Shown here: one piece after another, positions 1-64,000 of the stretch | Layout of the letters: every line of letters begins with the position of its first letter | Position numbering within the stretch: position 1 is the first letter of the stretch | NCBI GenBank assembly: GCA_000004695.1 | Contig: CM000154.2 | Span: 2,144,001 to 2,208,000, forward strand | DNA length: 64,000 nucleotides | Direction of reading: 5' to 3' | Source of the DNA: Dictyostelium discoideum | Taxonomy: Eukaryota | Notes under the pieces: generated by a model | Database searches by the model: none | The model's input: only the letters and a program-made list of their open reading frames with translations | Told to the model about the DNA's origin: nothing | Translations under genes and position numbers: made by a program

Positions 1-541
1 TTTGTAATTAATTTCTTTTTATCTGAATCAGATTCATTATCTTCTTTTTCTTGTATCTCTTCATCAATAACATCATCTATAATTAAATGATCTTCTTCAT
101 TCTGTTTATTTTTATCTTTTTTATCTTTTTTGTTATTATTATTATTGCTGTTATTGATACTATCTTTTACTTTATTATCTATATATATTGTTTCTTTTCT
201 TTTAATTTTAATAGGTTCATTTCTATTTTCTTGTGGTTTTATATTCTTTACCATAATTGAATATCTCGGATAAGTTGGTGCGAATCTAATTGTAAATCCA
301 ATATCAGATAAATAGATTGGTTTAGATGTTGATGCTGATTCTGGTGCTATATAGGTTGATCTTAATCCCATCCCATTCTTAAAATGATTTCTAATTATAC
401 CTTGTAAAACTGTAATCAATTCAAGAAATTGAATATTATTAAAATATTGATGATCATGTAATATCAATAATAATGGTAAAACATATCCTTCACAAATTCT
501 AATATAAAAATGATTTCTTTCTTTAAATATTTGACTCATTT
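1..541 (-). CDS. Hypothetical protein, 5' portion; ATG at 541-539, ORF open to window start so the gene continues left of the window
   Basis: Reverse-strand translation MSQIFKERNHFYIRICEGYVLPLLLILHDHQYFNNIQFLELITVLQGIIRNHFKNGMGLRSTYIAPESASTSKPIYLSDIGFTIRF... has no stop before position 1. Non-AT codon usage up to 541, A-rich leader upstream of the ATG. Family not recognised. Confidence 0.45.
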
Positions 542-762
542 TAATATAATTTATATTAAAAATAAAAAAACTAAAAAAAAAAAAAAAAAAAAATTTTGGT
601 TAGAAAAAAAAAAAAAAAAAGGTTCTAAAAATAAAAAAAAGGAAACTTTTAAATATTTAAATTTTTGATACTTTTAATTTTATTTTTAAAATTTTTATTT
701 TTATTTTATTTTTATTTTTATACAATTTTATTTTTATATATGTATGGGAAAAAAAAAAATTT

Positions 763-794
<32 letters not shown>

Positions 795-803
795 CATACA
801 AAA

Positions 804-950
804 TTAATTTTGAGCCTTACATTCTCTTTCATCTTGTTCAGCTTTAGCGATTAAATCTTCTTGAGAGAATAATCCTGGAAGAAGTTTATGAGTTGAACTT
901 TTGAAAGTGCTTCTGTCTGGTTTGACACACACAACTTCAAAGTCTCCAAA
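804..950 (-). CDS. Cytidine deaminase exon 3 (stop TAA at 806-804)
   Basis: Acceptor AG at 952-951. In-frame FGDFEVVCVKPDRSTFKSSTHKLLPGLFSQEDLIAKAEQDERECKAQN*. Total CDS 444 nt, 147 aa, the typical size of a homotetrameric-type CDA. Confidence 0.7.
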   Translation of the reverse strand, partial: FGDFEVVCVKPDRSTFKSSTHKLLPGLFSQEDLIAKAEQDERECKAQN

Positions 951-1037
951 CTAAAAAAAAAAAAAAAATAAAAAAATTAAGGTTAGTCTTTTTTTTTTCT
1001 TTTTTTAATAAAGGGTGGTATTAAAAAAATTACTTAC

Positions 1038-1095
1038 TTCAACACCAAATTGTCTGCAAGCACCACATGGAGTAATAAATCTATCCTTTAAGTCA
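1038..1095 (-). CDS. Cytidine deaminase exon 2
   Basis: After a 269-nt intron (acceptor AG at 1097-1096), exon reads (S)DLKDRFITPCGACRQFGVE with the PCGxCRQ zinc-binding motif. Ends GTT GAA followed by GTAAGT (1037-1032). Confidence 0.75.
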
Positions 1096-1106
1096 CTGAT
1101 GATAGT

Positions 1107-1142
<36 letters not shown>

Positions 1143-1364
1143 AAAACAGAGTTAAAAAATTTTAGAAAAAATTTGTGAGAGTGGATGCAAGGGGGTATTA
1201 GTATTTTGAAAAAAAAATTAAATTATTGTTGATTTTATGATATTTGTTCATTCTTTATCTATTTTAAATGATTTAATCAGTGTCAATCATCTATTTAGGT
1301 CAATAGAACATAAATTTCCACACAAACAATAAAGAAGTAGAGTGAGGGAGAGAGAGGGACTTAC

Positions 1365-1603
1365 CTAGCTACAACAATTCCTTTAAAACTTTTATAACCC
1401 TCACTTACTGCTTTAGTGTAGGCAGTTCTTTCAGCACAGATTGTTAAACCATATGATGAGTTTTCAACATTGACACCAGTGAAAATTTTACCGCAACTTG
1501 TTAAAAGAGCTGCACCAATTCTGAAATGAGAATATGGACAATGAGCATATTGTTGACTGTTTTGGGCGGCATCAATACATTTTTCTAATTCTTCTTGGTT
1601 CAT
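1365..1603 (-). CDS. Cytidine deaminase exon 1 (ATG at 1603-1601)
   Basis: MNQEELEKCIDAAQNSQQYAHCPYSHFRIGAALLTSCGKIFTGVNVENSSYGLTICAERTAYTKAV... contains the C/H-AE zinc-ligand motif (CAERTA) of the cytidine/deoxycytidylate deaminase family. Exon ends ..GCT AG followed by GTAAGT. Confidence 0.8.
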
Positions 1604-2738
1604 TCTATAAATATATATATATATGTGTTGTGGTTTTTTTTTTTTAAAAGGTAATTTTGTTTTTAATTTTAAAATGAAAAAAAAAAAAAAAAAAATTGAA
1701 ATTTGTGTGTGGGTAAGTTGATTTTTTGATTTTTTGATTTTTTTTTTTTTTTAAATTTAATTTTTTTTTTATTATTGTTTTTTTTTTTTTTTGTTTTTTT
1801 TTAAGAATGATGATGCTTCCATGGAAATTTAATCCAAATTGAATGGAATTCTTGTCAATAAAATCTAAAGATAATTATGTTTCGAATGAATTTAAAAAAA
1901 AAAAATAATAAAAAAAAAAAAAACAAATAAAAAAAAAAAAAAAAAAAAATAATAATAATAGAGAGAAAAATGCCCGAATGAATAAATAATAGAAATCTAT
2001 TTTTAAATTTTTATTTTTAAAAATTTATTTATTTTTTAATTTTTTTTTAATTTTTTTTTTTTTAATTTTTTTTTTTTTTTCAGCATTGCCCATTATTAAT
2101 TATTAAAAAGTTTAAAATAAAATAAAATAAAATAAAATAAAAAAAACGTTTTCTTTTTTTTTTTTTTTTTTTCTTTTTTCTGCTCCAACCAATGAAAATT
2201 AAGATTTTTAAAAAAAAAAGGTTAGATACTTTTAAAAAATTTGGCCAAAAGAGATTTTTTCTTGATTTGGCAAAAAAGTTTCGTTGGTTTTTTTTTTGTA
2301 TTTATTATTTGAATTTTTTTGATTAAAAATACCAGTCAATTCAAAGTATCCGCTTTATCTAAATCTAAAGTCTTTACTTAATTCTGATTATAAAAAAAAA
2401 AAAAAAAAAAAGAAACTATAATATCTTTTTTTGTAACTAATTATTTTTTTTTATTTTTTTTTTTATTTTTTATTTTTTTAAATTTTTTTTCTTTTTTTTC
2501 CACAAAAAAAAAAAAAAAAAAAAAAAAAAACTATAAAATTCGCACTTTTGTCCAAATTTTTTTTTTTTAAAATAAATAATTATTATAACACAAATATCTT
2601 TTTTTTTTTTTTTTTTTTTTTTTCTTTAATTTCCAGAAAAAAAAATTATAAATAATAATAAATAATAATAAATAATAATATTAAATAAAAGATCACTATA
2701 TAAATATACACACATAAATAAATAAAAAAATAAAAAAA

Positions 2739-2772
2739 ATGACAGGCGGTTTAAATAAAGATTTTGATTGGG
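2739..2772 (+). CDS. eIF2B alpha subunit, putative cryptic exon 1 (MTGGLNKDFDW + 1 nt)
   Basis: A GC-containing ATGACAGGCGGT in an AT desert. GTATGA donor at 2773. Splicing to 2919 keeps the frame and gives DFDWVVAKFEEMIKRE..., which parallels the N-terminus of animal eIF2B alpha (..ELIEYFKSQMKED..). Confidence 0.45.
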
Positions 2773-2786
2773 GTATGATTTTAAAG

Positions 2787-2820
<34 letters not shown>

Positions 2821-2918
2821 TCTAACTATTTGGATATTATTTATCATTTGATCAATATCAAACACATATATATATATTCTAACTATATAAACTGTTTTGT
2901 GGTAAAAATAATAAATAG

Positions 2919-3163
2919 TTGTAGCAAAGTTTGAAGAAATGATAAAAAGAGAAACAGAAGTATCAATAGCAATACCAACGATTAGAATTTTAATTGATGT
3001 AATTAGAAAGAGTAACTCAACCACTGTTGTTGGTTTACAAAAAGAATTAGAGGATGCAGTTAAACAATTAAAAAGTTGTCCATACAATCAATCAATTTCA
3101 TTATCATCAGTTTGTGATTCCTTCATTCGTTTCGTAACAAAAAGAACTGAATTAGATTTCCCT
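2919..3163 (+). CDS. eIF2B alpha subunit exon 2
   Basis: Acceptor AG at 2917-2918. Encodes VVAKFEEMIKRETEVSIAIPTIRILIDVIRKSNSTTVVGLQKELEDAVKQLK...RFVTKRTELDFP. Donor GTAAGT at 3164. If exon 1 is wrong the start is the ATG at 2939. Confidence 0.7.
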
Positions 3164-3276
3164 GTAAGTTTAATACTATAATACTTTTTTAAAAAAAAAA
3201 AAAATAACAACTCTCATCAATATATATTAATATGCTATTATTATTTTCACAAATATATTCAACATACTCAATCAAT

Positions 3277-3345
3277 ATGAATGAATGAATGAATGAATGA
3301 ATGAATGAATGAATGAATGAATGAATGAATCAATCAATCAAATAA
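3277..3345. repeat. (ATGA)n about 13 units, followed by (TCAA)3, inside eIF2B alpha intron 2
   Basis: Direct reading: gaatgaatgaatga... then caatcaatcaa. Confidence 0.9.
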
Positions 3346-3403
3346 TTAATCAATCATATGATATTTTTATCTATTACATGCACACACCTATTTATATTTT
3401 TAG

Positions 3404-3633
3404 AATTTCGATACATGTAAAAGTAATTTAGTTGAAAGAGGTGAACAATTATCAAATAAATCATCAATGAGTAGAACAAAGATTTCACAATTAGCAGATA
3501 AATTTATTAGAGATGGTGTTACCATTTTAGTACATGGTTTTTCAAGAGTAGTTTTAGGTTTATTATTACATGCAGCTTTTCAAGGAAAAAGATTTTCTGT
3601 TATCGTAACTGAATCTAGACCTGATTCTTCTGG
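3404..3633 (+). CDS. eIF2B alpha subunit exon 3
   Basis: Acceptor TAG at 3401-3403. NFDTCKSNLVERGEQLSNKSSMSRTKISQLADKFIRDGVTILVHGFSRVVLGLLLHAAFQGKRFSVIVTESRPDSS closely parallels the human eIF2B alpha stretch ..CKKIMIERGELFL..ILTHAYSRVV..RFSVYVTESQPD. Donor GTATTT at 3634. Confidence 0.8.
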
Positions 3634-3731
3634 GTATTTATTTCTTTTATTTCTTTTATATAACCACACACATACACACACATATATATATATGAATGTT
3701 AGTTCTAACATTGATTATTGTATTATTAAAG

Positions 3732-4071
3732 TTATAAAACAGCAGCAAGATTACAAGCAGCAAATATTCCAGTTAAATTAATTATGGATGGTGGAGTTTC
3801 AAGAATTATTGATAAAGTTGATTATGTATTGGTTGGAGCTGAAGCAATTGTAGAGAATGGTGGTATCGTTAATAAAATCGGTACTTATCAAATTAGTATT
3901 GTTGCTAAAGCATTCAAAAAACCATTTTATGTTGCTGCTGAAAGTTTTAAATTCACACGTTCATATCCACTCAATCAATCTGATATTGAAAATTTAAAGA
4001 ATGATCATATCTCTGAACCATTTAAAGCTTGTCGTTCTTGTTCAAGTTGTGAAAATCCTGAACAATTAACT
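3732..4071 (+). CDS. eIF2B alpha subunit exon 4
   Basis: Acceptor AG at 3730-3731. YKTAARLQAANIPVKLIMDGGVSRIIDKVDYVLVGAEAIVENGGIVNKIGTYQISIVAKAFKKPFYVAAESFKFTRSYPLNQ.. carries the GAEA..ENGG..NKIGT and PFYV.AESFKF signatures of the eIF2B alpha/beta/delta (IF-2B) family. Donor GTAAGT at 4072. Confidence 0.85.
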
Positions 4072-4084
4072 GTAAGTTCAAAAG

Positions 4085-4125
<41 letters not shown>

Positions 4126-4227
4126 ATTTCATTCATTCTCAATATATTAATAAACTTTTTTTTATTTTTTTTATTATTAAAAAAAAAAAAAAAAAATAAT
4201 AATAATAATTCTTAAATATTTTTTTAG

Positions 4228-4344
4228 ATTGATTCACCAACATTAGATTATACACCTCCATCATATATTACATTACTTTTTACTGAATTAGGAGTTTTAA
4301 CACCATCAGCAGTCTCTGATGAGTTAATTAAACTTTATTGTTAA
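4228..4344 (+). CDS. eIF2B alpha subunit exon 5 (stop TAA 4342-4344)
   Basis: Acceptor AG at 4226-4227. [38 protein letters not shown] matches the conserved C-terminus (..[30 protein letters not shown]) of eIF2B alpha. Confidence 0.8.
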
Positions 4345-4703
4345 AAAAAAAAATAAAAATAAAAAAAAAAATAAAAAAATTAATATATACATATAATAAT
4401 AAAAAAAAAAAAAAAAAAAAAAAAATTTAATCATATTGTCACATCCAATTACAAATATAGAATTTGTGATGATCATAAAATGAATTTTTTAAATTTCCCA
4501 TTCCCATTTTTTTTTATTTTTATTTTTATTTTTATTTTTATTTTTCATAAAATTAATAATCAAAAAAAAAAAAAAATTTAAAAAGGTTATTTTTTTATTT
4601 TTTTTAATTTTTTTTTTTTTAAATTACACAAATAACAAATAACAAATAAAAATTAAAAATTAATAATAATAGATAATCTAAAATTTTTTAAAAAAAAAAA
4701 AAA

Positions 4704-5606
4704 ATGAAAGAATTAATAATTTGTAATAATATTAAATTAATTAAAGAAGAGATTCATAAAAAAAAGATAGAGATTTCAAAAAGAAATAATAAAGAATATT
4801 ATGAAATTAAAGTTGGATTTGTACCAACAATGGGATATTTACATAGTGGTCATATATCATTAGTAGAGAGAGCAAAACTTGAAAATGATATTGTTGTAGT
4901 ATCAATATTTGTAAACCCAACTCAATTTAATGCCAATGAAGATTTATCAAGTTATCCAAGTGATATTGAAAATGATTCAAAATTATTAAAAAATGTTGGA
5001 ACTGATTTATTATTTTTACCAACTCCAGATATAATGTATCCAAAGGAAAGTGGTTATTCAACTTTTGTCACTGTAGAATCAATGGAACAAGTGATGGAGG
5101 GGAAAAGCAGACCTGGTCACTTCCGCGGCGTTGCAACTATCGTGACTAAACTATTACTAATTACAACTCCCACTAATTTATATATCGGTCAAAAAGATGC
5201 TATGCAATGTATTTGCATTAAAAGATTAGTTGCAGATTTAAATATTGACACCAATGTGATAATATGTAACACAATTCGTGAAGACACCGGTCTAGCAAAG
5301 TCATCCAGAAATTCTTATTTATCAAATGAGGAACAAATTCAAGCATCGTCAATTTATAAAATTTTAGAATCCTTTAAAAATAATATAAATTCATTCACTG
5401 ATCGTCAAAGTTTTATTAATGAAATAACTAAACAACTTGAACAAAATCCATTGTTCAAAGTTGAATATGTTAGTATTGCTTCAAACATAACTGGTTTAGA
5501 AATAATTGACCAATTTCCACCACCAAAAGATTCAAATTTATCATTAGCATTATTATTTTTTGCTGAAAAACGTAAAACTCGTTTAATTGATATTATAATT
5601 TTATAA
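4704..5606 (+). CDS. panC: Pantoate--beta-alanine ligase (pantothenate synthetase)
   Basis: Single 300-aa ORF with VPTMGYLHSGHISLV (the P-T-M-G-x-L-H-x-G-H nucleotidyltransferase motif of PanC), plus QKDAMQ and a PanC-like C-terminal domain. Poly-A leader before the ATG. Confidence 0.85.
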   Translation: MKELIICNNIKLIKEEIHKKKIEISKRNNKEYYEIKVGFVPTMGYLHSGHISLVERAKLENDIVVVSIFVNPTQFNANEDLSSYPSDIENDSKLLKNVGTDLLFLPTPDIMYPKESGYSTFVTVESMEQVMEGKSRPGHFRGVATIVTKLLLITTPTNLYIGQKDAMQCICIKRLVADLNIDTNVIICNTIREDTGLAKSSRNSYLSNEEQIQASSIYKILESFKNNINSFTDRQSFINEITKQLEQNPLFKVEYVSIASNITGLEIIDQFPPPKDSNLSLALLFFAEKRKTRLIDIIIL

Positions 5607-5734
5607 TTAATAAAAAATAATTTAAAATATCAAATTATAATAAAATAAATTGCATATATGTGTTTATTTTTTTTTTTTTATTTTTTTTTTTTTATTTAAT
5701 TTTTTCTTTTTTTTTTTTTTTAATTTACTAATTT

Positions 5735-6574
5735 TTAAAAAATTTTTCTATGAATTACTGAACAACCATCTTCTTCATATTCTTGACGAGTTACCCATAA
5801 ATCTTTAAAGGTAGATAGAGAAGCTAAAATAGAACCACCCATCCAAGCAGAGTATTTACGTTCAGGTGGTGCAGTAATTTTAATTTTAATATCTTTTGGA
5901 GCCAATTTTTTGACTTCATTTAAAAGACGATCACCAAAACCTTGAAAGAGAGTTGAACCACCACCAAGTATGATATTTGAATAAAATGTTTTTCTAAGAT
6001 CGAGATCACTCTTTCTAATGGACATATCTAAACATTGATGAATACCCAAAGATTCATCACCAATGATATCTGGATGAAATAAGATCTCTGGTGCACGGAA
6101 ACGTTCAGCACCCAATTCAATTACATTTCCATCTGGTAGTGTGTATTGTGGTTGGACAGGTTTGGATGATGATGAATCTGGTTCCAATAGTTCCTCTTCT
6201 TTTTGTGGGTCGTGGGCTACATAACATGTCTTTTCTTTAATGATTCTAACAACTTCTTTCTCTGCACTTGTTTTAAAATTGTAACCTGATCTTCTTAATA
6301 AATGTTGTAAATATTCAGTGATGTCACGACCTGCGATATCAATACGTGAGATTGCATGTGGCAATGCAAATCCTTCAAATACCGGTACAACATGTGTTAC
6401 ACCATCACCTGAATCCAATACAATACCAGTTGTACGACCTGATGCATATAATGATAATACTGCTGGTATTGAAAAATAAAGTGCTGGTGCATTATAAGTT
6501 TCAAAAAATAATTGTGCTGCTCTTTCTCTATGTAATCTTGGATTATTTGGTACATCTGTTAATAATACTGGATG
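5735..6574 (-). CDS. Actin-related protein 1 (centractin) exon 3, stop at 5737-5735
   Basis: [84 protein letters not shown]...[26 protein letters not shown]...SIHRKIF. Near-collinear with animal Arp1 and clearly distinct from the conventional actin at 23534. Acceptor AG at 6576-6575. Confidence 0.85.
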
Positions 6575-6612
6575 CTATAGAAAAAAAATTATTATTTTTA
6601 AAATTAGATTTT

Positions 6613-6656
<44 letters not shown>

Positions 6657-6737
6657 CTATTATTATTGCATTAATTGATTGTTATTATTAATATTATTAT
6701 TATTATTATTGTAATTAATGTAATTGATCATAATTAC

Positions 6738-7004
6738 CTCTGAAGGTTGAATTTTTAATTGATCATAAGTATATGTCCAAACTCTTTCCATATCACTCCA
6801 ATTTGAAACTATACCATGATCCATTGGATGTTTTAATTTTAAAATTCCTCTCCAATCATTGATTCTATCACCAACAAAATATGTAGATTCATTTTCAATA
6901 TTTAAACCCATAACTTTTTTATATTTTGGATTACCAACTAATGATTGAAAAATATGTGATGGTGGATCTTGACCTGCAAAACCTGCTTTAATAACACCTG
7001 ATCC
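6738..7004 (-). CDS. Actin-related protein 1 (centractin) exon 2
   Basis: GSGVIKAGFAGQDPPSHIFQSLVGNPKYKKVMGLNIENESTYFVGDRINDWRGILKLKHPMDHGIVSNWSDMERVWTYTYDQLKIQPSE. Donor GTAATT (6737-6732), acceptor AG at 7006-7005. Confidence 0.8.
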
Positions 7005-7170
7005 CTTTTTTTTTTAAAATTAATTTATATAAATTTGTATATTTATACATTGTTGTTTTTGTTGGTTGTTGGTTGTTGGTTGTTATTGGTTAGTTGTTAG
7101 TTGTTAGTTGAATAATAAACAAATTTAATAATAATAATGTAAATATATAAATAAATAATTGGTATCTTAC

Positions 7171-7215
7171 ATTATCAATAACAACTGGCTGATTTGAAAA
7201 TTCAACAGAACTCAT
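7171..7215 (-). CDS. Actin-related protein 1 (centractin) exon 1 (ATG 7215-7213)
   Basis: MSSVEFSNQPVVIDN followed by GTAAGA (7170-7165). Joins in phase 0 to GSGVIKAGF, restoring the actin-fold VIDNGSG phosphate-1 loop. Total 1152 nt, 383 aa. Confidence 0.7.
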
Positions 7216-7417
7216 TTTAAAATGACCTTTATTATTTATATATTTTTGTTATTATTGTTGTTGTTGTTTGATTTATACAATTTTATTATACAATGTTAAC
7301 CTCGTTTGTTGTTTGGTTTTTATTTCCAGGTTGTTTGTGTTTTGGTGTAGTTGAGATCTTATAAATAAGAATTGTGATTAGTCGTCACCTTTGTTTATGT
7401 ACCACAATTATATTTTT

Positions 7418-7454
<37 letters not shown>

Positions 7455-7470
7455 AAAAAAGTGATTGTTC

Positions 7471-7504
<34 letters not shown>

Positions 7505-8188
7505 TATTTTTTTTTTTTTTTTATAATTTTTTTTTTTTTTTTTTTTTTTTTTTTCATTGTAAAATACACACAAATTTAAAATAATGTTATTTCATTAAAA
7601 GGTAATTTTTTTTGCCTTTTATTTATTATTTTTTAAAAAAAAAAGTTAATAAATTTTCTCTTTATTTTTTTATTTTTTTTTTTTTTTTTTAGACCTTTTT
7701 TTTTACAACTGGAAAAAAGTTCTTGCAGGAACCTAACCCATTTTCCAAATTGTTTAAATTCAATCATTTCTTTTTATTAACATTTTTTCTTTAAATTAAA
7801 TAAAGTTAAAACCAAAAAAAAAAAAAAAAAAAATAAAAATCCCACAAAAAAAAAAAAAAAAAACTTTTGGACAATTATTTTAAAAATAAAACCAAATAAA
7901 TTTATATATATCTTAATTTGGAAATTTTTTTATTTTTGTTCTATTTTTATCTTTTTATTATATTTTTATTTTAATTTTTTTTCTTTTTTTTATTTTTATC
8001 TTTTTATTATATTTTTAATATTATTTATTTTTTTTTTTTTTAATTTTATTTTTTTAAATTTTTTTTTTTTTTTTTTTTTTGATTTGAGCAATGAAACTGT
8101 TTTTTTTTTTTTTTTTTTTTTTTTTTATTTTTTGTTTTAAAATAAATAAAAAACGAGTTATAGTTCATATGAACTATTTTTTGTTCAA
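7216..8188. promoter_or_regulatory. Divergent intergenic promoter region shared by Arp1 (-) and mitochondrial ValRS (+)
   Basis: About 970 bp between two divergent start codons. Contains a G/T-rich block (7300-7400) and long homopolymer T/A tracts typical of Dictyostelium promoters. Inferred from position only. Confidence 0.35.
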
Positions 8189-8296
8189 ATGAATAAACTA
8201 TTATTTTTATCAAAAAAATCATCAACATCAAATTTATATAGATTTTATAGTAGAGCACCAATAAATGAATCTTCAATAAAATCATCATTTGATCCT
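8189..8296 (+). CDS. Valyl-tRNA synthetase, mitochondrial-type, exon 1 (presequence)
   Basis: MNKLLFLSKKSSTSNLYRFYSRAPINESSIKSSFDP is basic and hydroxylated with no acidic residues, like a mitochondrial targeting peptide. Donor GTAAGT at 8297. Confidence 0.6.
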
Positions 8297-8339
8297 GTAA
8301 GTATATTTTTTTTTTTTTTTTAAAATTCACAAATTTTAA

Positions 8340-8381
<42 letters not shown>

Positions 8382-8382
8382 G

Positions 8383-11300
8383 AAAGTTGTTGAAGAATTT
8401 AAATATAAATATTGGCAAGATAGTGGATTATTTAAACCAAAATCAAATAATGGTGGTGAAAAATTTTCAATGGTATTACCACCACCAAATGTAACAGGAT
8501 CATTACATATTGGACATAGTTTAACAACTACAATTCAAGATTCATTGATTAGATATAATCGTATGATGGGCAAAGAAGTATTATGGGTACCAGGATTGGA
8601 TCATTCTGGAATTGCAACTCAAGTTGCAGTTGAGAAAGAATTACAAGTGAAACAAGGTAAAACTAGATTCGATTTAGGTAGAGAGAAATTTTTAGAACAA
8701 GTTTTCCAATGGACTGATCAATACTCGAGTAATATTAATAATCAGTTAAAGATAACAGGTTCGTCATTGGATTGGAGTAGATCAGTGTTTACATTGGATG
8801 AACAAAGAAACGATGCAGTTCAAACGGCGTTTATTAGAATGTTTGAAATGGGCTTGATTTATAGGTCCACTAGATTGGTTAATTGGTGTCCATATTTGCA
8901 ATCGGTGATTTCAGATATTGAGGTTGATCATAAGGTAATTGAGAAACCAACAATGTTAAAATTAAAGAGTAGAAAGAAGTCAGTTGAAGTTGGTGCAATT
9001 CATAATATTGCCTATATGATGGAGGATCCAATGTTGGCACCATTGATTGTTAGTACTACGAGACCAGAGACGATATTTGGTGATACGGGTCTAGCCATTC
9101 ATCCATTGGATGAGAGGTATAAGGATTATCATGGTAAATTTGCAATTCATCCATTTAATCATGAAAGAATACCAATAGTGTTGGATGATATTTTAGTGAA
9201 TAGAGAGATGGGTACTGGTGTGGTAAAGATTACACCAGCTCATGATTTCAATGATTATCAATGTGGTCAAAGACATTCATTGCCAATTGTAAATATTTTA
9301 AATTCAAATGGTACTCTAAATGAAAATTCAACAGCAGAGTTTGAAGGTGTTGATAGATTGGATGCAAGATCAATGGTAATTGAAAAACTTGAACAAATGG
9401 GATTATATAGAGAGAAATTAGCACATCCACAAACATTATCAATTTGTAGTAGATCTGGTGATCTATTAGAACCAGTGTTAAAACCACAATGGTATGTTAA
9501 ATGTAAAGATATGGCTGATAAATCAATAGAGTTTGTTGAATCTGGTGAAATTAAAATCATACCAGAATCATTCCGTGCAGATTGGTCAAGATGGTTAACT
9601 AATATTCAAGATTGGTGTATATCAAGACAGTTATGGTGGGGTAATCCTATACCTGCCTATAGAGTTATAATGATTGATAAGGTGACTAATGAGGATTTAG
9701 ATATTCATTTAACAGAAACTGAAAGATTAAAACAAGAGAAATGGGTAGTTGGTAAAAATGAAAAAGAAGCAAGAGAAAATGTATTCAAAACTTATGGTAT
9801 CGCCAATGCTGGTGAATATCGTTTAGAGAAGGATCAAGATGTATTGGATACTTGGTTTTCATCTGGACTTTTCCCAATTTCATCAATGGGTTGGCCAACA
9901 GCAACAAAGAATAGTGATAATGATAATGATTTTTCAAGATTTTTACCATTAGATGTTATGGAGACTGGTTCTGATATTCTATTCTTTTGGGTTGCAAGAA
10001 TGGTAATGATGTGTTCCACTCTTAATAATGGTGAAGTACCATTTAAAACCATTCTATTACATCCAATGATTAGAGATTCACAAGGCAGAAAAATGTCAAA
10101 AAGTTTAGGAAATGTAATAGATCCATTACATGTTATCAATGGTATATCATTACAAGATCTTAAAGAGAATCTTTCAAAATCTAATCTTTCACAACAAGAG
10201 AAAGTCACAGCAACCAAAGGTTTAGAAAAAGAATTTCCTCAAGGTATTCCACAATGTGGTACTGATTCATTACGTTTTTCATTAGCTCAATATCCAATCA
10301 ATGGTAAAGATATTAATTTAGATATTTCAAAAATTATTGGTAATCGTTTATTTTGTAATAAACTTTGGAATGCTTCAAAATTTGTTTTTAATTATTTAGT
10401 AAATTTAAATAATCTATCAATTAATTTATATTATAATAATAATAATAATGAAAAAGATCAGCAACAACCATTTAATTATTTAGAATCAACAACATTAATT
10501 GATAAATGGATATTATTAAAATTATCAAAATTAGTTGAAATTGTAAATGAATCATATAAGAGTAATAATTTATCAATTGCAGCACAATCATTATATTCAT
10601 TCTTTCAATATGATTTTTGTGATATTTATATTGAATGTATTAAAGCGGATTTATCGAAACCAATTCTATCAAAACAAAATGAACATTCATCATTGGTATT
10701 GGCAAGTGTATTAGATAGTTATCTTAGAATGCTTCACCCATTTATGCCATTTATAACTGAAGATCTTTGGCAAAGATTACCAAAATCTAAACAACAATTA
10801 GAGATTGCAAACTCTATTGAAATTGATGATTCATTATCAATTATGATTTCAGATTATCCAAATCCATCCTATAAATATCATCAATTATTTAAAAATCAAG
10901 AAATTGAAATTGAAAAACAAGTTAATCTATTCCTTGATACTTTAAAACTAATTAGATCTCAAAAAGTTTCATTAGGAATAAATGAAAAAACAAAATTAAT
11001 TATAAAATTACAAATTATAGGTGATGATCAAATTTTAATTAAATCAAGTTTTAATCAACTAAAAGATTCATTTGAAAAATTATTAAATTCAAATTTAATA
11101 ATTGATGAAAATAATAATAATGATAATAATAATAATAATGATAATAATGATTTAACAAATATATCAATAAATAAATTTACAATTTCAAAAGAATTACAAA
11201 TTTCAATTGAATTTGATAAAGAAATTAATAATCAATTAAATCAAAAATTAATTAATCCAAATCAATCAAATGATAAAAAGATTTTAAAATTAGAAAATTT

Positions 11301-11430
11301 TATTAAACAATTACAAGATGAAATTGATAATCCAGATTTTAAACAAAGAGTACCTGAAAAAGTTCAAAATATTAAAATTGAAAAATTAAATCAATATAAA
11401 ATTGAATTAAAAGAAATTTATAAAAAATAA
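8383..11430 (+). CDS. Valyl-tRNA synthetase, mitochondrial-type, exon 2
   Basis: Acceptor AG at 8381-8382. KVVEEFKYKYWQDSGLFKP...MVLPPPNVTGSLHIGHSL (HIGH motif), GRKMSKSLGNVIDP (KMSKS motif), class I ValRS editing and anticodon-binding regions, C-terminal coiled coil. 1051 aa in total. Confidence 0.85.
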   Translation, partial: KVVEEFKYKYWQDSGLFKPKSNNGGEKFSMVLPPPNVTGSLHIGHSLTTTIQDSLIRYNRMMGKEVLWVPGLDHSGIATQVAVEKELQVKQGKTRFDLGREKFLEQVFQWTDQYSSNINNQLKITGSSLDWSRSVFTLDEQRNDAVQTAFIRMFEMGLIYRSTRLVNWCPYLQSVISDIEVDHKVIEKPTMLKLKSRKKSVEVGAIHNIAYMMEDPMLAPLIVSTTRPETIFGDTGLAIHPLDERYKDYHGKFAIHPFNHERIPIVLDDILVNREMGTGVVKITPAHDFNDYQCGQRHSLPIVNILNSNGTLNENSTAEFEGVDRLDARSMVIEKLEQMGLYREKLAHPQTLSICSRSGDLLEPVLKPQWYVKCKDMADKSIEFVESGEIKIIPESFRADWSRWLTNIQDWCISRQLWWGNPIPAYRVIMIDKVTNEDLDIHLTETERLKQEKWVVGKNEKEARENVFKTYGIANAGEYRLEKDQDVLDTWFSSGLFPISSMGWPTATKNSDNDNDFSRFLPLDVMETGSDILFFWVARMVMMCSTLNNGEVPFKTILLHPMIRDSQGRKMSKSLGNVIDPLHVINGISLQDLKENLSKSNLSQQEKVTATKGLEKEFPQGIPQCGTDSLRFSLAQYPINGKDINLDISKIIGNRLFCNKLWNASKFVFNYLVNLNNLSINLYYNNNNNEKDQQQPFNYLESTTLIDKWILLKLSKLVEIVNESYKSNNLSIAAQSLYSFFQYDFCDIYIECIKADLSKPILSKQNEHSSLVLASVLDSYLRMLHPFMPFITEDLWQRLPKSKQQLEIANSIEIDDSLSIMISDYPNPSYKYHQLFKNQEIEIEKQVNLFLDTLKLIRSQKVSLGINEKTKLIIKLQIIGDDQILIKSSFNQLKDSFEKLLNSNLIIDENNNNDNNNNNDNNDLTNISINKFTISKELQISIEFDKEINNQLNQKLINPNQSNDKKILKLENFIKQLQDEIDNPDFKQRVPEKVQNIKIEKLNQYKIELKEIYKK

Positions 11431-11527
11431 AAATAATAAAAAATATTAATTAATTAATTAATTAATTTAAATTTATTTAAATGTGTTTGTATAGTTTTTT
11501 TTTTTTTTTTTTTTTTTTATGATTTTT

Positions 11528-13162
11528 TTAATTTTCAAAATCTAAAATAAAATCAATATTTTCTCTTGAATTTGGATTTAAAAGTATTGATTTTGTAATT
11601 GATTTATAACCAAAACTTGAAACTGTTACATTATAGAAACCATCATCTAATAATCTTGAATAATAACCATTTGAGGGGTCAGTTGTTACAATTTTATCAA
11701 TATTTGAAATTTGAATTTGAGCAAATAAATTCTCATTATTATTATTAGTGACTCTACCAAAGATACTCATTGATAGTGGTAATGAAATGAATTTAACCAA
11801 TGCATTACGATTATCATTCCAAAATCTATTTAATTCAATTGATTTTGGAATTTTCTCTGATGATAGTTCTAATGTGATTTCCATACCATTGGTGAAGTCA
11901 TAGTTGTAATCTTGCATGCCACCTCTGAGAGTGTACCATTTAGCACCGTTGACAATTCCACCAAGGAATTCTTTTGATTGATACATTTTAGCATGATTCA
12001 ATGAATATGTCAATGCCATTCTTCTGAATACGACATCATCGGTTGTTGGATACTGAATACCGAATCCATAGCCATTATCACTGTCTCTGGTCGAATCGAA
12101 TGGGTAGTTGGCAACTAATGAGCCACCATGTAGATTTGCAGACATTACAAAATTTCTTTCTTTACTCCAATCGATGATTGATTGAACTTCAGGTTGAATC
12201 TTTTTATAAAGTTCACTACTTGATCCCACAAATTTATCTGGAAAATTTCTATTCAAATCGAAATGATTTGCATTCTCTCTTTGACCAAGTTCATATCCAT
12301 CTGGATTCATTGATGGTACAATTGAAATAATTAAATTTTCAAATAATTCGACATACTCTTTATCAACTTTTGAATTTCTGTATAATAAATGATCAATTAA
12401 ATAAATTAACATTTGTCTACCAACAACTTCATCACCATGCATATTACCAACTAATTTAACATTTTGTTTAAATTTATTATTATTGTTTTTTTTTAATTGA
12501 AAATTTGATAAATCAATTGCCCATAATTCTCTACCCAATGATGATTTACCAATTGAATATAATTTTGATTGATTTGGATAATAGTTTGAAATTTTTTTCA
12601 TAAAATCAGTTAATTGATTATAATTTAAATAATGATTATAATCAATGATACCAGATTCTGATCTAACTAAAAATGGTGATTGTCCATATGCAGTACTACT
12701 ACCACCTTTATTATAATTATAACGCATTGATTCTAATAAAACTGTAATTCTTTTTAATTTATCCATTTCAGTTTGAATTGTAGTTCCTAAAATTTCTTCT
12801 AAATTTTTCACTAAATTTAATTTGATTTCAAGTCCAAATTCTTTCTTTTTTTCATTTAAAAATTTAAATTGATCTTCATTTAAATAAACATTAAATTGAT
12901 TTTCACTGGTTAATATTAATTTATTATCATCTTGGTTGATTGATAATTGATTTTCAACATAGTCCAATAAATCCCTTGTCAATGGTTGACCAACTGAATT
13001 GATTGTATAAAAATTCAATTTCTTTAATTTTATACAAACATCACCACTTTCATCAAATTTTTCACAACCATTAATCATTAATTGTTCAATTTCACAATTT
13101 ACAACATTTTTAATAAATACTATAAAATAAATAATTAATAAATAAATTGTTAAAATTTTCAT
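11528..13162 (-). CDS. Secreted zinc carboxypeptidase, M14 family (carboxypeptidase D/E-like) with C-terminal transthyretin-like domain
   Basis: 544-aa ORF. N-terminal hydrophobic signal (MKILTIYLLIIYFIVFIKNVVNC), HGDE zinc-ligand motif (VGNMHGDEVVGRQ), SMNPDGYE, NLHGGSLVANYPFD, and a C-terminal all-beta module. Convergent with ValRS, 97 bp between the two stop codons. Confidence 0.8.
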   Translation of the reverse strand: MKILTIYLLIIYFIVFIKNVVNCEIEQLMINGCEKFDESGDVCIKLKKLNFYTINSVGQPLTRDLLDYVENQLSINQDDNKLILTSENQFNVYLNEDQFKFLNEKKKEFGLEIKLNLVKNLEEILGTTIQTEMDKLKRITVLLESMRYNYNKGGSSTAYGQSPFLVRSESGIIDYNHYLNYNQLTDFMKKISNYYPNQSKLYSIGKSSLGRELWAIDLSNFQLKKNNNNKFKQNVKLVGNMHGDEVVGRQMLIYLIDHLLYRNSKVDKEYVELFENLIISIVPSMNPDGYELGQRENANHFDLNRNFPDKFVGSSSELYKKIQPEVQSIIDWSKERNFVMSANLHGGSLVANYPFDSTRDSDNGYGFGIQYPTTDDVVFRRMALTYSLNHAKMYQSKEFLGGIVNGAKWYTLRGGMQDYNYDFTNGMEITLELSSEKIPKSIELNRFWNDNRNALVKFISLPLSMSIFGRVTNNNNENLFAQIQISNIDKIVTTDPSNGYYSRLLDDGFYNVTVSSFGYKSITKSILLNPNSRENIDFILDFEN

Positions 13163-13225
13163 TTAAATAAAAAAAAAAAAAGTTTATTATTATTATTTTT
13201 ATTATTATTATTGTTATTGTTATTT

Positions 13226-13268
<43 letters not shown>

Positions 13269-13365
13269 CTTGGTAAATATTTTTTTTATTTCTATTTTTA
13301 AATTTTTTTTTTTTTTTTCTCTTGGTAAATATTTTTTATTTTATTATGTTTTTATTGTATTGTTG

Positions 13366-13405
<40 letters not shown>

Positions 13406-13427
13406 CTATTTTTAGTTGATGTTAAAT

Positions 13428-13458
<31 letters not shown>

Positions 13459-14185
13459 TTTTTTTTTTTTTTATAAAATTATAAAAAATTGTTTGAAAGA
13501 AAATAAAATAAATTTTTTAAAATAATTGCCTTTTACCAAAAATAATTATTTACCTTTTTAATATTTATTGATTATTATTATTGTTATTAATCACTCATTA
13601 TTCTAGTTTGTGGTATTTTTGTGTGTGTTGAAATAGTAGGTTATTATTAAATTACCAAATTGTTTTATTTTTTTTTAATACTTAAAGATTTTTTTTTTTT
13701 TTTATTACTTAATTATTACAATAAAATTGCCATTCTCTTTGAAAATACCAACACTAATCGTTTCTTTTTTATTTTATTTTTTTATTTTTTTTAAATTTTT
13801 TTTTTTTTTTTTGTTTTTTTACAACTTTTTTTTATTTTTTTTTTATTTTTTTTTATTTTTTTTTAATTTTAATTTTTTAAATTAAGTTTTGATAATCTGA
13901 AAAAAAAAAAAAACAAGCTTATAAATAAAATATACTAAAAATAGTAACTTTTTTTTTTTCAATAACATTATTATACTTTCACACTCATATTCAAATACTA
14001 CCACCAACATACATTTGTATATGTTTTTAAACCACAAATTGTGTACTATTTACTGATCCAACTTGCACAACAAATATTTTACCTCAATCCAAATATCCTC
14101 ACACATACATAACCCAAAATTTTATATCTCACAACATACATACATACATACATACATATACATAAAAAAAGTATTAATTTATTAA

Positions 14186-14318
<133 letters not shown>

Positions 14319-14459
14319 AATATCCTTGTACATTTTTTTTTTTTTTTTTTTTGGAAAAAATAATAAATTAAAAAAAAGTAAAGAAAAGAAAATTGAGAAT
14401 AGAAAATAGAAAATAAAAAAAAACAAACAAACAACAATAGAATATATATATAAACCATT

Positions 14460-14624
14460 ATGTCATCAAATAATTCATCAAGATATGTAAAGAATGAAAA
14501 CAGAAGACCACCACCAACAATGTGCGATAGTGTCAGAGCTGCTTCTTTAAAATGCTCTGAAACAAATTCAAAATATGATTGCCAAATTTTCTTTGAAGCT
14601 GCCACTAAATGTAGATCTGAAAAG
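14460..14624 (+). CDS. Twin Cx9C (CHCH-domain) mitochondrial intermembrane-space protein, exon 1
   Basis: MSSNNSSRYVKNENRRPPPTMCDSVRAASLKCSETNSKYDCQIFFEAATKCRSEK has two C-x9-C pairs at exact spacing (CDSVRAASLKC and CQIFFEAATKC). Donor GTATGT at 14625. Confidence 0.65.
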
Positions 14625-14864
14625 GTATGTTCAATCTTTATGTGTGAGTGTGTGTTGTGTAATTTATTTTTTTTTTATTTTTTTTTTTTTTTTTTTTTTT
14701 AGGTTTAGAAGATTTTATTCTTTTATTTTTTTTTTCCAAGATCTTTAATCTATTATTATTATTATTTTTATTTTCATTTTTTAATTTTATTTTTTTCAAA
14801 AAAAAAATTTATTGAAATTTAAAAATCTTTCCTCTTTATTAATTATTTTTATTCCCATTTTTAG

Positions 14865-15002
14865 ACAAAATTAGAAGATGAAGAGAAAAATATTAAAAAA
14901 TATTTAAATGGAGAATTAACAGATACACAAAGAATATCTTTGCAAAATAGGATGGACGAAATTAAAATTATAAAATCTAAACAATATCCAGTACCAAATT
15001 AA
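14865..15002 (+). CDS. Twin Cx9C (CHCH-domain) protein, exon 2 (stop TAA 15000-15002)
   Basis: Acceptor TAG at 14862-14864. Phase-0 continuation TKLEDEEKNIKKYLNGELTDTQRISLQNRMDEIKIIKSKQYPVPN*. 100 aa in total. Confidence 0.55.
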   Translation, partial: TKLEDEEKNIKKYLNGELTDTQRISLQNRMDEIKIIKSKQYPVPN

Positions 15003-15005
15003 AAA

Positions 15006-15150
15006 ATTTAAAATAATAAAATAATCGATTACTTTATTATTAAAAAAAAAAATAATAATAATAATAAAATAAAATTTAATTGGTGATATATAAATTTATT
15101 TTTTTGTTTTTTAATTTAAAATAATAAAATAATCGATTACTTTATTATTT
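15006..15150. repeat. Direct repeat of about 35 bp (TTTAAAATAATAAAATAATCGATTACTTTATTATT) in two copies about 107 bp apart
   Basis: Copies start near 15006 and 15113, immediately 3' of the CHCH gene stop. Confidence 0.7.
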
Positions 15151-15307
15151 TAAAAAAAAAAAAAAAAAAAATTTAATGATATAATTATTCAATTTAAAAA
15201 CCTAAAAAATAAATTCAAAGCATATATCAAAAAATTCTTTTCACTCTATTTTTTTTTATTTTTTATTACCTACCATCATTAGTAATTAGATTTCTAAATA
15301 ATATCTG

Positions 15308-15348
<41 letters not shown>

Positions 15349-15615
15349 AAAGATATTTTTTGGGAAAAAAAGATATTTTCATTATTCAAGAAAAAAAAAA
15401 GAAAAAAAAAGAAAAAAAATAAAAAATGAAAATTTGTGGGAGAGTGAAATAATTTAGAATGAAAATTTTCATATAAAGTTTTATAATTTTTTTTTTTTTT
15501 TATAAATTCATTTCATTATTAATTTTTAATATATATATATATAATTTTTATATTTACAACACATTTATTATTATAAACAAATTCCAAAGGACAAAAAAAA
15601 AAAAAAAAATAAAAA

Positions 15616-16638
15616 ATGAGAGATGTTATTAGAGCTTGGATTCCAATTGATACAAATGTAAATGCACCAAATTATCAAATTCCAAATTTTGAAAATCAAA
15701 AAGATTTATTTGTTGCAATGTTAGCACCAAGTGAAAATGAACCACCTTCACCACCATCAAATCCACATTCTTACAATGAACCAAAAGATGAAAAGGATAA
15801 GAAAATTGATGAATTAACTTTAGATTGGATTGACACTATGAGTTACTCACACAATGTTTCATCAAATTCAAAAGAGTCACATCTTGGTGAATTAACATTA
15901 ACCAAATTTGTTTGTGACCGTTCACCATCATTGAATTATATGGCATTACGTCGTGAAATCATTCCTCATATTATTCATCGTTGTATTGGTAAAATGAAGG
16001 ATAATGTACTCCCAATCATTGAATATGAATTACATTATTGTACATTGAGAAATGTTTCCATCTCTGGTGGTGTCGGTGGAAAACCAGTTGAAACATTATC
16101 AATTGCATGTAAAATCATGATTATAAAGAATATTAAAATCAATGTTGAATCTGGTGAATTATTATGTTACCAAGTTTGCAACTGGGATACTCTTAAGGAA
16201 ACTGGCTCAAAGACAATTCGTCCATCAATTAATGGTACTTCAACAAAATCATCCTTATTAGATTTAGCAAAGAAACGTTTAATGGTTGATTTCGATTCTC
16301 ATGATCCCTCAATGATTAAATTATTAAAAGATCTTGGAATTGTATCTGAATATAATTTACCACATTCAGATAATAGTAATGTTGATGAAACTGAGTTCCA
16401 TAGAGTTATGATTAATAAAGAACCCCCACTATTCCAAGTACTTGATTTACCACCAACACGTACTTTAACAGTTGAAAAAGTTAAAAAATCAATCTCTGAT
16501 AAACTTAATATTCCATTAGATACAATCAAACATTTATTTAATCATTCAAATGGTATCTTGATTGATTCTCCAAAAATTTTAAAAATTTCAACTTCATATA
16601 TGGTACAACTTACCGATGGTAAATTCTATGGTCATTAA
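15616..16638 (+). CDS. Hypothetical protein, 340 aa, intronless
   Basis: Long ORF with non-AT codon usage and a poly-A leader before ATG 15616. No family recognised from MRDVIRAWIPIDTNVNAPNYQIPNFENQKDLFVAMLAPSENEPPSPPS...LTDGKFYGH. Confidence 0.6.
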   Translation: MRDVIRAWIPIDTNVNAPNYQIPNFENQKDLFVAMLAPSENEPPSPPSNPHSYNEPKDEKDKKIDELTLDWIDTMSYSHNVSSNSKESHLGELTLTKFVCDRSPSLNYMALRREIIPHIIHRCIGKMKDNVLPIIEYELHYCTLRNVSISGGVGGKPVETLSIACKIMIIKNIKINVESGELLCYQVCNWDTLKETGSKTIRPSINGTSTKSSLLDLAKKRLMVDFDSHDPSMIKLLKDLGIVSEYNLPHSDNSNVDETEFHRVMINKEPPLFQVLDLPPTRTLTVEKVKKSISDKLNIPLDTIKHLFNHSNGILIDSPKILKISTSYMVQLTDGKFYGH

Positions 16639-16672
16639 ATAAAATAAATAAAGTTTTTCTATTTATTTAATT

Positions 16673-16703
<31 letters not shown>

Positions 16704-17697
16704 AGTTATGTTAAATTTTAATATGAATAAAAATAAATAATTCAAAATATTCAATATATTAATTGAAATCATTAAATAATCTGTTATTGATTGATTTATA
16801 TTTATTATTATTATTTTTATAAAGTGTTGCCATTTGAAATTGATTTATTTTAATACTTTAACCACTGCCAATACTAATGACATCAATAGAATTTAAACTT
16901 GATAAAACTTTTAATTACAAGGATTTCTTTTGAAGAGTATCAAGAGTTGTTTCGTGAGTTGCAATTCTGTTGACTGTGGTGGATATGGTGATTGATGATG
17001 TTGCATTTAGTGGTGATGAATATTACATTTTTAGTGATTCCGCTTGGTCAATGTTAACATTGACTGCTTTGATTTATATTATTATTATTATTATTATTAT
17101 TATCACTATTTGGAAATTCCATTGACCCACTTAGTAGATTATTCGTTATATTACCTCTTGAACTATTTCTTGATCTTTCACTTCTATGCTCTCAATCTTT
17201 TGATATTCTTGAACGATCTATGTATCGGGAATATTTTCAATTCTCTATCTGATTTTTGAAATAATTACCTAGTTCTGTTTACAAATACTCTATCACCTGA
17301 CTAAATTTAGTTGTTGTAGCTTCAAATAGTGCAACTTCACTGGATTTTTTAAATAACTAAATCAAATCTTTGCCAACACACCAATTTATTGATGGTATCT
17401 TCTTCTATACCCAATCCTAATTGAGAATTCATCTTCACTGGTTTTATAGATTTTTTTATTGAATTTTCATATGTCAAGATTACCAAGAATGCTTGGAATT
17501 GTACCGAGTAAAATAAAATGAAAAAAAATAAAATAAAATAAAATAAAAAGTGTTAAATAAAGGGAAAGGTCAAAATAAAAGAAATGAGAGATAATTTTCA
17601 TTTATTATTTAAATAAATACCAAACTCTTGGTCGATGTAAATATTTTTTTTTTTTTTTTAAATAAATGTGTAAAGAGATATATATGGGTAATGGAAA

Positions 17698-17749
<52 letters not shown>

Positions 17750-18209
17750 AAATAAAAAAAATTTTTAAAAATTTTAAAAAAAGATTTATATATACCAAAA
17801 GAAGAGAAAAAAAAAAATTTTTGTGATTGGTAGTTTCTGAGAAAAAAATGAAAAAAAAAAAAAAAATAAAAATATTTTTACTATTCATATTAAGTTATAA
17901 TTTCTTGGTAAACCAAGAATTTTCAAAAAAAAATTTCGATCTGAGAAGATCAAAAAAAAAAAAAAAAATTAAAAAAATAAAAAAAAAATAAAAAAAAAAT
18001 AAAAAAAAAAAAAATTCGAAGAAGATATGATTTTAGAGATATTTTTTTTTTTTGTTTTTTTAATTTTTTTTTTTTTTTTTTTTTAAAAATAAAACTCCCA
18101 ACTGAAATTTTTTGCTATAAAACTTTTTTTTCAAGTCATTATTTTAACAACAATAAAAGAGTCAAAGTAATTTGTATAACAGTAATAATAATAATAATAA
18201 TAATTTGTA

Positions 18210-18256
<47 letters not shown>

Positions 18257-18284
18257 TATAAAAAAAAAATAAAAAAATAAAAAA

Positions 18285-18564
18285 ATGATTGAAATAAATA
18301 AATTAAAATCATTTGAAGAAGATAAACAAAATATCTTTCAAACTTTTTTAACAAGTGAAAATGATACCAACTTACTTTTCACCACAGCAAAAAAGTTTTT
18401 AGAAAATAAGAATCCAGAACCAACTTTAACAATTAAAATTTGTGAAAAAATTCATAAGATCTATGAAGAAAAAGAGATTCAAAATAAAAAAATCAATTCA
18501 ATTATCCAAGAAGAAGAAAATTGGAAATTAAGTATTTCAAAAGAATTACAAAATAAACATCATG
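18285..18564 (+). CDS. Large helical protein (1471 aa), exon 1
   Basis: MIEINKLKSFEEDKQNIFQTFLTSENDTNLLF...ELQNKHH then G, followed by GTAAGT at 18565. Joins in phase 1 to the exon starting at 18663. Confidence 0.6.
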
Positions 18565-18615
18565 GTAAGTTTATTATTATTATTATTTTTATTATTATTT
18601 TAATTATTATTAATT

Positions 18616-18656
<41 letters not shown>

Positions 18657-18662
18657 AATTAG

Positions 18663-21600
18663 ATTATAAAGAAGAACTTGAAAAAATTCAAAAGAATAAA
18701 GATTTTTATGATTTTTTACCAACAAGTATTAAATCGAATGTATTAGAATATCAAAGAAAAATGTTAGATGTTAGTATGTTAATGGTAAAGAGTGCATACC
18801 ACATTTATGATGATTCAATGATTAGATTGAAAACACCAAAAGCTCAACAACAACAAGACAAAATGGATATTGATTCAAATGAAAATGAAGATCAAGCAAT
18901 CGATTCAAAACAATTAGAGAATGATTATTTATTATCATTTAATAAAGTTTTAAATCAAGCAATTAAAGATATCATTCCAAGTTTTTCAATTGAAATTGCT
19001 AAATTTTTAAAAGAAAAGAATTTACCAACGATTTGCACAAGAGTTTGTAAAGAATTGGCAATTAAGATATCAAATGAAAGAAAAGTCGAGAGAGAAACAC
19101 TAAAGAAGTCAGACTGTGGTGATTTAGACCAAGTGATGTATCAAGTGATTGAGACTTGTATTGGTTCAATCTTTGATACCATTTCAAAATTGGATCAAAA
19201 AGTCAAACTTTCACCACACTTAGTTACCGACAGAGAACTTTCAGATTTAACCATGTTAAAGAATGGTGAATTGTTAAAAGAATTCATTGAATTCATTTTA
19301 CCAGACTATTTACAATCACCAGAGGGTATCATTAAAATCGGTCAATACTTATTATCAATCAATCAATACAATCATGTTGTATTGGTTGCTGAACGTGGTA
19401 GAATCAGATTGGAAAAATTAAAGAAAGAACAAGTTGAAAAGGAACAATTGCAACAAAAACTTGCATTTTTATCCAAAGAAATTGAATCCATTGAAAAGGT
19501 ATCTGGTTACTCCGATGAAAAGAGAGGCGATTTAGTTCAATTGGAAAAGGAATTCTCTGTTTATAAAATGTATCCAACTTATTATTCAATGAACAAAAGA
19601 GAATTTAGTAAACATAATCTCGATATTGCAACCCTTAGAATTAAATCGATCTTGGAGATGAAAGATGCTTCCAAAGGTGTATTGAATATTCAATCACATT
19701 TAGACGACACCTTAAAGACTTTATTAGATCCAAATCATATCTACCAATTGGCTGTCCTTTTACAAAAAACTGAAATTGATACTGCTTTAGTTTATGGTGA
19801 ACGTTGTCAAAGATTCATCACTGATTTAGAGATTCTTAGAGAGGTTAGATTACCATTAACTTTAAGAATTAAAGAATTGGAGGGCGAAGAAACTACACTT
19901 CGTTTAGATGGTCGTACAATCTCTGAAGAAAAGAAAACTGAATTGGAACAATTGTTAGAGAATACTAAATCACTTCCAGAATTCCCATTCTTTTCAGAGT
20001 TAACCAATCGTAATGAATATGATCGTCTCAATTTACAAGTTGCTCAAATGATGATTACATGTGTCTTGGAAAAGAAATCCAAATTATCAACCTCAAAAGA
20101 TCAATCACAAAAAGATCGTCTCAATCAACAAGTTTCAGCTTTAATCATAATGTGTTTAGAGAAATTTAAAGATCCAAAATATTTATTAGAGTTGGAGAAA
20201 CATTTATTACTTTCAAGAGAGGATAAAGTTGTAATTCAAATTGCTAATCAAATCTTTAATCGTTGTGATGAAATTGAAAATCAACGTATTCAAAGAGTTT
20301 TACTCGAAAAGAAAGAAAAAGAAACAACCGATGATTTGGAAAAATCAAAAATCGGTGAACAAATTAAAAAATTACCAACTTTCCCTTACTATGCTTCATT
20401 AACAATTGAAAATCAATATGATGAAACAATTTATGATGCCGCTGAACAATTGATGAGCTTCCTCTTGGATAATATTTCATTCATTGATGAGAAATTAAGA
20501 AAATCTAAACTTTTCAATATTAAAAACATTGAAGATGAACAATTAATTAAAGATAGAGAAGAAACCGAGAAATTAGTTACTGAATCATTATCAAATTGTC
20601 TTAGATTTGTTAGATCACCATCATTGGTTTGTAAATTTGCAAATGCTTTAGGAGCAAAGAGAGAATCATTATATTTAGAGATTTCAAAACATATTCATCC
20701 AATTATCATTGAAAAACATAAACAAGCAATGGAAATTAAACAACATCAATTCCTTATTGAAACTTTAAATTTAGAATTATCTGATCTCTCAAAGATGAAG
20801 AAAGAAATGCCGGAATCCGATATCGAATTACTTCAATCAACAACTGATCGTATGAAAACCATTCAATTCCCATACCTTGATCAATGGGTTAGATCAAGTC
20901 ATTATAATTCACAATTGATTTCAAATGGTATACAATTATTATTAAAGAATAAACAAGAATATCAATCACCAAAAACCACCACAATTTCAAAGAATGAATT
21001 AGCAAATCTCGTTAAATTAAATCAAGAGAATTTCATTGAACAATTTAAATTACTCTCTCAATATTTAGAAGATCCAAAAACTTTTACCCAAATTTTAACT
21101 CTTCTTAGAGTTAGTAATGATTTTGAAAATGTTACAGAAGTTGGTAAATTAGCATTTGCAAAATTAAAATTATTTAGAGAACATCAAAATAAAGTTAAAG
21201 AATTGAATGAAAATAAGAAATTATTAGTAGAAGAACGTGACCAACTCAATAAACAACGTCGTCGTCTTTCAACTGAGAAGCATTTATCTCTTAGAGAAAT
21301 TACAATCACTGAACATTTAAATTCATTATTGGAGCCATATTATATTGCAAATTTAGATTCATTGGCTTTAATCATTGGTAGTGTATTAATTGAAGCAAAT
21401 ACTTGTGAAAGAAGTGAATTTGAAATTAAAGTGTCTTCAAAAGCATTTGAAAATCAATTTAAATATATCTCTGAACAAAGAAAACGTATCAATGATAACA
21501 TTAGTCAAACAATTAAATTGGTAGTTGAAAATATTGAATCAATTGAAGATTTACTTAAATTTACAAATGATTTATATTCAAAGAAAGAATATTTATTAGT

Positions 21601-22798
21601 ATTACAAGTTGGTACAATCATTGAAGCATCATTAGAACAAAAAAAGAATGCCATTGAACATAAAGAGAATTTATTAAAAGAAATTAAAGAACTTCAAGGT
21701 AAATATCTTCATTCACAAAATCCAAAAGATCGTGAAAAGATTCAAGCATTTATCGATCAAAATCAACAAGAATACGATTCAATCACTCTTGATCATACCT
21801 ATGAAGTCAATAAGGAATTAACCATTCAAATCACTAAACTTATGATTGAATCTGCTTCAATCGAAGATCAAGGTGATATTTTACGTGAACAACTCATCCT
21901 CTCTTTCAAAAATACAACTTCACCATTGGATTGGGATCGTATTCGTAACATTTCAAATGAAGAAGAATGGGCTGAAACAAAGAAAGAATTGGTCATTTAT
22001 ATCATGAAGAGAGAGGAAAATATTAATAGTAAAATTGAATTACTACTTAAGGATCTCTTATTTGAAGAAGCAATTCAAATTTTCCCACATCCATCATCTG
22101 ATAATGATCAAGAGTTGGATATTCAATTGAATCTTTTAGTTAGTCTTTATGATGCTGTAGATCAACATGCTTTCCATTTAATTAATGGTGTAATTCCAAT
22201 CATTCAACGTTTCGCTAAAAGATGTTATATCGAATGGAAATATGAAAAATTAGATATTCTCTATGATTCACTTCAAAAGAGATTCCCAAAGGAAATCATT
22301 TCAATCTTTACCATTGCCATTGATATGATGTTGGTTAATATCTTACAAAGTCAATATCCATTGTTTTTAAATATGATGAAATCAATGAAAAATCGTCTTG
22401 TTGCAACACTTGGTCTAGATGGTCTTTGGGAAGATTTCTTGGCTGGTTTTAGAAAGAATTATAAATCAAAAAAGAGACTCATTCAAATGATTTCTTTAAT
22501 TGGTGATTCTGTTTGGCAAATTAATGTAAATCCAAATAGTGCCACTGGTAAACAAATTGCAAAAAGAACTCTCCCACAATCATCACAATCTGTTCATAAA
22601 AAGATTAAAGTTTCTGCTCCAACTCCTTCACTTACTGGTGTACCAAAAAAATTATCTGCTAAAAAATCTGTTGACGATGATGAAGAATTTGATGAAAATG
22701 AAAATGAAAATGGATATGAAGATGAAAATGAAAATGAAAATGGATATGAAAATGAAAATGAAGAACAAGAAGAATTAGAAGCAACTGATGAAGAATAA
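18663..22798 (+). CDS. Large helical protein (1471 aa) with internal duplication and acidic C-terminal tail, exon 2
   Basis: Acceptor AG at 18661-18662. (D)YKEELEKIQKNKDFYDFLPTSIKSNVLEYQRKMLDVSMLMVK... is a 4.1-kb uninterrupted ORF ending DDDEEFDENENENGYEDENENENGYENENEEQEELEATDEE*. The motif LP.FP.F..LTN.NEYD occurs twice (around residues 400 and 540). Identity unknown. Confidence 0.7.
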
Positions 22799-23098
22799 AT
22801 ATTTAAAGAATAAAAAAAAAAAAAAATAATAAAAAAAAAAATATATAATCATAAAATATAAAATAAACTCTTTAACCATATTAATTATATCCTCAAATCA
22901 AAATTGGATCTATCAGATTCAATACCTAAATCTTTGATATATTTAAAATTCATTTCATAAAATTAAGAAAAAAAAAAAAAAAAAAAACAATTCAATAAAA
23001 CTCTAAATAATAATATTGTACTTAAGTAGATCTGAAAAAATATAAAAATTACCCAATAATTTAAAACAAAAACTATCATTGTGATAATTTTACATTGC

Positions 23099-23129
<31 letters not shown>

Positions 23130-23143
23130 TTATGTTTAACTTT

Positions 23144-23177
<34 letters not shown>

Positions 23178-23512
23178 CTATGTAAAATTTGGTTGAAACT
23201 TTAACAAAATAAAAACTGAACCGCCATATCAATTTTGATTTTGATAGTACCCAATACCAAAGGGTATAAAATTAAAATTCAAATAATTTAATTTTTTTTA
23301 TAAAAAAAAAAAATAATAAAAAAAAATGAACCATTTTTTCATTTTCAAATAATTTGGAAAAAAAAAATCACAAAATTTGACCCATCATAAAATGGGAATA
23401 AAAATTTAATTAATTTTGATTTTTTTTTTTTTTTTTTATTTTTTTTTTTTTTTTTTTATTTTTGGATAAATATTAAATTTTTTTTTTTTTCTTATCATTA
23501 TTCAATCTATAA

Positions 23513-24664
<1,152 letters not shown>

Positions 24665-24857
24665 ACAATTAATAAATATGTTGTATTTTATTTAAACTTA
24701 TATTATAAAAAAAAAAACAATAACCTTTTTATTTCCAATCAAGTTATTTTTTTGACTTTATTTTTATTTCTTTTTTTTAATAAGTGTATATTTATATAAT
24801 ATTAAATGTTTTTTAATTTTTTAATTTTATTGTTTTTTTTTTTTTTTTTTTTTAATT

Positions 24858-25949
24858 TTAAATATTTCCATCTTCTAATGCTACTTGAAGTATTCTTGAT
24901 AATTCTAAGAATCTATTTGCAAAATTTGGATGATTTTGCATAGCGATATTCATTAATTCAATACCACCAGAACGAGCTATTGTTAATTTATTTTTAGGAT
25001 TACATGAAAGGTTTTTCAAGGCACCTCTACCTTGCATTTGAACACCACTATGGAAAGGATGATTTCTCATTGCCTTTAGGATTAAATTGATACCACCTTC
25101 ACGAGCAATTGTTTCTTCATTTGCTTCATCTTGATAAGCTAAATTGATGAGAGCAGCACAACCTTCATCTTGAACGTCTGGATCATCTGGATGATTTGAC
25201 ATTGCACCCAAAACCAATTGAATACCATTTTGACGAGAGATCATATTTTTATTATCTTCATTACGAGCCAAATTTCTAAGAGCACCACAACCATTCAATT
25301 GTAAATCAGGATGAGAAGAAAAGGATCTCATTGCACGTAAAATTAAACCGATACCACCTTCTTTTGCACTTAAAACCTTATTACTATCGTTACAACCTAA
25401 ATTTCTTAGGGCACCACAACCTTGTGTTTGAATTCCAATATGATTTGGATGATTTTTCATTGCGGTTGCAATCGATTGAATACCACCCTCAATTGCCACT
25501 CTACTTTCACTAACATCATTACGTGCAAGATTTCTCAATACAAAGCTTGTATTATATTGTACACCTGGATTCATCATATGATTTTTCATTGCTTGTAATA
25601 TCAATTGAATACCACCTTGCTCGACAACTGATAGATAGTTATCATTTGAATATAAACCCATATTGTTTGGTGAATCACAAGTTAAATTTCCTAATGCACC
25701 ACATGCATCTTCTTGAACACCGGCATCATATGGATGATTCTTCATTGCTTGTAAAATTAAACTAATACCACCATATCTTGCAATTAAACTTTCATGTTCA
25801 TCCTCTTTTCTTTGTCTATAACTTAATCTCTTTAAAATATAACAAGTTTCTCTTAAAATCATTGGATTATGTAAATTTTCATTCATTACTCCAATAATTT
25901 TTTTAATTTGACCACTTTCATCTGATTTATCAAAATTTTTATAATTATC
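24858..25949 (-). CDS. F-box / armadillo-repeat protein, exon 2 (ARM-type tandem repeats; stop 24860-24858)
   Basis: Acceptor AG at 25951-25950. DNYKNFDKSDESGQIKKIIGVMNENLHNP... followed by about seven 42-residue repeats of the form GGI.LIL.AMKNHP....VQ..GCGALRNL, an armadillo/HEAT-like solenoid. Confidence 0.7.
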   Translation of the reverse strand, partial: DNYKNFDKSDESGQIKKIIGVMNENLHNPMILRETCYILKRLSYRQRKEDEHESLIARYGGISLILQAMKNHPYDAGVQEDACGALGNLTCDSPNNMGLYSNDNYLSVVEQGGIQLILQAMKNHMMNPGVQYNTSFVLRNLARNDVSESRVAIEGGIQSIATAMKNHPNHIGIQTQGCGALRNLGCNDSNKVLSAKEGGIGLILRAMRSFSSHPDLQLNGCGALRNLARNEDNKNMISRQNGIQLVLGAMSNHPDDPDVQDEGCAALINLAYQDEANEETIAREGGINLILKAMRNHPFHSGVQMQGRGALKNLSCNPKNKLTIARSGGIELMNIAMQNHPNFANRFLELSRILQVALEDGNI

Positions 25950-26035
25950 CTAATTTTTTAAAATAAAAAAAATAATAAAATTAATATAATTTAAAAAAAA
26001 ATAACCAAACTAAAAACTATTTATATAAATCTTAC

Positions 26036-26750
26036 AGTTGGTAATCTATCGATATAACATAAAATCATTTTTGATTGAAATGAAGTTGGATTTGACCATC
26101 TTGAATTAAATTGCATAGCATAATATATTCTTGGACAAGTTTGTTCAAATAATAATTCCCAAAATTTGAAAACATCAACAATGTACCAAATTCTTTTACA
26201 AGTTAAACTTATTCTCCAAAGATCATTTGCAGATAAGAAAGATAATAAATGTACCAACATTTCAGTTGGAATTAAAAAGATATCGAATTGATTATTTTCA
26301 TCATAATGATTGGAATTATTATTATTATAGTTTGAAACATTTAATTGATTATTTACATTATTACTACTTTCAATTAAATTACCATTATTTGAATGATGAT
26401 GATGATTATTATTGTTGTTGTTGTTGTGGTTATTAGTGCTACCATTTGAAGATAATCCAAAAGGTGAAATATAAGTTTTTGAAACTGATGGAATTAAAGT
26501 ATTTGGCGAACTATAATTTGACATTGATTTAGCAGTCATTTTGATAAGGAATTTTATTTTTTGAATCGTTTCTTGTTCTGATAAAAAATCGTTTTGATCT
26601 TCTATACCTTCTAAAAAATTAAATTGATTAAAAAGTTCTTCTTCTTGTTGTTCTAGTTGTTGTTTTTGTTTTTTTTGTAATTCTAATTCGTTATCCTCCT
26701 CTAATTTATTAAATTTGGATAGTATACTACTACTACTACTACTACTATTA

Positions 26751-26845
<95 letters not shown>

Positions 26846-27048
26846 TTCTTCTAAAATATAATTTGATGTTGTTGTACTTTTTATAAAATTATTTTGATTT
26901 TCTAAAAGAATTTGTTCAATATAATCCTCTGTAATATTGTTTTTTAAATATCCAATTGTAAATTTAATTATTAAACGTTCAATTAAGTCACTGTTTAAAA
27001 ATGAGTTATTAAAAATGTTCGTATTGGTATTATTACTATCGTTGTTAC

Positions 27049-27082
<34 letters not shown>

Positions 27083-27214
27083 TATATTATTGTTAATACT
27101 ACTATTATTTAACAATGGTTTTTGTTGTAATTTTAAATGTTGTTGTAATTTTAAATGTTTAAATAATAAATTCATTTTAAATAGTTTTTTATTAAATAGA
27201 CTTCCACAATCATT

Positions 27215-27217
<3 letters not shown>
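26036..27217 (-). CDS. F-box / armadillo-repeat protein, exon 1 (ATG 27217-27215)
   Basis: N/Q-rich N-terminal half, then IPTEMLVHLLSFLSANDLWRISLTCKRIWYIVDVFKFWELLF, a canonical F-box (LP.E.L..I.S.L...DL.....VCK.W). Exon ends ..LPT followed by GTAAGA (26035-26030). The ORF track continues to a stop at 26021, but that would miss the in-frame spliced continuation into the ARM repeats. Total 757 aa. Confidence 0.6.
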
Positions 27218-27257
<40 letters not shown>

Positions 27258-27462
27258 TTTTAATAATAAATAATTAATTAATTATTATTATTATGGTCAC
27301 TTTGGATGATAGTTAAAAATATTCTTCCTTTTTCTATGTGTTGTTTTTGCTGTTATTGTTGAAAAGTATTATATTGTTGTTTTTGTTATCGTCTTTATTT
27401 GAGTTTATGTATTAAAAGTTGTTTATATAAATTATATATATATATATATATAAATTATTTAT

Positions 27463-27557
27463 ATGTATGTATGTGTTGGAGTGTGGAAGTGTGTGGGTGT
27501 GTGGTGTGGTTGGAGTGTGGAAGTGTGGGGTGGTGTGGGGGTATGTGTGTGTGTGTA
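27463..27557 (+). repeat. G/T-rich tandem duplication (2 copies of GTTGGAGTGTGGAAGTGTGG.. with GGGG runs)
   Basis: The only G-rich block for several kb, about 250 bp upstream of the F-box/ARM gene ATG. See findings. Confidence 0.8.
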
Positions 27558-27773
27558 GAGACTATGATTTTATATTTGTTTTATTATTTATAAAATAAAA
27601 AAATATAATCACTATAAATTATTGTTTTTATTTATTTTGAATAATTTTGAGGTTATGATCAAATTTAATGGTAAGAGATTTTATGGTTAGTTTTGGTATT
27701 CTTTTTAAATTTTGATTAGTGAGTGATTTTTGGTTAGATAGTGGTATATGTGTGTTTGTTAAATTTGGTTTGA

Positions 27774-27864
<91 letters not shown>

Positions 27865-28145
27865 TTTGTTTCTATAACTTTGGAAACGACAAAGATAGAA
27901 TTTAATATATATATGTATAAAAAAAAAAATAATAAAAAAAAAAAATAAAATAATGAATTAAAAAAATAATTTTTATTATTTTTTAAAATAAAATTTTTAT
28001 TTTAAATAATTTGTTTAATGTTGGGATTGGAAATAAAATTTAATTTTGAATTTAATATATATATTTCCTAATTTATATATATTTATTATTTTTATTTATA
28101 TTTATGACAACTTAAAATTATTATTATTATTTTTTATTATTCTAA

Positions 28146-28226
<81 letters not shown>

Positions 28227-28425
28227 TTTTTTTTTTTTAATTCTATTGCAAGGAGTAGTACAAACACATAAACTTTTTTTTATTTTTTTTTTTATTATTT
28301 TTTTTTATTTAAATTTTATTAATTTTTTATTATTTTTTTAATATAAAACACAAATAATATAATTAAAAAAAAATTACCCTTTTGTTTTAATTCCTCCTAA
28401 ACAATTTGCAATGGAAATGAAATAT

Positions 28426-28468
<43 letters not shown>

Positions 28469-28501
28469 AATAAAAATACCTTTTAAATTTAATATTAAAT
28501 A

Positions 28502-28601
28502 NNNNNNNNNNNNNNNNNNNNNNNNNNNNNNNNNNNNNNNNNNNNNNNNNNNNNNNNNNNNNNNNNNNNNNNNNNNNNNNNNNNNNNNNNNNNNNNNNNN
28601 N
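28502..28601. other. Assembly gap (100 N)
   Basis: Run of n. Confidence 1.
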
Positions 28602-28637
28602 GAGAGTGGTTGCTTAATCTTTAAGATCTGATTTTTG

Positions 28638-28668
<31 letters not shown>

Positions 28669-29023
28669 TTTTTTTTCCCTTAATTACTTTTAATTTCTTT
28701 AGAGCTGAAAATGTCGATCGAAAAAATAATTTATTATTTAAATTTGTTTTAACCTTAATTTTTTATCCACATTAACATTGTTTTTTTTTTTTTTTTAAAT
28801 AAAAAAAAAAATTATATAGGATATTTCCATTTAATATTTATTTTTAAAAATTATTACAATACAAAATAAAATAAATAAATAAAATCGTTATTGAACTTAA
28901 TATTTTTTAACAATTATTTTTTTCCCTTTGAAATTAATGTTTTATTTTATTGAAATTTAAAAAGTTTGATAATCATTACTAATTGATCGTTATTTTTATT
29001 TTTTAATTATTATTATTTTTATT

Positions 29024-29088
<65 letters not shown>

Positions 29089-30328
29089 AGATAAAATAAA
29101 ATAAAATAAAATAAAATAAAATAAAATAAAATAAAATAAAATAAAATAAAATTGAATAAAATAAAATAAAATTAAATAAAACAAAAAAATGAAAAAAAAC
29201 AAAAAAAAAAAAAAAAAAAAAACACTTTGTTTTCTTAAATTTGAGTCTAATACATTATTATATATATATATATATATTATTAATTAAAAAGTTACCTAGG
29301 ATTTTTTTTTATTTGATTATTCTTTATATTAATTTAAATAAATTGTTTAGTTAATTTTTTTTTTTTTTTTTTATTTTTTTATTTTTTTTTTTTTTTTGAA
29401 GAAAAAAATAAAAATAGACCAACTTGAAAAAAAAAAAAACAAATGAAAATATTAATTTGTAAAATTATTTGTTTCGCAAAATAAATTCATAAAAAAGAAT
29501 GATAATTAAATATATCTTTTTTTAAAAAAAAAAAAAAATAAAAAAATGATATGCTCTTGTTTTTATTTAAGAGTTTCTCTACCACATAAATTAATTTTTT
29601 ATTTTTATTATTATTATTTTTTTTTTTTTTTTTTATTATTATTTCTATATATATATTTTTTTTTTTTTTTTTTTTTCACAAAAAAAATTATTATAACTTA
29701 AAAAAATAAAAATAAATAAAAAAAATAAAAATAAAATATATAACACTTATTTTTATTTTATTTTATTTTTTTTTTTTTATTTTTTTATTTTTTTTTTTTT
29801 TAAATAATTTTTTAATTTTTTTTTTTTTAAAGGGGAATTTTTTTTTTTTTTTTTTTTTAACCAAACCAAAAAGGGTAAAAATTTTGGGGGGGCAAAAAAA
29901 ACCACTTTTAACTCCAAATTTAAAAAAGGGGGTGGGACATTTTTAAGTTTTTGGGTTTAAAAACAGATTTTTAACAAGATTAAAAGGGGTTTTAATTTTT
30001 TAATTCAAAAAAAGTAGCCCCCCCGTTCCAAAAAAATTAAAAATTTTAAAAATAAAAAAATTAAAAATTTAAATTTAAATTGAAAAATTAAAATTAAAAT
30101 TAAAAAACCCATTTTAAAATTAAATTAATTAAATAAAAAAATTTTTTAATGGAATAAAAAATTTTAATAAAATTAAAAATTTTTTTTAAATGGTTTAATA
30201 AAATCAATGCTATGGGTTAAAAAAAAAAAAAAAAAAAAAAAGTCCCCTTTTGCTTTTAAAGGTTTATTTTTGTTTTTTTTTTTGGCCAAAAAATTAAGAC
30301 AAAATTTTTATTTATTATTATTATTATT

Positions 30329-30415
30329 TTATATATAGCCTTTTTCTTTTATTAACTTTGCAACGATTGATGCTAATTTATCAGTATCAATAGAATTTTC
30401 ATTTTCAGTTTGTTG

Positions 30416-30454
<39 letters not shown>

Positions 30455-30480
30455 ATTACTGGCACTGTTTGTTTGATATA

Positions 30481-30576
<96 letters not shown>

Positions 30577-30961
30577 GCGATCTCTTTTTATCCAAACTTT
30601 TAAGTTTATCTAAAATATTTTCATTTGATTGTGATTCGGTTGTCGATATAGATACAAAAGGTGCTGATGATGTTGAACTACCACCACTTGAAGGTGATGG
30701 TAAAGATGATGTAGATGTAACTGATATTGGGTCAACAATAGTTGTATGTTGTTGTTGTTGTTGTTGTTGCTGTTGTTGTTGTTTTTGAATTACACTTGTA
30801 TTATTAATAGAACCTGATGAACCAGTTAAACTTTGATTTGAAGAAAAAAAAGATGACTCTAATGTCAAAGGTTGATAGAATTTATATGTCTTCTTTATAT
30901 ATTTATCAAAAAATGGATTATAAATTGAAATTGATGATGTTGGGAATAAAACTTTAATTGT
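30329..30961 (-). CDS. Hypothetical 582-aa protein, exon 5 (stop 30331-30329)
   Basis: Acceptor AG at 30963-30962. TIKVLFPTSSISIYNPFFDKYIKKTYKFYQPLTLESSFFSSNQSLTGSS...poly-Q...poly-N...KLASIVAKLIKEKGYI*. The track ORF begins at an internal TTG. Confidence 0.6.
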
Positions 30962-31051
30962 CTAATAATTATAATAAATAGATTGTTAGTATTTTTATAA
31001 TTTTTTTTTTCTAAATTTTTTGTATTTTTTTTTATTTTTTTTTTTACTTAC

Positions 31052-31876
31052 TTGACAATCTTTTTCTAAATCTAAAAACTTTTGAGTATATTGTGGAAGA
31101 TTATCATTTTCGAAATTCTTTTGAACATCAGAATCTTTAAAATAATCTAAACTTGGAATTAATCTAAAAGTGTGTAATAAATTGACGATATAGGTTTTAC
31201 CAGTTTGAAGTGTTTTCAAAGTTAAAAGATCCATTGTCTTTGAATTTGATTTTCTATACATTGAAACACCATATGCAAATGTCAATGGTGATGTTGAATT
31301 AAACTTTTTAATGAACCATCTAGATAACTTTTCTAAATCAAATTGATTCTTTGATAATAATTGCTTTGCATATAAATCAAACTTTGATGTCGATGTTGCT
31401 GATGAAATTGAATCATTTGATACTGATGGTGAAATAGTGGAATCATTTGAAGCTGATACTGTCTCATTTGTATTAGAAGTAGTAGTACTAGTACTAGTAG
31501 TAGTAGTAGTCGTTGAGGAGGAAGAGGAGGAGGAAGAGCTCTCTTTAATTAATGGTATAACAGTTGCAGACCATTTATTTTGAGAGAAAGTCGAATTTAT
31601 ATTATGTAAAGTACTACTATATAATGTATCAACTTTTGAATAAGAAGGGAATAATTGATTTCTATCTAAATCAGTACCTAAAACAATTTGAATATCATTC
31701 TCTAAATATAAAACTGGATATGATTGAAGGGAATGAAACGAATCTGATCTATGTAATGGAATATGACCAACAACTTGATTATTTGTAAATATTGTCCAGT
31801 ATGCTCTTGTATCATTTGTACCTGTTATATATAATGGACAAGTATATGGATCTTCAAATTTTGTAACTAAATTTTT
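31052..31876 (-). CDS. Hypothetical 582-aa protein, exon 4
   Basis: Acceptor AG at 31878-31877. KNLVTKFEDPYTCPLYITGTNDTRAYWTIFTNNQVVGHIPLHRSDSFHSLQSYPVLYLENDIQIVLGTDLDRNQLFPSYSKVDTLYSSTLHNINSTFSQNKWSATVIPLIKESSSSSSSSSTTTTTTST...KFLDLEKDCQ is an 825-nt open frame. Donor GTAAGT (31051-31046). The ORF track shows only its last 96 codons. Confidence 0.6.
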
Positions 31877-31995
31877 CTATATATACATATATACATGAAT
31901 AATATTGTTAATAATAGTGGTGGTGGTGGTGGTGGTGTGGTGGTGCAAATTAATTTGAAAAAAAATAAAAAAATAAAAAATAAAATAAACCCTAC

Positions 31996-32062
31996 ATGAA
32001 TAATTGAAGAAATATTTTCATATCCAATATCTATTAATGAGCCACTTGATTTTTTAAATATT
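31996..32062 (-). CDS. Hypothetical 582-aa protein, exon 3
   Basis: Acceptor AG at 32064-32063. (K)IFKKSSGSLIDIGYENISSIIH, then the non-consensus donor GTAGGG (31995-31990). This is the weakest junction of the model. Confidence 0.35.
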
Positions 32063-32149
32063 CTATGAGAAAAAAAAAAAAATTTGATAAATTATTAGTA
32101 TGAAAAGAAAAAAGGTACACTATAATATTTATATGTGTATGTTAATTAC

Positions 32150-32209
32150 TTTTGAAATTTTAAAAATGAACTTGAAAAATAGAATCCTAGCCACACTGGT
32201 TCATTTGTA
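32150..32209 (-). CDS. Hypothetical 582-aa protein, exon 2
   Basis: Acceptor AG at 32211-32210. (S)TNEPVWLGFYFSSSFLKFQ then AA, followed by GTAATT (32149-32144). Frame is consistent across the junction. Confidence 0.4.
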
Positions 32210-32252
32210 CTTTTTATTTTAATTATTTTAAAAAAAAAAAAATGATATAAGT

Positions 32253-32294
<42 letters not shown>

Positions 32295-32317
32295 TTTAAA
32301 GTAATTGATATATTTAC

Positions 32318-32481
32318 GATTTTTTAGCTTCGAGTGTTACAACAAATTCGACATGATTCTTTGATAATAAAACTGAAACACCAAATGGAAGTACACCTAA
32401 ATTTGTGCCTTGTGATGATTCATCTTCTAAACTTTTAACCTTTCTAACTGCCTTTGTGCCTTCATAAACATTTAAATTCAT
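32318..32481 (-). CDS. Hypothetical 582-aa protein, exon 1 (ATG 32481-32479)
   Basis: MNLNVYEGTKAVRKVKSLEDESSQGTNLGVLPFGVSVLLSKNHVEFVVTLEAKK then TC, followed by GTAAAT (32317-32312). GC-rich codon usage in an AT desert. Too short (54 codons) to appear in the ORF track. Confidence 0.5.
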
Positions 32482-32976
32482 GTTAAATTCTGTTCTTTTA
32501 TTTGTTTTTTTTTTTTTTTATTCTTTAATTTTTTTTTGATCAATTTTTTTTTTTTTAATAAATATATTTATTTAATATGCATATAATTCTTTGAACATAC
32601 TCAACTTTTAAAAATAAAAAAAAAAAAAAAAAAAAAAACTCACTTTTTTTTTTTTTTTTCATTTTTCAAAAATTTTATTTTTTTTTTAAATTTTTTTTTT
32701 TTAATTTCAATTTTTCATTTTTCATTTTTCATTTTTTTTTTTTTTTTATCTTTCCAATTATACAAAATCGGTTTCTTACAAATTTAAAACAACCCTGATC
32801 CCCTCTATTTTTATTTTTTTATTTTATTTTATTTTTTTTTGGGATCAATATTTGGGGTTAAAATTATTTATTTGGATTAGGAAAGACTTAATTCATCAGA
32901 TCGATTTATTTTTATTTCATCTATTTTTTTTTCAATTATATTCCACATTTGATTAAGAAAATATTTCTTGAAAGGG

Positions 32977-33136
<160 letters not shown>

Positions 33137-34098
33137 GTGTCATGAAATTTGATTTTCCAGCTTTTTGTTTTTTTTTAAAAAAAAAAAAAAAAAAATTTAA
33201 AACTAAAAAAAAGAAAAACAAAAATATTTTGTTTTGATTTGATTATTTGATTATTTGATTATTTATTTTTTATTTTTTTTATTTATAAAGTTTTGGTTAT
33301 GTGTGATTTTATTCATTTAAAAAAATATTTTTTAAATTAACAATATTTACATTTAATTTTTTTACACAGGAGGCCTCCATTTCATTAGATTCTTGAATTG
33401 GAACATGCGGAGCACTAATCATTTTGGATTTATTTGATGAGGGATAATAAGAGGAAAAGAAAAATAAAAAAAATTCTGAATTTTTAAGATTAATCTTAAA
33501 GCACCCAAAAGTTTTTACTTTGTCACAGCGGATATAGAAGATCATCAACCTAAATTAAAATAAACTATTAAAAAAATAAAACACCATTAAATTGGATGGG
33601 GGTGATAGGTTATTTTAATTAAAAAATAGTATTTCCAAAAAAAAAATATTTAATTTGCCAAATTAACATAATTCAAAAATATTCATAACATTGTTTTATG
33701 CTATTGAGTTGGTCAATATTTGAAAATAAAAAAAAATGAAAAAAAAAAAAAAAAATGAAAAAAAAATTTAAATCTAAAATGAAAAAAAAAAAAAATTTGA
33801 AAAATGGAATACGAATTTTTTATTTTTTTCTTTTTTCGTATTTTCATAATTGATTTATTAAAATAATCTTGTGTGTGATTTTATCCAATTATTTTATTTA
33901 TTAGATAAAAAATATATATATATATATACATTAAATTTTAATAGGAATCCTTGGAAAATCTAATTAATAAATTAAAACTGGATTTAAAATAAAATTGTTA
34001 AAATTTTATATTAATTATTATTTTAATTTGATTACCTATTATTTGATTCTTTTTTTATTTCTTTTGAATAACTAAAAAGAAAATAATTTTTTTTTTTT

Positions 34099-34133
<35 letters not shown>

Positions 34134-35220
34134 TATTAACAATAATGAGTTTTTTGAGTGGAAAAGCCACTTTTTTAGATAGTTTTTTTTAATTTTTTTA
34201 ATTTTTTCTTTAATTTCAAAAAAAAAAAAAAAAAAAATTCATTTTTTAATATAAGTTCAATTATTTAGTATTGGTTCTTTTTTTTTTTTTTTTTTTATTT
34301 TTAAATATTAAAATTTTTAAAATTTTAATTTTTATTTTAAATTATAACGACATGTAATAAATTTTTTTTGGAAATAAAGGAAAAAATAAAATTGAACTTG
34401 ATTGAGAGGAAATTTTTAGTGTCTGTTTTTTGTGTTTTGTTTTGTTTCCAAAGATGATTTTTAAAATTTTTTTTTTTTTTTTTTTAATATGAGATTGATT
34501 GTAAAAAAAAAAAAAGAAAAATCTTTTTCGTTGCTGTGTTGGTGTGAGACCAAAGTTTTTTCTCTGTGGTGTGAATCTTCACACTGAAATTATAAATTGT
34601 TAACTCCAATCAAACATTGCGAGTGAAAAAATGAAAAATTTTTTTTATCCAATCAAAGGTTTTTTTTTTAAAAATTAAAAAAAAGATTTTTACCTTTTTT
34701 TGATATTTTAGGAAATTGTTATAACTATAAAGTGTTTTAATTTTTTAAAAAAAAAAACAATAATAAATATAAAAAAAAAAAAAAAAAAAAAATTAAGAAG
34801 TTAAATTTAACTAATATTACTAATTTTTAAAATAAACATTATTTTTTTATTTTTTTTAGAATTGAAAAATGTATATTGATTTTTTTATTATAAATAATTT
34901 TTTAATAATTAAATTTTATTTTAATAATGATAGAGAATTGAGTTTTGTATTTTTAATTATTTTTTTAATTATTTTTTATTTTTTTTGTAAAAATGTAGAT
35001 GGATAATTTAATTATAAAAAAAATAAAAAAAATTTTAAAAAAAAAAAAAAAAATCAAAAAAATTAAAATATGGTACTAATCTGTGTGAAAAAAATATCTG
35101 AATTTTTTTTTTTTTTTTCCATTGGGTGTAGGGAAGGGTGCAATATTGCCAAATCACACAACTGAGTTTATTCATTTTTCGTGCAAATTAGCAAAACTTT
35201 CAGCAAAATGCTACACTTTT

Positions 35221-35252
<32 letters not shown>

Positions 35253-35729
35253 TCTTTTTTTTTTTCTTTTTTAAAAAATTCTAATTTTTACTATAAATAA
35301 TTATTTTTTTTTTTCTTTTTTTTTAACAACAAGCTTATGGGAAAATAAAAAAATAAAAAAAAAAAAAAAAAAAAAAAAAGCCATATATATATTTTTTTTT
35401 TTTTTTTTATTTTATATTTTTTTAGTTAAATAAAGAAATATATTATACATCATAATTCGAAATAACATTTTTGGTTTGCCAATCACCCATATATTTTTTT
35501 TAATCATAATTTTAGTTTGATTTTCAAAAACATTTTTGATTTTTTTCACTTTTTCACTTTTTTTTTTTTTTTTCTATTCAACAATAATTTTTTAAATCAT
35601 AGTAAATAATAATAATAATTTTGTTTTAAATACATTTGTATTGTTTTTTTTTTTCACATACCAAATTTGTTTTTTTAAATCTAAATCAATATTTTTTTAT
35701 TATTAAATTTTTTTTTTTTTTTTTCTTAA

Positions 35730-37312
<1,583 letters not shown>

Positions 37313-37398
37313 GTAAGTGTCATTGAATTACTATAATATTTAATTATTTTTTTCAATTTTACTAATTAGTATTATATATTTTATATTTTAAATTATAG

Positions 37399-37821
37399 TC
37401 TATAACAATGAGAGATCTTATTACATATTTTAATAATACAAAACCAAAAGATAATAATTTTTTAAATGAACAAAGAAATACAAGTAAAATCAAAAGAGTT
37501 TATGATATTACCAATGTTCTAAGTCCATTAGGTCTAATCCGTAAAACCAAATGTCCAAGAGATAGTAGCGATTCTGAGGATGGTAAAAAGATAAATTCTG
37601 TTGAATACAGATATCAATGGATTGCCGAATATGGTTATACATTTGCTAAAAACAATTGTCCATATATCAATGGAAAAGTCACCACTTCAAAAACTACAAC
37701 CACAACAACCACTACCACAACCACTTCAAACAATAAAAATAATAATAACAATAACAACAATAATAATATTAATAATAATAATAATAATAACAATAATATT
37801 AATAATAATAATAACAATAAC

Positions 37822-37912
<91 letters not shown>

Positions 37913-38568
37913 TTAATAATAATAATAGTAGTAATAATTTTGATAATGGTATTGAAAATTTTTATTTAAATAATAATAATATATTTGATACATTTAAATT
38001 TACAAAAAGTTCTTCATCATCATCTCCAACTTCATCAACTTCTTCAACACCAAGATCAAGTAATTCACATATATCTGCCTCTACTTCACCAACATCTGTC
38101 AATACTTTAGTGTCTTTGTTTACTCCAACAATTGAACCATCTCAATCAGAATTATCTTCAATAAATACATCAAATTTTAATACTGGTGTTCCAGATTTTA
38201 CCTCAAATCCATTATCATTCCTCACAACCGACCAAATATATCAACTCCATGAACAATTCATAAACCATCAACAACAACAACAACAACAACAAAATCATCA
38301 TCATCATCATCATCAATTACATCAACAACAACAACAACCCCAACAACCTCAACAACATCAACCTCAACAACAACAACAACAACAACAACAACTACAACAA
38401 CAACAACAAACTCAACAACCTCATCAACAACAATTCCAAAATCAACAACATCATTACCAACAATCCAACTTAAAAAATGATATTCATCAATTCGATATGG
38501 ATCAAATTGAACATGAAAATAACCAAAACAATGAATACACCAACAGATTTTACTTTTATTTAAATTAA
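37399..38568 (+). CDS. Atypical E2F-like transcription factor, exon 2
   Basis: Acceptor AG at 37397-37398. SITMRDLITYFNNTKPKDNNFLNEQRNTSKIKRVYDITNVLSPLGLIRKTKC...SVEYRYQW. The R-R-I-Y-D-I-T-N-V-L recognition helix of E2F/DP is nearly exact (KRVYDITNVL). Then poly-T, poly-N, poly-S and a Q/H-rich C-terminus. 906 aa in total. Confidence 0.7.
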
Positions 38569-38727
38569 TAATAAAAAAAAAAAAAAAAATATATTAAAAA
38601 ATATATAAAAATATAAAAATATAAATAAAATAAAAAATTATATTTTTAATCCATATAATTTTAATAATATACCACTTTGGATCTAATTTGTATAAAAAAA
38701 AAAAAAATAGAATTAGAAAGGAGATAA

Positions 38728-38781
<54 letters not shown>

Positions 38782-38981
38782 GTAAATACTAAATAAAAAC
38801 AAAATATTTAAAAAAAACATCAAGATTCCAAAAACAACTTTTATTCATTTATTGGAATTATCTTTTTTTTAATTATTTTTAATTTTTTTTTTTTTTTTTA
38901 TTCACTTTTTTTTTCAGTTCCCTTTTAAATTAAATTTTTTTTTTTTTATATTCATTTTTTTTTTTTTTTTTTTTAAAAATA

Positions 38982-39713
38982 ATGAACAAAGGGAATAGCA
39001 ATAATAAGATAATTCAACAAGCTCAATATTTAACATTTCAAAAAAAATTAATAAGGATTGGTTCAGATAAATCAAAGAATGAAAATGAAATAGATATAAA
39101 GATAACATTAATAAAATTAAAGAAACCACATCAACAACAACAACCCCAAATTGAAAATAATAGTTTTTCAAAAAGTGTTAATAAAAAAGGTTATTTTGAA
39201 ATTGTTGGGTTTGAAAAAGGGGTAGATCATAAAATATTATCAAATTCAATTGATTTCAAGGGAGAGACTGATAAATTTCAATATATATCATCATGCTCAA
39301 TCATTGATGATACAATTCAAAATCAATATTTTATATATCTATTAATACAAGTTGAATCTTTAATACCAACCACACTAAAATATATTTTCGGTTATTTAGA
39401 TTCAAATTATAAATTTAATATTATACATAGATTCAATATACCATCATCATCATCATCATCAACAGCAACAACAACAACTAAACTCACATATAAAATATTA
39501 GATGGTCCAAATATTATCATTCATAATAGTAATAATAATATATTTTATGTTCAAAGTATTGATAAAGAATCATATAATTTTAATGATTATGAACCACAAC
39601 AGCAGCAACAACAACAACAACAACTAGTATATAAATGGATATCATTTGAACATCAATCAATACCAGATTCAAAACCAGTATCTTTCGCAACATTATCAAC
39701 AAATATAAATTTA

Positions 39714-39758
<45 letters not shown>

Positions 39759-42089
39759 TTATTTTTAGATGAAACTATTAATCAACAATATGAAATACCA
39801 TATGTAATAACATATTCACATGAACCAACATCAATTTTTAATAAGACAATATTAAATCAACCATCAATTAAAAGTACAAGTCCAGAATTAAAAAAGAATA
39901 TAAATAAGATTAAAAGTTTATCATTGAATATAATTTTAAATAATTTATATTCAAATAAAGAAATTAATCGTCAAGGTGAATTTCATATACTTAAATCAAT
40001 TAATGATTCAACCAATTCATATACAATTCAATTAGAGAAATCCATTTTAATATTTAGAGATAATGATAATGATAATACCGATAGTTATAAACCAATTTGG
40101 GAAATTGAATTACCAAAGAAACCTTTAAATATTTATTTCACATCATTACCATCGTTGTTAATTTTTGATAATAATTTTGATAATAATATTGATACTAAAA
40201 ATAAAACTAAAGAAGATATTGAAATATTTAAATGGTCACAAGGTTGTTTGGTTGTAAATTATCAAAAAGAGGATAAATTAGTACAAGTTTATTCAATGGC
40301 AACAAAAGAATTATTAAATGAATCAACCAATGTTTCAGAGATGTGGATACATGATTTCTTATCATATGGGTTCGATCAATTATTAATTCGTCATATGAAA
40401 GATGATAAAACAGATAAGAAAATCGTTTTATCAATGATACCTTTAAATTTTATTTCATTTAATAGACGTATAAAAATTGAAGATCCTCCTACCTCTACTT
40501 CTTTAAATACTATTGGTGGTGTTGGTGGTGTTTGTAGTGTTGATATTAAAGAAACAAAGAAACCAATTGCATTTGAAATTATAATGGAGTCATTAGAGAC
40601 AAGATCAAAATTAGCAAGTCAAGAATATAAAGATTTAGAAAAACAATTTATTTCGAAAAAAGGTTTATTAGAACATTCTTTAAAGATATTAGAATCATTT
40701 GGTACTCCAAAATCATTAAATATAAATAATATTAATGGTTCACAATTAAATAATTGGGATTATGAATTTAAATCATTAATTAATAATAATAATAAAGAAC
40801 AACAACAACAACAACAACAACAAAATAAACAAAGAGAAGAAAAAGAAACTAGTGATCAATTGGTAGTTAATATACAATCGATAGATATATCAATTAGTGG
40901 TAATACTCTATATTGTATGATAGAATTGAAGAAATCATTTAAACCATATACAATTGTATCTGTATTCTTAACTTGTAAAGATTTATCATTAATCACTAAA
41001 ACTAAATTCACACTTTCAGATAATAATCATCCATATGGTATTGATATTGATAATAAAGCAAATTCAACAACAACAACAACAACAACAACTTTATTATTAG
41101 AATCATCTTTAGATCCATTAAACATTGATTATAGTTTACCAAACTTGATCAACGTTTTCATTGAATGGGGTTTTACATTACCAAAAGAAAGATCTAAAAT
41201 CTCACCATCAAAAAATAATAATAACAATAACAATAACAATAATAATAGCAATAATAATAATAATAATATAGTTTATGATATTAGTTATGGTAATGATAAT
41301 ATAAATTCAACATTTTTATATTCATTTTATTTAAATGATTATATTGGGAAACATAATCAAAAACAGCAACAACATATATTAAAAACCTTAACAGAAAAGA
41401 AATCAAAGATAAATTTCCCTTTTGAATTGGATTTCGTAATAAGTGGTATTGATTTATCTTTATTGAAAACATCAAGAATGGTAGAGATTTTACAAGAGTT
41501 ACTTCCAAATTCAGATTTCATAATGTCAAAGAATTTCAACCCAATTGATATTAGTAGTAATGATGTTTCAATGAATGAAGATGATGACGATGATGATGAT
41601 GAATATGATGATAAATTATTAACATTCACTTCTTGTGATGATCCTTTTATTAATTTTCAATTTAATTTTGGTAAAAATAATAACAATCATCAAACAGCAA
41701 CAACAACGACAACAACGACAACAACAACAGCTCAATTACTATTACATATAAATTCAGTTTGTTTATTTACAATGATAACAAATATTAAAGTTTTCATTGA
41801 AAAATTAAAGAGTAAATCTGTTGTAAATTCAAATTTTAATATTAATTTATCAAATAGAAAGAATGAAAATAAATGGAATTATCAATTAAGAAAGGATATA
41901 TTACAACAGTTAAAGGATGAAATATACATGATCTCCTCATCGAATCTATCAAATGAACATAGTTTTAACAAAAAACTTCAAAAAGAGATTTTCTTAAAAT
42001 ATCATCAACTATATCAAAAAATTTATCAATCAAAAATTGAAACACAATCACTTCTTTATCATTTAGAATTATTAAATAAATTTAATTAA
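38982..42089 (+). CDS. Hypothetical protein, 1035 aa, intronless
   Basis: Uninterrupted 3.1-kb ORF with a poly-A leader and interspersed poly-N, poly-Q and poly-T tracts. No family recognised (MNKGNSNNKIIQQAQYLTFQKKLIRIGSDKSKNE...). Confidence 0.6.
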
Positions 42090-42156
42090 ATATTTATTTT
42101 TATTTTTATTTTTTTGATGCTGTACATATATAGGTGGTATTTTTAGTATTATTTTT

Positions 42157-42213
<57 letters not shown>

Positions 42214-42214
42214 T

Positions 42215-42370
42215 TTATTGTTTTGGTATTATATTCCTATTATCTAAATTTTCTTGTTGTTGTTGTTTTTTGTACTCCATTTCTTGTACTCTTAATTTTA
42301 AATCCTCTTCTTCAAATATTTTTGCTTTTTCTTTTATTGATCTTTGTCTTTCATCTTCTTTTAATACATC
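42215..42370 (-). CDS. NDUFA12 / NDUFAF2 family protein, exon 2 (stop 42217-42215)
   Basis: Acceptor AG at 42372-42371. DVLKEDERQRSIKEKAKIFEEEDLKLRVQEMEYKKQQQQENLDNRNIIPKQ* is a charged helical tail as in the assembly-factor paralogue NDUFAF2. 129 aa in total. Confidence 0.5.
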   Translation of the reverse strand, partial: DVLKEDERQRSIKEKAKIFEEEDLKLRVQEMEYKKQQQQENLDNRNIIPKQ

Positions 42371-42455
42371 CTATTATATTATAATTATTTTTTTTTTTGA
42401 TTAGATTACAAAATTATTATATGTTTTGAAAAAAAAATAATAAAAATAAACTTAC

Positions 42456-42689
42456 TTCATAAGTTGGTGGATCAGAAACTCTAAATGCTAACCATCTATT
42501 CCAAATTGATGGAATTGTTCTTGGATTTGGTTCACGAATGAAATAATCTACATCCCTTCTAACTTTACCTTCACTATCGATAAATTGGTAATATCTATTT
42601 AAATGTAAATCTTCACCAATAAATGTTTTATTTCTAAACCTATCCAATCCCATCTTTTTTAAATTATAAATTAATTTGTTTTTATTCAT
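42456..42689 (-). CDS. NDUFA12 / NDUFAF2 (mimitin) family complex I protein, exon 1 (ATG 42689-42687)
   Basis: MNKNKLIYNLKKMGLDRFRNKTFIGEDLHLNRYYQFIDSEGKVRRDVDYFIREPNPRTIPSIWNRWLAFRVSDPPTYE. The G.D..GN.YYE...W..WL....D.PPT pattern is diagnostic of the NDUFA12 (B17.2) fold. Donor GTAAGT (42455-42450). Confidence 0.65.
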
Positions 42690-42748
42690 TTTATTAATTA
42701 TTTATATATTATTATTATTTATAAGAAAAAGAATTAAAAAATAAAAAA

Positions 42749-42786
<38 letters not shown>

Positions 42787-42904
42787 TTTTCATTTTTTTT
42801 TTTTCCTATAAAAACTTTTTTTTTTTTTTTTTGCATTATTTTTTATTTTTTTTTTTTATTATTTTTATTTTGGAAATTTAGAAAACAAATAATTCAATGA
42901 ATGA

Positions 42905-43315
42905 ATGAATGAATCAATATTTATTAAAGAATTTATAAAAATTTTAATTAAATGTAAATTAGGAAATGAAGAAGATTGGTTTATTGAAATAATTGATAAA
43001 GTTTGGATATGGGCAGATAAATTTCAAATTAAAATCATTTCAAGAGTAAATGAAAACAAAGAATTAATAGAACCAATTAATAAGATATGGAATGATTCTC
43101 TAAAACAAATTTCATCAGAAATAAATCTTAATAAAATTTGTATATTAAATTTACAAAAAGAAATTTCATTCAAATATTTACTAGAATTTGAAAATATTAA
43201 AGAATTCATTTTATCATTATTTTTAAATAATTTACTTTTAACAGAATATCAATTATTAATTTGTTTAAATTCATTTTTTAATAATAATAGTAATTTATCT
43301 TTAAATGTTATAAAT
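42905..43315 (+). CDS. Hypothetical 461-aa protein, exon 1
   Basis: MNESIFIKEFIKILIKCKLGNEEDWFIEIIDKVWIWADKF... ending ..NVINV followed by GTAAGA at 43316. Confidence 0.5.
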
Positions 43316-43433
43316 GTAAGAAATATTTTTTATTTTTATTTTATTTTTTTTTTTTTTTTATCTCAATATGTCATTTAAAACTAACTTTTTTATTTTTTAT
43401 TTTTTTTTTTTATTTTATTTTCTCCCTAAATAG

Positions 43434-44408
<975 letters not shown>

Positions 44409-44601
44409 AAATAAAAAAATAAAAAAATGAAAATAAAAATTAAAAAAATAATTATTATTAAATTGAATTTCAGTAATAATTAATGTGTATTTAAATAAAT
44501 AAATTTTAAAAAAAAATTTTAAAAAATTAAAAATTATAATAAAAAATAATTATTTTTATTATTAAATTGAAAGTGTCTTTCTCTCTCTTCCTAACTCAAA
44601 G

Positions 44602-44647
<46 letters not shown>

Positions 44648-45005
44648 CACTCACCCAACACACAAACATTCATGCACACAAGTAATCTAAAAATAAAAAG
44701 TAACAGCTTAAAAAATTATAAAATTTAATGATTTTTACTAAAATTGGTAAAAAAACATTAATCTTTAATAACAATAAATAATTGTAGAGTTGGTTAAAAA
44801 AAAATTATTATTTTTTTCAAATAAAAAGTAAAAATTTAATTTAATTATTTGTTTTTATTTTTTTATTTTTTTTTTTTAACAGATAAATTACTTATTATTT
44901 TTAGATTTTGTAAATAACGACTAATTGAATGTTGAAATTTTAAAAAAATATATATTATTTTACTTGATTAAAATGATGGTAATCCCAGCAACCAATTAAA
45001 AATAT

Positions 45006-45043
<38 letters not shown>

Positions 45044-46171
45044 TTAAATAAATTAATAAATAATATGATTATTTTTAAAAGATATAAAAGTGTTTTTAAA
45101 TTAAGTGTACTATTGTTTAAAATAACAACTATAAAAAAAACAAAAAAAAAATTCCAACATTAATGTTACTCCCCCATCTAAACACAGTTGCGTTACATGA
45201 AAAAAATTGTTTTTTTTTTTTTTTTATTTTTATTTTTATTTTTTAAGTTTTGTAGTGGCAATATAAAATTTATTTGGGTAGTTGTATTTACTACGTTATG
45301 GGTTAGAAAATAATGTTGTTGAAATGTATTCTAAGTAAATGGTAGCTGTGTTTGATATTGAGATAGGTGAGATACTTGATAGTTTAAAAAAAAAAAAAAA
45401 AAAAAAACATATGAAATATTATACTACCATTTTTCCCACCAAAAATTTCAAACTTAAAAAATATCACTTATTTAACGAGAGAGAGAGAGAGATCACACCA
45501 ACATTTTCTATAACCACACATTATATATATATACAAAAAATAATAATAAAAATAAAAATAATAAATAATAATTTAATTTAATTTAATATAATTTCCAAAT
45601 TATTTTTGGCACTTAATATGAGAAGTATATTGAAATTTTTAATTAACTTACATTTTTTTTGTAGATTAAAAAAAAAAAAAAAATATTGTACGAGTAGTAA
45701 AAATTATATATAAAACCCCCATAAAAATATACACTCACACAACACAATGATTTTTAACACAATAATTTTAAAAGAGTTAGTGTGTACTTTTAATAATTAC
45801 CACAAAAAAAAAAAATATATATATTTTGTGTATAAATTTAGTTTGAAAGAAAAAAAAAAAAAAAAAAAACAATTAAATAACAACAACTAATAATATTATA
45901 TTATAAATAACACTCAAGCAATTTTCATTTTCAATAAAAAACACACTCACACACTCACCACCATATATCAACATTATAATTCCACCACTATAAGGATTAT
46001 TTAAAGTTTAAAAAAAAAATAAATTTATTATTTTTTTTTTTTTATTGATCATGCCTATGGAATTTTGGATGAATATGATAATTTGCACATATTTGAATTT
46101 ACATTTCCATTTTATTTTATTTAAATTTTGTGTTAGTGTGTGGGGCTTGTGTGTGAAGTGTTATTTTGTAT

Positions 46172-46204
<33 letters not shown>

Positions 46205-46211
46205 TTTTAAA

Positions 46212-46242
<31 letters not shown>

Positions 46243-46414
46243 ATTTAAATGTATATATTTAATTGTAGTGTATACATTATAAAATCAAGCATTGGCAATA
46301 TATTTTTTAATTTAAATTATTTTTATTTATTTATTTATTTATTTATTTTTAAAAAATATTATTTTTAATTATTTTTTAATTTTTTTTTTTTTTTTAATCA
46401 TTAAAAATAATAAA

Positions 46415-46514
46415 NNNNNNNNNNNNNNNNNNNNNNNNNNNNNNNNNNNNNNNNNNNNNNNNNNNNNNNNNNNNNNNNNNNNNNNNNNNNNNNNNNNNNN
46501 NNNNNNNNNNNNNN
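46415..46514. other. Assembly gap (100 N)
   Basis: Run of n. Confidence 1.
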
Positions 46515-46607
46515 AAATAATTTTACCATTAAGTAAAAATAAAAATACCCATAAAAAGTAAAATTTTAAAAATAAAAAAATAAATTTTCCCCCTTAAAAA
46601 AAATAAT

Positions 46608-46639
<32 letters not shown>

Positions 46640-46714
46640 CCAAAAAATCATATATAATCTTTTAAAAGGTTTATATTTTTTTTAAAAATAAAAAATAATT
46701 TCATTGTGGGGAAT

Positions 46715-46761
<47 letters not shown>

Positions 46762-47292
46762 AAAATAATATTAATCATTAATTTTAATTTCACATTATAA
46801 TTGTATTAAAGTGATATATTTATAATAACGAAAAAAAAATTTAATTAAAATAATTTGCCAAATAATAATTTAAAATTCTAATTTTGTTCAATTATTTTGG
46901 GTAATTTAAAAAAAAAACTAGAATTATTTATTCTATCGAAAACTAATAAAATAAAAAAAAAAAAAAAAAAAAAAATTAACTTTAATTTACTAATCTTTTA
47001 TAAAAAAAAAAAAAATCCTTTCTTATTTCCAATTAATAATAGGAAAATTAAAATCTTTGTTTAAATTCAATTTTATAATTTTAAAAGATAAAAAGTATTA
47101 AATATTAATTTTTTTTCAAGTGTTGTTTTTTTTTTTTCCCCTTTTTTGTGTGGTATCTATAATTCCTCAATTATTTTATAAATAAAAAAAATAACATTTT
47201 TACTATTGTATTTTTATAATTTTTTTATTATAATCATTTTTTTTTTTGTTAAATTTTTAATATTTATTTATTTATTTTTTATAAGATGGAAA

Positions 47293-47328
<36 letters not shown>

Positions 47329-49092
47329 AAAAAAGATAAATATATTTTCATACCCATTTTTTTTTTTTTATCTTTAAATTTTTTTTATATTTTTATTTTT
47401 ATTTTTTTATGGATTCACTTTTAAGTAATCATAACTCACCAATGAAAAATTATTTCCTTAATTAATTTGTAATAAAATAATACCAATTTTTCATTGAAGA
47501 TTTTAAAAAAAAAAATTTTAAAAAAAAAAAAATTTAAAAAAAAAAAAAAATTGTAACCTTTAAAATTATTAATTTAAAAACCCATTTTCTTTAAATGTTT
47601 ATTACTACAAATTAAAAATTTACTTGTCCTTTTAAGTTTCATCATTTTCTGTTTTTTTACTTTTTTTTTTTTTTTTTTTTATATATAAAATAAAAAATAA
47701 AAATAATTCATCTCAAAGTTATTTTTTATTTTCACAACCTGTAAAAATTCTTCATTTCATCCCTTACTGTTTTTATTGTTTTTTTATTTTTAAAACTATA
47801 TTATAATTATTTTTTCTTTCTTTTTTTTTTAATTTTTTTCCATTTATTTTTTTTTTTTAAAAAAAAAATAATTAATTCGATATAAATTATCTTCACAAGC
47901 AACATAAAATTTAAAAAATAAAAAAATCTTTATAGTAAATATATATATATTTTTTTTATAAAATATTTTTAATGACTATAAATATCAAATATATACTATT
48001 ATTCAATTGTTTCTTAATATAATTTAAAATGTCATAATAAAACACCATTTTTATAGAAAATGGAATATTTAAAATTGTGTTTTTATTTATTTTTTTTTTA
48101 TTTTGTTTTTTTTATTTTTTATTTATTATTATTATTTTTTTTTTTCTGCTTAAAACAAAATAACATCAACCCACTAAACACACATTTTCCCTCAAAAACA
48201 TCACCCCCCTCCTATCATCAAATTAACACATATCTATTTTATATTTTTTATAAAATTTTTTATCAAAGAATTTTTTCCTTTTTTTTATTTTTTTTTTTTT
48301 TTTTTTTATCTTTTTTTTTTTTTTTTTAAATATTTATTCTTTTAAATAAATTATAAAAAAAAGAGATCATTTTTAAAAAAAAAAATTAAAAAAAATCTAC
48401 AATCTCCTTTTTAAAATAATTTTATTATCATCGTCCTATTTTTTATTTTTTTTAAATTCAATTTACTATTTTTTTACACACAAATTTTAAAATCAGATTA
48501 AATAAACAATAGTTTTTTGGTTTTTAAAATATAATAAATCATTTTAAAATAGATAACAACTATTTAAATCTATTTATTTCATCAAAAGATTTTATTAAAA
48601 AATAAACAATAATAATAATAAAATAATAATAATAATAAAAAAATAAAAAAATAAAAAAAAAAAAAAAAAAAAGGATCTTTAAAATTAAAAATATCGAAGC
48701 AATTTTTAAATTTAAAATCTACAGGATAATTATAATCACCCATTTTTTAGTAAATATTACTTTTTACTAAAATATTCATTTTTTTTATTATTTTATGTTA
48801 AATAATAAAATTTTAAAATTTACTTTTTTTTTTTTTTTTTTTTAATATATTTGTTAAGCAAATAATCAATAAAATCATAATACTAACACAATATTGTTTT
48901 TTTATTTTAAAAAAAAAAAAATAATAATAAATAAATAAATAAATTCCAAAAATAACTTTTTTTTTTTTATTTATTTTATTATCTTCTTTTTTTTTTTTTT
49001 TTTCCATAAATATTTTTTTTTTTTTTTTTTTTTTGTTATCTATTATTTATTTATTTATTTTATTATTTATTTAAAAAATATTAAATAAGGTA

Positions 49093-49103
49093 ATGGAACA
49101 AAT

Positions 49104-49188
<85 letters not shown>

Positions 49189-49190
49189 CT

Positions 49191-49260
<70 letters not shown>

Positions 49261-50980
49261 AATCCAAAAATGAATAATCAACCAAATGAAACCAGATTGC
49301 CATCTCCACCATTATTAAACTCTACTGTTCCAAAAAATGAATTAAATATTAATCATCACCATCAACATAATTATAAAATCAACTCTGCACCTCTAAAAGC
49401 AAGCCAACATGCCAATGAATATGATCATAATGAAGAATCTTTAAATTCCAGTAATAACAATAATAATAATAATTTTAATAATTCTCGTCCAACATTTTCT
49501 TCCTGCTCTGGAAATTCAAATAATACAACAACAACAACCACAACAACAACAACAACCAATCCAATCAATGGTTCAGTTAATTCTAATGTCACTACAACAA
49601 GTATTAATACAATTCATCAAAAATTTATCACTCAATTAAAACAAAGATTAGGAAAAGGTATTGATTATAATAACTATATTAATAAATTAAAAAATATTAA
49701 TAATATTAACAATATTTCTAAATTAATTAATCTATCTTCTCAACCTGATGCAATTGGAAAAAATAATAATTTAATTTCAAACACTGGTCCAGTGGCTGAA
49801 ATGTATGATGATGAAGAATTTGATGAATTTGATGAAGAAGAAGATGATGATATCTCTGCTCAAAAATTAGTTGGAATTCTCTCTAGGGAAAGTAGTAGTA
49901 GTAACCTATCCAGTATTGCTCCATCACCATTATTACAACAACCAAATTGTTTGCCGTCTCCATTCATAAATGGTACTCCACTATTATCAAACCATAGTAA
50001 TAACAACAATAATAATAATAATAACCACCACCATCATCATCACCACCACCACCAAAAAAGATTATCAATTGGATCAATGGATTCAACAAATCACTTAACC
50101 CCACTGCCATTATTACATAAACATACAAACAATAATAATAATATCAATAATAATAATAATCATAATCATAATAATATATTAGGTTCACCCAACCAACTTA
50201 ATAGATCACAAGATTTTACATCTAAAAATAATAATATTAATAATAATAATAATAATAATAATAAAATAATTAATGAAGAAAATTGTAATAAAGGATCACC
50301 AAATCAAAACTCGAGTGAAAATAATAGTGAAGAAGAAAATGAATATCATGGTGGTGAAGAAGGTAATGTTTATTCAGTTTATGATTTAAATTCTCCATAT
50401 TTTAATGAAAGAAAACAAAGAGCTTTATCAAATAATAAATCACAACAACCACCACAACATGTTCCAACTCCATGTACATATAATGATTGCTGTATTTGTG
50501 CCTATGGTCCACCACCATCATTTTTTACATCTGCGCCAACATGGGCTGATATTTGCTATATTGCTTTATACTGTTTAACCTTATCAAGACCCGAAGTTAA
50601 ATATTACCATATAAAGAAAGATATTTGTACTTTTATCGACTGCCATTATGAAACTATTTGTATGAGAAAACGTACTTCAATCTGGAGACAAACTGTAAAT
50701 ATGACATTATCACATCCACAATACTTTGAAATGTTTCAACAAGAAAGTGCTCTTGAAAATGGTAGAAAAGGATACTATGGTCTAAAACAAATTCATGATC
50801 CATATGAACACACCGCTCTCAATAAAAGAAGTAGAAGAAAGAGAAGACATGAACAAAAAATGATTCAAGAAGAATTAAAAAAGAATGGTTTCACAAATTT
50901 ATTATTAAATTCACCTTCTATAGAAAATAATGATCAACACCATAATGGTTATATTCAATCATATAATAATAATAGTAATC

Positions 50981-51058
<78 letters not shown>

Positions 51059-51349
51059 GTAATAATAATAATAATAATAACATTAATAATAATAATATTA
51101 ACAATAACAATAATAATAATATTTTAACTTCACCAATTCAACATCATCCACATTCACACCAACAACAACACCACCAACAACAATTACAACACCAACAACA
51201 CCAACAACAACAATTGCTACACCAACAACATCAACAATTGCTACACCAACAACATCAGCAACAATTACAAATACAGTATCAACAACAACAAACTCATAAT
51301 AACAATTTAAATCAAACTCAACAATTATATTATAACCACCATCATCATC

Positions 51350-51386
<37 letters not shown>

Positions 51387-52179
51387 TAACAATAATAATA
51401 ATAATAATAATTCCAATCATAATTCTGTATTAACATCACCTCCATTATCACAATTTCCAAAAACTCCACTACAATTATCACAGACACCGCAACACTCACT
51501 CTCAGCACTATCATCACCATTCCTTAAAACTCTAACCATTGAAGATGAGGACGATTCATATAATGGCCAAGTTCATAAAAAATTAAGAAGTGCCAAATTA
51601 ACCTCTGTCAATTCAATAAACTCAAATAGTGGAATGTCATTACCAATGATTAGTAGTCCATCACCAAATTTAAGTCATATGCAAAAGAATAGACCAAATT
51701 TCGATGATATATTAAATAGCTCACTTTCTTCAAGTAATACTACTAATTCAGCAACAACTTCATCATCAAATTCAATTCTTTCAAACTCACTATCAAATAT
51801 ATCCAATAGTAGTGGTGGAAGTGGTGGCGTTTGTATTAGTGAAGATTATGAATCAAATATTCAAAGAAGAAAAAGCTTAAATAACATTGTTTTAAATAAA
51901 ACAAATAAAAATATCTTGCCAAAACTTGATGATGAATGTGATGACGAAGATGACTTTCATTTTACAGAAAATGAAAGAGAAGTACCAGTTTCAAATTTAA
52001 AGAGTAGTTCCTTTATTATTAATAAAAATAATATAATTAATCAACAAAACTATAATGAAAATAATAACAATAACAATAATAACAATAATAATAATTATAA
52101 TATTAATAATATTAATAATAACAATAATAACAACTTTGATGATGCTGATGATGAAAATGAGTTTGAAAATAAAGATAAT

Positions 52180-52235
<56 letters not shown>

Positions 52236-53136
52236 GAACGATAAGAATGAAAGTGAATTTGAATCAAAAGAAAAATTAAATTCACCATTTGGGTCATCCA
52301 TACCAAATATTGTAAATAATGAACAATTATCTCCATATTCTCAACAAAGTTTATCCTCTTCCTCATCTGAAAATCCATCACCACAATGGTCAACCAATGG
52401 TCCTTCTCAAACTTCTTCTTCAAAACTCTCAAACTCGACCTCAACACTAATTAATAATAATAACAATTCAATGTCTATTATGAGTATCAATAGTAGTGGA
52501 AATAGTATTAATAATACAACAACCTATAATAATAATAATAATTTTATTAATAATAATAGTAATAATAATAATAATATGGAAATTGATGATGATGATGAAG
52601 ATGGTATTGATGGAATTGAAGGTGAAGATGATTCAAAAAAGAGAATGAGAAAAACAACTCGACCTGATGAAAAGATTTATTTAGAGATTTATTATCAACA
52701 TTTTTATGAAAACAATGGAAAACATTCAAAAGATGAACTAATTACACTTTCCAATAATTTGAATTGGAAAGTAAATAGAATTCAAAGATGGCTTGATAAT
52801 CGTAGAACTAAAGATAAATTAAAAAATCTTCGTGTCTCTCAAGAGAGAACTATTTCATTTGGTGCCAGTTCAACATCATCAACTCAAACGTCAACCAATT
52901 CTCCATCAAGTCAATTATCTCCATTAGTACCAAATATGAACAATAATGATCAACAATCAATTTCAACACCTTCCCTTATTTTATCTCAAATTAATAATAA
53001 TCAAAATAATAATCAAAATAATAATAATAATAATAATACTAACAATGCTGATGTTACACTTATTAGCAATAATAATGTACCAAATACACCAATTATGGCT
53101 AACACTCAATCAAACATTAATTCATTATTAAATTAA
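49093..53136 (+). CDS. Poly-Q / homeodomain protein, 1347 aa, with a Cys/His-rich central module
   Basis: MEQIQ plus about 55 Q from (CAA)n. Central CTYNDCCICAYGPP...CYIALYCLTLSRPEVKYYHIKKDICTFIDCHYETICMRKRTSIWRQTV. C-terminal KKRMRKTTRPDEKIYLEIYYQHFYENNGKHSKDELITLSNNLNWKVNRIQRWLDNRRTKDK is an atypical homeodomain with a W-x-x-N-R-R third helix. Confidence 0.65.
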
Positions 53137-53485
53137 TAATGGAATCCGATAAGAAAATATAAAAAAAAAAAAAAAAAAAAGTTTTTAAAAACCCCTTTTG
53201 TAAATATTAAAAATAAAATAAAAAATAAAATAAAAAAATAAAAAGATTTTTAACCTAAACAATGATGAATTTTGATCATATCTTGTTTTTTTTTTTTTTT
53301 CAAATAATCATTTTTAAAAAAAAAGATTTTTTTGATTGCATTTATTTGATATTTTTTTTTTTTTTTTTTTTTTTTTCGGGAGATTTTCTTTTTTTTTCTT
53401 TTTTTTTTCTTTTTTTGTCNTGAGATATTTTGTCTAATATGTAAGAAAAGATAAATAGAAAAATAAAAAGGGTAATCAAAAAAAT

Positions 53486-53585
53486 NNNNNNNNNNNNNNN
53501 NNNNNNNNNNNNNNNNNNNNNNNNNNNNNNNNNNNNNNNNNNNNNNNNNNNNNNNNNNNNNNNNNNNNNNNNNNNNNNNNNNNNN
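53486..53585. other. Assembly gap (100 N); also a single n at 53420
   Basis: Run of n. Confidence 1.
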
Positions 53586-53757
53586 AAAATTAAAGGGGTT
53601 TTTGAGAAAGTTTATTAATTAAAAAAAGTTCATTTTTGTTTTTTTTTTTAAAACTTTTTTCCCCTGATTGGGGTGGTTAAATTTTTTTTTTTTTTAATTT
53701 TTAATTTTTTTTTAATTTTTTTTTTTGTCGGTCGGGGTTTTTGGAATGGAAAATGGG

Positions 53758-53790
<33 letters not shown>

Positions 53791-53911
53791 AAAAAAATAA
53801 TTTTTTTTTTTTTTTTTTTTTTAACAATATCGATTGTAGTTGTAGCAAAGGGTAAAAAATACATTGTTTTTGGGCATCCCATTTATAAGTTTTTTATTTT
53901 ATTTTTTTAAT

Positions 53912-53949
<38 letters not shown>

Positions 53950-54023
53950 ATAATTGATTTTTTTTTTTTATATATAGATATTTCAAAAAAAAAAATTAAA
54001 AAAAATAAAAAATAAAAAAAAAT

Positions 54024-54057
<34 letters not shown>

Positions 54058-54402
54058 TTAAAATTTTTAACACCAACCACCAATTTTTTTTTTTTTTTTT
54101 TTTTAATTGTACTTAAAATAAAATAAATTTTGTATAAATATTAATATTGTATTATTAAAATAGATAAACCATTATAAATCTACAGCCAAAAAAAAAAAAA
54201 AAAACAAAAAAATAAAATAAAATAAAAAAAAAACAGAAAAAGATTATATCATTAGTTTTGAAAAACTGGGTGTTTCTTCTTTTGTTTTTAAAATTTTTTT
54301 TTTTTTTTTTTTTTTCTTTAAAGCCACACACATACTAGCAATAAACAATAATAACAAAACTAAAATCAACTAAAAGAGAAATAGAAAAAAAAAAAAAAAA
54401 AG

Positions 54403-54586
54403 ATGTCAAATTTAAATATAAATAGTCAAGCACAAAATTCACCAGATCCAACAAGGAGATCGTTTGGTACTGGTGGTAGTGGTAGTACATTTTCACCAGG
54501 CGGTAGCGATTCAAGAATTATGAGTGTAAATATTGTCGATATTATTGGACAACAAGATCATGTAAAAAGCGAAATTTTAGCAAAAA
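54403..54586 (+). CDS. IQGAP-related RasGAP-domain protein (DGAP1/GAPA family), exon 1
   Basis: MSNLNINSQAQNSPDPTRRSFGTGGSGSTFSPGGSDSRIMSVNIVDIIGQQDHVKSEILAKSK then A, followed by GTAAGA at 54587. Confidence 0.5.
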
Positions 54587-54707
54587 GTAAGAAATCTAAA
54601 AAATACATATACCCTCTATTATCATTATAATATCTTTTTATTTTTAAAAATATTATATAATATAAATATATCAATTAATCATAATAATAATAAATAATTT
54701 ACTAATA

Positions 54708-54770
<63 letters not shown>

Positions 54771-54788
54771 ATTTATAATTTAATTTAG

Positions 54789-57058
54789 ATCAAAAACAAT
54801 TATTCGATTTAAAAAGAGAAATATCACAATCTAGTAAAAAGAATTTTACATTAGAAAGGGATATAAAGAATTTAGATAAAAAGATAGCATTATTAATTAA
54901 GAATAGAATTACATTGGAAGAGATTATGAATAGTGGTGATATAGTTGAATTACAAACTCGAACCGTTACATTGAAGGATAAATCACAAAGGGATCATTAT
55001 GGACAATTATTTTATTTACTTCAAAACAATACCACCTACATTGCACAATTGGCGAAATTGGTAAAGGTTGGAGAGATCGATAATCTATTGCAAACGGTGA
55101 TGTTTACACTCTATGGTAATCAATATGAGGAGAAAGAAGAGCATTTACTATTGTCAATGTTTCAAAAGGTATTACAAGAGGAATTCAAAGAGGCAACATC
55201 CATTGGTTCACTGTTACGTGCCAACACAGCATTGACACGTATGATGACAACATACACACGAAGAGGACCAGGTCAACAATATTTGAAACAACGTCTCACC
55301 AAACCATTGGCTGATATCACCAGCAACAAGGATTTGATATTGGAGGTGAACCCATCCACTGTCTATGAGAATTACATCAACGAGTACGAGACTAAAACCG
55401 GCAAACCTTCACCATTGAAACGTAAGGTATCACCAGAGGAGTGTGCTGATAATCAAAACGTTAAAGATATCATTAAACCACGTATCGATAAACTCATTGA
55501 AATTGGTGACCAATTCTTGGACTCCATTCTATCGAGTGTTGACGCCGTTCCCTATGGTATTCGTTGGATTTGCAAACAAATTCGTGAATTGGTAAAACAA
55601 AAGTTCCCACAAGCAACCCGTGCTCAAACTTGTGGTTTAATAGGTGGTTTCTTCCTCCTTCGTTATATTAATCCCGCCGTTGTCACTCCACAAGCATTCA
55701 TGTTGGTCGATGCTAAACTTTCAAATAACACCAAGAGAAATCTAACTTTTCCCGCTAAAATGCTTCAAAACCTTGCAAATAATATCATGTTTGGTGGCGT
55801 AAAAGAGTTCTTTATGGAACCACTCAATGTATTTTTAGATAGGAACAAGGATCGTTTAAATGACTTTTTGGAATCCCTCACTGACGTAGAGTCTTTGAGT
55901 GATCACCTTCAATTAGATAAATATTTAGCAATGGCAAAAACTTCCGATATCACCATCAATATCACTTTGAATGAAATGTACTTTGTTCATTCCCTATTGG
56001 AGCAACATATCAATAGTTTGGCACCCGATCAAAATGATCCACTTCGTGTGATCTTAAATGATTTAGGTGCTGCTCCACCACAATTATCTCGTACCGAGAA
56101 TGCAAATGTCGAATTGAAACTCACAAATCGTTTCGCTGCCGATCATCATAATTTACCAACTTCCTCATCAACCTCTTCATCTTTAAATATAGGTGGTTCA
56201 GTTGGTGGTGGCGGTGGAGGTGGTGGTGGTGATAATACATCGGGTCAATCAAATCCTGAACAAGTTTACAATGAAACCAAATATTTATTGATCACTGTAC
56301 TTCGTTCATTGGCTTCAACTCCTGGTACCGGTGATATGGGTGCATCTTTAGCAGAGGTTGCTAAACATGCTGCACTCAATAAGAATCAAGATATTGTAGA
56401 TAACATTAAAAAGATATTGGTCAATGTAAAGAAACTCTCATTGGAAGGCTATTTGAAAGGTGAAGATGATAATTTCACTCAACTTCGTAAAGATATCGTA
56501 GCGGAATTACTCAACTATGAAACCTATATCAGTAAAACTGCTAAAGACATTGAAAAACTTAAAGAGGTTTTATCAGCAATTCATCAACATAATCTATTCT
56601 TACAACAACAATTGGATTACTACGAAAAATATCTTTCAAATGTTCGTGAAAATTGTGGTACCAATGCAAGTGGTAGTAGTGATAAGAAATCAAAGAAGGA
56701 TAAAGATAAAAACAAAGATAAAGACTCTTCCACTGATAAAGCAACTGGAAAGAAAGCTATGGTTAAAAAGGGTCCTTTCAAATTTAGTTACAATCAAATG
56801 GAAAAGGATGGCTTAATCTGTCAATCCGAAGTACCAGAAGATAGAAGATCAAACATATTCTTCTCTTTTAGTTCTGAATCTCCTGGTATCTACGATGTCG
56901 TATTAATCTATAGAACTACCGCTGTCTCTGAAATTAGGTTACAATTAGATGAACTCTTGGAAATGCAATCAAATGGTCAAACTGAATACGAAACAACTTT
57001 CTTTAAATTAAATGTTAATTTATTGTTATATGTTTTAAATAAAACATTTATTTCATAA
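54789..57058 (+). CDS. IQGAP-related RasGAP-domain protein (DGAP1/GAPA family), exon 2
   Basis: Acceptor AG at 54787-54788 after a 202-nt intron full of (ATT)n. ..YGQLFYLLQ..., then the RasGAP signature region GLIGGFFLLRYINPAVVTPQAFMLVD (FLR...NPA..P) and a RasGAP C-terminal-like helical region. 817 aa in total, the size of Dictyostelium DGAP1/GAPA. I cannot tell which paralogue from sequence alone. Confidence 0.7.
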
Positions 57059-57167
57059 ATTAATTATAGAATTTTTTTTAAAAAAAAAAAAAATAAAATA
57101 AAAAGAAGTAAAAAAAAAAAAAAAGAAATTAGATAAATAATAAATAAACTACAAATAATAAATAACA

Positions 57168-57263
<96 letters not shown>

Positions 57264-57637
57264 CAGTAATAAAAAAAAGAAAAAGAAAAAGAAAAGAAAG
57301 AAAAAAATAAAAATAATAATAATCAAAACCAACACTCTTTAATTCAAGAACGATGCTTATACATGTTTTCAAATCCAATTTTAAATAAAATAATTTTTAT
57401 TGTAACATTATTAAAAAATTGATTTCCAATCAAAAACCACAGTCCAAAAATAGACTCAATTTCCCATTTTATTGTTATTATTTTTATTTTCTTATTTCAT
57501 TTTTATTTTAATTTTTATTTTATTTTTTTTTTTTTTTTTTTAATTAATTTCGGTTAAAAAAGCAAAAACAAAAAAAAAGCGAAAAAAAAAAATTATGAAA
57601 TGAAACATACCTTGGTATAATGAATTATAGTTAAACC

Positions 57638-58027
57638 ATGATAAACAATATAAATAGAATAAAGAAAACTTATAATACATTTTTAAATGTTAATAAATTA
57701 AGATATTCAACCTCAATAATATCTTCAAATATTTTAGAAAATGATAATAATAATATTGATGATTTTGAACAGGTTTTAAAGAGTACAAAAGTAAGAATGC
57801 CAACATCAGCTTTATTATTACCAAAGAAACCTAAAGTTTGTATTGGTATGTCTGGTGGCGTAGATTCAACAATTACTGCAAAATTATTAAAATTACAGGG
57901 TTTTGATGTTACTGGTGTTTTTATTAAAAGTTGGGATGAAGTTGAAGATACTGGTAGATGCCAAGGCGAACGTGATTGGAAAGATGCTTTAGAAGCTTCA
58001 AATTTTTTAGATATACCAATGTATAAA
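57638..58027 (+). CDS. Mitochondrial tRNA-specific 2-thiouridylase (MnmA/TRMU/MTU1), exon 1
   Basis: MINNINRIKKTYNTFLNVNKLRYST (presequence-like), then KVCIGMSGGVDSTITAKLLKLQGFDVTGVFIKSWDE, the SGGxDS PP-loop. Donor GTAAAT at 58028. Confidence 0.8.
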
Positions 58028-58155
58028 GTAAATTTTAATATCATTATTTAAACATATTTTTCAATATTAATTTTTGTTTTTTTTTATTATTATTCACACA
58101 CAATTATTTTTATTTTATCCTATTTTATTTTATTTTTTATTATTTTTTTTAATAG

Positions 58156-58736
58156 GCAGATTTTGTAAAAGATTATTGGAATAGAGTTTTTGTAGATTTT
58201 TTAAAAGATTATAAAAATGGGTTGACCCCAAATCCAGATGTATGGTGTAATAGAGAAATTAAATTTGATTTATTTTTTGATTTTGCAAAAGAGAATTTTG
58301 GTGTTGATTATATTGCAACAGGTCATTATTCAAATCTATATTATGGTGAAGAAAATGTTGGTGATAATAATAATAATAATTTACAATTACATAGAGCAAT
58401 TGATAAAAATAAAGATCAAACATTCTTTTTATGTATGACAAAAGGTGAAAGATTAAAACAAGCAATCTTCCCAATTGGTGGATTTACAAAGGAAAATATT
58501 GTTTCATTTGCAAAAACTATACCAAATTTCTCAAAAATTACATCAAAAAAATCAAGTAGAGGAATTTGTTTCATTGGAAAAAGACCTTTACCTGATTTTC
58601 TATCACAATATATGACTTTAAAACCTGGAGATTTCTTTGATATTTCAACAAACTCATTCATTAAAGGTAAAAAACACAAAGGTTCAGTTTGTTATACAAT
58701 GGGTCAAAAAGCAAATATTGATTCTTTATCAGAAAG
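58156..58736 (+). CDS. Mitochondrial tRNA 2-thiouridylase, exon 2
   Basis: Acceptor AG at 58154-58155. ADFVKDYWNRVFVDFLKDYKNGLTPNPDVWCNREIKFDLFFDFA...DYIATGHY...KDQTFFLC...GICFIGKR carries the MnmA catalytic Cys motifs. Exon ends ..SE then AG, followed by GTAATT at 58737. Confidence 0.8.
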
Positions 58737-58850
58737 GTAATTATTACCAATCAATTCTTAATTTAATTTTACTTCTAATGGAGAGGTTAAATAATTAAAT
58801 TCAAAAAAAAAAAAAACTATGATATTAATTTATTATATTTTATTTTAAAG

Positions 58851-59235
58851 GTATTTTATAGTTAGATCAGATATTGAAAGAAATATTGTATATGTTTGTC
58901 CAGAATCACAATTTGATCAATTTTCACTTTATTATGAATTTAATACACATTCATTCAATTGGATAAATGAAATACCGACTGAAGTTAAATCAGAACAAGG
59001 TTTTAAAGGAAGAGGAATTTGTAGACATCGTGGTGATGTAGTTAATTTAACAATTAAAGATACTGGTAAAACTTCACCAATAGATGGTAGTGTTATTTAT
59101 TCTGTTAATTTAGATCAACCATTAAGAAGTGTCGCCTCTGGTCAAATACTTTGTCTTTTTGATAGAAATACTGATAGATGTTTTGGTGGTGGTGTAATTA
59201 ACTCTTCTCCATTATATAATCCAACCCAATTTTAA
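58851..59235 (+). CDS. Mitochondrial tRNA 2-thiouridylase, exon 3 (stop 59233-59235)
   Basis: Acceptor AG at 58849-58850. (R)YFIVRSDIERNIVYVCPE...ASGQILCLFDRNTDRCFGGGVINSSPLYNPTQF* matches the MnmA C-terminal beta-barrel (..GQ..V.Y.G..CLGGG.I). 451 aa in total. Confidence 0.7.
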
Positions 59236-59345
59236 TAAATTACATTATTATTTTATTTATTTTTTTTTATTAAAAAAAAAAAGAAAAAAAAAAAAACTTT
59301 TAGAAATTCCCATTTTTTTATTTTTTTATTTTTTATTTTAAGAAA

Positions 59346-59786
59346 TCAAAGAAATCTTTCTAAAATTATAAATTCTCTACCATCTTTAGTATATTTTTGA
59401 TTTGTAAGATTAAAATTAAATTTTTTAATATAAAATTCTGATTTTTCAATTCTAGCATTACACCAAATTCTTTTGATTGAATTAATTTTAGCATAATTTA
59501 TAACATATGAAAGTAATTTCGTTCCATAACCTTTATTTTGATATTCAACTTTAGTTGCAAACTTTCTAAATTGAATTTCATTTTTTTCTTTATTTAAAAA
59601 TAATGAAACGATTGATATTGGTTTTATATCACTATCATTTTCATATAGCCCTAAATGGATTGTATTACCATTTTGATCTTGATCATTTTCAACTTTTACA
59701 TAATCCAAATCTTTTTCTGGATACATAACATTCCTTCTTAACTCTAATATATCATTATAATTACATTCTTTTATTATTACATTCAT
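59346..59786 (-). CDS. GNAT-family N-acetyltransferase, 146 aa, intronless
   Basis: QFRKFATKVEYQNKGYGTKLLSYVINYAK is the acetyl-CoA-binding motif A (Q/R-x-x-G-x-G/A) of GNAT enzymes. Convergent with the TRMU gene. Confidence 0.7.
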   Translation of the reverse strand: MNVIIKECNYNDILELRRNVMYPEKDLDYVKVENDQDQNGNTIHLGLYENDSDIKPISIVSLFLNKEKNEIQFRKFATKVEYQNKGYGTKLLSYVINYAKINSIKRIWCNARIEKSEFYIKKFNFNLTNQKYTKDGREFIILERFL

Positions 59787-60021
59787 TTTAATTTTTTTTT
59801 TTTTGTTGATTTATTTTTTTTTAAAAAAAAAAAAACAAAAAAAAAACTGAAAAACTATTAATAAAAAACTTAAAAAAAAAAAAAAAAAAAAAGAAATTTT
59901 TATCTATAATTTTGGAAATTATCCACTTCTTCAAATAAGAAAATAGATAATATTACTAATTAATAATTTTATCATATTATCTATTTTTAAAAAAAGAGTT
60001 ATTATTAATTTTAAAACTCTT

Positions 60022-60054
<33 letters not shown>

Positions 60055-60230
60055 CCCAAACCAATTTATTATTTAATTTTGAAATATGGATTAAATTATT
60101 TATTTGTATAGAAATGAGTTTGAACTTAAAAAAAAAAAAAAAAGAAGATATTGAAGATACATTTACTTAGATATTATCTAAACATTATTTATTTATATTT
60201 ATATTTTTTTATTTTTTTATTTAATTTAAT

Positions 60231-60641
60231 TTATTGATTTTGTTGTTGTTGTTGTTTTCTTGAAATTCTTCTTTGTATTAATTGTTTTTGTAAGTTTATT
60301 AAATTTATAGATTCTTCAGATGAAATAACTTTAGGAAGGATTTTCTTATCACTTGAATTAACAATAGTTTCTTTAGTTGCTGGTCTGAAAACCAATTCCT
60401 CATCTTTAATCATATCATCTAAAGTTGGGAAATAAGTTGGGAAAGGTGGAGCTTCTTTCCATTTCATTGATCTTGAATCTGTGATCTTTAAATATCCACC
60501 TTTTTTACCTGGAACAGCACCTTTAACTAAAAGACAATTCATTTCTGTATTGATTTTAAGTACTTGTAAATTTTTAACTGTACAACTCTTTCCACCTAAT
60601 CTACCTGGCATTTTTCTACCTTTAAATACTCTACCTGGTGT
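60231..60641 (-). CDS. Mitochondrial ribosomal protein L3, exon 2 (stop 60233-60231)
   Basis: Acceptor AG at 60643-60642. [55 protein letters not shown] is collinear with bacterial L3 [38 protein letters not shown]. 351 aa in total. Confidence 0.8.
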
Positions 60642-60727
60642 CTAAATAAAAAAAACAATAAAAAAAAAATAAAAAAATTAATAAATAAATAATTTTACTA
60701 TATAAATTTTATAGATTAGTAACTTAC

Positions 60728-61372
60728 TTGTCTACAACCAGTAGAACCAATTGCTCTATGAGTTAAAGAAACACCATGAGTTGCAGGTTGACCACTGAAA
60801 TGCCATCTTTTCATACCACCAGCAAAACCTTTACCAGTGTTTGTACCTTTAACGGTGATTAATTGACCAGGTAAGAAATGTTTTGGTAAGATTGGAGTAC
60901 CCAATTCCAAGTTCATAGCATTTCTAGTGACACGGAATTCCATTAAAACTCTTTTTGGTGGTACATTTGCTTTTGCGAAATGACCTTGTAATGTTTTTGA
61001 AACATTTTTTAATTTAATTTCATCGGCACCAACTTGAATCATATCAACACCATCATTGACTTTTCTTTTAATTTGTGTCACTTGATTATTTGGTAATTGA
61101 ATCACTGTGACTGGATAAGCAATATCACCAATATAGGTTGTCAACATACCAACCTTTTTACCAATTGCACCAACACGATGACTAACTTTTGTCCATCCTG
61201 ATTTTGTATCACGTCTAAATGGTGCTTCCATTGCTTTTTGTCCAAATGATGGTTTTGGAATAATCCATGTACCTGCATAACTTGCTTTACCATTTCTTTG
61301 ATTCATCGATATTATATTATTTGAAAATCCATTAATTGGCATTTTTCTCATAACTTGACTAATTTTATCCAT
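60728..61372 (-). CDS. Mitochondrial ribosomal protein L3 (bacterial-type uL3), exon 1 (ATG 61372-61370)
   Basis: About 70 aa of N-terminal extension, then GAIGKKVGMLTTY...GKGFAGGMKRWHFSGQPATHGVSLTHRAIGSTGCRQ, the bacterial L3 signature F.G.MKR..F.G..A.HG.S..HR..GS.G. Donor GTAAGT (60727-60722). Confidence 0.8.
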
Positions 61373-61888
61373 ATTTTTATATCTATATTATTGGTTTCTT
61401 CCAAAAACAATCTGCTAACCTACAATAATGATAATAATAAATATGTTTGATCAAAATTTTATGAAAAAGACGAAAAAAAAAAAAAAATAAAAAAAAATAA
61501 TTGTTTGAAAAATTGAAAAAAAAAAAAAAAAAAAAAATGAAAAAAAGTTTTTCATTTTTTTTTTTTTATTTTTATTTTTTAATTTTTTTTTTTTGTTTTT
61601 TTTCATTGCACTTAAAAAATTAATAATTAAATAATGATAAGATTTTTTTATTGTTTAATTTAGATAATGTTAAATTTTAAAAAAATAAAATAAATTATTA
61701 TTATTATTATTATTTATAATTATCTTAATTACTTTATTTTATTTTATTTTTTTTATTTCCAACCAAACAATTGTTTATTTAAATTTGATGATTTGTTTAA
61801 AAAAAAAAACAAAAAAAATTATTTTTATAAACTTTTGATTTAATTTTACTTTTTATTTCCATTTCCGGCTTTTTCGGCATAAGAATTT

Positions 61889-61921
<33 letters not shown>

Positions 61922-62144
61922 AAATAAAATGAAAAATAAAAAAAAAAAAAAAAATAAAAACATTTAGGGGGTGCTTTATTTAATTACAAAATTTTTTTTT
62001 TTTTTTTTTCGATATCACCAAACACACAGATAAACATAATTTTTTAATTCAAATTTTTTTAAAAAAAAAAAAAAAAAAAAAAACCAAAATAGAAAAACCA
62101 ATTTATTATATAATTAATAAAAAAAAAAAAAAAAATAATTAATA

Positions 62145-62765
62145 ATGACATTTAATATTTGTGTATTAATATCAGGTAATGGTACAAATTTACAAGCAAT
62201 AATTGATGCAATTGAAAGTAAATATTTAAATGTTTGTATAAAAGTTGTAATTTCAAATAAAGAAACAGCTTATGGATTAGAGAGAGCAAAGAAAGCATCA
62301 ATTGAAACACGTGTATTCTCACTTCAAAAATATTTAAAACAAGATCCAATCAATAATACACGTTCAACCTATGGATTGGAATTAGCAAAGATCATTAGAG
62401 AATACTCATCGATTGATTTAATAGTTTTAGCCGGTTGGATGATTATATTACCAGCAACATTTTTAAAAGAATTTACAGATAATAAACCAACCATCGATAT
62501 AATTAATCTTCATCCAGCATTACCAGGTCAATATCCTGGTGCACATGCAATCGAACGTGCTTTCAATGATTTCAAAGAAAATAAAATAAAACATTCAGGT
62601 ATAATGATTCATAAAGTTATTGAAGAAGTTGATGCTGGTGAAGTTATCTTAACAAAAGAAATTCCAATACTTCCAACTGATACATTAGAATCTTTAGAAG
62701 AAAGGTTTCATCAACAAGAACATAAATCATTAGTTGAATCAATAAAATTATTATCAACAAAATAA
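62145..62765 (+). CDS. Phosphoribosylglycinamide formyltransferase (GAR transformylase, PurN-type)
   Basis: MTFNICVLISGNGTNLQAIID (ISG.GTN), LIVLAGWMIILPATFL and NLHPALPGQYPG (the formyl-transferase N.HP.LLP motif). 206 aa, intronless. Confidence 0.85.
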   Translation: MTFNICVLISGNGTNLQAIIDAIESKYLNVCIKVVISNKETAYGLERAKKASIETRVFSLQKYLKQDPINNTRSTYGLELAKIIREYSSIDLIVLAGWMIILPATFLKEFTDNKPTIDIINLHPALPGQYPGAHAIERAFNDFKENKIKHSGIMIHKVIEEVDAGEVILTKEIPILPTDTLESLEERFHQQEHKSLVESIKLLSTK

Positions 62766-62847
62766 ATAAATGATAATTATTATTATTATTTTTAAAAAAT
62801 ATATATAATTTATTTCTTTTTTTTATTTTTATTTTTAATTTTTAATT

Positions 62848-64000
62848 TTAATTATTATTATTATTATCAATTTCAGTTAATTCAACTGGTAAATAATGAT
62901 TATTTTGTTTTCTAAATTTCTTTTTATAGAAAAGATAAAAAGATATTATTAAAACAGCAAAAGCTGTAATACAAATTACAGTGAATAATGTCCAACCATT
63001 TAAAGTTTTTTCAACTTCATCTTCTTCAATTTCTTCAGTGATTAAATAGATTGCATCGGTTTGTTCAATTTGATAAGATGATGAACTAATTAAACTATTA
63101 TTTAAGAAAATCTTTGTTGAAATGAATTGATTTGAATAACGACCACTTTCACATTTGAGTATATGATATTCACTATGATATTCAATATTTGGATTGAAAT
63201 AAATCTCTAAATCACCATTGAATAAACAATCACCATCAATTAAAAGATGTGGTGAAATTCTACCCAATCTATCGAATCTAATTAAACTTTGTTTTGAATA
63301 AATCTTTAGATCACCTTTAACCACTAATTTATTTAAAAGTAGATCAGAATTAATATTTGAGATTAATAATGTTGCGTTTCCATTCAACAATAAACTATCA
63401 GAAAGGTCCAATGTCGATTGTGCCCCGCCAACCACTGACAAAACACCGCCATTCAATGTTAAATTATAACATTGTATAGTGGAATTATCCAATGTTATCA
63501 TTGCCCCATTGAATAGAGTTAATCTCGCATTCTTATTTCGGTCCATTAATAATGACGAATTCGATTTAAATATAAGATCACCCCGAATATCCATTTTTGA
63601 ATGTTGATCATTAATTCTAACCATTGAATCATTCATAAAGGTAACCGTTGATTCACTATCAATATAAACCAAGGATTTACTTATATCAATGCCTTTTACT
63701 ATTGAATTTTCATTTCTAAACGTTAACGATGTGGAACTATCACTTGAGTTACCATTACTACCTCTATCAGTGATTGATGTAATAATTGAGTTTTTAATTA
63801 TAATTTGATTACCAATATCAGTTTGAATAATTGTATTTTCCAAATTTGATAATGTAATCTTTTCTCTAACTGAATTTTCCAATTGAATTTTACCACCGAT
63901 AATATTTGAAATTTCAACATTTATAAATTCGAAATTATCAACTTCTTTATCACTACCAATTATAATTTGTGAATTTTCTGAATTTAAAAGTTTAATATTC
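62848..64000 (-). CDS. Type I membrane protein with extracellular beta-rich repeat region, 3' portion (5' end beyond window)
   Basis: Frame stays open upstream of the track start, which is an internal TTG (..NIKLLNSENSQIIIGSDKEVDNFEFINVEISNIIGGKIQLENSVREKITLS..). Irregular N/S/T-rich repeats with many N-x-S/T sequons, one transmembrane helix WTLFTVICITAFAVLIISFYLFY, and a short basic cytoplasmic tail KKKFRKQ. Confidence 0.55.
   Translation of the reverse strand, partial: NIKLLNSENSQIIIGSDKEVDNFEFINVEISNIIGGKIQLENSVREKITLSNLENTIIQTDIGNQIIIKNSIITSITDRGSNGNSSDSSTSLTFRNENSIVKGIDISKSLVYIDSESTVTFMNDSMVRINDQHSKMDIRGDLIFKSNSSLLMDRNKNARLTLFNGAMITLDNSTIQCYNLTLNGGVLSVVGGAQSTLDLSDSLLLNGNATLLISNINSDLLLNKLVVKGDLKIYSKQSLIRFDRLGRISPHLLIDGDCLFNGDLEIYFNPNIEYHSEYHILKCESGRYSNQFISTKIFLNNSLISSSSYQIEQTDAIYLITEEIEEDEVEKTLNGWTLFTVICITAFAVLIISFYLFYKKKFRKQNNHYLPVELTEIDNNNNN

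Follow-up and report, generated by a model that had tools for sequence, protein, structure and literature searches.

A probable orphan-gene remnant, annotated as DDB_G0288945, in an AT-rich spacer of Dictyostelium discoideum chromosome 5

Unitary (orphan) pseudogenes and dubious open reading frames, such as those of the yeast 'dubious' class, combine exon-like composition with a residual codon signal and disabling frameshifts or stop codons; they lack conservation in close relatives, and their short gene models are dropped by later annotation. All of these traits are shared by a mixed-composition island that we analyzed in a 64-kb stretch of Dictyostelium discoideum DNA (64,000 nucleotides, hereafter the window, whose positions are used throughout). 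The island differs from unitary pseudogenes in that no functional parent or orthologue was found and in that its disabling mutations are read from the frames only. Two other kinds of described sequence resemble it in part. Relics of Dictyostelium transposons (DIRS-1, Skipper, DGLT-A, TRE5/TRE3, Tdd, and thug) are likewise less AT-rich than the spacers and often ORF-broken, but the island has no element domain, terminal repeats, or tRNA neighbor and is single copy in the window. The intergenic long non-coding RNAs (lncRNAs) of D. discoideum, of which 621 models with a median length of 628 bp have been published, are like the island in length, intergenic place, and missing ORF, whereas the island differs by its G+C content of 28.9% against their median of 17%, by its codon periodicity, and by its absence among the published models (Rosengarten et al., 2016; PMC5295588). 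We consider it rather likely that a lineage-restricted (orphan) protein-coding gene once lay here on the minus strand, that the island is its decaying remnant, and that this remnant survives in the reference annotation as the dubious model DDB_G0288945.

Composition, reading frames, and RNA signals of the island

The island lies on chromosome 5 at about chr5:2,160,850-2,161,520 (window coordinate = chr5 - 2,143,997, with an uncertainty of ~10 bp, from gene coordinates in the supplements of PMC5295588). The initial annotation had described a sharp rise in base composition at this place, which our measurements bear out: the G+C content is 0.289 at 16850-17520 versus 0.095 at 16639-16849 and 0.126 at 17521-18284. 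In 200-nt windows it is 0.265-0.30 in the island, 0.10-0.15 outside, and 0.29-0.33 in neighboring exons. The two sequence strings that had been quoted as standing out are both there, at 16981-17026 and 17041-17068. We scanned the whole 64 kb for 300-nt stretches with a G+C content of at least 0.25 and without an open frame of at least 100 codons. The island gave 12 successive matches (16751-17301) versus at most 4 at any other place; it is the largest ORF-free stretch of such composition in the 64 kb. Other, shorter stretches of this kind lie at ~54251-54700, 801-1350, and 33301-33650; the first two may be short exons, and the third is inside the lncRNA model CUFF_4268. Assembly gaps in the reference account for 301 N in the window, the first at 28502 and the last at 53585.

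No ATG-initiated ORF of more than 45 codons was found in the island on either strand. The only longer ones are two TTG-started ORFs of 51 and 71 codons on the plus strand, whose products are implausible (runs of Y or I). When introns were limited to 15% G+C, no spliced ATG frame of more than 44 codons was found on the minus strand. Introns of such AT-richness are normal for the D. discoideum genome. Relaxing the limit to 20% G+C raised the longest spliced frame to 64 codons. The earlier statement that there is no clean splice-joined frame needs one correction, as the AX4 annotation does join a 61-aa two-exon model through an atypical intron (see below). In a second D. discoideum assembly (GCA_054883475.1) the island sequence is identical, and homopolymer lengths differ outside the island only; sequencing errors in a single assembly therefore do not explain the broken frames. 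The two assemblies differ by 1 mismatch and 6 gaps over 13 kb, a near-identity that suggests that both may share one laboratory lineage.

The 340-aa ORF at 15616-16638 is the hypothetical protein DDB_G0288943 of AX4 (100% identical), which is also present on the 5.29-Mb chromosome of GCA_054883475.1. We considered whether the island is a 3' exon or untranslated region of this gene and rejected it: the protein ends at the same point in all orthologues, AATAAA-type signals follow directly after the stop codon, and the sense strand of the island is opposite. As a separate observation, DDB_G0288943 and its dictyostelid relatives show a sub-threshold Pfam match to Hcp (PF05638, E 0.001, 19.7 bits versus a cutoff of 23.5). 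Hcp is a type VI secretion protein of bacteria. Several species carry paralogues of this family, either in tandem or dispersed.

An RNA gene was among the options raised for the island. For a structured non-coding RNA, the initial annotation had proposed an Infernal-type scan; with Rfam 15 (E of at most 1, positions 16000-18400) it returned 0 matches. There is no excess folding relative to shuffled sequence (z = +0.19 on the minus strand and -0.93 on the plus strand), and neither a match to WCCCAYAA, the consensus of the Dictyostelium ncRNA promoter element DUSE, nor a site resembling the class I RNA consensus motif CCTTACAGCAA occurs in or near the island. Together with the lack of conservation in the sister species, these results leave a structured RNA unsupported. 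The island might also be a lncRNA locus, possibly a relic still transcribed from the spacer that it has in common with the gene at 18285, and we regard this as unlikely. Consistent with such a locus, the island is non-coding, measures ~0.65 kb, and adjoins a possible bidirectional promoter region, and several published lncRNA models lie elsewhere in the window (PMC5295588). The antisense and lncRNA models of that study in the window are CUFF_4264 (~14924-15227), CUFF_4265 (~27065-28146), CUFF_4266 (~28670-29048), CUFF_4268 (~33139-33990), CUFF_4270 (~35381-35733), and CUFF_4271/4272 (~46749-47307). Their G+C content is 11-18%, around the published median of 17% and far from the island's own value, and the numbering goes straight from CUFF_4264 to CUFF_4265 with no model in the island. 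This missing model is weak evidence at best, because the locus already had a gene model and reads from it would yield no novel one. The ordinary folding and the lack of conservation also speak against a lncRNA. We return to the reading of the island as former coding sequence; its features are collected in Table 1.

Table 1. Features of the island and its edges, in window coordinates
Feature	Position	Strand	Remarks
Mixed-composition island	16850..17520	.	28.9% G+C, flanked by AT-rich spacers
Relic path segment A	17352..17432	-	27 codons, ATG start
Relic path segment B	17057..17350	-	98 codons, 3 in-frame stops
Relic path segment C	16861..17064	-	68 codons, 2 in-frame stops
Possible former C-terminal extension	16759..16860	-	Segment C frame; SIKINQFQMATLYKNNNNKYKSINNRLFNDFN*; already AT-rich
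(AAT)9 repeat	17077..17103	-	Poly-Asn in segment B frame
Perfect 18-nt palindrome	17047..17064	.	GTCAATGTTAACATTGAC; at the segment B to C frame switch
Exon 1 of DDB_G0288945	17382..17432	-	MNSQLGLGIEEDTINKL; P0014 mapped to the window
Intron of DDB_G0288945	17189..17381	-	193 nt, GTGTGT...GAGAG, 29.5% G+C, atypical
Exon 2 of DDB_G0288945 with stop codon	17054..17188	-	HRSERSRNSSRGNITNNLLSGSMEFPNSDNNNNNNNNINQSSQC*; P0014 mapped to the window
Sole island part aligning with D. cf. discoideum	16782..16902	.	Edge, ~120 bp; 75-81% identity, L002 7380-7529

Coding signal on the minus strand and the model DDB_G0288945

The AT skew of the plus strand is -0.12 to -0.31 over the island, whereas it is positive in the plus-strand genes of the window on both sides; because the sign is opposite, we take the minus strand to be the sense strand. 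On this strand, a reading path of ~190 codons can be followed that is broken by two frameshifts and five stops. We trained a codon table on the window's long ORFs. With it, the three-segment path scored +20.4 bits versus -61.6 +/- 15.4 bits for composition-matched shuffles (n = 2000, of which none equaled it), and all plus-strand frames scored -42 to -59 bits. The path was chosen partly for few stops, and its codon score is therefore inflated; at 0.11 bit per codon, versus 0.25-0.48 for real genes, the signal is significant but weak. The score of segment B falls to about 0 once the poly-Asn run is left out, which is still above the shuffle expectation, though weakly so.

Split by codon position, the G+C content of segment B is 0.31/0.37/0.15 and that of segment C is 0.34/0.40/0.25, versus 0.40/0.34/0.16 for DDB_G0288943. 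The codon phase with the lowest G+C content changes near 17060, where the frame switches, as is expected of a frameshift. A perfect palindrome coincides with this switch. The 64 kb contains just two palindromes of this size with G/C, and such a palindrome is present in 46 out of 5000 island shuffles; a template-switch or hairpin mutation at this palindrome may lie behind the frameshift. Judged by frame statistics, the coding-looking sequence thus carries disabling mutations.

The former gene would have lain on the minus strand, convergent with DDB_G0288943 and divergent from the next gene (start at 18285), and we infer that it once encoded a protein of ~190-225 residues and that the island has no sequence-dependent function today. 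Its frame, in which we now count at least two frameshifts and five stop codons, would have been lost while the exon-like composition (~29% G+C) lingered long afterwards in the formerly coding DNA, which would be why the island stands out from spacers of 87-90% A+T.

The AX4 reference places DDB_G0288945 in the island, on the minus strand, with two exons and a 61-aa hypothetical protein as product (XP_636505.1, Q54I74). We recovered this model in a homology search, for which the least-interrupted minus-strand pieces in three frames were joined as a 193-residue, frameshift-corrected conceptual translation. An exhaustive HMMER search with this query against 1.84 billion representative proteins gave two matches, the top one being XP_636505.1 itself (P0014, 61 aa, E 2e-19, 100% identical over the two exons). 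Mapped back onto the window, it revealed that the island is already an annotated gene in the reference.

A genuine small gene that splices out the 193-nt intron and encodes a 61-aa Asn/Ser-rich protein is very unlikely in our view. The model does stand in the AX4 reference, RefSeq, and UniProt, it has an ATG start and an intron of the form GT...AG, and it is placed as a gene would be, with AT-rich spacers of its own on the 5' and 3' sides. Against this, the intron is neither AT-rich nor equipped with a GTAAGT donor: its G+C content is 29.5% and its splice sites are non-consensus, in contrast to the neighboring gene's intron (18566-18661), with its GTAAGT donor and about 2% G+C. Moreover, the stretch that is excised lies in the same frame as exon 2, shows coding-like periodicity, and contains three in-frame stops. 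Between the two neighbors, the newer GCA_054883475.1 annotation leaves the identical DNA without a gene. The model is also missing from the lists of differentially expressed genes in PMC4403905 that name DDB_G0288941, DDB_G0288943, and DDB_G0288947; our literature search found no mention of it, and supplements that name its neighbors omit it. Finally, tblastn of its product at the syntenic locus of D. cf. discoideum found nothing even at E of at most 1, and both D. citrinum and D. firmibasis lack the island. DDB_G0288945 is thus probably not a real 61-aa protein but a gene finder's salvage of a broken orphan gene; to obtain a 61-aa product, the AX4 gene finder would have invented a 193-nt intron that is not AT-rich.

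Searches for homologues and mobile elements

Among the 1.84 billion representative proteins, HMMER found no functional parent or orthologue of the island. We rejected the second match (P0015, 764 aa, E 2e-5) as a summed chance match, its score coming from four or five near-identical repeats that each match over ~41 residues at 32-34% identity. Neither the corrected translation nor a six-frame concatenate gave a match in word-index protein searches, a negative result that is weak, as these searches also missed DDB_G0288945 itself: the 61-aa protein was overlooked despite a query that held both exons exactly, and the exhaustive HMMER search alone recovered it. The negatives of such searches should therefore be read with caution for short or low-complexity proteins. 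Pfam searches of the corrected translation and of six frames gave sub-threshold noise only (Adenylate_cycl at 15 bits, DUF1015, Stanniocalcin), and neither blastn nor tblastn detected a paralogue or repeat of the island within the 64-kb window.

Inserted DNA that has since decayed, such as a piece of a transposon or of mitochondrial DNA, may also be ORF-broken; as an explanation of the island, we hold it to be distinctly unlikely. It would fit the perfect palindrome inside the island, an interior that is unalignable with the sister species, and the content of the same slot by species: none in two, ~430 bp in one, ~670 bp here, and ~2 kb in D. dimigraforme. However, the six-frame Pfam search contained no reverse transcriptase, integrase, transposase, gag, or organellar family, and HMMER gave no homologue. 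There are no terminal inverted or direct repeats and no target-site duplication, the only complementarity being that of poly(A) and poly(T) in the spacers. The 64-kb window holds no tRNA gene, which TRE elements would need, and the island is single copy within it. In addition, the in-frame poly-Asn run is typical of host genes. The decayed retroelement that had been suggested for this block accordingly finds no positive evidence, be it a Pfam domain, terminal repeats, a nearby tRNA gene, or a second copy in the window.

Of the options raised in the initial annotation, a pseudogene fits best, given the strand skew, codon usage, third-position dip in G+C, poly-Asn run, frameshifts, and stops. 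It had been proposed as a recent one; it is not demonstrably recent, and the databases hold no parent. Since no parent or intact homologue was found, we use the term 'pseudogene' on the strength of sequence statistics.

The same spacer in related species

We reached the syntenic loci of related species through the orthologues of DDB_G0288943; the next gene begins with MIEINKLKSFEED in all of them. For D. cf. discoideum (L002), identity in the flanking gene is 88% at the protein level and 87% at four-fold sites. The spacer there measures 1409 bp and contains a block of ~430 bp (L002 7400-7830) in which every frame is broken and no gene is annotated. The island interior does not align with this species: alignments are confined to the AT-rich edges and to 16782-16902, and a global alignment of the island with the D. 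cf. discoideum block scores no better than shuffles. In D. citrinum (L003), there is no island in a spacer of 845 bp, which has 6.5-14% G+C all along, and there is none in the 495-bp spacer of D. firmibasis (L006). The spacer of D. dimigraforme (L004) is 3.7 kb long and includes ~2 kb of ORF-poor sequence with 26-30% G+C and a negative AT skew (7168-9117). This block bears a minus-strand gene model of 156 aa (L004 7411-8476); it matches the D. discoideum block in ATT repeats only, and it has no Pfam domains. ORF-poor, exon-like blocks in the same spacer thus differ by species and are mutually unalignable.

These comparisons reveal that the island is under no visible selective constraint and that the content of the spacer turns over between species. 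The unaligned interior, despite 87% identity at four-fold sites, could mean that this interior was inserted or replaced after the split, and was not inherited and then decayed. A bolder view is that genes arise and disappear rapidly in the spacer after the DDB_G0288943 orthologue, or that this spacer captures DNA repeatedly, each species of the D. discoideum group having its own unalignable, ORF-poor block of exon-like composition there; that of D. discoideum could then be a young transcript or micro-protein gene specific to its lineage, rather than dead DNA. We give this view little credence, and continue to favor an orphan-gene remnant.

We also compared the island with the paralogous Hcp-like locus, where a gene of 186-201 aa with a long poly-Asn tract lies convergent, like the island (L005 7263-7963 and L007 7323-8021, both on the minus strand). 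By eye only, this gene is Ctf8-like. That the island is a decayed copy of this gene downstream of the paralogous Hcp-like gene was rejected (BLASTP E 0.3).

Overall, the island is real but ordinary, and the locus already carried a reference gene model. The significance of our findings is small and chiefly concerns annotation: because DDB_G0288945 (XP_636505.1, Q54I74) looks like a model rescued from a broken orphan gene, it deserves a dubious or pseudogene label. Beyond this model, the published lncRNA models in the same window are far more AT-rich than the island, and in an extremely AT-rich genome such as this one, dead coding sequence is well marked by islands that have exon-like composition but no ORF.
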